This document shows, one piece after another, positions 1-38,040 of a stretch of 38,040 nt of DNA (positions within the stretch are counted from its first letter, which is position 1; each line of letters starts with the position of its first letter). The stretch is taken from UHGV virus genome UHGV-0192593; one strand, written 5' to 3'. The stretch comes from a virus. Position numbers and translations under genes: made by a program. The notes beneath the pieces were generated by a model. The model did no database searches. It was not told where the DNA came from and worked only from the letters and a program-made list of their open reading frames with translations.

Positions 1-498
1 ATGCTCAAGTTAATCACGTTAGAGAAAATTGGCTTTAACAACTCTATAAAACTAAATGATCTTTTTGATCATGAAGAGGACTCGTGGATTGTACGAGCTA
101 TTTCTGGCAACCGCATTAAAGGTCGATATATTAATACTGGTGGTATTAATGGATTTCAGCATGACCTAATCGAAGCGACTGTAGTAGCGCAAAAAATCGG
201 TACGTTTGATAAAAATAACAGATTTTCCAGTGAAACAGAAATCATAAGCACAGCAAAAATGGCTTCGATTAATTCTCTTTCGTCTCACGAAAAACGGCGC
301 ACTGTAAGGGTCGGGGATGTGTGCGAATTGGGAGACAATGAATTTTATATCGCAAGAGAAGTAACAGAAATCAAGTACAGCTTTGTTGATGTAGTAACCA
401 AGTTAAAAGGTTATAGCGTGACTGAATTAACACCGCTAGAAATTAAAAAACTTAAAAATCAAAGACGATTAAACGAATTGGGTTGGTCAGTCTGTTAG
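1..498 (+). CDS. Hypothetical early/middle protein. Its RBS lies at the 3' end of the window if the map is circular.
   Basis: Long ORF from the six-frame track with no recognisable motif. AGGAGG sits at 38029-38034, just before position 1. Confidence 0.45.
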   Translation: MLKLITLEKIGFNNSIKLNDLFDHEEDSWIVRAISGNRIKGRYINTGGINGFQHDLIEATVVAQKIGTFDKNNRFSSETEIISTAKMASINSLSSHEKRRTVRVGDVCELGDNEFYIAREVTEIKYSFVDVVTKLKGYSVTELTPLEIKKLKNQRRLNELGWSVC

Positions 499-528
499 TG
501 ACAGAAATAAAAAACTAGGAGGTGCGTT

Positions 529-738
529 ATGCAAATAGAAAACTCAGCACTACCAGAGAGTGGATACATTGAAAAAGTTATCAACGTTGAAAAATTAGAG
601 AATGGGAATTTTCAAGTGACGGCTCGTGCTTTTCCTACAAGAAAAAGGAAAGTCCAAATTATTACTATGGAATTTTCTCAAAATGGGTTTAATGCATTAG
701 TAGGCTCATTGATGGCTATGTCGCAAGGAAGAGAATAA
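529..738 (+). CDS. Hypothetical protein.
   Basis: ORF preceded by AGGAGGTG, 6 nt upstream of the ATG. Confidence 0.5.
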   Translation: MQIENSALPESGYIEKVINVEKLENGNFQVTARAFPTRKRKVQIITMEFSQNGFNALVGSLMAMSQGRE

Positions 739-772
739 TTCCGCTATCCACCAAAATAGCAGAAAGCGAGGA

Positions 773-964
773 ATGAAAGAAATGAAAGAAAAATTATATC
801 GAGTGATCTTGCCGATTAAATTCAGCGATTTTAAGTACAACTATCTGGATATGTACGGAAGGCATTGCAAATCAAATTTTCTGGAGTTGGTACCCAAGCT
901 AACAGAGAGAGAAATAAGACGCATTGATCCGCGATTGGTGGCATTAGCCATGGAGGTAGAGTGA
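773..964 (+). CDS. Hypothetical protein.
   Basis: ORF with GAGGAA upstream. The start could be 773 or 782. Confidence 0.4.
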   Translation: MKEMKEKLYRVILPIKFSDFKYNYLDMYGRHCKSNFLELVPKLTEREIRRIDPRLVALAMEVE

Positions 965-1123
965 TCGATTAATTCCGCAATCGTCAGCGATAGCAAACAA
1001 AAAGAGACGGCAGACCACTCGCCATCTCAACAGTGAACTGCCAGTTTTCCGCCTGGCAAGTTCATTTTAACAAATCAACGTATAAAAAGGCTAGTAATAA
1101 CTAAAATGAACAGGAGGGATAAG

Positions 1124-1546
1124 ATGATACCAAAATTCAGAGCTTGGGAACCAGATACGAAGTTTATGAATGATCAGGTCCGAGTGACGAGTAACCGATT
1201 CGGAGATGGTGAGATTTTGGTTGAGGCTACCGATGCTTTTGGATGGGTAGAAGTGCAACCAGAGTATCTCATGCAATCAACAGGCTTGAAAGACAAGAAC
1301 CGCGTGGAAGTATTTCAAGGGGATATCGTAAAAGTAACCGACGAAGATGAAGAGTACAGTTATATCAGTGTAGTAAAGAATTATGCAGAAGAAGGCTATC
1401 CAGCATTTGATATAGAGTATCCAAGCGATTGGGAATATGAAAGCAATGCGCTATCTACAATCATGAGCGGAGGGTATGAAACGATTGAAATTATTGGCAA
1501 TATCTACGAGAACCCAGAACTATTGGAGCAAGCTAATGAAAACTAG
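1124..1546 (+). CDS. YopX-family phage protein.
   Basis: KFRAW near the N-terminus and IGNIYENPELL at the C-terminus are typical of the YopX family. The RBS AGGAGGG lies 5 nt before the ATG at 1124; the track start at 1106 has no RBS. Confidence 0.65.
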   Translation: MIPKFRAWEPDTKFMNDQVRVTSNRFGDGEILVEATDAFGWVEVQPEYLMQSTGLKDKNRVEVFQGDIVKVTDEDEEYSYISVVKNYAEEGYPAFDIEYPSDWEYESNALSTIMSGGYETIEIIGNIYENPELLEQANEN

Positions 1547-1724
1547 CCACTCAATCATCATAATACTGTTAACGATTGCTGGCGTGAGTTGGTTATCCTA
1601 TACAATTGTGGACCAACAGAAGCAAATTGAGCAGTTAGAACAGCTGCTGCAGCATGAGAAGATGAAGTACAAGATTATTATCAATGATCCGCTGGCTAGG
1701 GATGCAGCGGAAGCCGGAGGGTGA
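1536..1724 (+). CDS. Small membrane protein.
   Basis: Hydrophobic stretch IIIILLTIAGVSWLSYTI. The internal ATG at 1536 overlaps the stop of the YopX gene and has GGAG upstream. The longer track ORF would overlap YopX by 70 nt. Confidence 0.35.
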   Translation: MKTSHSIIIILLTIAGVSWLSYTIVDQQKQIEQLEQLLQHEKMKYKIIINDPLARDAAEAGG

Positions 1725-1727
1725 CAG

Positions 1728-1988
1728 ATGGAATTAAAAAGATCAAGCATTGAAAAAATGAGTGACGGAATAGGCCTCTTCTTTCAGGGAATAGGCGAGG
1801 TGTTCGCAGAGGTTGTATCTGTTGTGTCTAAAGTGTTCAAGCAAATTGACTGTAAAATGCTAGCGAAAGTTTCAAATGACCCAGAAATAAAGAAGTATTA
1901 CGCAATATACCGTAGAACAAAAAACTCCAGAATCAAGAAGAAACAGTTAAAGAAAATTAAAGCCGCACTATATGGAGATAAGTTATGA
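1728..1988 (+). CDS. Hypothetical protein.
   Basis: RBS GGAGGGTGA lies 4 nt upstream. The C-terminus is lysine-rich. Confidence 0.5.
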   Translation: MELKRSSIEKMSDGIGLFFQGIGEVFAEVVSVVSKVFKQIDCKMLAKVSNDPEIKKYYAIYRRTKNSRIKKKQLKKIKAALYGDKL

Positions 1989-2155
1989 CATTTGCAGTGT
2001 TAGGGTTCACAGGATTTGTCTTTTTAGTAGCTATCTGTGTAGTTGTCGGTAAGGCTACAGATAAAAAGGAGCAAGATTATGGAGGAAGCTATTTTATGGA
2101 ACAAGATGGCTTTGATAGTGGAAACAATTCTGATGGAACAAATAAAAGAAATTGA
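1985..2155 (+). CDS. Small single-pass membrane ORF of 56 aa, translationally coupled to the upstream gene.
   Basis: An ATGA overlap joins it to the stop of ORF 1728..1988. The N-terminus AVLGFTGFVFLVAICVVVG is hydrophobic. It falls below the length cutoff of the ORF track. Confidence 0.3.
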   Translation: MTFAVLGFTGFVFLVAICVVVGKATDKKEQDYGGSYFMEQDGFDSGNNSDGTNKRN

Positions 2156-2265
2156 AACGAAAGCAAAATAAAAAAGCATTAAGCAGTCGCCCAATGCCCT
2201 ACAAAATAATGATTTTGTACCCGCCAAGGTAATTTCATTATACCAAATAAAGGGGCGATTGAGCA

Positions 2266-2679
2266 ATGATGCTATTAAGAGAGATAGATTTTCGTAGGAC
2301 TAGGCAGAATGCAAAAAGCATTTTGAGAAATTATCGTCGGTTGGAGCGGATTGCTGGTCGATCTAAGATTGATGTCCGCTCACCGATCATCACTGATATG
2401 CCTAAAACACCAAGTAACGGCAACAAGTCAGAAGATGCGATCATCCAGATGATGGATGCGGAGGCAGAAAGGGATGCTATTGTAGTAGCTCTTTTGGCGT
2501 TGGGAATAGATAGTCGCCAAGTTTTGTATTATTCGTATTGCACTGTTGATCGATACTCAAATGTTGGAATTGCTCAGCAAATGGGTTACTCGGTCAGGAC
2601 AATCGAAGACTACAAGGCAACCGCCTTGATTGAATTCGCTGAAGCCTATCGAAAAGGAAAATTAATAGAATATTGCTGA
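2266..2679 (+). CDS. arpU: ArpU-family phage late transcriptional regulator.
   Basis: Length, N-terminal pattern (EIDFRRTRQNAKSILRNYRRL) and its position directly upstream of the packaging module match ArpU/RinA-like late activators of Firmicutes phages. Confidence 0.65.
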   Translation: MMLLREIDFRRTRQNAKSILRNYRRLERIAGRSKIDVRSPIITDMPKTPSNGNKSEDAIIQMMDAEAERDAIVVALLALGIDSRQVLYYSYCTVDRYSNVGIAQQMGYSVRTIEDYKATALIEFAEAYRKGKLIEYC

Positions 2680-2837
2680 ATCGATGTGGTTTTTATGTGG
2701 AAATACTGCGGTTTTTACATGAATTTGCGTAGTATTATTGTAGTATCAACTATTGTAAATAACAGGGCGCACTCCTTTATGATGTGTTGGCAGACCTCCT
2801 TTCTGAATTTCATTTTCAGCGCCCTGTATTTAAACTA

Positions 2838-2916
2838 AGACGGCGACAAAAAAATTTAAAATAGAATGGAGTTGAATTCACTCCTTTTCTTCATTCGCTA
2901 GCCGTCTTTTTTGTAT
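2838..2916 (+). terminator. Compound rho-independent terminator downstream of arpU.
   Basis: Inner hairpin GGAGT-tgaattc-ACTCC at 2868-2884. Outer pairing AGACGGC (2838-2844) with GCCGTCT (2901-2907), followed by a run of six T. Confidence 0.45.
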
Positions 2917-3062
2917 TATGTCACTGTGGCGGAATAGGTAGACGCTTCAGAAAGGTATTCCGATTTTAGGGACTTAGGTGCTATGCAGGGTGCAAATCCT
3001 TGCCAGTGACTTTGGGAGTTGTCGATTGGATTACTCACATGATCTTTGATACTTCCTACTTA

Positions 3063-3087
3063 ACAGCCTTTCGGGGCTGTTTTTTTA
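3063..3087 (+). terminator. Rho-independent terminator immediately upstream of terS.
   Basis: ACAGCC-tttcgg-GGCTGT stem followed by seven T. Confidence 0.6.
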
Positions 3088-3127
3088 CATAGAATTACAA
3101 AACAAACACAGATTGCGAGGTGGGATC

Positions 3128-3715
3128 ATGGCAAAAGGAAAATACTTGGAATGGCTGACTAAAGAAGGCCTTCTGAAAATTGAGGGATGGGCAAGAGATG
3201 GTCTTACCGATGAACAAATTGCGGAAAAAATCGGTATACAGCGCCAAACTTTGTATGATTGGAAAAAAAAGTATTCTGACATTTCTTACGCCCTAAAAAA
3301 GGGCAAAGAGGTAATCGATAGGCAAGTTGAAAATGCTCTGCTTAAAAGAGCACTAGGATACGAATACACTGAGGATGAGTATGCTGTTTTTGAAATGGAA
3401 GAAAATGAATATTTTGATGCACTTCAAAGCTATATCTTGCATTTCAAACAATCGCATCCGGAAGCTACTGATGAAGACATTGATTTGGCGCGAGATAATT
3501 TTCCGCGTACAAAAAGAGTGCTAGTTAAGCAGAAGACAAAGGAAGTAGTTCCGGACACAACTGCACAAATCTTTTGGTTGAAGAACAGAAAACCTAATGA
3601 ATGGCGTGATAAGCAAGTTGTGCAACATGATGGAGAGGTAAAAGTTTCTAATCCTTATGCAGGTCTAACCACTGAGGAATTGAGGCGATTAGCTCATGGC
3701 CAAGACAGCACTTGA
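3128..3715 (+). CDS. terS: Terminase small subunit.
   Basis: N-terminal HTH-like region (LTDEQIAEKIGIQRQTLYDWKK), about 195 aa, directly upstream of and overlapping terL. GAGGTGGG RBS. The ATG at 3128 is preferred over the TTG at 3113. Confidence 0.75.
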   Translation: MAKGKYLEWLTKEGLLKIEGWARDGLTDEQIAEKIGIQRQTLYDWKKKYSDISYALKKGKEVIDRQVENALLKRALGYEYTEDEYAVFEMEENEYFDALQSYILHFKQSHPEATDEDIDLARDNFPRTKRVLVKQKTKEVVPDTTAQIFWLKNRKPNEWRDKQVVQHDGEVKVSNPYAGLTTEELRRLAHGQDST

Positions 3716-5147
3716 TTCTGAAACAGTAAGAAAAGAAGCCCAGAAAGAGCTTGCCAGAAGAGATTATGGTGAGTTCTTTTATTATTCTCATGGATCAACA
3801 TTTAAACCATTACCTCATCAAAATTATGTGGCACCATTCTTGCAGCGTATTGCGGATGGGGAACGACTTTTTATTATTGTTGAATTACCACCTCAACATG
3901 GCAAATCGACATTTATCACAGAAACTTTTCCAGCCTACTATTTAATGAAAAATCCTGATAAGTTAGCTATGGTTGTCTCCTACTCAGAAGAGTTATTCAA
4001 AAAGTTTGGTAGAAAAAACCGTGAAAAATTCCGTTTATACAGTGATGAATTATTTAATCTTAATATCAGTTCAGAGACTGCTAGTGTTTCAGAATGGGGA
4101 ATACAAGATCATTTAGGACAACTGTATAGCACATCTATTCTCGGTGGCGCTACAGGTCGTGGAGCAAATTTAATCATTATAGATGACCCAATCAAAAACA
4201 GAGCAGAAGCAGAATCAAAAACAATTAGAGATAAAATCTATGCAGAATGGCAAGATACTTTTTATTCTCGTTTATCTGCTGATGGATCAGTTATTGTCAT
4301 AATGACTAGGTGGCATGAAGACGACCTTGCGGGTAGATTGCTTAAAGAAATGAAGCTTCCTTGGATTGAAATAAAAATTCCTGCTATTGCTGAAGAAAAT
4401 GATCTTTTAGGAAGAAAGCCAGGACAGGCATTGGCACCTGAAATTGGTAAAGATGAAGAGTGGGCTGAGCAAACAAAAGCTGTAACCGGTTCTCGTGGTT
4501 GGGCTGCACTATATCAACAAAGACCAACACCTGCGGGAGGGGATATTTTTAAAAGGTCATGGGCTAAATTTTATGTACCTACAATAGACATGAAAGTTAA
4601 GCTTGGATTGGGTGATGACGTTGCAATATTGCCTAGTTCATTCGACATTCAATTGCAATCATGGGACTGTACTTTTAAAGATAAAGACACATCAGATTAC
4701 GTTTCTGGACAAGTTTGGGGGCGGTCAGGTGTGGATAACTATTTGCTAGATCGTCATCACGAGAGAATGGGGATTGTCGATACTATGAAAGCTATTCAGG
4801 TTATGACATCCAAATGGCCAAATGCGGTAGCTAAGTTGATTGAGGATAAAGCGAATGGATCAGCTGTTATTGAAATGCTCCAAAAGAAAATAAAAGGAAT
4901 TGTCGCGATTAATCCACAAGGTGGTAAAGAAGTAAGAGCGCAAGCTGTTGCTCCTCTATGGGAAGCTGGGAATGTTTATCTACCTCATCCATTGTGGAAA
5001 CCATATACAGATGAGATTCTTGATGAACTAACTGCCTTCCCAAATGCTGATCACGATGACGATGTTGACAGTATGTCTCAAGCTTTGGTCCGCTTGGATC
5101 ACAAACCAACGAGAACAAGAAGAACAAAAAGAAAAACAGCATTTTAG
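3696..5147 (+). CDS. terL: Terminase large subunit (ATPase and nuclease).
   Basis: Walker-A-like GKST motif (PPQHGKSTFITE), acidic IIIDDP motif, 483 aa, and overlap with terS. Confidence 0.85.
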   Translation: MAKTALDSETVRKEAQKELARRDYGEFFYYSHGSTFKPLPHQNYVAPFLQRIADGERLFIIVELPPQHGKSTFITETFPAYYLMKNPDKLAMVVSYSEELFKKFGRKNREKFRLYSDELFNLNISSETASVSEWGIQDHLGQLYSTSILGGATGRGANLIIIDDPIKNRAEAESKTIRDKIYAEWQDTFYSRLSADGSVIVIMTRWHEDDLAGRLLKEMKLPWIEIKIPAIAEENDLLGRKPGQALAPEIGKDEEWAEQTKAVTGSRGWAALYQQRPTPAGGDIFKRSWAKFYVPTIDMKVKLGLGDDVAILPSSFDIQLQSWDCTFKDKDTSDYVSGQVWGRSGVDNYLLDRHHERMGIVDTMKAIQVMTSKWPNAVAKLIEDKANGSAVIEMLQKKIKGIVAINPQGGKEVRAQAVAPLWEAGNVYLPHPLWKPYTDEILDELTAFPNADHDDDVDSMSQALVRLDHKPTRTRRTKRKTAF

Positions 5148-5158
5148 GAGGTGGTTTC

Positions 5159-6691
5159 TTGACATCAAAAATCATTAGTGGTGGAACAAAAGGATCTGTT
5201 CCAGATAAGTACATCAAAAAGGACGTTAGCATCAAGAAAAAACGATCATTAAGATTTAAATCGGAAGGCGGACTTGATCAAAGAAGAGATTTGACGCAAT
5301 TGTCTCCGCCTTATGATATTGCTACTCTACGATCAATTACCGATATTTCCGACATTCTAAATCAATCTATTGAAGCTTATGTAACGAACGTGGCTGGATT
5401 TGGTTTTGGTTTACGGTATAAAGTAGATGATACCGAAGAAACAGCAGAAATGAAGGCAGAATGGAATCAATTGGATATTCTTCTTAAGGAGTTATCTTTT
5501 GAACGTCCGCCAAAAGAAGTAATTGAAGAGGTAATCCGACACGTTGAAGAATGCGGTAATGGCTACATTGAAGTTATTCGAAATTTGAAAGGTGACGTTG
5601 TAGGGATTGATTCTGTCAAACCTGAGTATATGACTGTTACGAAACTAAATAGAGTAGTAAATGCAGATGGATCGGAAATTAAAGTCCGCTATTTTGTATT
5701 CCGTGACTCTATGGATGATTCTGTAACAGAATCTGGTACGTGGTTTAAAACTTTTGGCGATCCTACACCCTTAAACGCAAACGGCAGCATTGCAGCAGAG
5801 GGAGAAGGAACTGCAACAGAAATTATTCATCTGAAAAATGGCGACTTTCAAGATCCGTATGGTAAACCTCGTTGGATTGGTCCTTTAATTAAGATTCTTG
5901 GAAATCGCAAAGCTGATGAACTGAATTATAGGTACTTCACACAAGGACGGCATATCCCACTGGCTATCACTCTAGAAAATGCCCAATTAACCGAAGAATC
6001 AGAAGCTACGTTACAAGCATATGCGAATGCTATTGGCGGAGAAGAAAATCAGCATAAGTTTTTATTGCTGGAAGCTGAGAAGGTGAGTCCTTCTGAAGAG
6101 ATGATAGGGGCGGGAGAAGATAAATTCAAGCCATCTATCAATATCGAGAAATTAGCAGACATTTTACAAAAAGATGCTTTGTTTCTTGAGTATGATGAAA
6201 ACGTCATTGAATCAGTTCTTGGGGCGTTCAGATTGCCGCCAATCTATGTTGCTCGGTCTAGTGATTACACGAGGGCTACTGCAGAAACGGCAAAGGAGCT
6301 GACGGAAGAACAAGTATTTCAACCCATGCGAGAATCTTACGATTGGCGTATTAATTCGCTGTTTAGGGAATATGAGTTTAAATACGTTGAAGTATTCCTA
6401 AAATCCTCCAATTTAGTGAATATGGAGGATGTGAAGGCAATTCTCACACCGGCTATCCAAGCAAATGCCGTGGCTCCAAATGATCTGAGAGATCTTCTTT
6501 CTAAAGCTCTAAATAAGCCACTAGAGGCATTTGAAGGTGACGAGTACAATTATCCGTTAAAGAATCAAACAGCCTCATCAGCTTTAAATCTTGGTGATTT
6601 AGACGTATCTAAAGCATATGGCGAAGGAGAGGTAAGTGAAGTTGCTGCAAGTATTCGACGTATGATCCGGAGTGTGAAGGCTGATGAATGA
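5159..6691 (+). CDS. Portal protein.
   Basis: 510 aa gene directly after terL. GGAGGTG RBS with a TTG start. Confidence 0.75.
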   Translation: MTSKIISGGTKGSVPDKYIKKDVSIKKKRSLRFKSEGGLDQRRDLTQLSPPYDIATLRSITDISDILNQSIEAYVTNVAGFGFGLRYKVDDTEETAEMKAEWNQLDILLKELSFERPPKEVIEEVIRHVEECGNGYIEVIRNLKGDVVGIDSVKPEYMTVTKLNRVVNADGSEIKVRYFVFRDSMDDSVTESGTWFKTFGDPTPLNANGSIAAEGEGTATEIIHLKNGDFQDPYGKPRWIGPLIKILGNRKADELNYRYFTQGRHIPLAITLENAQLTEESEATLQAYANAIGGEENQHKFLLLEAEKVSPSEEMIGAGEDKFKPSINIEKLADILQKDALFLEYDENVIESVLGAFRLPPIYVARSSDYTRATAETAKELTEEQVFQPMRESYDWRINSLFREYEFKYVEVFLKSSNLVNMEDVKAILTPAIQANAVAPNDLRDLLSKALNKPLEAFEGDEYNYPLKNQTASSALNLGDLDVSKAYGEGEVSEVAASIRRMIRSVKADE

Positions 6692-7505
6692 TGAAGAATT
6701 AATCAAAGCCGCTTTACAGCTAAAAAAAGAAGAAGATGAAGAATTAGCCAAGCTTTTAGAAAAGGCTGGCTTTTTATTTGTTCCGATTCTGCTCAAGTAT
6801 ATTTTGCAAACCGAAGATAAGATGGATGACACGCTACAGATTGACTATGAAGAAGTCTGGGAGAAAGTAAAGAAGTTCCTGGAGAAACGGAAAAAGAAGC
6901 CCACCAAGTTATCTATCAAGGTCATGCTTAGAGGAAGATCGTTTAAATCAAATATGAAAAATAAGGTCATTCCTGAATTAAGAAAGACTTTCTTTGGGTT
7001 ATTTGATGAATTTAACACTAAATATGATGGGCAAGAAGAATTTGATTATCAGACTAAACACTACCGAGACATCGAAAAATGGCTTAGGAAGCTGCCAAAA
7101 CTAATGAACGTTACTACAGAGAACGCTCTTGTAGGAGTGATTCAAGAATCTTTTGATGAAGGTAAAGGCATCCGATGGTTAGAAAGTAAGCTGTCTTCAC
7201 TCCCTGAATTCTCTCGCAATCGTGCCAGAACAACTGCGATCACTGAGGGATTAAGAATGTACTCTGGCAGCCAGTATGAAGCATTAATGCAAAACGATGC
7301 TGTTATAGGTATGACTTGGTACCACACTCATGGAATAAAAGAACCGAGAAAAGGTCACGAGGCAATGGACGGTCAAACAATCGCTAAAGGCGAGTACTTC
7401 ATCGTCAATGGCGAAAGTTGCCGTTATCCTCGTGACCCTATGTTATCTGCTAAAGAGTCGATTCATTGTCATTGCTTTGTTGTTCCTACTATTCAATCAT
7501 TTTGA
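6684..7505 (+). CDS. Minor head / head morphogenesis protein (Mu gpF / SPP1 gp7-like).
   Basis: Follows the portal gene. The C-terminal region (GHEAMDGQTIAKGEYFIVNGESCRYPRDPM...HCHCF) resembles the Phage_Mu_F family. Confidence 0.65.
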   Translation: MNDEELIKAALQLKKEEDEELAKLLEKAGFLFVPILLKYILQTEDKMDDTLQIDYEEVWEKVKKFLEKRKKKPTKLSIKVMLRGRSFKSNMKNKVIPELRKTFFGLFDEFNTKYDGQEEFDYQTKHYRDIEKWLRKLPKLMNVTTENALVGVIQESFDEGKGIRWLESKLSSLPEFSRNRARTTAITEGLRMYSGSQYEALMQNDAVIGMTWYHTHGIKEPRKGHEAMDGQTIAKGEYFIVNGESCRYPRDPMLSAKESIHCHCFVVPTIQSF

Positions 7506-7999
7506 GAAACTACCATAAGACTCACAAGCTCAACTTCATTTGTTTTAATTCCAAGGTCAAGAAATGGCAGATTCACATTTGATTCCAAAAATTTAACGTT
7601 TCTAAAAACAGCCGGGCTTTCAAGTGTATCCGGCAGATTTAGTCCATTCACAAATTCTTTGATTGATTGTAACAATAACTGCTGATCATACTTTAACAGT
7701 TCCTTACTCACAGGATAAAAACTATATTTATCCTTCATTTGTCTTAAGACAATACTGTATAAAGAATTTTCATTACGAAGGTTAGGAAAAGAGCGTCTAT
7801 ATTCAACCATGTTTTCTTCCCAAAAAATAGTCATTGGATCAAAGTTTTCATCGCTCAAGAATGTTGTGGCAGTAAAAAGTTTATTATCATAACTAAAGAC
7901 TAGTTCTCTTTTGTCTACTTCTATCCTTCTTTGTTCAAATAATAATTGATCAAAGATCCTTAGGGCATATTCTATAGCTTGTAATTTAATAAAATCCAT
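7493..7999 (-). CDS. Hypothetical protein of 168 aa. It is an antisense moron inside the head module.
   Basis: Only minus-strand gene within the structural block. GAGAGTAGG RBS 7 nt before the ATG. It has its own upstream TTGAAA-N16-TATAAT promoter and is AT-rich. Confidence 0.5.
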   Translation of the reverse strand: MDFIKLQAIEYALRIFDQLLFEQRRIEVDKRELVFSYDNKLFTATTFLSDENFDPMTIFWEENMVEYRRSFPNLRNENSLYSIVLRQMKDKYSFYPVSKELLKYDQQLLLQSIKEFVNGLNLPDTLESPAVFRNVKFLESNVNLPFLDLGIKTNEVELVSLMVVSQND

Positions 8000-8035
8000 G
8001 TTTAAACCTACTCTCTGATTTTGTTCGGTTATTGT

Positions 8036-8075
8036 ACCGACAAACTAATTATATAGTATGTGTAAATGTTTTCAA
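8036..8075 (-). promoter_or_regulatory. Sigma-70-like promoter for the antisense moron 7493..7999.
   Basis: On the minus strand: TTGAAAacatttacacatacTATATAAT, about 25 nt upstream of the RBS. Confidence 0.4.
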
Positions 8076-8100
8076 ATAATATTTGAAAGGTGGTGAGAAA

Positions 8101-9153
8101 ATGCGAAAACTAGAAAACGTTCTTGTAACACATGTTTCATATGTAGATAAGGCAGCCAATAAGAAATCATTCTTTCTTACTAAGTCTGCTGAAGATCTAA
8201 AACCTAATTTTGAAACCGAAGTTAAATTGGTTACTAAATCGGATGATCCACAAAAACTTGTATATGGTGTTGTTTATGAGCCTAATGTTGAAGATGTTCA
8301 TGGAGATTTTATGGATGCTGAAACAATCGAGAAGGCTGCACATGGATTCATGGCGGATTATCAACAAATTGATAAACAGCACGATTTCACCACAAATGCC
8401 GGAAAGGTAGTGGAGAGTTATGTTGCTCCTGTAGATATGAATATTGGAGATACTACAATTACAAAAGGCACCTGGGTACTTGTCACTAAAGCTACTGATG
8501 AAATGTGGGAGTCGATCCAGAAAGGTGAGTTCACAGGCTATTCTTTAGCCGGAACTGCTCAAGTAGAAGAAGTTCAGAAGCAGACTAAAGATCGTTACAT
8601 TAGAAATGAGCCATCAAGAAATTTGATTGCGGCAATTGATGCTTTTTATCAAACTGCAAATCGTTTGATATGGGATGATAATGAGGATCTTCCGGATACT
8701 TATGAAAGTATTATCTCAGAAGCAAATGAATTTATAGACGTTATAACTCAATTAAAGGGAGGTAACGGTATTGTTAAATCTAAAGGACTAATCGAAATGG
8801 TTAAGTCCTTTTTTAGTACAAAAAAATCTGAGGAGGACAAGGAAATGACAGAAGAACAGTTAAAAAAAGCGCTCGGTGAAGCGTTGCAACCAGTAAACGA
8901 TCGATTATCAGCTTTGGAAAAAGGCGATAAAACAGAAGGAAAACCGGAAACAACAAATTCAGAAGTTAGCGATGAATTAGATGCAGCCGCAATTGCTAAG
9001 GCAGTTTCAGAAGCCATTGCACCACTGAAAACGAAGATCGAGAATCTCGAAAAGTCTCGTATCAGCAATAACACTGAACAAAATTACACAGAAACAGTTG
9101 AGAAATCGGTTGTACCATCTTATGTGGACGCTGCTTTCCCAATTTCTGAATAA
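8101..9153 (+). CDS. Putative prohead protease (XkdF-like N-terminal domain) fused to a scaffold-like coiled-coil C-terminal region.
   Basis: Sits between the minor head protein and the major capsid gene. The N-terminal HGDFMDAETIEKAAHGFM region is XkdF-like. The C-terminus is charged, helical and rich in E, K and L. GGTGGTGAG RBS. The ATG at 8101 is preferred over the track start at 8083. Confidence 0.5.
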   Translation: MRKLENVLVTHVSYVDKAANKKSFFLTKSAEDLKPNFETEVKLVTKSDDPQKLVYGVVYEPNVEDVHGDFMDAETIEKAAHGFMADYQQIDKQHDFTTNAGKVVESYVAPVDMNIGDTTITKGTWVLVTKATDEMWESIQKGEFTGYSLAGTAQVEEVQKQTKDRYIRNEPSRNLIAAIDAFYQTANRLIWDDNEDLPDTYESIISEANEFIDVITQLKGGNGIVKSKGLIEMVKSFFSTKKSEEDKEMTEEQLKKALGEALQPVNDRLSALEKGDKTEGKPETTNSEVSDELDAAAIAKAVSEAIAPLKTKIENLEKSRISNNTEQNYTETVEKSVVPSYVDAAFPISE

Positions 9154-9166
9154 GGGGGAAACACAA

Positions 9167-10105
9167 ATGACAAACGTTTTATCAAACGAAACACTATTAA
9201 AACAAATGAATGCAATCCTGAAAGCTGGCAACAATGTTACCTTACGTGAAGACAATGCTCGAGCATTCTTTTTAGATGCTGTTGCAACTGCTGGAACTAT
9301 CGGGAAATTATTTGTCCATTTTGCCAAATCTGGCACAGGATCTTTGGATAAGTTAGGCGTTAAAAAACGTACATTGAAAAAGCATCTAGGTATTAACACT
9401 GAAGATACTGGTACGGATATCAAAGAAGAAGATACAGTACCATTTTCTCTTGTTCCGGTTTATTTAGATACATGGATCGAGAACAGCAATACATTTTATA
9501 CTGCTCGTACACGTGGGCAAGATGTCCGTCAAGCGTTGCTTTCGCTGATGCAAGCACAATATGCAGCAGATTTACAAGATCTAGCTTTCAATGGGGATGA
9601 ATCTTCTACTGATCCATTCGTGAAATTAAATGACGGTTATATCAAAATGGCTAAAGCATCTGCTGAAGTAAAAGTAGAAGGTGCAAAATTGCCGACTATT
9701 CAAGAACTAACTGCTGCAACTGCTAGAATTGAACCGAAATATTTGCGTCAAGGAACATTTAAGTTCTTTATGTCTCAAGCAACAGCAACAAACTATGTTG
9801 TTGAATTACAAAATCGGAATACCGCTTTGGGTGATGCAGTACTCGTGGATGGTGCTCTACGCAATATCGGTGGATTTGGAGTCGAAGTTGTTGAGTCTAT
9901 GGAAAACAATGTAATTCTGTTCACTCCTTATGAAAACCTTGCTGTCGTTTCTGGTTTGACTGTTACATTGACAACCGCTGCTCAAGACAGCCGTGCCGTT
10001 GCAAAACAGGCAACATATCACTTCATGCTTGATGATATTGACTTCATCATTCGTGAACCTAAAGCACTAGCTTACTTCGGTATTGATGCTACTCCAGAAG
10101 GATAA
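9167..10105 (+). CDS. Major capsid protein.
   Basis: 313 aa gene after the scaffold gene. Strong RBS AAGGGGGA, 7 nt before the ATG at 9167. Confidence 0.7.
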   Translation: MTNVLSNETLLKQMNAILKAGNNVTLREDNARAFFLDAVATAGTIGKLFVHFAKSGTGSLDKLGVKKRTLKKHLGINTEDTGTDIKEEDTVPFSLVPVYLDTWIENSNTFYTARTRGQDVRQALLSLMQAQYAADLQDLAFNGDESSTDPFVKLNDGYIKMAKASAEVKVEGAKLPTIQELTAATARIEPKYLRQGTFKFFMSQATATNYVVELQNRNTALGDAVLVDGALRNIGGFGVEVVESMENNVILFTPYENLAVVSGLTVTLTTAAQDSRAVAKQATYHFMLDDIDFIIREPKALAYFGIDATPEG

Positions 10106-10125
10106 TAAAGGGAACGGTGAAAAAC

Positions 10126-10332
10126 ATGGCAAAATACAACGTTTTAAAAAAATTCCGTGATAAAGAAACTAAAGAAGTTTATGAAGCAGGGACGGTCATT
10201 GATATGACCGTTAAACGTGCTGAAGAAGTTGCTGTAAATCTAGATGATTCTTTCTTAGAACGTGTTGAAGAAAAGAAAGATGACAAGAAAGCCGGCAAAG
10301 GCGATCAGAAGGAAGACAAAAAAGGAAAGTAG
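10126..10332 (+). CDS. Small hypothetical head-module protein.
   Basis: Short, charged, lysine-rich ORF after the capsid gene. Confidence 0.4.
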   Translation: MAKYNVLKKFRDKETKEVYEAGTVIDMTVKRAEEVAVNLDDSFLERVEEKKDDKKAGKGDQKEDKKGK

Positions 10333-10341
10333 GTGAAGATC

Positions 10342-10749
10342 ATGTCTGAACCTTATGTTGATGAAACCTTTTACAAGAATGATTACGAGGGAACTCCTGT
10401 TGATGATAAGGACTTTTCTCGTCTATCCAAAAGGGCTTCGGACATTATTGACTCTTTGACAGATTATCAAGTGCCTAAAATCGGTTTGGATAAATTTTCC
10501 GAACATGTACAGCTGCTGATTAAAAAAGCTTGTTGTGCTCAAATAGAATACTATCAAGTTGAAGGTATAGATCTTGATGTTACAGGAAATACTTTGAGCG
10601 GTCAAAGCGCTTCTATCGGTGGGTTTAGCTATTCCGGCGCAACAACGTCAACGAGTAAGCAAGCCAATCGGGTCGCTCCGAGTTGTCTTTCATATTTAGA
10701 GGGAACCGGTCTTTTGAGAAAAAGGAGTGTGAGGATCGGTGTCATTTAA
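10342..10749 (+). CDS. Head-tail connector (gp6-like).
   Basis: Position and size typical for a connector. GGTGA RBS. Confidence 0.55.
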   Translation: MSEPYVDETFYKNDYEGTPVDDKDFSRLSKRASDIIDSLTDYQVPKIGLDKFSEHVQLLIKKACCAQIEYYQVEGIDLDVTGNTLSGQSASIGGFSYSGATTSTSKQANRVAPSCLSYLEGTGLLRKRSVRIGVI

Positions 10750-11083
10750 GCCAATACCTAAACACTTGTTGATCCATGAGGTTATCTATCAAGCTCCAAA
10801 GCCTGATGATGATGGCTCAATGGGAAGTGGTGAACTGCCTAAACCACAAAAGATTGAACATGTAAGGTTTACTCCTAAGCGAAAAAGAATTGTAAAAATG
10901 GATAATACAGAGGTTTTGACTAACGGTGTTTTATATATAGATGCTGTTAATTCAAAACCTTTTGTTAATCCAAGCGAAGACGGAACAATCACATTTCAAA
11001 ACCGCAAACTAAAAATCGTTGAATGCTACGAGGTGTTCACTGACCAATTAAATCCACATCATATTGAGGTGATGTTGCAATGA
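10739..11083 (+). CDS. Head-tail adaptor / head closure protein.
   Basis: Small gene that overlaps its neighbours within the connector block. Confidence 0.45.
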   Translation: MSFKPIPKHLLIHEVIYQAPKPDDDGSMGSGELPKPQKIEHVRFTPKRKRIVKMDNTEVLTNGVLYIDAVNSKPFVNPSEDGTITFQNRKLKIVECYEVFTDQLNPHHIEVMLQ

Positions 11084-11409
11084 GCGGAAGATTTGAAGGT
11101 AATTTCGATCGTATTGAGAGAGCTATCGAATCCGCTCTGAATCCGACCGCAATCGCATTTGCTAAAGCGGCTAATCAGTATGTTAAGAAAGACACTGGGG
11201 CAACCGAAGCTAGTGTTTGGGTTGATAGTGATTTCCCAAAAGGAAAACTGGTATGGGGTACAGAGTATGCTGGGTACGCATATTATAGGGGAACTCCATC
11301 TAAAAACCACAATCCTCAAGCATCCATACGATGGGCTGAGGTTGCTAAAGCTCAGGATATGGATGAGGTATTAGCTGTGGCTGAGAAATCAATCAAGGAG
11401 GCGTTGTGA
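11080..11409 (+). CDS. Head-tail joining protein (HK97 gp10-like).
   Basis: Overlaps its neighbours by ATGA and has the typical size of this family. Confidence 0.5.
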   Translation: MSGRFEGNFDRIERAIESALNPTAIAFAKAANQYVKKDTGATEASVWVDSDFPKGKLVWGTEYAGYAYYRGTPSKNHNPQASIRWAEVAKAQDMDEVLAVAEKSIKEAL

Positions 11410-11843
11410 TGGATTTGTTTACGAAAATTGCTGATCATTTGAGATCCTTGGGATTAAGTACGCCAAGATTAACAGGTGATGGCAAGCAGATCATTCAGGA
11501 AGATAAACCTCCGCAAGATAATGAACGAGATTTGGCTATTCAAGGGATTGCTACTGGCCAAGGTCAGAAAGACCTAGCTAGAAATAGACAGATCCCTTTT
11601 ATGGTTCAAATTACTATCAAGAACACTGATCAAACCCAAGCATTTAATGATGCATGGAAGATTGCAGATAGCTTTGATAAATTGCCAAGAAAAGAAAATG
11701 AGGAATGGGTCACACTCCGCTCGAGTGATGGCTCATTTTTATTTGAGTCGAGCGAAGTCTATACACAACCTAGAAATCTAGGAATACAAGAACATGATGC
11801 GTATATCTATGTGCTTACTGTTCGAGTAAATATTGCTAAGTAG
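11406..11843 (+). CDS. Tail completion / tail terminator protein.
   Basis: Overlapping start, and located immediately before the major tail gene. Confidence 0.45.
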   Translation: MMDLFTKIADHLRSLGLSTPRLTGDGKQIIQEDKPPQDNERDLAIQGIATGQGQKDLARNRQIPFMVQITIKNTDQTQAFNDAWKIADSFDKLPRKENEEWVTLRSSDGSFLFESSEVYTQPRNLGIQEHDAYIYVLTVRVNIAK

Positions 11844-11854
11844 GAGGAAAACTC

Positions 11855-12343
11855 ATGAAAATGAATTTACAATTTTTTGCCGGTAAGACTGGTTTTCTGT
11901 CGAACTGGATGAACAAATACGAAATTGGGGCAGTTCCTGTTGGGGACGCAGAACCAACCTTGTTTGAGTTAGCGGATGGAATCCAGACAGTAGATCCTAG
12001 TAACGATGAGGATACGGAAGAATATTCTTATTATGGCGACAAAGGTGGTAAGCAAACCGAAGTTACTGGATTATCTAGTGCTTACGCATTTACTGGACAT
12101 CGAAAATACGCTGATGATCCAGCTCAGGAATTTGTACGTGATCGTTTAACTAAAACTGGTGTTGATCGTGTTGTTTATTTCCGACACACTGAACCGGACG
12201 GACGTATTCGCGAAGGCGAGGCAACTTTATCTGGTATTGTTCATACGGGTGGAGATGCAAATACTCGTGGAAATTTTGAATGTACAGTGACATTTAACGG
12301 ATTGCCAAAAGATACAAAACCAGGAACGGTCCCTGAGGGCTAG
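11855..12343 (+). CDS. Major tail protein.
   Basis: AGGAGG RBS, 162 aa, immediately upstream of the chaperone genes and the tape measure gene. Confidence 0.65.
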   Translation: MKMNLQFFAGKTGFLSNWMNKYEIGAVPVGDAEPTLFELADGIQTVDPSNDEDTEEYSYYGDKGGKQTEVTGLSSAYAFTGHRKYADDPAQEFVRDRLTKTGVDRVVYFRHTEPDGRIREGEATLSGIVHTGGDANTRGNFECTVTFNGLPKDTKPGTVPEG

Positions 12344-12389
12344 CGTTTGCTAGCCTTTTTCTACATAAAAATTTTAGGAGGAATCATTC

Positions 12390-12791
12390 ATGACAAATAA
12401 ATTAATTGAAGTTGGTTTTAAAAAACAAGTCCAACCGGTACGAATTGCTGGATTAGATTTTGAAATCAAGACAGGCAAGAAGTATCGTGATCAGTATTTA
12501 GCAGCTTTACCTAAGATGCTTGAAGGTATTCAAGAACAAGAGAAGGCAATTAATGAAGCATCCAAGTCTGGTGACTATGGAGCTATTGTTGAAGCAAACA
12601 AGAAGGTTGAGCTAGTTGTAAAAAATGTTATTGATCTAGTTTTAGGAGAAGGGGCATTTGAAAAGTTGATGTATGCTGCCGATGAAGATATAGATTTGGT
12701 AGTTGGGGCATTCCTTGAAGTTGCTGAACGGTATAAAAAGCTTCAAACAAAACAAAAAGCACAATCCTATATCGACGGTAAAAAGAAATAG
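12390..12791 (+). CDS. Tail assembly chaperone.
   Basis: Acidic 133-aa protein between the major tail gene and the tape measure gene. AGGAGG RBS. Confidence 0.55.
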   Translation: MTNKLIEVGFKKQVQPVRIAGLDFEIKTGKKYRDQYLAALPKMLEGIQEQEKAINEASKSGDYGAIVEANKKVELVVKNVIDLVLGEGAFEKLMYAADEDIDLVVGAFLEVAERYKKLQTKQKAQSYIDGKKK

Positions 12792-12803
12792 AGGTGATGC
12801 TTT

Positions 12804-13499
12804 ATGGCATTATCTCTTGCTTGGGGAATCGATGATTCGATTATCATCAATAACAACAAATATGAACTAAATCTCGAGTTTTCTCGTGTTCTTCGATGGT
12901 ATGAGATGTGGAAAGATCCGGATTTATCCGAGATGGACAAAGTTCTTTATTCTATTATTTTAATTGTATCAATTCCATGGTCAGATGATCCACCAACAAG
13001 CATTGAAAATCTGGTATCAATAATTCCACAAGATGACTTAGTACCGTTATCTAATGCAATTATTAAACGGATTGCGGGCGAGCAAGTGGAAAGTACAACA
13101 GTAAAACGTGATTTAAAAGGAAACATTTTAGAAGACGAGGAAAAGAAGTGGTACGAATTCGAACAGGATTCCGGCTACATCTATTCCTCTTTTTTGATGG
13201 ACTATGGCATGGATCTGATGGAAGAAAGAGAAAAGGGATCACTTCATTGGGATAAGTTCAACCATTTATTAGCTGGGCTATCAGAGAACACCAAATTTAA
13301 AAATGTCATCAAGATTCGAATGATGGACTATCCGGAAAAAGCTACACCAAGTGAGATTGAAGAAATTAGAAAAGCGAAGCTTGCTGTGGCTTTAAAGGAA
13401 GATCGTTCAAACATTGAATTTGAAATGATGGATCTCAAACAAAAACGTGAATATATGTTGAACCAACAAGAAAAGAGAGGTGAGGTGGAGGATGAATGA
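12804..13499 (+). CDS. Phage Gp15-like protein (second gene upstream of the tape measure).
   Basis: 231 aa gene in the position where Gp15-family proteins occur in Listeria and Lactococcus siphophages. GAGGTGA RBS. Confidence 0.45.
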   Translation: MALSLAWGIDDSIIINNNKYELNLEFSRVLRWYEMWKDPDLSEMDKVLYSIILIVSIPWSDDPPTSIENLVSIIPQDDLVPLSNAIIKRIAGEQVESTTVKRDLKGNILEDEEKKWYEFEQDSGYIYSSFLMDYGMDLMEEREKGSLHWDKFNHLLAGLSENTKFKNVIKIRMMDYPEKATPSEIEEIRKAKLAVALKEDRSNIEFEMMDLKQKREYMLNQQEKRGEVEDE

Positions 13500-16400
13500 T
13501 GGCTCGGTAATTATTGATGTCGAATTTAATACTGCCAAAGCTCGAAAACAGTACCAGGAATTTGGGAATGAAGCGGCTCAGCAATTAGATAATACAATCG
13601 GGAAATCCAAAGCCTTCAACTCACTTTCTGAACAATCAGTAGAATTTGCAAAAAAGGCTAGTTTAAGCATTCTTGCCGTTGGATCTGCAGTTGCTGGTTT
13701 TTCAATTAAGTCAGCGGCCGATATGCAAGCGATGGATGCACAGTTTTCTCAAGTTTTTGGAAATTTAGAAAAAAATGCTCAAGGTAGTATTGATTCAATT
13801 TCAAAAGAGACGAATATACTTCCTAATCGTTTAAAACCGGCATTTACTTCGATGGCTGCATTTGCCAAAACAACAGGAATGGACACAGCCGATGCATTGG
13901 ATTTAACGAGTCGAGCAACAAAAGCAGCGGCTGATAGTGCAGCTTTTTACGATAAATCAATCGATGAAGTCTCCGAAAGCTTGCAATCATACTTAAAAGG
14001 TAATTATGAAAATGATGCGGCGCTAGGGATTTCTTCAACGGAAACAACACGAAATGCAGCTGCCAACAAGCTGTATGGCAAGTCATTTAATGATTTATCC
14101 GAAGCCCAGAAGCAGTTAACTCTTTTGCAGATGGTCGAAGATGGAAATAAGTTGTCCGGAGCATTAGGTCAAGCAGCACGTGAAGGTGGCGGACTCGAAA
14201 ATGTTATGGGGAACATGAAGCAAGCCATTACAGATTTGGGCGCTGCTTTTGGTGCTCCTCTGCTTCAACCGTTTTTGAATATTGTTCAAAAAATTAGTGG
14301 AGCTATGTCTAAGCTTGCTCAAGTATTCCGAGAGAATCCGGCACTTGTTTATGTAGTGGTTGGTGCAGTAACAACTTTAGCAGCCGCTTTAGGTGCCGCC
14401 TACCTAGCCGCTAATAATTTTGCAAAATTGAAGGCGATTATGTCAGGTGTAAAAGCTGGATTCTTAGCTTTAACAAGTCCAGTATCGTTAGTAGTGTTGG
14501 CAATTGGAGCTTTAGTTACTGCCTTTGTGTACTTTTATAAAACGAGCGATACGTTTAGATCTAAAGTAGACGGTGTTGTAAAGACTTTAAAAACCTTTAT
14601 GGCACCTATTGGAGATGTCGTTAAAGGTATTAAATTACTTGCTCAAGCATTTAAAGCGATCGTATTCAACGACTTCAGTGTTAGTGTATCTGATCTTCAT
14701 GATCAATTTGTCAAACTTTTTCCGGAATCATTATGGAAAGGAATGACGACTTTTGCTCAAAGCACTAAAGGAATAGTACAAGGGGTTTTAACTTTGGCAA
14801 AAGCTTTTAAAGCAATAGCTTTTAATGACTTATCCGTAAGCATAGCAGATTTAAAAGCGGATTTTTTAGAAGTATTTCCTGAAAGTTTATGGAACGGAAT
14901 GACCAAAATAGCTTCAGGAATCCGTTCATTAATAACCGGGTTTAAGAGTGGCAAAAAATCAATCGATCCTTTTGGAATTGCTCTTAAAGTCTTGAAAGCA
15001 GTATTTCTTGGATTGTTAGGTCCTATTGGACTATTTATAAAGGCATTTGAATTGATAGCAAAAGCTCTTGGCGGTGGGGATGTTTCAAAAGGAATAGATC
15101 AAATAATTAGTGGCTTTGACTCTCTAGCTACTGGACTAGCAGATAATGCGCCGAGAATTGGAAGTTCAGCCGGGAAAGCGATTGAGGGGATTCTAACAGC
15201 AATAGCGAGTGCACTTCCAGGCATTATTGCAGGCGGTTTAAGAATAGTAGCTGCAATAGTCTCTGGAATTGCTCATGGTCTACCTTCAATCGCTTTATCA
15301 GCTAGTCAACTAATTCTTGCATTTACTGGCTCAATGATGCTTTTGATTCCGCAAATAGCTTTATCAGCAACAGCGATTATTGTTGCGTTACTTGCATCAC
15401 TAACCGCTGGATTACCTCAGATTATTGTTGCAGGCGGAGCATTGATTTTGGCTTTATTAGACGGAATCACACAACAGATTCCAGCTTTGATAGAATCTGC
15501 TGCTTCATTAATTCTGACATGGATTACTGCATTAACAGCGTATATACCAGATATCATTGTTGCAGGTATGTCATTACTAATTGCTGTTATTAACGGAATA
15601 ACTCGAAAGCTTCCAGATTTAGTAACGGCTGTAGGAACTTTGATAGTGACATTTTTAAATGCGCTCTCCTCGCAACTGCCTAAAGTTGTTGTTGCAGGAG
15701 CAAACCTTATTGTCAAACTACTGAATGGACTAGCTTCAAAAATGCCTGCTTTAGTTTCGGCAGCTTTAAATCTTGTTGTTCAGTTTATTAATGGAATGGC
15801 GTCAAAAGCTAGTGCAGTGGTGACAGCTGGTGTTAATTTAATTGTTCAAATCTTACGTGGAATTGCGAATAATATAAATCGCATTGTTGAAGCAGGCATG
15901 GATATTGTTGATGCTGCAGTAAGAGGTGTTTTGAGAGCGCAAGATCGTCTTTTCAAAGCAGGGATAACTCTTGTTAATGGACTTGCGAATAATATTCGTA
16001 ATAATCAGGCAGCTATGAAAGAGGCTGGAGCAAATCTGTTAAGTGCGTTAGTTGGTGCTCTGCCAGGTGGTGCATTGATTAATAACGGTATTGCTTTGGT
16101 AAACGGTTTACTGAGTGGATTGACATCAGGATTTGAATCGGTTAAGAGAACTGTTTCTGGCTGGGCTGATACTATCGCAAGTTTGAAAGGGCCAATCCCT
16201 TATGACAAGAAAGTTTTGATTGAAAACGGACTGGCATTAGTAGCCGGCTTGAAAACAGGTCTTACAGACGGGTTCTCTGATGTTAAGTCGGATGTTTCTA
16301 CATGGGCAAATGAACTTCAAAGAGGTATTGAGTCTGAATTTGATTCCAATTATTTCAATGATTTAATTGGCAATATTCCAACAGAGATACCAGCGATGAA

Positions 16401-16680
16401 GGCGTTAATGAGTGGTAGTTTAAAGCCGGAGCAAAACTCAGCTATAATAGCAAATCTAAATAAACCAGTTAATCAAGCGAAAGTTGCTCGTAATTTCGCT
16501 GATAGCACTAGCTTTCTAACTAGCTTGACCGATGCAATTGATAAGCTTGCTAACAGGCCCGTTGAAGCAAGCTTTAAAATAGGCGAAAGAGAAATAGTAA
16601 AAGCCATTGCTCAACCAGTAAACCAAGAAATTTTGCGAATACAGCGTAGACAAAAAAGAAGTCAGGAGGGGATAACTTGA
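13492..16680 (+). CDS. Tail tape measure protein.
   Basis: More than 1000 aa. Long Ala/Leu/Gly-rich helical repeats and internal duplications. Confidence 0.85.
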   Translation: MNDGSVIIDVEFNTAKARKQYQEFGNEAAQQLDNTIGKSKAFNSLSEQSVEFAKKASLSILAVGSAVAGFSIKSAADMQAMDAQFSQVFGNLEKNAQGSIDSISKETNILPNRLKPAFTSMAAFAKTTGMDTADALDLTSRATKAAADSAAFYDKSIDEVSESLQSYLKGNYENDAALGISSTETTRNAAANKLYGKSFNDLSEAQKQLTLLQMVEDGNKLSGALGQAAREGGGLENVMGNMKQAITDLGAAFGAPLLQPFLNIVQKISGAMSKLAQVFRENPALVYVVVGAVTTLAAALGAAYLAANNFAKLKAIMSGVKAGFLALTSPVSLVVLAIGALVTAFVYFYKTSDTFRSKVDGVVKTLKTFMAPIGDVVKGIKLLAQAFKAIVFNDFSVSVSDLHDQFVKLFPESLWKGMTTFAQSTKGIVQGVLTLAKAFKAIAFNDLSVSIADLKADFLEVFPESLWNGMTKIASGIRSLITGFKSGKKSIDPFGIALKVLKAVFLGLLGPIGLFIKAFELIAKALGGGDVSKGIDQIISGFDSLATGLADNAPRIGSSAGKAIEGILTAIASALPGIIAGGLRIVAAIVSGIAHGLPSIALSASQLILAFTGSMMLLIPQIALSATAIIVALLASLTAGLPQIIVAGGALILALLDGITQQIPALIESAASLILTWITALTAYIPDIIVAGMSLLIAVINGITRKLPDLVTAVGTLIVTFLNALSSQLPKVVVAGANLIVKLLNGLASKMPALVSAALNLVVQFINGMASKASAVVTAGVNLIVQILRGIANNINRIVEAGMDIVDAAVRGVLRAQDRLFKAGITLVNGLANNIRNNQAAMKEAGANLLSALVGALPGGALINNGIALVNGLLSGLTSGFESVKRTVSGWADTIASLKGPIPYDKKVLIENGLALVAGLKTGLTDGFSDVKSDVSTWANELQRGIESEFDSNYFNDLIGNIPTEIPAMKALMSGSLKPEQNSAIIANLNKPVNQAKVARNFADSTSFLTSLTDAIDKLANRPVEASFKIGEREIVKAIAQPVNQEILRIQRRQKRSQEGIT
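14630..14960 (+). repeat. Internal tandem duplication (about 165 bp, 2 copies) inside the tape measure gene.
   Basis: The peptide LAQAFKAIVFNDFSVSVSDLHDQFVKLFPESLWKGMT is followed by LAKAFKAIAFNDLSVSIADLKADFLEVFPESLWNGMT. Confidence 0.6.
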
Positions 16681-18737
16681 TTACAGTAACTTATGCAGGA
16701 TATGATATTACAAAGTATATGATAGTAACCTCTCTTGATCGGGGATTGCTACCAGGAATCGAATACAACACAAAAAAAGTTGGACGGTCAGACGGTGAGA
16801 AATACGTAGACCGCTCAATTGGTCGTAAAACGATACCAATGGGATTCAAGTTACGTTATGACCTTATAAAAAAGCGGAGAGCGCTTGCCGAGATACTAGC
16901 TCAAAAAGATCCAAAGCCATTGATTTTTAGCGATGAGCCAGATAAATGTTGGTATGCAATATCTACAGGAGATATTAGTGTTGCAGAGAATAATTTTCTG
17001 GGATCCGGAGAGATTAATTGGATTGTACCAGATGGCGTTTCTTATGATGTTAATCCTCGGATATTTTCTAATATCTCGATTGATAGTGCAGAGAATCAAG
17101 TTTTAGATCCGGAATTTCGAAAGAAAGATAAGTATTACAAACAATGGACCGCTCGATTAAATGAAACGAACGGTGCTCATAATATCTTGGGTGCTGATCT
17201 AAGTGATACAAACACTATTGCTGATAAAGGTGAAGTAAAGTACAACGGCTTTTATATCATGCAAAATAGCAACAGTACAGCGCGGAATTTATCTGAGCTG
17301 AAACAAGGAGACAAGGTTTGGGGACGTGTAGCACTAAGAATAGATAAGGCGTTGCAAGGAGACACAAACGGATCAAAAAGTGCGGTTGCGGTGATTCAAG
17401 AATTAGATTATGCAGGCGGTAAGGTTCTTGCTTCTCATGAAGCGAAACCTGCCGCTTTAAATTTGGGCAATTTCCAAAATCTAGATATTCATTTTACTAT
17501 TTCAAATCCAAATACCAAGGCACTAAATCTGATCACCTGTTTAGCATTAGGAAGTGCAGTTTCTTATTCAAAGCCGCAGTTTAACTTAGGGGAAAAGCTC
17601 GCAGATTTTGCCGAACCAACCGCTCAATTGGCCGATTATGTTGCTGTGACAAATCACGGAACATATAAAGCTTGGCCAATTCTCAGGGCAACTATGAACG
17701 GTGAAAATGGTCTTGTGGGTGTTGTCAATCCAGACGACGGTATTCTGCAATTTGGTAATGCAGAAGAGCTTGATGTGATTGAAGGGCAACGAACAGATAA
17801 AGTCATCAGTATTCCAATGAGGAATAATGCTAGTAAATTTGAGTTGAACAGTCCTAAGGCAAAACCGGATTACCCAAACTATGGAGGAAATCCAGATACG
17901 CCAAACAAAATCGGCGGGGACGTTGATTGGACAACAAGAGCCGATGTTGTGATGCCAATCTGGCCAGAGAATCATGATGGTGTTTGGGCAGGACCAACCT
18001 TATATACTGACATTCCCAAAAATACAAGCAATCTAGATACCGGGAACTTCACATATAGAAGTCGATTTGACTTCGAACCTACTAAGACTACTTCCGGACG
18101 TTTGACATTTACTCTGCAGAATAGTTCATTGGGAAGTATTGTTTCTTGTGTGATACGTGATAGTTCAAGAGTCAGAGAAGAGCTTATCGTAGAATTTAGT
18201 TGTTTTGATAAAGTTCAGAAGCGTTTGACACTTGACCGAAAAGAATGGACTGGTCGCTTTTGGGAGATTCAGATTCAGAGAACGAGTGATACAACCGTGG
18301 AATGGAAATTTTCCAAGTGGAAGGCTTTTAGCGGTGAAGGAATTATTGCCTCAAAAGCGGAGGTTTTTTCAGCAACTTTACCTGAAATTTCTGGTGTGGG
18401 TATTGATGGACTTTGCACTTGGTTTCAGAAATGGGGCGATGATCCGACTAATGAGCATGCCCTATATATGACATGGACTGATTGTAAATTTTATTGGGAT
18501 AACGAAACAACGTTTACTAATATACCCAATCTATTTGATGATGGGGATGTTTTGGAAATTGATGTTTTAAATCGCAAGGTATTTTTGAACGGATTTGAAA
18601 ACTTTAAACTTCATGCATTGGGCAATACCTGGGAACGATTTGCTGTGGAGCCAGGGACAACAACATTTTTACCCGTTGCTAGTAGTTGGGCAAACATTTT
18701 TGATTTTGAAGTAGAACTAAGGGGGGCATATATCTAA
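16677..18737 (+). CDS. Distal tail protein (Dit), an enlarged or evolved form.
   Basis: Lies directly between the tape measure gene and Tal, with an ATGA overlap to the tape measure gene. At 686 aa it is about twice the size of a canonical Dit, which suggests inserted carbohydrate-binding modules. Confidence 0.65.
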   Translation: MITVTYAGYDITKYMIVTSLDRGLLPGIEYNTKKVGRSDGEKYVDRSIGRKTIPMGFKLRYDLIKKRRALAEILAQKDPKPLIFSDEPDKCWYAISTGDISVAENNFLGSGEINWIVPDGVSYDVNPRIFSNISIDSAENQVLDPEFRKKDKYYKQWTARLNETNGAHNILGADLSDTNTIADKGEVKYNGFYIMQNSNSTARNLSELKQGDKVWGRVALRIDKALQGDTNGSKSAVAVIQELDYAGGKVLASHEAKPAALNLGNFQNLDIHFTISNPNTKALNLITCLALGSAVSYSKPQFNLGEKLADFAEPTAQLADYVAVTNHGTYKAWPILRATMNGENGLVGVVNPDDGILQFGNAEELDVIEGQRTDKVISIPMRNNASKFELNSPKAKPDYPNYGGNPDTPNKIGGDVDWTTRADVVMPIWPENHDGVWAGPTLYTDIPKNTSNLDTGNFTYRSRFDFEPTKTTSGRLTFTLQNSSLGSIVSCVIRDSSRVREELIVEFSCFDKVQKRLTLDRKEWTGRFWEIQIQRTSDTTVEWKFSKWKAFSGEGIIASKAEVFSATLPEISGVGIDGLCTWFQKWGDDPTNEHALYMTWTDCKFYWDNETTFTNIPNLFDDGDVLEIDVLNRKVFLNGFENFKLHALGNTWERFAVEPGTTTFLPVASSWANIFDFEVELRGAYI

Positions 18738-21700
18738 TGGATTTTTACTTTACAGATCGAAAATTTAATTTATTGGGAATCGCCTCTACCAGTTCTGATG
18801 CACCAATTTCAATTTTTAATGATCAAGATATTCTTAGTATAAGCGCTGCCTCTCGAACGTTTGAGGGGACGCTTATTTTTTCGGCTAAAGAACGAGATCA
18901 AGTCAAATCCATGGCCAACTATGGGAACTATATTTTGTATAAAGATGAAAATGGCCAATCAATTTTTATGACGATCATGGAAATTGAACACGATCCGAAA
19001 GAGGGCGAACATTTCATTCGAGCAGAAGATGCAGGAATGGATCTGATCAATGGATTGGTCGATGCATATAGTGCAACCAAAGCGATGACATTTGCAGAGT
19101 ATTTCAAACTGTTTGCCGGAGATACTGGTTTTGAAATTGGTATCAATGAAATCAGTAATCTCAGTCGCACGTTGAAATGGGAGAGTGAGAGTCAAACGAT
19201 TCTCGCTCGTTTACTCTCGTTAGCTACACAGTTTGATAATGCAGAACTGAGTTTTTCATTTGAAATTACAGGGACACAAGTTGTTAAGCGATTCGTGGAT
19301 GTTCATAAAAAAAGAGGAGCAGATAAACGAATTACCTTGTATATGGACAAAGATATCAATAATATTGTGACCAAAGCCAATATTTATGATCTATGTACAG
19401 CTATTGTGGCAACTGGTGGTACGCCAGAAGGAAAGAATGAACCAATTAACTTAAAAGGGTATAACTACAAAGATCCAAATGGAAGATTCGTGTTAAACAA
19501 GACAACTGGTGTCATGCAGGACATGGAGTCAGTGAAGATTTGGAGTCGATTACTATCAAACAATAATCCAAATCCAAATGCCGGACATATCCAACGTGTC
19601 AAAACCTACGAAACGACTGATCAAAAAACACTTTGTGATAACGTCATACGTGAACTAGAAAAAGCAAGTCAACCAGCGATCAATTATGAAACTGACATCG
19701 CAAATTTACCAGACAACGTAAAGATAGGCGATACGATTTATCTAGTAGACGAGAATGAAAAACTGTTCTTGAGCGCTCGAGTTCTTGAACTTACGAGATG
19801 CTATTCTACTAATGAATATAAAGCTACATTGGGAGACTACCTCATTCAAGATGGCGGAGTTAGTCAATCGCTTAAAGAGTTAGCTGATCAGTTAAAGCAA
19901 GCCACTACTTATGTTTGGATACGTTATGCAGATGATGAGGAAGGTAACGGAATCAGTGCTTTACCAGCCGGAAAAACCTATATTGCGATTAAGCAAGTGT
20001 TAGGTGTGCCAACAGCCAGTGATAATCCTGCAGATTATCGGGGACTCTGGGTAAAATTTGTGGGGGAAGGTGTTCCTGGTCCGCCGGGTGAGAATGGTCA
20101 GCCAACATACACATGGCTAAAGTATGCGGATGATTATCAAGGAACCAACATGACCGATGATCCAACCGGAAAATATTATATTGGACTAGCTACAAATAAG
20201 CTGACCGCAACTGAATCGAACGATCCAAAAGACTATAAGTGGCAACTTGTCAAAGGCGAAGATGGGCAAGATGCTCATATCTATCAAGCATACTCATGGA
20301 GTCCAGAAGGTACTGATCGCTTTGCGACAACCTATCCGAATGAAAATCTTTTCTCTGGTGATGTTGCGGTTCAAACATATTCAAGTGTTTCTTCAAATAA
20401 TGCATCGACGTATCCAATAACAAAAGAAATAAGAACAGAATCCAATTTTTATTTTTCTAGAATAAGGCGCTCAAATCCAACGCAAAATCCAAAAGTGTTT
20501 TCGATTTTTAATGGAATTAACTTGCCAGAAGATTTTGCTGCAAAATTAGCCGGAAAAAAAGTCACACTTAGTTTGTTAGCTAGAGGTACTTCGAATGTCA
20601 AAATGAATTTAATGGCTAGATGCGTTTCAGCCACAGGGACTTCTGCTTTGCCAGGAGATTACCAAGTTGTCAATATCGGTACTGGTTGGACTGTAGTAAG
20701 TCTAATAGTTAACAGCTTTCCTACTGATGTTCAAACCCTAAGATTTATTCCGTATTCAATTATCGATCCGATTCCAGATCTTTCTCAATTCTTTTTAGAT
20801 CTTTCTAGATGGAAAATTGAATTCGGAGATGGCACTATTTATACCCCGTCTCCGGAAGACGACTTTATCAATGCATATCCTTCCTATGTAGGAACTTACA
20901 CAACATTTGATGATGTCCAATCCACAAATCCTGCTGATTATACGTGGCAAAGAATTTTAGGTATGAACGGAGAAAATGGAAAAGATGGCATCGCAGGGAA
21001 AGATGGTGTTGGAGTTTCTGATACAAATATTACTTATGCTCAATCTACAAGTGGAACGTCAGCCCCAACTTCTGGATGGACAATTCAAGTTCCGGCATTA
21101 ATTAAGGGTCAGTATTTGTGGACTAAAACTACTTGGACTTACACGGATTCTTCAACAGAAACTGGTTATACTGTTTCATACAATGCAAAAGATGGTAACA
21201 ACGGAACTGACGGAATTGCGGGAAAAGATGGCGTAGGAATTTCAAGCACGAAAATTGAATATGTATCTTCAACTTCTGGAACTGTAAAACCAACTACCGG
21301 ATGGACTACATCAATACCTACTGTACCAGCAGGATCTTTTTTATGGACCAAAACCACTTGGACATATACAGATGGAACAAATGAATCAGGTTATTCTGCA
21401 GCAAAAATGGGTGAAAAAGGGGATCAAGGTATCCAGGGACCTAAAGGGTCTGATGGTCAAACTTATTACACTTGGTTGAAGTATGCAGATACGCCAACAA
21501 GTGGAATGTCTGACAGCCCAACAGGAAAGGCTTATATCGGATTGGCATACAACAAACCAACAGCCACCGAATCGACAAACTATGCCGACTACACTTGGTC
21601 ATTGATCAAAGGATCAGATGGAGCGCAGGGACCCAAAGGAGATAATGGACAAACACTTTATACGTGGATTAAGTATGCCACATCAGCTACTGGCGCAGGA

Positions 21701-22795
21701 ATGTCTGATAGTCCAACAGGTAAGACTTACATTGGATTAGCCTACAACAAAACAACTGCGACTGAAAGCACCAACGCTGCTGATTACTCCTGGTCTTTGA
21801 TTAAAGGAGATAAAGGTGATACAGGGCCAACTGGACCTCAAGGACCGCAGGGACCAACAGGACCGAAAGGTGATCGTGGCATTATGGGCGTTGCCTATAT
21901 GCAACCTACTCAGCCTAGCGATACCACAGAAGGAGCCACATGGTTTCAAACTGAATCGTCAACAAGTGATAAAATTATTGCGGTATACACATACAAGAGT
22001 GGTTGGCAAAAAAAGAAGTACGCTAGCGCAACATTATCAGTTGAATCTTTAGAGGCAATTAGTGCAAATCTAGGTGATATAACAGCGGGTTCAATTGCTG
22101 GTGTATCGATCAAAGGGTCGGGAATTTTTTCGGATTACGATAGAGCAAATGTTAGTGGTGCAACTGTTTGGACCAAAGGCACACTATCGATGTCTGACGG
22201 TAAATTTAGAAACGATTTCAAGGAATACACGAAGTCAAGCGGAGCCGTATCACGTAACGGATTTTCAGAGTTTATTCATGAGGCACTCACCATGGCAAGC
22301 TTTAATGGGACGCAAACTACTACAGCTGATAGATATTTGCAGATAACACCATTTAGGATAAACATGATAGATAGCCAGGGTCGAGGTGGGAACCTAACTT
22401 TTCAAGATTTATATAGTATAGGAAAAACAGGAATTCCTGCAGCAAGTGGTTGGTCCCAATATTCAACAAGTCCATCGAGCGGCAATTTTCCTAGCGCAAC
22501 CAGATTAGGACGTATGGTCCAAGTGAGTGGAGCCTTTAAAAATAATAGTACACTACCAAATACAAACAATACTTATGTTGTAGGTGTACTTCCGGTAGGA
22601 TTTAGACCTCAAGTGCAAGTAAAGTATTTAGGAAAAGGAGCCGGAACGACAATATTCATGGTCACTATTGATACGAATGGTGAAATATCAATTAGCTATC
22701 GATTAGGCTGGACGGGAAGTAGCTTTGGATATTTAACAAATAATGCAAATGATATTTTCAATATAGCTGGTGTATTTTCAGCGGCAGACGTGTAG
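18737..22795 (+). CDS. Tail-associated protein / receptor-binding protein (Tal, minor structural protein) with collagen-like repeats.
   Basis: 1352 aa gene after Dit. Gly-X-Y runs (GPTGPQGPQGPTGPKGDRG) and repeated YTWLKYAD...TATES modules. Confidence 0.75.
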   Translation: MDFYFTDRKFNLLGIASTSSDAPISIFNDQDILSISAASRTFEGTLIFSAKERDQVKSMANYGNYILYKDENGQSIFMTIMEIEHDPKEGEHFIRAEDAGMDLINGLVDAYSATKAMTFAEYFKLFAGDTGFEIGINEISNLSRTLKWESESQTILARLLSLATQFDNAELSFSFEITGTQVVKRFVDVHKKRGADKRITLYMDKDINNIVTKANIYDLCTAIVATGGTPEGKNEPINLKGYNYKDPNGRFVLNKTTGVMQDMESVKIWSRLLSNNNPNPNAGHIQRVKTYETTDQKTLCDNVIRELEKASQPAINYETDIANLPDNVKIGDTIYLVDENEKLFLSARVLELTRCYSTNEYKATLGDYLIQDGGVSQSLKELADQLKQATTYVWIRYADDEEGNGISALPAGKTYIAIKQVLGVPTASDNPADYRGLWVKFVGEGVPGPPGENGQPTYTWLKYADDYQGTNMTDDPTGKYYIGLATNKLTATESNDPKDYKWQLVKGEDGQDAHIYQAYSWSPEGTDRFATTYPNENLFSGDVAVQTYSSVSSNNASTYPITKEIRTESNFYFSRIRRSNPTQNPKVFSIFNGINLPEDFAAKLAGKKVTLSLLARGTSNVKMNLMARCVSATGTSALPGDYQVVNIGTGWTVVSLIVNSFPTDVQTLRFIPYSIIDPIPDLSQFFLDLSRWKIEFGDGTIYTPSPEDDFINAYPSYVGTYTTFDDVQSTNPADYTWQRILGMNGENGKDGIAGKDGVGVSDTNITYAQSTSGTSAPTSGWTIQVPALIKGQYLWTKTTWTYTDSSTETGYTVSYNAKDGNNGTDGIAGKDGVGISSTKIEYVSSTSGTVKPTTGWTTSIPTVPAGSFLWTKTTWTYTDGTNESGYSAAKMGEKGDQGIQGPKGSDGQTYYTWLKYADTPTSGMSDSPTGKAYIGLAYNKPTATESTNYADYTWSLIKGSDGAQGPKGDNGQTLYTWIKYATSATGAGMSDSPTGKTYIGLAYNKTTATESTNAADYSWSLIKGDKGDTGPTGPQGPQGPTGPKGDRGIMGVAYMQPTQPSDTTEGATWFQTESSTSDKIIAVYTYKSGWQKKKYASATLSVESLEAISANLGDITAGSIAGVSIKGSGIFSDYDRANVSGATVWTKGTLSMSDGKFRNDFKEYTKSSGAVSRNGFSEFIHEALTMASFNGTQTTTADRYLQITPFRINMIDSQGRGGNLTFQDLYSIGKTGIPAASGWSQYSTSPSSGNFPSATRLGRMVQVSGAFKNNSTLPNTNNTYVVGVLPVGFRPQVQVKYLGKGAGTTIFMVTIDTNGEISISYRLGWTGSSFGYLTNNANDIFNIAGVFSAADV
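19913..21880 (+). repeat. Tandemly duplicated coding modules inside Tal. Two families are interspersed with collagen-like Gly-X-Y runs: four copies of about 165-180 bp and two copies of about 225 bp.
   Basis: Four copies of Y[TV]W[IL][KR]YAD..SPTGK.YIGLAYNK.TATEST..DY.W.L[IV]KG. Two copies of GKDGVG.S.T.I.Y..STSGT..PT.GWT...P....LWTKTTWTYTD. Confidence 0.65.
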
Positions 22796-22804
22796 GAGGC
22801 AGAC

Positions 22805-23090
22805 GATGACAGCTAAAGAAAAATATAAAGAATTGTATATCAAGCATGTTATTAAAGAAAAGAGTTCAACCACAGAGGAAATGGATGAGCTCTTTTCTAT
22901 TGTTTTAGAAGAATTCGATGATGATTCAGAAAAAATGAGCGAATTTATTCAGTCTATTGTAGCTGAAAACACCGAGAGTCAACCGTCAGAGTTAGATTTA
23001 TTGAGACAAGAAAACGAAGAGTTAAAACAACGGCAGGAAATGGCAGAGGAAGCACTGCTGACTTTGTCAGATATGTTATTAAGTAGATAA
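22805..23090 (+). CDS. Hypothetical protein between Tal and the holin.
   Basis: AGGAGG RBS 6 nt before the ATG at 22805. The C-terminus is acidic and coiled-coil-like. Confidence 0.5.
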
Positions 23091-23101
23091 GGAGGATAAA
23101 A

Positions 23102-23242
23102 ATGAATTATTCAGCATTAGAAATGTTGTATGCGACTCACATCATTGAAGGCAAGCGTACAATTGAAAGTGTACCTTCAATTGTGCGTGAAGATGTTGCG
23201 GAAATTGTTACAAACGCAAAAAAGCAAGAAGAAGCAAATTAA
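23102..23242 (+). CDS. Small hypothetical protein of 46 aa. It is in the position where an XkdX-like gene occurs.
   Basis: Perfect RBS TAAGGAGGATAAAA followed by ATG. It falls below the length cutoff of the ORF track. Confidence 0.4.
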   Translation: MNYSALEMLYATHIIEGKRTIESVPSIVREDVAEIVTNAKKQEEAN

Positions 23243-23314
23243 TAAGTTTTGTTGCAATTGGAGCAATCGGCTTTCTAGCCGGTTGCTTTTTTAATAAAAG
23301 AAAAGGTGGTTAAT

Positions 23315-23758
23315 ATGGTGATTATTAATAATGGAATGTTATTGAACGAATTTCGTGGATTGTTAACAAATGGATATATTCAACTTTTTTTGTGGGTTGT
23401 AGTAGGTGATATTGTTACAGGTCTGTGTAAAGGGATTTTTGTGAAAGAGGCAAATAGCACAAAAGGGTTGTTAGGAATCGTTAAACACATGTTAGTTGTC
23501 TGCTTAGTAATTATTGCTTACCCATATTTAAAGATTATGAATCTTGAGACGTTTGCGACTGCATTCGTCTTTTTTTATATCGCAGTCTATGGGATTTCAA
23601 TTACTGAGAACTTAGGTCAATTAGGTGTACCGATTCCAAATTGGGTCAAAGAAAGACTATCAAAGTTACAGGATACAAATACTAATCCAAATGATAAGAG
23701 CACAAGTTCAGAGAAGGATTATGGCGATGGGCAGGAGTTCACAGAAAAGAAGGAGTAG
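23315..23758 (+). CDS. Holin.
   Basis: Three predicted transmembrane segments and a charged C-terminus. AAAGGTGG RBS. Lies immediately upstream of the endolysin. Confidence 0.65.
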   Translation: MVIINNGMLLNEFRGLLTNGYIQLFLWVVVGDIVTGLCKGIFVKEANSTKGLLGIVKHMLVVCLVIIAYPYLKIMNLETFATAFVFFYIAVYGISITENLGQLGVPIPNWVKERLSKLQDTNTNPNDKSTSSEKDYGDGQEFTEKKE

Positions 23759-23781
23759 CCCAAAAGGCTGCTCTTTTTTTA
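23753..23781 (+). terminator. Rho-independent terminator after the holin gene.
   Basis: GAGTAGCC-caaaa-GGCTGCTC stem followed by seven T. Confidence 0.55.
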
Positions 23782-23859
23782 GGCAAATTCGGTTAAATCT
23801 GAACAAATAATACAAAAAAGTGCTCATCTATTGAAAATGAACCTAATTAAAATATTTAA

Positions 23860-23893
23860 GCGAAATCCACATAAAAGTCTATATGAATTTCGC
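23860..23893 (-). terminator. Hairpin terminator for the minus-strand small gene.
   Basis: GCGAAAT...ATTTCGC 7-bp stem followed by a T-rich tract on the minus strand. Confidence 0.35.
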
Positions 23894-23901
23894 TCAAAAT
23901 A

Positions 23902-24114
23902 TTAAGAAATTTCCCAGCGATTCGGGTCTGAATTATTTACAGAGTATCCGTTTTTAATCAGTTCATTTAGCATTTCATCATTATCCATGATGAAAAATGA
24001 AGGATTTATACCAACGGAAGAACCTGGAACTTTTAAATGGGTTTTCAAATGTAGATCTAGAAAATCCCAATCATAATTAGGGTTCTCTTGAGGTTTCTTA
24101 GGAGTTAATCCCAT
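23902..24114 (-). CDS. Hypothetical 70-aa protein encoded antisense between the holin and endolysin genes.
   Basis: GGGGTGA RBS 6 nt before the ATG on the minus strand. Its own downstream hairpin terminator lies at 23860-23893. Confidence 0.4.
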   Translation of the reverse strand: MGLTPKKPQENPNYDWDFLDLHLKTHLKVPGSSVGINPSFFIMDNDEMLNELIKNGYSVNNSDPNRWEIS

Positions 24115-24206
24115 AAGTTTTCACCCCTTTATAAATTATTTCAGTGGACCACTCACTGATAAGTAAAGTATATCAAATAAATAATAACAATAGGAGAAAA
24201 TATCAC

Positions 24207-25010
24207 ATGAGTATTGAAAATATGATTTCATGGATGACAAGCAAGGAAGGGCGAATCACTTATTCTATGACAAATCGCTTAGGACCGAACAGTTATGATT
24301 GTTCCTCCGCAGTGTTCTTCTCGCTGATCGCAGGAGGTTACTTGCCAAAAGGGTCAATGGGTAACACCGAAACATTATTTGCCATGAATGGGACATTCTT
24401 TAAGAAAATTAGTCGTGCAGAAGTGAGGCGTGGTGATATCTTTATCGCTGGGACTCCTGGGGCTTCTCATGGATCAGAAGGGCATACCGGTATCTTTTTA
24501 AGCAACAAGAGTTTTATTCATTGCAGCTATTACTGGAACGGAATTCACACAGACAGCCACGATTCTTACATGAGTACGCGATTACCGCATCATTTCTATC
24601 GAATTGTAGCTAGTGGTAGTGCAGATGTGAATACTGACAACAGTGCTCAAATGATTAAATTGGCGATTGATGGTCAGTGGGGACCACTCGTTACTTTACG
24701 TTTGCAAGAGTATTACAACACTACTCGTGATAAAGTGATTAGTCATCAGTACAAGCAAAAGTATAATAAAAATATCTATTCCGCAGAATTTGATATCACA
24801 TTGATCGGTTCTGATGTTATTAGAGCTATTCAAATGGGGCTAAAAGCTAAAGGATATTATACTGGTTCAATTGATGGTCTATGTGGTGAAGCAACAATCA
24901 AAGCGATGCAAAAAGCATTAGGAACAACGGTTGATGGTGTTATCAGTCCGCAATCTGATATGGTTAAGGCTTTGCAACGAGCATTGAACAATAACAAGCT
25001 TCCATGGTAA
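24207..25010 (+). CDS. Endolysin. N-terminal CHAP/NlpC-P60-type cysteine peptidase or amidase domain, with C-terminal peptidoglycan-binding repeats.
   Basis: YDCSS (Cys) and GHTGIF (His) motifs. Two C-terminal DGxxG...A.Q repeats. TAGGAGA RBS at the ATG at 24207; the track start at 24144 has no RBS. Confidence 0.7.
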   Translation: MSIENMISWMTSKEGRITYSMTNRLGPNSYDCSSAVFFSLIAGGYLPKGSMGNTETLFAMNGTFFKKISRAEVRRGDIFIAGTPGASHGSEGHTGIFLSNKSFIHCSYYWNGIHTDSHDSYMSTRLPHHFYRIVASGSADVNTDNSAQMIKLAIDGQWGPLVTLRLQEYYNTTRDKVISHQYKQKYNKNIYSAEFDITLIGSDVIRAIQMGLKAKGYYTGSIDGLCGEATIKAMQKALGTTVDGVISPQSDMVKALQRALNNNKLPW

Positions 25011-25017
25011 ACAAATA

Positions 25018-25035
25018 GCCCGCTTCGGCGGGTCT
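25018..25035. terminator. GC-rich hairpin with a UUCG tetraloop after the endolysin gene.
   Basis: GCCCGC-ttcg-GCGGGT. The T-tract is weak on the plus strand and better on the minus strand. Confidence 0.4.
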
Positions 25036-25148
25036 GTACATAGCTCTTACTTATTTACTCCGTACTGGGAATTGTCCGATTGTGAAATTTAAAAATGATC
25101 ATAATTATTAATAAATCAATATTTAGCTAATAAAATTAGCTTATTCAA

Positions 25149-25178
25149 TTGACGCTTGTGAAGCTAAAATGCTATAGT
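25149..25178 (+). promoter_or_regulatory. Sigma-70-like promoter for the ADP-ribosyltransferase operon.
   Basis: TTGACG-N18-TATAGT with a TGn extended -10, about 75 nt upstream of the start at 25257. Confidence 0.45.
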
Positions 25179-25256
25179 TATGTTGTAAAGGCAGAGTGTG
25201 AGTTATATCACGCTAGTTTTTTTCGTACATTTTATTAAATTGGTGGAAATATATTG

Positions 25257-25835
25257 ATGATAGGATATCATGGAACAAGTCAGAAATGTGCCACAGTTAT
25301 TATCGAATCGCAAACATTTAATTTCGATACCTTTGTAATTGCTGGTAATTTCAGGATCGGGAATGATCAGAGAATGCCTAATGATTTTGGTAATGGCATA
25401 TATATGTTCATCGATAATGAATCTTACAGCGGGGCAAAGTGTGCACGCAAATATGCTAACATCTTCAAAGAAAGACCCTCATCGGTATTAGAAATAAATA
25501 TAAGAGATGGTATAAAAGTTCTGGATTTCCAAGATGAAACAACTAGGAAGATTTTTATAGAGTTAAGAGAAAAGATATTTGATCGAATATACTATAATTA
25601 CAAAATCTCTGTTAAAGAAAGTGGAAGTAAAAAAAGGGCAAATTTAGACGGTTTAATAATCGAGTATTTAATTCAAACCATTTATAAAAATCAAATAGAT
25701 GCAGTTATGGGAGAAAGCTTTACTCCCTTTTATAACGAAGAACGCAGTATTTCTAATTTTCCTAATGGAAAAGAAATATGTTTGAGAAACACTGATTCCA
25801 TATGTTGGGAATTATGTAAGGAGGTAGAACTATGA
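25257..25835 (+). CDS. PARP / diphtheria-toxin-like (H-Y-E class) ADP-ribosyltransferase-fold protein.
   Basis: N-terminal GYHGT (compare DT SYHGT, PARP1 WHGS, DarT YHFT). GNGIYMF...SY...KYAN (compare PARP1 GKGIYFAD...SKSANY). IIEYLI (compare DT SVEYI, PARP1 YNEYIVY). GGTGGAAA RBS. Very AT-rich. Confidence 0.55.
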   Translation: MIGYHGTSQKCATVIIESQTFNFDTFVIAGNFRIGNDQRMPNDFGNGIYMFIDNESYSGAKCARKYANIFKERPSSVLEINIRDGIKVLDFQDETTRKIFIELREKIFDRIYYNYKISVKESGSKKRANLDGLIIEYLIQTIYKNQIDAVMGESFTPFYNEERSISNFPNGKEICLRNTDSICWELCKEVEL

Positions 25836-26113
25836 CTTACAAAAAAGTAATTTTAGATGAGAGTATCCTAGATCTTGATAGTTGGTTACCTCAAGAAGCT
25901 ATCAATGCGTTAACAGAAATAGTTTATGACATTAAAATAGATAGCCGAGAATTTGATTTTGAAATTATCAAGTTATCTGAAACATCATTAGAAAAAAATA
26001 ATCCTGAAGATACAAAAGGCGATTATTTTATTAAAGTAAATAAACTGAGATATTCTGAGATTAAATCTATGTCAGAATTTGAATACGGTATATTGATGCA
26101 GGAGGCTGCTTGA
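25832..26113 (+). CDS. Hypothetical 93-aa acidic protein, translationally coupled to the ADP-ribosyltransferase.
   Basis: ATGA overlap with the upstream gene. No recognisable motif. Confidence 0.5.
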   Translation: MTYKKVILDESILDLDSWLPQEAINALTEIVYDIKIDSREFDFEIIKLSETSLEKNNPEDTKGDYFIKVNKLRYSEIKSMSEFEYGILMQEAA

Positions 26114-26562
26114 TGGCTGCAATAACTTTCAATGATTATATTATAGAAAAATCTATTTATAGTACAAATCCTAGTTTTGAACAACCACATGAAGAATACG
26201 GATTAGTAATAGAAGAAGATGTAAGTGCTGAAGTAGGTATAAAAAATGATAAAGGCTATGTTAAAATTAAACTTTTGTTAAATAAAAATGATGATGTGAA
26301 GTATATTAATAATACGCCTTTCTTTTTAGAAGTTGTAATAAGAGGAATATTCTCTCATGAATATGAAACAGAAGAAAAAGCGCATTTAAAAAGCCTCTTG
26401 GGTAGCAATGCATTAGCAATTCTGTATCCTTATCTTAGATCTTATGTATCATTTTTAACAGCAAACACAAATCAATTTCCTACCTATATTCTTCCAGTAG
26501 TAAATTTTGCGAAACTAATATCTGATGAAGAAAAAATACATTTTATTGGCTTTGATGATTAA
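26110..26562 (+). CDS. Hypothetical 150-aa protein, third gene of the ADP-ribosyltransferase operon.
   Basis: ATGA overlap with the upstream gene. No macrodomain-like motifs. Confidence 0.5.
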   Translation: MMAAITFNDYIIEKSIYSTNPSFEQPHEEYGLVIEEDVSAEVGIKNDKGYVKIKLLLNKNDDVKYINNTPFFLEVVIRGIFSHEYETEEKAHLKSLLGSNALAILYPYLRSYVSFLTANTNQFPTYILPVVNFAKLISDEEKIHFIGFDD

Positions 26563-26594
26563 AAAGACCCTAGCAAAAGCTAAGGTCTTTTTTC
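26562..26594. terminator. Bidirectional terminator between convergent operons.
   Basis: AAAAGACC-ctagcaaaagctaa-GGTCTTTTTT, with A or T runs on both sides. Confidence 0.5.
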
Positions 26595-26839
26595 ATTGCT
26601 TCAAATTCAATCATAATCTTCGTCTTACCAATCACCGAATATTTTTTCACAACAAACTGCTTACGATCGTTAAACTCACCAGCAACCACAATCTGCATCC
26701 CTTCGTCAACATCAGCAAGGAAATTCAAACTATGTGCTGCAATTAGACAATTTACATTATCCAGCGAGAACCGAACCAAAGGGGTCCTCGACATTTTCAG
26801 CACTCGTATCTTCGAAACTACACCTTTCAATGACTTCAT
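26570..26839 (-). CDS. Hypothetical protein (weakly OB-fold-like).
   Basis: GGAGG RBS 8 nt before the internal ATG (MKSLKG). The longer track ORF overlaps the upstream gene extensively. Confidence 0.35.
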   Translation of the reverse strand: MKSLKGVVSKIRVLKMSRTPLVRFSLDNVNCLIAAHSLNFLADVDEGMQIVVAGEFNDRKQFVVKKYSVIGKTKIMIEFEAMKKDLSFC

Positions 26840-27026
26840 GATGATCGCCTCCATATGGTTGTACATAGTAATTAAAATCAGTTTTCCCTAAAGTAAGTTT
26901 GACATAATGATCAACGCAACGAGTTCCAAAAACGCACTCTTGAGATTCAGAGATCGAATCCGGAAATTCTTCTAAAAACTCAGAGTGGGAGATGTATCCT
27001 TGTTCATACTGACTGATTACATTCAT
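26757..27026 (-). CDS. Hypothetical 89-aa protein coupled to the YolD-like gene.
   Basis: ATGA overlap with the YolD-like gene. It overlaps the next ORF by about 80 nt in another frame, so one of the two may be spurious or a frameshifted remnant. Confidence 0.3.
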   Translation of the reverse strand: MNVISQYEQGYISHSEFLEEFPDSISESQECVFGTRCVDHYVKLTLGKTDFNYYVQPYGGDHHEVIERCSFEDTSAENVEDPFGSVLAG

Positions 27027-27391
27027 GAGAGATCAAACCATTTCAATTCTCCTTGATAAAATTCTACATTTCGAATTTCCTCATATTCAACGAGAGTAGA
27101 ATCAACGTAAATTCCTATTTCATTATGCCCAGAAAGGCGGCCTACAATGTCCGGCATGAATTTGTCATTCTGTGTATAGTTAAGCTGGACAGCAATCTTT
27201 TTATTCTTCAAAAGAGCCTCTTGTAAAAATTCTCCAATCTCTTCAATTTCCATTTCTGGTTTAGGCGGATAAGTGTAAGCTCGTTCCTCTTCAACTTTAT
27301 TTACACTTGTTGTATGTTCCGATAAAAAGAATCCTATCCATTTTAATTTTTTCCGGTCCTCGTAAGGTTTAATCATTCCCATAATTATCAC
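27023..27391 (-). CDS. YolD-like protein.
   Basis: KLKWIGFFLSEH and KPEMEIEEIGEFLQEAL closely parallel B. subtilis SPbeta YolD (NIKWTSMMLPEH, KPELDEQQIEEMNQVLMEAL). Confidence 0.6.
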   Translation of the reverse strand: MIIMGMIKPYEDRKKLKWIGFFLSEHTTSVNKVEEERAYTYPPKPEMEIEEIGEFLQEALLKNKKIAVQLNYTQNDKFMPDIVGRLSGHNEIGIYVDSTLVEYEEIRNVEFYQGELKWFDLS

Positions 27392-27484
27392 TCCTCACGG
27401 AAATTATACGAACGCTTGTTCGATTTGTAAAGCGAACAGATCTTTAAATTGTAACGTGAGAACGAGTAGAAAAGATGAGAATTT

Positions 27485-27508
27485 CTGGTGATAGTTTCGG
27501 TGATAGCG
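27485..27508. repeat. Direct repeat copy 1 (CTGGTGATAGTTTCGGTGATAGCG), candidate integrase arm site P.
   Basis: Contains two GGTGATAG half-repeats. Matches 27749-27772 at 21 of 24 positions. Confidence 0.5.
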
Positions 27509-27748
27509 AAAAGAAAATATCGAAATGATAGAAAAGAAAAATTAGAGGGGAAACGTTGATATAATGGTATTTTTAAAATAGAGAAATACTAGAAAAAGGG
27601 TAGAATGTATAAGAAAAACATGTTCGCATTGCTTGGCAAACCAGGCTTTGAAGAGCTTGCAAAAGAATTGAACGAACGTCTATAAATCAATACTTCTACC
27701 ACTTCTATAAATTTGTGGTGAACGAAACATGTTCGCTTTAGTTCGTAA

Positions 27749-27772
27749 CTGGTGATAGTTTTGGTGATAGTG
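27749..27772. repeat. Direct repeat copy 2 (CTGGTGATAGTTTTGGTGATAGTG), candidate integrase arm site P'.
   Basis: Same GGTGATAG-N3-GGTGATAG architecture as copy 1, located 264 bp downstream. Confidence 0.5.
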
Positions 27773-27781
27773 ACAGATTAA

Positions 27782-27800
27782 AAGCACTCATTGCGAGTGC
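27782..27800 (-). terminator. Hairpin spanning the int stop codon.
   Basis: AGCACTC-attgc-GAGTGCT, followed by TTTTAAT on the minus strand. Confidence 0.35.
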
Positions 27801-29011
27801 TTTTTTCTTTCGCTTTCGATGTAGTTTTCGAACTGTTCCATAGACCTTTTTTTAACCTCTGGTGAAATATGGGCATAGATTTGAGTTGTTGAAATATCCT
27901 TGTGACCAAGAAAGTCTTTGATATCTTCTAAGGACAGACCAGCTTGCCGAGACCTGACTGCAAATGTATGCCTGCCATCGTGAACTCTAATTTTCGGCAA
28001 ATTAGCTTTTTCAGCAATCCGATTAAATGCACCATTCACTGATCGATCACGGACGATTTTCCCTTTGTATCTCTTACTGGTTTGTAAGAAGATAAATTGT
28101 TCTCCATCTTCAGTGGAAGGGAAGGTACCAAAGATGTTTAAGATATGATTTCTGAAGGCAAGCAGGGCTTGTTTACTTCTTTTGGTCATTGGCATGCTTC
28201 TGACTCCTGCCGGTGTTTTCGGATCGTCTGTAATAATTGCATTGACGTTTTCGCCTTTTTCAATTGCTCCTAAACGTTCTCTTTCAATGCTTATCATATT
28301 TCCTCCAAAGTCAATATCTTGCCACTGTAGGCCCATTACTTCTGATTTTCTCAATCCTTGATCGAATATTAACAGGAAGAAAGGGTACCATAAGACCTCA
28401 GATTCCTTTTTTGCGAAATCCAGAAACCTATCTGCTTGCTGCAAATCGTAGTATCTGACAGATTCCTTTTTCTCAATCATTCTTGGAAATTCAACAAATT
28501 GAGTAGGATTCTCTTTTATATATCCTAATTGAATTGCTTTTTTAAAAGCATTGCTGAGAGTAGCATTTACGCTTTTGGCAGTAGTGATGGACAACCCTTG
28601 ACCACTTCGACCTAGTCCTTTCTTATTTAGCAGCATATTAATGAACTTCTGATGATTGGCTCGTGTGTATTTGTTTAAAGAATATTTTCCAATATAGGGA
28701 ATTATATACATCCTTATGTTGGCTCTATGAACTACTCTTGTACCTTCTTTGACCGCTTGTTTATAATTAGTTACCCAATCCTCAAGAAATTCTTCTATTG
28801 TTAAGTTCCGAGGATTTTCTTTGAAATATTCATCGGATGCTATTTTTCCTTCAATTATTTTTGCATAACTATTTGCTTCATCAAATGAATTGAATCCTTT
28901 TTTGTGTATCTTGTTTTGTTTTCCTGTTCCGGGATTGATTCCATTAGAAATGAAAACTTCATATCTATATTGTTTTGCTTTCTTCAGATAGTATTTTTTT
29001 ATAGAAGCCAT
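27788..29011 (-). CDS. int: Tyrosine site-specific integrase.
   Basis: C-terminal catalytic signature HDGRHTF...LGHKDISTTQIYAH. The ATG at 29011 overlaps the stop of the upstream small ORF (TGATG). Confidence 0.85.
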   Translation of the reverse strand: MASIKKYYLKKAKQYRYEVFISNGINPGTGKQNKIHKKGFNSFDEANSYAKIIEGKIASDEYFKENPRNLTIEEFLEDWVTNYKQAVKEGTRVVHRANIRMYIIPYIGKYSLNKYTRANHQKFINMLLNKKGLGRSGQGLSITTAKSVNATLSNAFKKAIQLGYIKENPTQFVEFPRMIEKKESVRYYDLQQADRFLDFAKKESEVLWYPFFLLIFDQGLRKSEVMGLQWQDIDFGGNMISIERERLGAIEKGENVNAIITDDPKTPAGVRSMPMTKRSKQALLAFRNHILNIFGTFPSTEDGEQFIFLQTSKRYKGKIVRDRSVNGAFNRIAEKANLPKIRVHDGRHTFAVRSRQAGLSLEDIKDFLGHKDISTTQIYAHISPEVKKRSMEQFENYIESERKKHSQ

Positions 29012-29298
29012 CAATCATCATTCCTTAATATGGATTCTGGTAGTTCAATCATCTTTGGTTTATACCAACCTTTTTCATACAACTTATCAAGACCTAATTG
29101 TTTTTCTTCATAAGTGAAGGCAGGTACTTTTCTGACTTTTCCCGTTTCTAAATCATGTTTTATTCGCAATTGATCCTGTAATATTTCTTGATATTCCTCC
29201 TCGCTGTAATCAGGATTTGTCAAAACAGGGAATATTCCGACGGTTGGAACATCTTTCTTTAATCTCTCTCTCAATTTGTATGGATTCATAAAAATCAA
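29011..29298 (-). CDS. Hypothetical 95-aa protein, translationally coupled upstream of int.
   Basis: Its stop TGA overlaps the int ATG. No recognisable motif. Confidence 0.45.
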   Translation of the reverse strand: MIFMNPYKLRERLKKDVPTVGIFPVLTNPDYSEEEYQEILQDQLRIKHDLETGKVRKVPAFTYEEKQLGLDKLYEKGWYKPKMIELPESILRNDD

Positions 29299-29442
29299 CC
29301 TTTCGTAATTTTAGTAATTAAAATCAATATTTGAGTGAATCAGCACGAATATTATCAAAAATATGACGTTTTTTCGTATTTATTTATAATCAAAACGAAT
29401 GTATGTTCGTTTTGATCTTAAAAAGAAAAGCCCGAAGGCTAA

Positions 29443-29784
29443 TCAAAAAGCGGGTATGAATGTTTTCAAGAACATTCCTGCGTCCTTTGAAACTTGAAAC
29501 CCAATAACGATTTTTTGACCATTATCTTTATCAGTTAGGTAAAGCAATCCGCTTGAATGTTTCGAATTAGGAATGATGTCTAGATCAACCTTATTTAAAG
29601 TATAAATCTTGCCTTTTTCTTCAATGAATTGAACTTCTCCAGGATTCATTTGTATAAGCCTTTTCGAGCTTTGAGTCAGTTTAACCTTACCTCTACTATC
29701 AGATTGAATGCTTAGCATTACAGATTGCGTAGCTTTTTGCATTGCAGTAGGAGCGTTTTTATTTTTTTTACTAAAGAGTCCCAT
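29443..29784 (-). CDS. Hypothetical 113-aa protein, possibly PH-like. Candidate superinfection-exclusion factor.
   Basis: ORF in the int-repressor cargo slot. Beta-rich pattern (KIYTLNKVDLDII...LLYLTDKDNGQKIVIGF). The function is speculative. Confidence 0.4.
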   Translation of the reverse strand: MGLFSKKNKNAPTAMQKATQSVMLSIQSDSRGKVKLTQSSKRLIQMNPGEVQFIEEKGKIYTLNKVDLDIIPNSKHSSGLLYLTDKDNGQKIVIGFQVSKDAGMFLKTFIPAF

Positions 29785-29793
29785 ATCATCCTC

Positions 29794-30861
29794 CTACAAG
29801 AATTTTTTCGTTACATTTATAATATCATCTGAATAGTTGTAAATATCTATAGGTGAGTCAATTTCAAATACTGTTTTTTCTTCATTGTTGAGTTCAATTT
29901 TACTAGTCGTACTTCCAATTCTCACACGTAATATCCATTTTCTAATGTTGTCATCTAGCAAAATGTTAAAGTAACTTTTGTTATCTCTATAAAACAGACG
30001 GTCTAGAGATATCAAATCTTTTAGAACGATTTTAACTATAGTATATGATTCCAATTCTTCTTGTGTGGTAACAATTTCTCCACCATCTTTAATTATGATT
30101 TCTTCATCATTGTCTTCGATAATAACTTCATCTGGTGTTGTAGAAGTTTTTAACGCAGCATTAAGTTTGTCGTTAACTTTCTCTTGGATATATTGATTTA
30201 AACCTTTCTTGATAATAGGTTGAAATCTATCCACGGTTTGTTTTGTTTTCATTCCATCGTATATTTCACCTAATAAATATTTAACGAAGTCATCACTAGG
30301 GTTTTCCCATTCTTTATCAAGATAAGTCTTTAGATTGCTTAAGTATTTAAGTTCTGATGCACTACTTATAATTTTATCTATGTCGAAGTTATCTTTATGG
30401 AATTTAACTAATTCAGGTATTTGAGAATCTTTAATTTTCGTTATATCAATGGAAAGAAAAGGGGTTAGATCCATTTTATTTGGTTCGTCTAGATCAGTAA
30501 AAAATTTATATTCTTTTCCGTTTGTTAGAATTCCAAATTTTGATTCGGTTGTACCAAAGTAGCGGAACAGCTGAGAATCATGTTTTGTTAATACTTCATT
30601 AATAGATTTTGCTTCGACAAGTATCATAGGTTTTCCATCTAATACTACTGCGTAATCAACTTTTTCACCTTTTTTTATACCTACATCAGCTGTAAACTCA
30701 GGTACAAACTCTGTAGGATTAAATATGTCATATCCTAAACTAGCAAAGAAAGGCATAATTAGAGATGTTTTTGTAGCTTCTTCAGTAGCAATATTATCTT
30801 TTAGGTTCGTAACTCTTTTACCCAAATTTTTCAAATCATCTTTAAACTTTTCTAATTCCAA
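29794..30861 (-). CDS. Standalone PD-(D/E)XK nuclease with a type I restriction HsdR N-terminal-like domain.
   Basis: EEATKTSLIMPFFASLGY...VDYAVVLDGKPMILVEAK matches the HSDR_N-type D...E-x-K core. The C-terminal 200 aa is acidic and of unknown function. AT-rich. Confidence 0.55.
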   Translation of the reverse strand: MELEKFKDDLKNLGKRVTNLKDNIATEEATKTSLIMPFFASLGYDIFNPTEFVPEFTADVGIKKGEKVDYAVVLDGKPMILVEAKSINEVLTKHDSQLFRYFGTTESKFGILTNGKEYKFFTDLDEPNKMDLTPFLSIDITKIKDSQIPELVKFHKDNFDIDKIISSASELKYLSNLKTYLDKEWENPSDDFVKYLLGEIYDGMKTKQTVDRFQPIIKKGLNQYIQEKVNDKLNAALKTSTTPDEVIIEDNDEEIIIKDGGEIVTTQEELESYTIVKIVLKDLISLDRLFYRDNKSYFNILLDDNIRKWILRVRIGSTTSKIELNNEEKTVFEIDSPIDIYNYSDDIINVTKKFL

Positions 30862-30872
30862 CGAAACCCCTC

Positions 30873-31346
30873 CTAAAAATTATTAAATGATTTTAAAACT
30901 GCTACAGTCCCATTCTGTTGAAACAGGAGAGTGTAGTTGTTTTCTGTTTTAATGCCTGAAAACCTTCTTGAATAATATTTGACAGCATCTTTGAAAGTAT
31001 CTTCAGTAATTTGTAGATGTAGTGCACATTCTAAAGTTGAACGACATCCTTCTTCAAAACATTCAATTATATCTTGTGGTGAAACAACTAATATTGATCC
31101 AATATCTCTTGCTCGACGTTCTTGTTTTCGTTTTTCGTTTGTATCTTGTAACACGATGTTCCCGTAAGAAGTAAGGTAATGTCCTAATTCTTCTGCTAAG
31201 GTACTGTTCAACTCATATTTTTCCTGATTAGGATTTAAATAGATAGTTTCGTTAATCAGTAATCCTTTTTGACCAATCGGCATACCATGCTCTGTCTTAT
31301 ATGTAAGTTCAGGAAACATTATCATCAACTCTTCTGATAACTGCAA
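30873..31346 (-). CDS. immA: ImmA/IrrE-family zinc metallopeptidase (anti-repressor protease).
   Basis: HEXXH motif (EELGHYLTSYGN). Lies directly downstream of, and co-oriented with, the XRE repressor, as in ImmR-ImmA pairs. TTG or internal ATG start. Confidence 0.65.
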   Translation of the reverse strand: MQLSEELMIMFPELTYKTEHGMPIGQKGLLINETIYLNPNQEKYELNSTLAEELGHYLTSYGNIVLQDTNEKRKQERRARDIGSILVVSPQDIIECFEEGCRSTLECALHLQITEDTFKDAVKYYSRRFSGIKTENNYTLLFQQNGTVAVLKSFNNF

Positions 31347-31354
31347 CTAATCAC

Positions 31355-31684
31355 CTACTTTTTATGATCTCTATTTTTAACGAATTCTATGAAATTTAAT
31401 ATTTCATTCATCTGTTCTTCCGACACATCATCATCAATATGCGCAGCAATAGTATCGATTTTATTTGAAGGTTTATTAGGTAGCTTTTCATCATCAATTC
31501 CTAACAAATAGTCTACAGAAGTTCCAAAGAGGGCTGCGATTTTAGCCAAAGCATCAGAATTAGGCTCTGCTCGACCAACTTCCCAACTGCCGATTGTTTG
31601 CTGAGAAACATTCAGTTTCTTTGCTAAGTCTGATTGTGTCCATTTTCTGCTTGCTCTTAATTCTTTTAATCGACTTTTAAACAT
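31355..31684 (-). CDS. XRE-family HTH phage repressor (CI-like / ImmR-like).
   Basis: HTH_3 signature (WTQSDLAKKLNVSQQTIGSWEVGR). GGAGGAGGG RBS. Divergent from cro. Confidence 0.8.
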   Translation of the reverse strand: MFKSRLKELRASRKWTQSDLAKKLNVSQQTIGSWEVGRAEPNSDALAKIAALFGTSVDYLLGIDDEKLPNKPSNKIDTIAAHIDDDVSEEQMNEILNFIEFVKNRDHKK

Positions 31685-31832
31685 ATTAACCCTCCTCCAA
31701 TAAAATTATATACTACATACCGTAGTAGAGAAAGCAAATAAATACTTTTACAAAAAAATGTAGTAAAAACGTTTGACATACTACTTTTTGTAGTATAATA
31801 TTACTACATAAGATAGTAATGGGGGTGAAATC
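31685..31832. promoter_or_regulatory. Lysogeny switch region: divergent PL and PR promoters with repeated operators.
   Basis: Two perfect TACTAC-N5-GTAGTA palindromes at 31711-31727 and 31779-31795, plus half-sites at 31760 and 31802. PR: TTGACA at 31773 and TATAAT at 31794. A TATAAT on the minus strand lies just upstream of the repressor RBS. Confidence 0.6.
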
Positions 31833-32060
31833 ATGGAAAACAAACTTGCGGAAATAAGATCAGGTCAATATATGTCACAAGGAAAACTTGCTGAATTACT
31901 AAAAGTATCGCAAAAAACAATTAGTTCATGGGAAATTGGCAGAACTAGTCCAAAGCCTTCTCAAATGCAACATATTGAGGATATTTTCAATACACCAAAA
32001 GAAGAAATTTTTTTTATGGCGTTTAACTACAAAAATGAGTTAGAAGAGGTGGCAAAATGA
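31833..32060 (+). CDS. cro: Cro-like XRE-family HTH regulator.
   Basis: HTH_3 motif (MSQGKLAELLKVSQKTISSWEIGR). Divergent from the repressor. Confidence 0.7.
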   Translation: MENKLAEIRSGQYMSQGKLAELLKVSQKTISSWEIGRTSPKPSQMQHIEDIFNTPKEEIFFMAFNYKNELEEVAK

Positions 32061-32311
32061 AAGACAAACCACAAACAATCAAAGCAAATATCGATTCTGG
32101 ATTCCTAAAACGATACATCGAAATGATTGTTCCAGCAATCAAACGTAAATTTAATATCTCTATCGGTATTGAAGGCGAACTGTTTACAAACACTGGCGGT
32201 GTTGAAGAAATCATTATTCGTTTTTTAGCTACAGATGATGTAGCGCAGGACATATATTCATATATTGATGAAAAATGGCAGTTCGCCTCAACACCAAAGC
32301 TTTTAGCTTAA
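32057..32311 (+). CDS. Hypothetical early protein.
   Basis: ATGA overlap with cro. Confidence 0.45.
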   Translation: MKDKPQTIKANIDSGFLKRYIEMIVPAIKRKFNISIGIEGELFTNTGGVEEIIIRFLATDDVAQDIYSYIDEKWQFASTPKLLA

Positions 32312-32375
32312 ATTAATTTTAAGCAATTATTGACCGTTTGGGCCAATAACAATAACGAATATAAGGAGTGATAAC

Positions 32376-32924
32376 GTGCCGAAAACAGCAAAAATTGGGC
32401 GATCTTTAAAGCTTGCATTATTTCTTTCGAGTAAACGTCAGAAAGAGTTAGCCATCGACGCCAAAACACCAAATGCAACAATCAGCGATCATTTTAACGG
32501 AGCCAATGTTCCCATTGATAAGGCAATCGAGTATCTAGAAGCCATGAAAGAAAATGGGTATCAAGCAACTGATGAATTAACAGGAGACATCAGTTACCAA
32601 TACTTAGGATTTTTCAAATCAATGGATGGCCAACTAGCAGATGTCAAATCAACGAATGATCTAGAAATTTTTCAAGAAATAGAGTCAAACGAGAGGAAAG
32701 AACACAAGAAAGCGGCGCAGATAATTTTAGCTGAGGCACAAGTTCGGATGCTTACTGATGATGAAAAGAGGGAAATTAGGGATTATGCAGACGAATTTCT
32801 TGATGAAATCATCGTTGAAATGGCGATTGTCTTTTCCATTCTTAAAATTTTGAACATTTCAATTCAAACGGCAATCAAAGAGCGTATGCCTCACTGGATT
32901 AGCAAAAGATACATGAAAGGATGA
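32376..32924 (+). CDS. Hypothetical early protein with an N-terminal HTH-like region.
   Basis: AAGGAGTGA RBS with a GTG start. The N-terminus is weakly HTH-like. Confidence 0.45.
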   Translation: MPKTAKIGRSLKLALFLSSKRQKELAIDAKTPNATISDHFNGANVPIDKAIEYLEAMKENGYQATDELTGDISYQYLGFFKSMDGQLADVKSTNDLEIFQEIESNERKEHKKAAQIILAEAQVRMLTDDEKREIRDYADEFLDEIIVEMAIVFSILKILNISIQTAIKERMPHWISKRYMKG

Positions 32925-32930
32925 CAAAGA

Positions 32931-33179
32931 ATGAAAATATCTCAAATGAAGAATGTTGTACCGCTTGAGAGAAAAAAAGAGGTTTCAGAAGTTGAGTGGA
33001 AAAAAGCTAAAGAAATCGCTGATTATCTAGGAATCTCAAGACCTACATTATCTAAACTAACACATCGGAAAGTAGATCCAATTCCTTTTTCAAAACTTAG
33101 CGGGATGCTTCAATATGATCTGCAAAAAGTGAAGGAATGGGAAGAACGCAATCGAACATACAATTACAAGGAGGCATGA
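32931..33179 (+). CDS. Excisionase-family / HTH_17-like DNA-binding protein.
   Basis: Motif AKEIADYLGISRPTLSKL typical of the Xis/MerR-type HTH. Confidence 0.45.
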   Translation: MKISQMKNVVPLERKKEVSEVEWKKAKEIADYLGISRPTLSKLTHRKVDPIPFSKLSGMLQYDLQKVKEWEERNRTYNYKEA

Positions 33180-33182
33180 TTA

Positions 33183-33373
33183 TGAAACGATCAATTAAAG
33201 ATACATTTATCGTCACAGCGCTATTGCTTTTTGTAGTAGCTTTTACAGCAATTCATGTAGTAGCAGGATTAGTTTTAGTATTTTTATGGTCTTTCGCAAA
33301 TATTGTCTATGACATGGCTGCAAAAGATTATCAAGACAAAGAAAAAAGACTTGCTAGCCGACCAAAGCAATAG
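33183..33373 (+). CDS. Small membrane protein.
   Basis: AGGAGG RBS. Two hydrophobic segments (FIVTALLLFVVAF and VVAGLVLVFLWSF). Confidence 0.4.
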
Positions 33374-33434
33374 CAAGTCACAAGAAATTCTTTTGAAAAT
33401 ATCTTTGTCTCCATTTTAAAACAGAAAAGGGGAA

Positions 33435-33533
33435 ATGACAATGAATTCTTTCGAGAACGCATTAGATCAGTATCTAACAACACCGGGTTGGGGACAACCG
33501 ACTCAAAGAGAGGAGCTAGAAAACGATGAGTAA
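33435..33533 (+). CDS. Possible 32-aa micro-ORF.
   Basis: AAAAGGGGA RBS. Overlaps the exonuclease start by 8 nt. Confidence 0.25.
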   Translation: MTMNSFENALDQYLTTPGWGQPTQREELENDE

Positions 33534-34467
33534 ATCAACTCTTGAAATGACTCATGACGAGTGGTTGTTGGATCGCCGAAAAGGCATAGGCGGTTCAGAT
33601 GTTGCCACTATTTTAGGACTGAATAAATGGAAATCACCGTATCAACTTTGGCTAGAAAAAACAGGACAAGTCAATCTTGAACATACAGAAAGCGAGCCAG
33701 CTTATTGGGGAAATGTCCTAGAAGAAATTGTAGCAAAAGAATTTCAAGAACGTACTGGTAAAAAGGTCCGCCGAAGAAATCAAGTGTTTGAACATCCGCT
33801 ACATCCTTTTCTACGAGCGAACATTGATCGGGACGTAGTCGGAGAAAACGCCATTTTGGAATGCAAAACAGCTAACGCATTTCTTGGTAAAGAGTGGGAA
33901 GGCGAAGAAGTTCCTTTAAGTTATTTGTGCCAAGTACAGCACTACATGAACGTATTAAATAAGAAATATTGCTATATCGCTGTTCTAATCGGAGGACAGA
34001 AATTCATCTGGAAGCGAGTTGATCGTGATCAAGAGCTGATTGACATGATTACTGAACGACTGGTGGATTTTTGGGAAACGTATGTTTTGGATGGACAAGA
34101 GCCAGTTATTGATGGCAGCGAAGCCACATCCGAGTTTTTAAAAGAAAAATATTCGGACACTAAGGAAGACGAAACAACGTTACCTGCTTCTTTTGATGAC
34201 TTAATTGATCAAAAGCGTGAGCTGAAGAAAGCAAAGAAAGAGATTGAAACGGCTATCCGTCAGGTTGATAACGAGATTATCAATGAGCTTGGGAAACGCA
34301 AAGCATGCATTGGTATTGCACCAAGGAACATCATTTCATGGAAATTGGTTTCTACGAAACGTATGAACAGCAAAAAGCTTGCTGAAAAATATCCAGAAGT
34401 AGCTAAAGACGAGGAAATCTACAACGTTACTGAATCACGAAGACTCACAGAAAAGGAGATTAAATAA
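33526..34467 (+). CDS. YqaJ-like viral recombination exonuclease (PD-(D/E)XK).
   Basis: GIGGSDVATILGLNKWKSPYQLWLEKTG is a YqaJ N-terminal signature. Paired with the downstream RecT. Confidence 0.75.
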   Translation: MSKSTLEMTHDEWLLDRRKGIGGSDVATILGLNKWKSPYQLWLEKTGQVNLEHTESEPAYWGNVLEEIVAKEFQERTGKKVRRRNQVFEHPLHPFLRANIDRDVVGENAILECKTANAFLGKEWEGEEVPLSYLCQVQHYMNVLNKKYCYIAVLIGGQKFIWKRVDRDQELIDMITERLVDFWETYVLDGQEPVIDGSEATSEFLKEKYSDTKEDETTLPASFDDLIDQKRELKKAKKEIETAIRQVDNEIINELGKRKACIGIAPRNIISWKLVSTKRMNSKKLAEKYPEVAKDEEIYNVTESRRLTEKEIK

Positions 34468-34468
34468 T

Positions 34469-35308
34469 ATGGCCACAAATGATGCATTAAAGAGTCAGCT
34501 CGCTGAGAAACCACAAAAACAAGTTGCTGCTGGTCAGTTAGGGCTTAAAGCATTGATGAATACACCAACAATGAGGAAAAAGTTTGAGGATGTACTCAAA
34601 GATAAATCAGATGGATTTATGGCCAGTGTCCTGAATCTAGTTAGTAATGATTCGTATTTGAGTAGCACAGAGCCTATGACTATCGTAACAAGCGCCATGG
34701 TTGCGGCTTCGCTTGATTTACCAGTTGATAAAAATCTTGGTTACGCATGGATAGTACCTTACAAAGGGAAGGCACAATTTCAACTTGGTTATAAGGGGTA
34801 TATTCAATTAGCTCAGCGATCGGGTCAATACAAAGCACTGAACGTGATTGAAGTGTATGAAGGCGAATTAAAAGGTTGGAATCGATTAACCGAAGAATTT
34901 GAATTTGATCAAAACGGAAAGCAATCGGATGAAGTGATCGGGTATGTGGGATATTTTGAGTTATTAAACGGTTTTAAGAAAACAGTGTATTGGACCAAAC
35001 AAGAAATCGAAGCCCACAAACGGAAATTCAGTAAATCAGATTTTGGCTGGAAAAAAGATTATGACGCTATGGCTAAAAAAACTGTTCTAAGGAATATGTT
35101 GAGTAAATGGGGAATCTTGTCTATCGATATGCAGAGAGCTTCGATCAGCGATGAAACTGTGGTGAATGAAGTCCAAGAAGACGGTTTTATCATATCTGAA
35201 AACGATGAGACTAATCAGCGAAAAGAGGCTGAACCAATTAATGACACAGAAACTAACGAAAACATTGAAAGTCTGTTTGATTCATCAAATCCACCGTTAA
35301 ACAAATAA
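34469..35308 (+). CDS. recT: RecT-family single-strand annealing protein.
   Basis: GYKGYIQLAQRSGQYKALNVIEVYEGE motif region. Lies immediately after the exonuclease. Confidence 0.8.
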   Translation: MATNDALKSQLAEKPQKQVAAGQLGLKALMNTPTMRKKFEDVLKDKSDGFMASVLNLVSNDSYLSSTEPMTIVTSAMVAASLDLPVDKNLGYAWIVPYKGKAQFQLGYKGYIQLAQRSGQYKALNVIEVYEGELKGWNRLTEEFEFDQNGKQSDEVIGYVGYFELLNGFKKTVYWTKQEIEAHKRKFSKSDFGWKKDYDAMAKKTVLRNMLSKWGILSIDMQRASISDETVVNEVQEDGFIISENDETNQRKEAEPINDTETNENIESLFDSSNPPLNK

Positions 35309-35346
35309 TGAGGGAGTTTATCTCCCTCTGATTAGGAGGAATAAAC

Positions 35347-36267
35347 GTGGCAAGACCGACTAAGAAAGGTCTTGATTATTTTCCTCTAGATGTCGATTTT
35401 TTATCAGATCTAAAAGTTCGAAGAATTATTAAAGCATGCGGTAAAGAAGCCGTTCATATACTGGTCGCCCTGCTGGCTAATATTTATCGAGATGAGGGGT
35501 ATTACGTTTTGTGGGATGACGACCTTGCGTTCTTAGTGGCTGACGAAGTTGGTACGAAGGAGGGCACAGTTGAAGAACTGGTGAAAAAAGCCGTGCAAGT
35601 AAAATTCTTTGATAAAGATATTTTTGATAAATACTCCGTATTAACTTCTAAAGGTATTCAAAGCAGATACATTTTGGCCACTAAGGAACGCAAAAAAGTT
35701 GAGCTTGAATATAAGTATTTGCTGACAAATGAAGTTAATCGATCGAATATCTCGATTAATGGGCGGAATAACTCGGTTAATCAGGGGAATAATCAACAAA
35801 GTAAAGAAAAGGAAAGTAAAGAAAAGGAAATAAAAGAAGATGCTACTGCGAGCGAGAGTGCGTCTCTTGAAACTTTTCAAAAGTTATGGCTCTTTCCGAA
35901 TGTTGTACAGGTCGATGATCTACTTAATCTGGTGGATATTTATGGCGATGAACTTGTAAATGCTGCAATTAAACTTGCTGGTAGTAAAGACGTTCCTAAG
36001 AATCGAGCCATTAGTTTTTTAACAGCTTCTCTACAGGAATGGGCAGATGCTAACGTAAAAACCATTGAACAGGCAAGGGAGTACCAACGGACAAGAGGTG
36101 CTAAAAAGCAAGGATATAATCAAAAGCCGATTCGTGAAGAACAGCTTCCTGATTGGGCAGAAAATCCGGTTGAAGAACCTCAGATTTCTCCAGAGAGACA
36201 GGCTGAAATTGATTCCAAGCTAGCTGCCTATTTAAGCAAAAAGAATCAGCGAAAGGAGCAAGATTAG
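35347..36267 (+). CDS. Phage replisome organiser (Lin1244/Lin1753 N-terminal domain with a DnaD-like C-terminus).
   Basis: N-terminus ARPTKKGLDYFPLDVDFLSDLKVRRI. AGGAGG RBS with a GTG start. Confidence 0.65.
   Translation: MARPTKKGLDYFPLDVDFLSDLKVRRIIKACGKEAVHILVALLANIYRDEGYYVLWDDDLAFLVADEVGTKEGTVEELVKKAVQVKFFDKDIFDKYSVLTSKGIQSRYILATKERKKVELEYKYLLTNEVNRSNISINGRNNSVNQGNNQQSKEKESKEKEIKEDATASESASLETFQKLWLFPNVVQVDDLLNLVDIYGDELVNAAIKLAGSKDVPKNRAISFLTASLQEWADANVKTIEQAREYQRTRGAKKQGYNQKPIREEQLPDWAENPVEEPQISPERQAEIDSKLAAYLSKKNQRKEQD
35800..35829 (+). repeat. Perfect 15-bp tandem repeat (AGTAAAGAAAAGGAA, two copies) inside the replisome organiser gene.
   Basis: Encodes SKEKE twice in a low-complexity linker. 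Possible iteron or ori element. Confidence 0.5.
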
Positions 36268-36674
36268 TGAAACTCATTATTCCTATTGCGCCTAAACCAC
36301 AGTCGAGACCACGGTTCACCAAACATCGTAAGACTCCTTACGAGGAAACAGCAATGAAATCATACAAAAATGCGGTTAAGTATCACGCTATGGCCACAAA
36401 GCCGCTGCTGATTGAGAAAGGGCCTGTAATGGTTGATGTCTGCTTTTTTATCTATCCACCGGCTTATATCTCGAAAGTAAAGAAAAACAGGACTTTGCTT
36501 GATGATGAGACCATGTACTGCGATAAGAAGCCAGACATTGACAATTACTTTAAAGCTGTAACCGATGCAGTAAACGGCATTTTGTATAAGGATGATGGAC
36601 AAATTGCTGTGAATGTAAGCCGCAAGGTATACAGTTGGAACCCACGTACAGAAATTGAAATTCAACCACTTTAG
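36267..36674 (+). CDS. rusA: RusA-family Holliday junction resolvase.
   Basis: N-terminus KLIIPIAPKPQSRPRF and a size of 135 aa. The GTG start overlaps the upstream stop. Confidence 0.65.
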   Translation: MKLIIPIAPKPQSRPRFTKHRKTPYEETAMKSYKNAVKYHAMATKPLLIEKGPVMVDVCFFIYPPAYISKVKKNRTLLDDETMYCDKKPDIDNYFKAVTDAVNGILYKDDGQIAVNVSRKVYSWNPRTEIEIQPL

Positions 36675-36685
36675 GAGGAAAAACC

Positions 36686-36964
36686 ATGAGAATACAAGAC
36701 ACTTTTGTCATTCATCCGGAAGGACGTCGCTTTGAGATTCAACCGAAGGTCAGACCAGCAAAAACAAAAGTAAAAGTCGGCAAGATCTACAACTGTGCCA
36801 TCGAAGGATTTTCGGGACTGGTTAGAGCAGAATGTCTGAAAATTTACGAGAAATCTGCACATGTGAGAATTATTGTCTGTCATAAGGAACAAGACGAGTG
36901 GCGGCAGAAAGTTCTTGGTGATCAAACTGTTGTTAAGCTGAAAAATATGGTTTTAGCTAGATAA
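36686..36964 (+). CDS. Hypothetical protein.
   Basis: AGGAGG RBS. Confidence 0.5.
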   Translation: MRIQDTFVIHPEGRRFEIQPKVRPAKTKVKVGKIYNCAIEGFSGLVRAECLKIYEKSAHVRIIVCHKEQDEWRQKVLGDQTVVKLKNMVLAR

Positions 36965-36996
36965 GGAGTTTGTAATCGGAAGAAAGAAGGTATTTT

Positions 36997-37269
36997 ATGG
37001 GAGAAATGGCTGAATACTGGAAAGATGCGAAGCCTTACCTGAAAGAGCGTAGAAAGCAGCATGTTAAGCGCATGGGCGATTCAGCGATAAAAAATATCAA
37101 GTCTTTGGGTTTTGAGTTTACCCATTATCCAAATAATCATCAATTTGCGATCAATACGCCAAAAGGCATGATTGATTATTGGGGAACAACTGGTACTTGG
37201 ATTGATCGGAAATCGAAAAGACGTGGCAGAGGTCTGCATAGTCTGAGGAAATTCGTTAGCGGTCGTTAG
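36997..37269 (+). CDS. Hypothetical basic protein.
   Basis: ORF with a purine-rich RBS. Confidence 0.45.
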   Translation: MGEMAEYWKDAKPYLKERRKQHVKRMGDSAIKNIKSLGFEFTHYPNNHQFAINTPKGMIDYWGTTGTWIDRKSKRRGRGLHSLRKFVSGR

Positions 37270-37395
37270 TCAGCAATTGGAAGATATTACCAACTTGAGA
37301 ATCTGTGTTTTAGAAAATAAAAAAGAAACTCAAAAGTTATTTTTTTACTGATATATTCAATATATACTAAATTAAAGTCAAGAAGAATATTTGAT

Positions 37396-37914
37396 CTATC
37401 GATTATGATATTCATCGAAAGATAACGAATAAACCTTGGTAGTTATGTTGATATCATCATTCAATTCCGAAACAAGTTTCATACCCAGATTCTCTGCCAC
37501 TCTTTGGGAAGCGATATTTGAATATTTCATGTAGGAATATATTTCTGGAAATTTCAAAACATTGAAAGCATAATCTCTACAGGCCTTTGCAGCTTCAGTT
37601 GCATAACCATTTCTAGTGTACAATTTGTTAATATGATATCCAATTTCGGGAAGAAGCTGACCATCAATTTGTTGCATCGTGATTCCGCAATCGCCAATAA
37701 AAAGATTATTTTGTTTTAAAATGACAGCCCAAAGGCCAAATCCAAGTTTGAGATAATTTTCGAGATTCCACTCTATCCACTGCATAGATTTTTCACGCGA
37801 AAATGGTTTTGGATAGTGTTTCATAGATTCTGGATCGGAAAAAATAAGATGGAGATCGTCAAGGTCACTTTTCTCCATTCTTCTTAATATTAGTCTGGGT
37901 GTTTCAATTATCAT
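37396..37914 (-). CDS. GNAT-family N-acetyltransferase (RimJ/RimL-like).
   Basis: ETPRLILR N-terminus and the LWAVI...GDCG...RNGYATEA acetyl-CoA-binding region. AGGAGTGG RBS before the internal ATG at 37914. Confidence 0.65.
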   Translation of the reverse strand: MIIETPRLILRRMEKSDLDDLHLIFSDPESMKHYPKPFSREKSMQWIEWNLENYLKLGFGLWAVILKQNNLFIGDCGITMQQIDGQLLPEIGYHINKLYTRNGYATEAAKACRDYAFNVLKFPEIYSYMKYSNIASQRVAENLGMKLVSELNDDINITTKVYSLSFDEYHNR

Positions 37915-38040
37915 GTGGATTCCACTCCTAAACTTAAAATCTCGCCTATATTGATACAATTATGCCATATGCGAAACAATACAACAAGTTACTTCCGTCA
38001 AAATTACTGGATGGAAGAAATAAACAACTAGGAGGAAAGG

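Follow-up and report, generated by a model that had tools for sequence, protein, structure and literature searches.

A probable CmdTAC-type toxin-antitoxin-chaperone cassette behind the lysin gene of a temperate Enterococcus phage

The toxin CmdT belongs to the characterised system CmdTAC, or PD-T4-9 (PMC9519451; PMC11618068), which is known from E. coli ECOR22 and O112ab:H26 (PMC9519451; PMC11618068; bioRxiv 10.1101/2024.02.24.581848). CmdT has a published catalytic triad of the form HY-[E,D,Q], its residue Y41 is experimentally essential and catalytic, and the LAA end of CmdA is a ClpXP tag (PMC11618068). The E. coli enzyme modifies single-stranded RNA, at the N6 position of the adenine in GA dinucleotides. 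A locus is called as CmdTAC when CmdT and CmdC are encoded within two genes of each other (PMC9519451; PMC11618068). For the comparisons made here, the E. coli cmdTAC reference (192, 77, and 129 aa) was located via the published Y41A primer and was confirmed by PADLOC (A 4e-97, B 3e-38, C 7e-61). The 38,040-nt stretch of viral DNA that was analysed (the window) contains a block of three genes, which with a probability of roughly 0.85 represents a three-component toxin-antitoxin-chaperone (TAC) module of the CmdTAC/PD-T4-9 type that a temperate Enterococcus phage carries as self-promoted cargo between its lysin and integrase genes.

The original prediction, made from the sequence alone, had described this block as a three-gene operon that has its own promoter and is closed by a terminator acting in both directions. 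At this place, three ORFs on the same strand were indeed found (g1, g2, and g3; 192, 93, and 149 aa, respectively); they are contiguous, overlapping and tightly coupled (Table 1). The coupling by ATGA overlaps that had been proposed for both junctions holds for g1/g2 (25832-25835) and not for g2/g3, where a TGATG sequence creates a 1-nt overlap with the g3 start codon at 26113. The proposed TTGACG-N18-TATAGT promoter is present and has the TG of an extended -10 element. Since the number of promoter-like sites in the region was not above that in shuffled sequences, its real support is the conservation of the hexamers: ATTGAC and CTAAAATGCTATAGTT are unchanged in three copies of the cassette that are 76-79% identical overall, and neither hexamer has changed in the copies from E. 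faecium and E. faecalis, although the flanks do differ. The region of the g1 ribosome-binding site (AATTGGTGGA) is likewise unchanged in all three copies. A perfect inverted repeat upstream of the -35 hexamer may serve as an operator; a palindrome stands at the matching place in the copies L028 and L031. The hairpin in the 5' leader is shared by L028, while L031 has lost it by deletion; it was rejected as a meaningful element because its fold z-score is not significant and it is not kept in all copies. The terminator hairpin folds on both strands, as expected from the prediction, with -15.9 kcal/mol (z -4.6) on the plus strand and -20.1 kcal/mol (z -5.7) on the minus strand. None of 200 shuffled sequences folded as well, and a U-run follows the hairpin in either direction.

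Table 1. Features of the cassette and its surroundings (positions in the 38,040-nt window).
Feature	Position	Strand	Remarks
Extent of cargo cassette by comparison with EG-TP1, a related phage	25043-26559	+	blastn similarity stops at 25042 and restarts at 26560
Perfect inverted repeat AGCTAAT-aaa-ATTAGCT	25125-25141	.	Candidate operator, 8 bp upstream of -35; read from sequence
Sigma-70-type promoter TTGACG-N18-TATAGT	25149-25178	+	TGcTATAGT = extended -10; 10/12 consensus positions matched
Weak hairpin and T-run in 5' leader	25195-25222	+	Terminator-like; fold z-score only -1.4
g1 ribosome-binding site GGTGGA	25242-25247	+	Read from sequence
g1	25257-25835	+	CmdT-like ADP-ribosyltransferase toxin, 192 aa; triad H5, Y49, E173; aromatic residue Y66
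g2	25832-26113	+	Putative antitoxin (CmdA analogue), 93 aa, pI 4.39, C-terminal ...QEAA
g3	26113-26562	+	SecB-like TA chaperone (CmdC analogue), 149 aa
Bidirectional intrinsic terminator	26561-26595	.	Common to converging minus-strand ORF 26570-26866

The first gene had been proposed to encode a PARP/diphtheria-toxin-like ADP-ribosyltransferase (ART). In the predicted structure of g1 (pLDDT 92), GYHGT lies in a strand formed by residues 2-8 and GNGIYMF in a strand at 48-52. Among 129 divergent homologues (22-47% identity), H5 is conserved in 124/125 and Y49 in 128/128, which bears out both proposed motifs; G47 and G132 are invariant. The catalytic Glu had been placed in the motif IIEYLI. This residue, E136, was discarded because it is located within a helix (residues 131-142) and is less conserved (Glu in only 107/129 homologues) than E173 (SNFPNGKEICLR), which stands at the start of strand 171-176 and is near-invariant (125/128). 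E173 and not E136 thus is the third residue of the triad. A lack of conservation at the H, Y, and E positions, named beforehand as an observation that would speak against the assignment, was therefore found neither for H nor for Y, and applies in part to the Glu first chosen, but not to E173. The agreement of fold and residue conservation supports the classification of g1 as a diphtheria-toxin/PARP-class (H-Y-E) ADP-ribosyltransferase. The catalytic domains of diphtheria toxin, exotoxin A, and PARP were the best structural matches and have the order H...GxGxY(F)...E in common with g1. In contrast to these secreted or eukaryotic multidomain proteins, which modify EF2 or proteins, g1 consists of the ART domain alone (192 aa), which has a long insertion of helices (residues 94-142) between its β-strands. 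A strongly conserved R-x-N-x-D-G-x-x-x-E segment occupies residues 127-136 of the g1 family and has no counterpart in Gram-negative CmdT.

On the sequence level, direct family scans of g1 against Pfam, NCBIfam, and PADLOC yielded no significant match, and a search of PDB sequences with the g1-family profile retrieved only PARP14 and a haemagglutinin, neither of them significantly, with PARP14 aligning on HGT and GxGxYF. The Pfam PARP family (PF00644) was not matched by g1 at E<=1, so that its gathering threshold was not reached, and was matched weakly by 19/129 homologues (best E 9.7e-6); the relationship of g1 to Pfam PARP is one of fold and superfamily. Public records list these proteins as 'hypothetical' or 'DUF3990'.

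The link to CmdT emerged from comparisons of profiles. An hhalign comparison of the g1 family with an alignment of Gram-negative CmdT sequences gave a probability of 93% (E 3.4e-7) for a partial match covering residues 1-118, the N-terminal ~60-65% of the protein; the CmdT alignment consisted of 6 sequences and the match was convincing only after it had been built, as a single CmdT sequence gave a probability of only 38%. A second run (82%, E 1.1e-5) paired GYHGT with GFHxC and LGxGxYxF with LxQGYYFW, and placed Y49 on the catalytic Y41 of CmdT. E173 fell in the global alignment on the conserved Q of TRQQxCV in CmdT, which agrees with the HY-[E,D,Q] triad published for CmdT. Moreover, the g1-family HMM matched CmdT of Psychrobacter and Acinetobacter (E 4e-7 to 8e-4), and 7/129 members of the family matched the PADLOC model PD-T4-9_A (best E 1.6e-6). 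The g1 protein itself, which is 10-16% identical to CmdT, matched neither of the two PADLOC PD-T4-9_A models at E<=1 and gave no significant BLASTP match to E. coli CmdT. The profile-profile and transitive evidence taken together supports the view that the g1 family and CmdT are remote homologues.

It is conceivable, if rather unlikely, that the architecture is the same and that the toxin acts on a substrate unlike that of E. coli CmdT, which could be DNA (as for DarT), structured RNA or tRNA, protein, or RNA in another sequence context. The third triad residue is Glu in g1 and Gln in E. coli CmdT, and a conserved RxNxDGxxxE helix is particular to the g1 clade; substrate specificity could therefore differ. 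The low identity to CmdT and the many substrates served by the ART fold point in the same direction, whereas the preferred reading as a CmdTAC module would retain single-stranded RNA as the target.

No recognisable motif had been reported for gene 3, but g3 scores above the cut-off of the Pfam SecB model (37.7 bits, cut-off 26; E 2.4e-9). It also matches PADLOC PD-T4-9_C (E 8.5e-14 and 7e-8), the better of these scores being as good as that of E. coli CmdC on the same model (7.5e-13), as well as phrog_21664 (E 3e-23), and BLASTP aligned it to E. coli CmdC with 27% identity (E 4e-6). Judged by these sequence comparisons, g3 is a chaperone of the SecB-like kind and a homologue of CmdC. No housekeeping SecB is expected in Gram-positive hosts. 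The second protein is acidic, as had been stated. In an alignment of 7 homologues, its N-terminal ~30 aa are conserved and its C-terminal half is variable and aromatic-rich. The products of the middle gene end in -AA or -VA in 15/15 examined cases from Gram-positive and Gram-negative bacteria, with -EAA in g2 and -LAA in E. coli CmdA. No significant similarity to CmdA was found by BLASTP, family scans (Pfam, NCBIfam, PADLOC) returned nothing except a weak match to PADLOC PDC-S05 (E 0.0026), and a single-sequence AF2 model was uninformative (pLDDT 52). The g2 protein has the hallmarks of a putative chaperone-addicted, -AA-tagged antitoxin. With a SecB-like third protein, an antitoxin-like second one and a toxin distantly homologous to CmdT, the notion of a novel module in which both partners are unknown had to be abandoned.

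The three genes form a cargo cassette. EG-TP1 (L001), a phage of 95% identity, carries different genes in the cassette interval, and similarity to prophage copies in E. faecium and E. faecalis is limited to positions 25116-26565 (79% and 76% identity, respectively). As had been noted, the cassette is more AT-rich than the phage backbone: its G + C content of 29.5% compares with 37.5% for the window, of which it is the lowest-GC 1.5-kb stretch. It is located after the holin and endolysin genes and before the integrase gene, so that the proposed slot between endolysin and attP was correct as to the post-endolysin, pre-integrase position; attP was not located, and no tRNA genes were found in the window. 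The proposal of a self-contained toxin/immunity-type cargo cassette in the post-lysin slot is supported. The gene triad of toxin, antitoxin, and chaperone was also detected downstream of unrelated lysin genes in prophages of E. faecium, E. faecalis, and Lactobacillus, with the order lysin, TAC, integrase in Lactobacillus phage LJ, and every intact related locus examined has retained the T-A-C order. The mobile unit of this branch is a ~1.45-kb cassette that reaches from promoter to terminator and passes between post-lysin slots of Enterococcus and Lactobacillus prophages that are unrelated to each other. A search for related loci with a 24-sequence g1 alignment recovered Lactobacillales only, and a third homologue search with a large g1 alignment brought hardly any further sequences, none of them Gram-negative. 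Megablast of the cassette DNA against phages and tblastn of g1 against plasmids gave no match, tblastn of g1 against phages found only phage LJ, and E. coli CmdT retrieved only near-identical copies from viral contigs. The cluster representatives of g1 homologues are mostly metagenomic proteins.

The genomic context also bears on function. A plain addiction or stabilisation toxin-antitoxin (TA) system, or a stress-responsive TAC as in Mycobacterium, could hitch-hike in a prophage without any anti-phage role; the earliest work on TAC systems lay outside phage defence (PMC9519451; PMC11618068), and Gram-negative relatives occur on small plasmids next to other TA pairs. However, both CmdTAC systems tested so far protect against phage (PMC11618068; bioRxiv 10.1101/2024.02.24.581848), the cassette is found in a prophage slot whose cargo varies, and a copy in S. 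suis resides in a defence island that also encodes a TIR protein and a ResIII/Eco57I enzyme, which makes this explanation improbable.

As a CmdTAC-type module, the block belongs to the known system as a divergent Gram-positive representative and does not constitute a new category of system, and g1-g2-g3 follow the CmdTAC gene order of toxin, small ORF, and SecB-like gene. This placement builds on the gene structure, ART fold, conserved catalytic triad, SecB homology, distant CmdT homology, architecture, and mobility established here. The assembly of a complex, its trigger, the protease, RNA as the target, and a phenotype in defence are only inferred, by analogy to the E. coli system. The conserved N-terminal segment of g2 would bind and neutralise the toxin and possibly aid its folding, while the variable, aromatic-rich -AA tail would depend on the chaperone and otherwise become a protease substrate; the SecB-like g3 would hold this tail. 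In the lysogen the three proteins would thus form an inert complex. A superinfecting phage may then supply an abundant structural protein that competes for the chaperone, the freed antitoxin would be degraded by a Clp protease, and the released toxin would use NAD+ to ADP-ribosylate single-stranded RNA, leading to a block of translation and an aborted infection. A prophage-borne system with a structural-protein trigger must, however, spare its own phage. Killing by NAD+ depletion instead of transfer to a macromolecule, with g1 degrading NAD+ as a RES/MbcT-like NADase or phosphorylase, is very improbable given the conserved H-Y-E in diphtheria-toxin/PARP arrangement rather than R-E-S, the profile link to CmdT as a demonstrated transferase, and an operon with no Xre-type antitoxin.

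The CmdT-like toxins of the Lactobacillales/Enterococcus clade, with their H-Y-E triad and RxNxDGxxxE helix, are missed by the PADLOC toxin models. There is consequently an annotation gap, as a Gram-positive CmdTAC branch remains uncalled by at least one standard model set (the PADLOC toxin HMMs). In enterococci, the cassette could be one of the factors that confer resistance to therapeutic phages. With regard to enzymology, the clade may provide an mRNA ADP-ribosyltransferase that naturally has H-Y-E and can be compared with the H-Y-Q enzyme of E. coli. A speculative and on balance doubtful extension is that the nucleic-acid target or specificity in this clade differs from that of E. coli CmdT, and that the SecB-like sensor detects structural proteins of competing enterococcal phages and ignores those of its own prophage. 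If true, the module would be a prophage-encoded superinfection-exclusion determinant of relevance to phage therapy of enterococci.

Other known systems resemble the locus to different degrees. RES-Xre, MbcTA, and ParST differ by their R-E-S catalytic set, their NAD+ phosphorylase/NADase or Prs-modifying chemistry, and their Xre/COG5642 antitoxins without a chaperone; RES-Xre/MbcTA was dismissed since g1 has no RES domain match and conserves H, Y, and E, leaving a likeness at the fold level only. DarTG likewise is a toxin-antitoxin system in phage defence with an ART-fold toxin, but scans of Pfam, NCBIfam, and PADLOC found no macrodomain in g2 or g3 and no DarT (DUF4433) match for g1, so that the block, in keeping with the original prediction, is not a DarT-DarG pair. 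HigBAC, MqsRAC, and HicAB-SecB (including M. tuberculosis Rv1955-1957) share the three-gene operon, the SecB-like chaperone, and a chaperone-addicted antitoxin with C-terminal extension and protease tag; however, their toxins (HigB, MqsR, HicA) are RNases and not ADP-ribosyltransferases, and their antitoxins are canonical HTH proteins with a chaperone-addiction (ChAD) element. CmdTAC differs from the locus in its toxin, which is only 10-16% identical to g1, has Gln as third triad residue, and lacks the clade-specific RxNxDGxxxE helix, with g1 being missed by both PADLOC PD-T4-9_A models; furthermore, g2 is unrelated to CmdA in sequence and the host here is Gram-positive. It agrees with the locus in the T-A-C order and similar product sizes (192/93/149 aa here, 192/77/129 aa in E. 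coli), a toxin with diphtheria-toxin/exotoxin A-type ART fold and H-Y-[E/D/Q] triad, a small variable antitoxin ending in -AA, a SecB-like chaperone matching PD-T4-9_C, and carriage by a prophage, the E. coli copies being located in a P2-like prophage (bioRxiv 10.1101/2024.02.24.581848).

The operon behind the lysin gene is best described as a toxin-antitoxin-chaperone (TAC) system of the CmdTAC type, a Gram-positive, divergent representative of an already known family, with g1, g2 and g3 as the toxin, putative antitoxin and chaperone genes. The original prediction had correctly ruled out DarTG and recognized a self-contained cargo operon headed by an H-Y-E ADP-ribosyltransferase (ART). Its description as a new module with two unknown partners does not hold, as g3 is SecB-like and the operon CmdTAC-type; this identity was overlooked because the SecB-like chaperone was missed and the catalytic Glu mis-assigned.

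Features of the operon and its surroundings in the window
Feature	Position	Strand	Description
Holin	23306-23758		upstream of operon
70-aa ORF	23902-24114	-	between holin and endolysin; phrog_7409 (unknown function), E 1e-11
Endolysin	24144-25010		upstream of operon
Inverted repeat	25125-25141		AGCTAAT-aaa-ATTAGCT, perfect 7 bp, 8 bp upstream of -35 box
Promoter	25149-25178	+	TTGACG-N18-TATAGT, TG extended -10
5' leader hairpin and T-run	25195-25222		between -10 box and RBS; flagged terminator-like, fold z only -1.4
g1	25257-25835	+	ORF, 192 aa
g2	25832-26113	+	ORF, 93 aa, pI 4.39
g3	26113-26562	+	ORF, 149 aa
Terminator hairpin	26561-26595	both	good fold, U-runs after
Three small overlapping ORFs	26570-27391	-	98, 89, 122 aa; between cassette and integrase
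Untranslated region	27392-27787		likely candidate attP site
Strong hairpin and T-run	27780-27804		AAAAGCACTC-attgc-GAGTGCTTTT; overlaps integrase gene 3' end
Integrase	27788-29014		downstream of operon

The window represents a temperate siphophage of Enterococcus whose structural genes are 95% identical to those of Enterococcus phage EG-TP1, and the operon occupies the post-lysin cargo position proposed for it, after holin and endolysin and before the integrase. Similarity to EG-TP1 ends at 25042 and restarts at 26560, with unrelated EG-TP1 genes in between. In E. faecium and E. faecalis prophages, similarity to the window is confined to 25116-26565 (79 and 76% identity, respectively), and in each the cassette comes immediately after an unrelated endolysin (Amidase_2 in one, GH25-LysM in the other). 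Since EG-TP1 differs here and the prophages share nothing but this segment, sequence comparison identifies the block as a cassette, running from promoter to terminator, that is mobile and occupies a variable cargo slot; the different cargo of EG-TP1 in the same slot thus marks the post-lysin position as an exchange hotspot. That cargo (EG-TP1 6157-7983) is annotated as a membrane protein (gp33), a ‘SepS25B protein’ (gp34), and a small hypothetical protein (gp35). The ORFs at the far side of the cassette are 93% identical to EG-TP1 DNA, and two of the three match PHROGs without known function (phrog_15227, phrog_16307); the last codons of the first fall in the shared terminator hairpin. attP was not located in the window; its candidate region is adjoined by a strong hairpin.

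The three ORFs are tightly packed on one strand. The likely start of g1 is the ATG, because its homologs all open with MIGYHGT; a TTG lies one codon 5' of it. ATGA overlaps had been claimed for both junctions, which is true of g1/g2, whereas g2/g3 reads TGATG, a one-base overlap. The operon does appear to have its own promoter: promoter-like sites in this AT-rich region are not more numerous than in shuffled controls, so that the real support comes from ATTGAC and CTAAAATGCTATAGTT, which are invariant in the two other cassette copies despite divergent flanks. The terminator is bidirectional as predicted (-15.9 and -20.1 kcal/mol; z -4.6 and -5.7 on the two strands), and the block is indeed AT-rich, its G + C content of 29.5% (37.5% for the window) making it the lowest-GC 1.5 kb of the window. 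The inverted repeat upstream of the promoter is a possible operator at which the antitoxin complex would autoregulate the operon; both other copies keep a palindrome at this place. Of these two copies, the one from E. faecium retains the leader hairpin; in the one from E. faecalis it is deleted.

Scans of Pfam, NCBIfam, and PADLOC gave no direct match for g1, and its sole direct match was phrog_14664 (function unknown). Homolog searches retrieved relatives from Enterococcus, Streptococcus, and lactobacilli, and a full HMMER scan 251 representative clusters. The AlphaFold2 model (24-sequence input alignment) reached a pLDDT of 92.3, and fold searches agreed on an ART fold, with the same kind of matches obtained by Foldseek against the PDB and against viral models; Pfam PARP was matched weakly by 19 of 129 homologs. 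Across these 129 homologs (22-47% identity), H5 (124/125; strand 2-8) and Y49 (128/128; strand 48-52) are conserved as originally assigned, and position 66 is aromatic in 125. E173 is conserved in 125/128 and lies on strand 171-176 in the motif SNFPNGxExC[LI]R, whereas E136 of IIEYLI, the catalytic Glu first proposed, is Glu in 107/129 and sits in helix 131-142; the alignment and the model therefore identify E173 as the triad residue of an H-Y-E ART.

PD-T4-9 is CmdTAC, a TAC defense system (PMC9519451). The toxin CmdT is an ART acting on single-stranded RNA, where it modifies the adenine of GA dinucleotides at N6, and it blocks translation; the chaperone CmdC is displaced by a phage capsid protein, followed by degradation of the antitoxin CmdA via ClpP (PMC11618068), a picture independently supported (bioRxiv 10.1101/2024.02.24.581848). 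The authentic E. coli cmdTAC was located in E. coli genomes by means of the published primer for Y41A mutagenesis and was confirmed by PADLOC as PD-T4-9 A/B/C (4e-97, 3e-38, 7e-61). It lies in a P2-like prophage (L018, N2250, 2405-3618) between replication endonuclease/DinI-like genes and the portal gene, and RefSeq labels CmdT and CmdA ‘hypothetical protein’. A tblastn search with E. coli CmdT yielded diverse relatives at four loci, one each in a Vibrio phage, a Psychrobacter plasmid, and two Acinetobacter plasmids, and in every case a small ORF and then a SecB gene come next; the plasmids (L024-L026) are small, with other TA pairs beside the locus and antitoxins about twice as long (139-149 aa).

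Pairwise BLASTP between g1 and CmdT was not significant. Profile-profile comparison of the g1 family with the CmdT alignment gave 93% probability (E 3.4e-7), and a second comparison 82% (E 1.1e-5). The latter pairs GYHGT with GFHxC and LGxGxYxF with LxQGYYFW, which places Y49 on the essential Y41 of CmdT. In the joint alignment E173 stands opposite the conserved Gln of CmdT TRQQxCV, fitting the published triad HY-[E,D,Q] (PMC11618068). The g1-family HMM detects the Psychrobacter and Acinetobacter CmdTs (4e-7 to 8e-4), and 7/129 family members match PD-T4-9_A.

The product of g3, originally credited with no recognizable motif, exceeds the Pfam SecB cut-off of 26 (37.7 bits, E 2.4e-9), weakly matches NCBIfam SecB models, hits PD-T4-9_C (8.5e-14), and is 27% identical to E. 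coli CmdC (E 4e-6); it is a SecB-like chaperone. No sequence similarity links g2 to CmdA, and the CmdTAC papers describe the antitoxin as highly variable. Among Enterococcus and Streptococcus homologs its first ~30 residues (LDESILDLDSWLPQEAI) are conserved and its C-terminal half is variable and aromatic-rich; single-sequence structure prediction was uninformative (pLDDT 52). The C-terminus is -AA or -VA in all 15 middle-gene products compared, from Gram-positive and Gram-negative loci alike (g2 -QEAA, E. coli CmdA -LAA), and the CmdA end is a ClpXP tag (PMC11618068).

The order toxin, small ORF, SecB is kept in every intact locus examined, including Streptococcus, Fructobacillus, Limosilactobacillus, Nosocomiicoccus, the E. 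faecium and E. faecalis prophages, and Lactobacillus phage LJ (lysin, TAC, integrase). In S. suis (L002-L004, 1-7123) the chromosomal triad has a ResIII/Eco57I-type enzyme of ~1450 aa on one side and a TIR_2-domain protein on the other, surroundings that look like a defense island. The one exception is a locus cut by an IS110 element. There (L007 4001-6215, L008 2511-4725) the toxin homolog P0028, which has the clearest Pfam PARP match of the family, is followed by a 52-aa g2 remnant and the IS110 transposase; SecB is absent and the toxin gene is intact without partners.

CmdTAC homologs have already been stated for Gram-positive species (PMC11618068). By analogy with CmdTAC, the window's system would be expected to correspond in complex formation, trigger, protease, RNA target, and defense phenotype. 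It differs in that g1 escapes the PADLOC toxin models, carries its triad Glu where E. coli CmdT has Gln, and belongs to a family with a clade-specific conserved RxNxDGxxxE helix.
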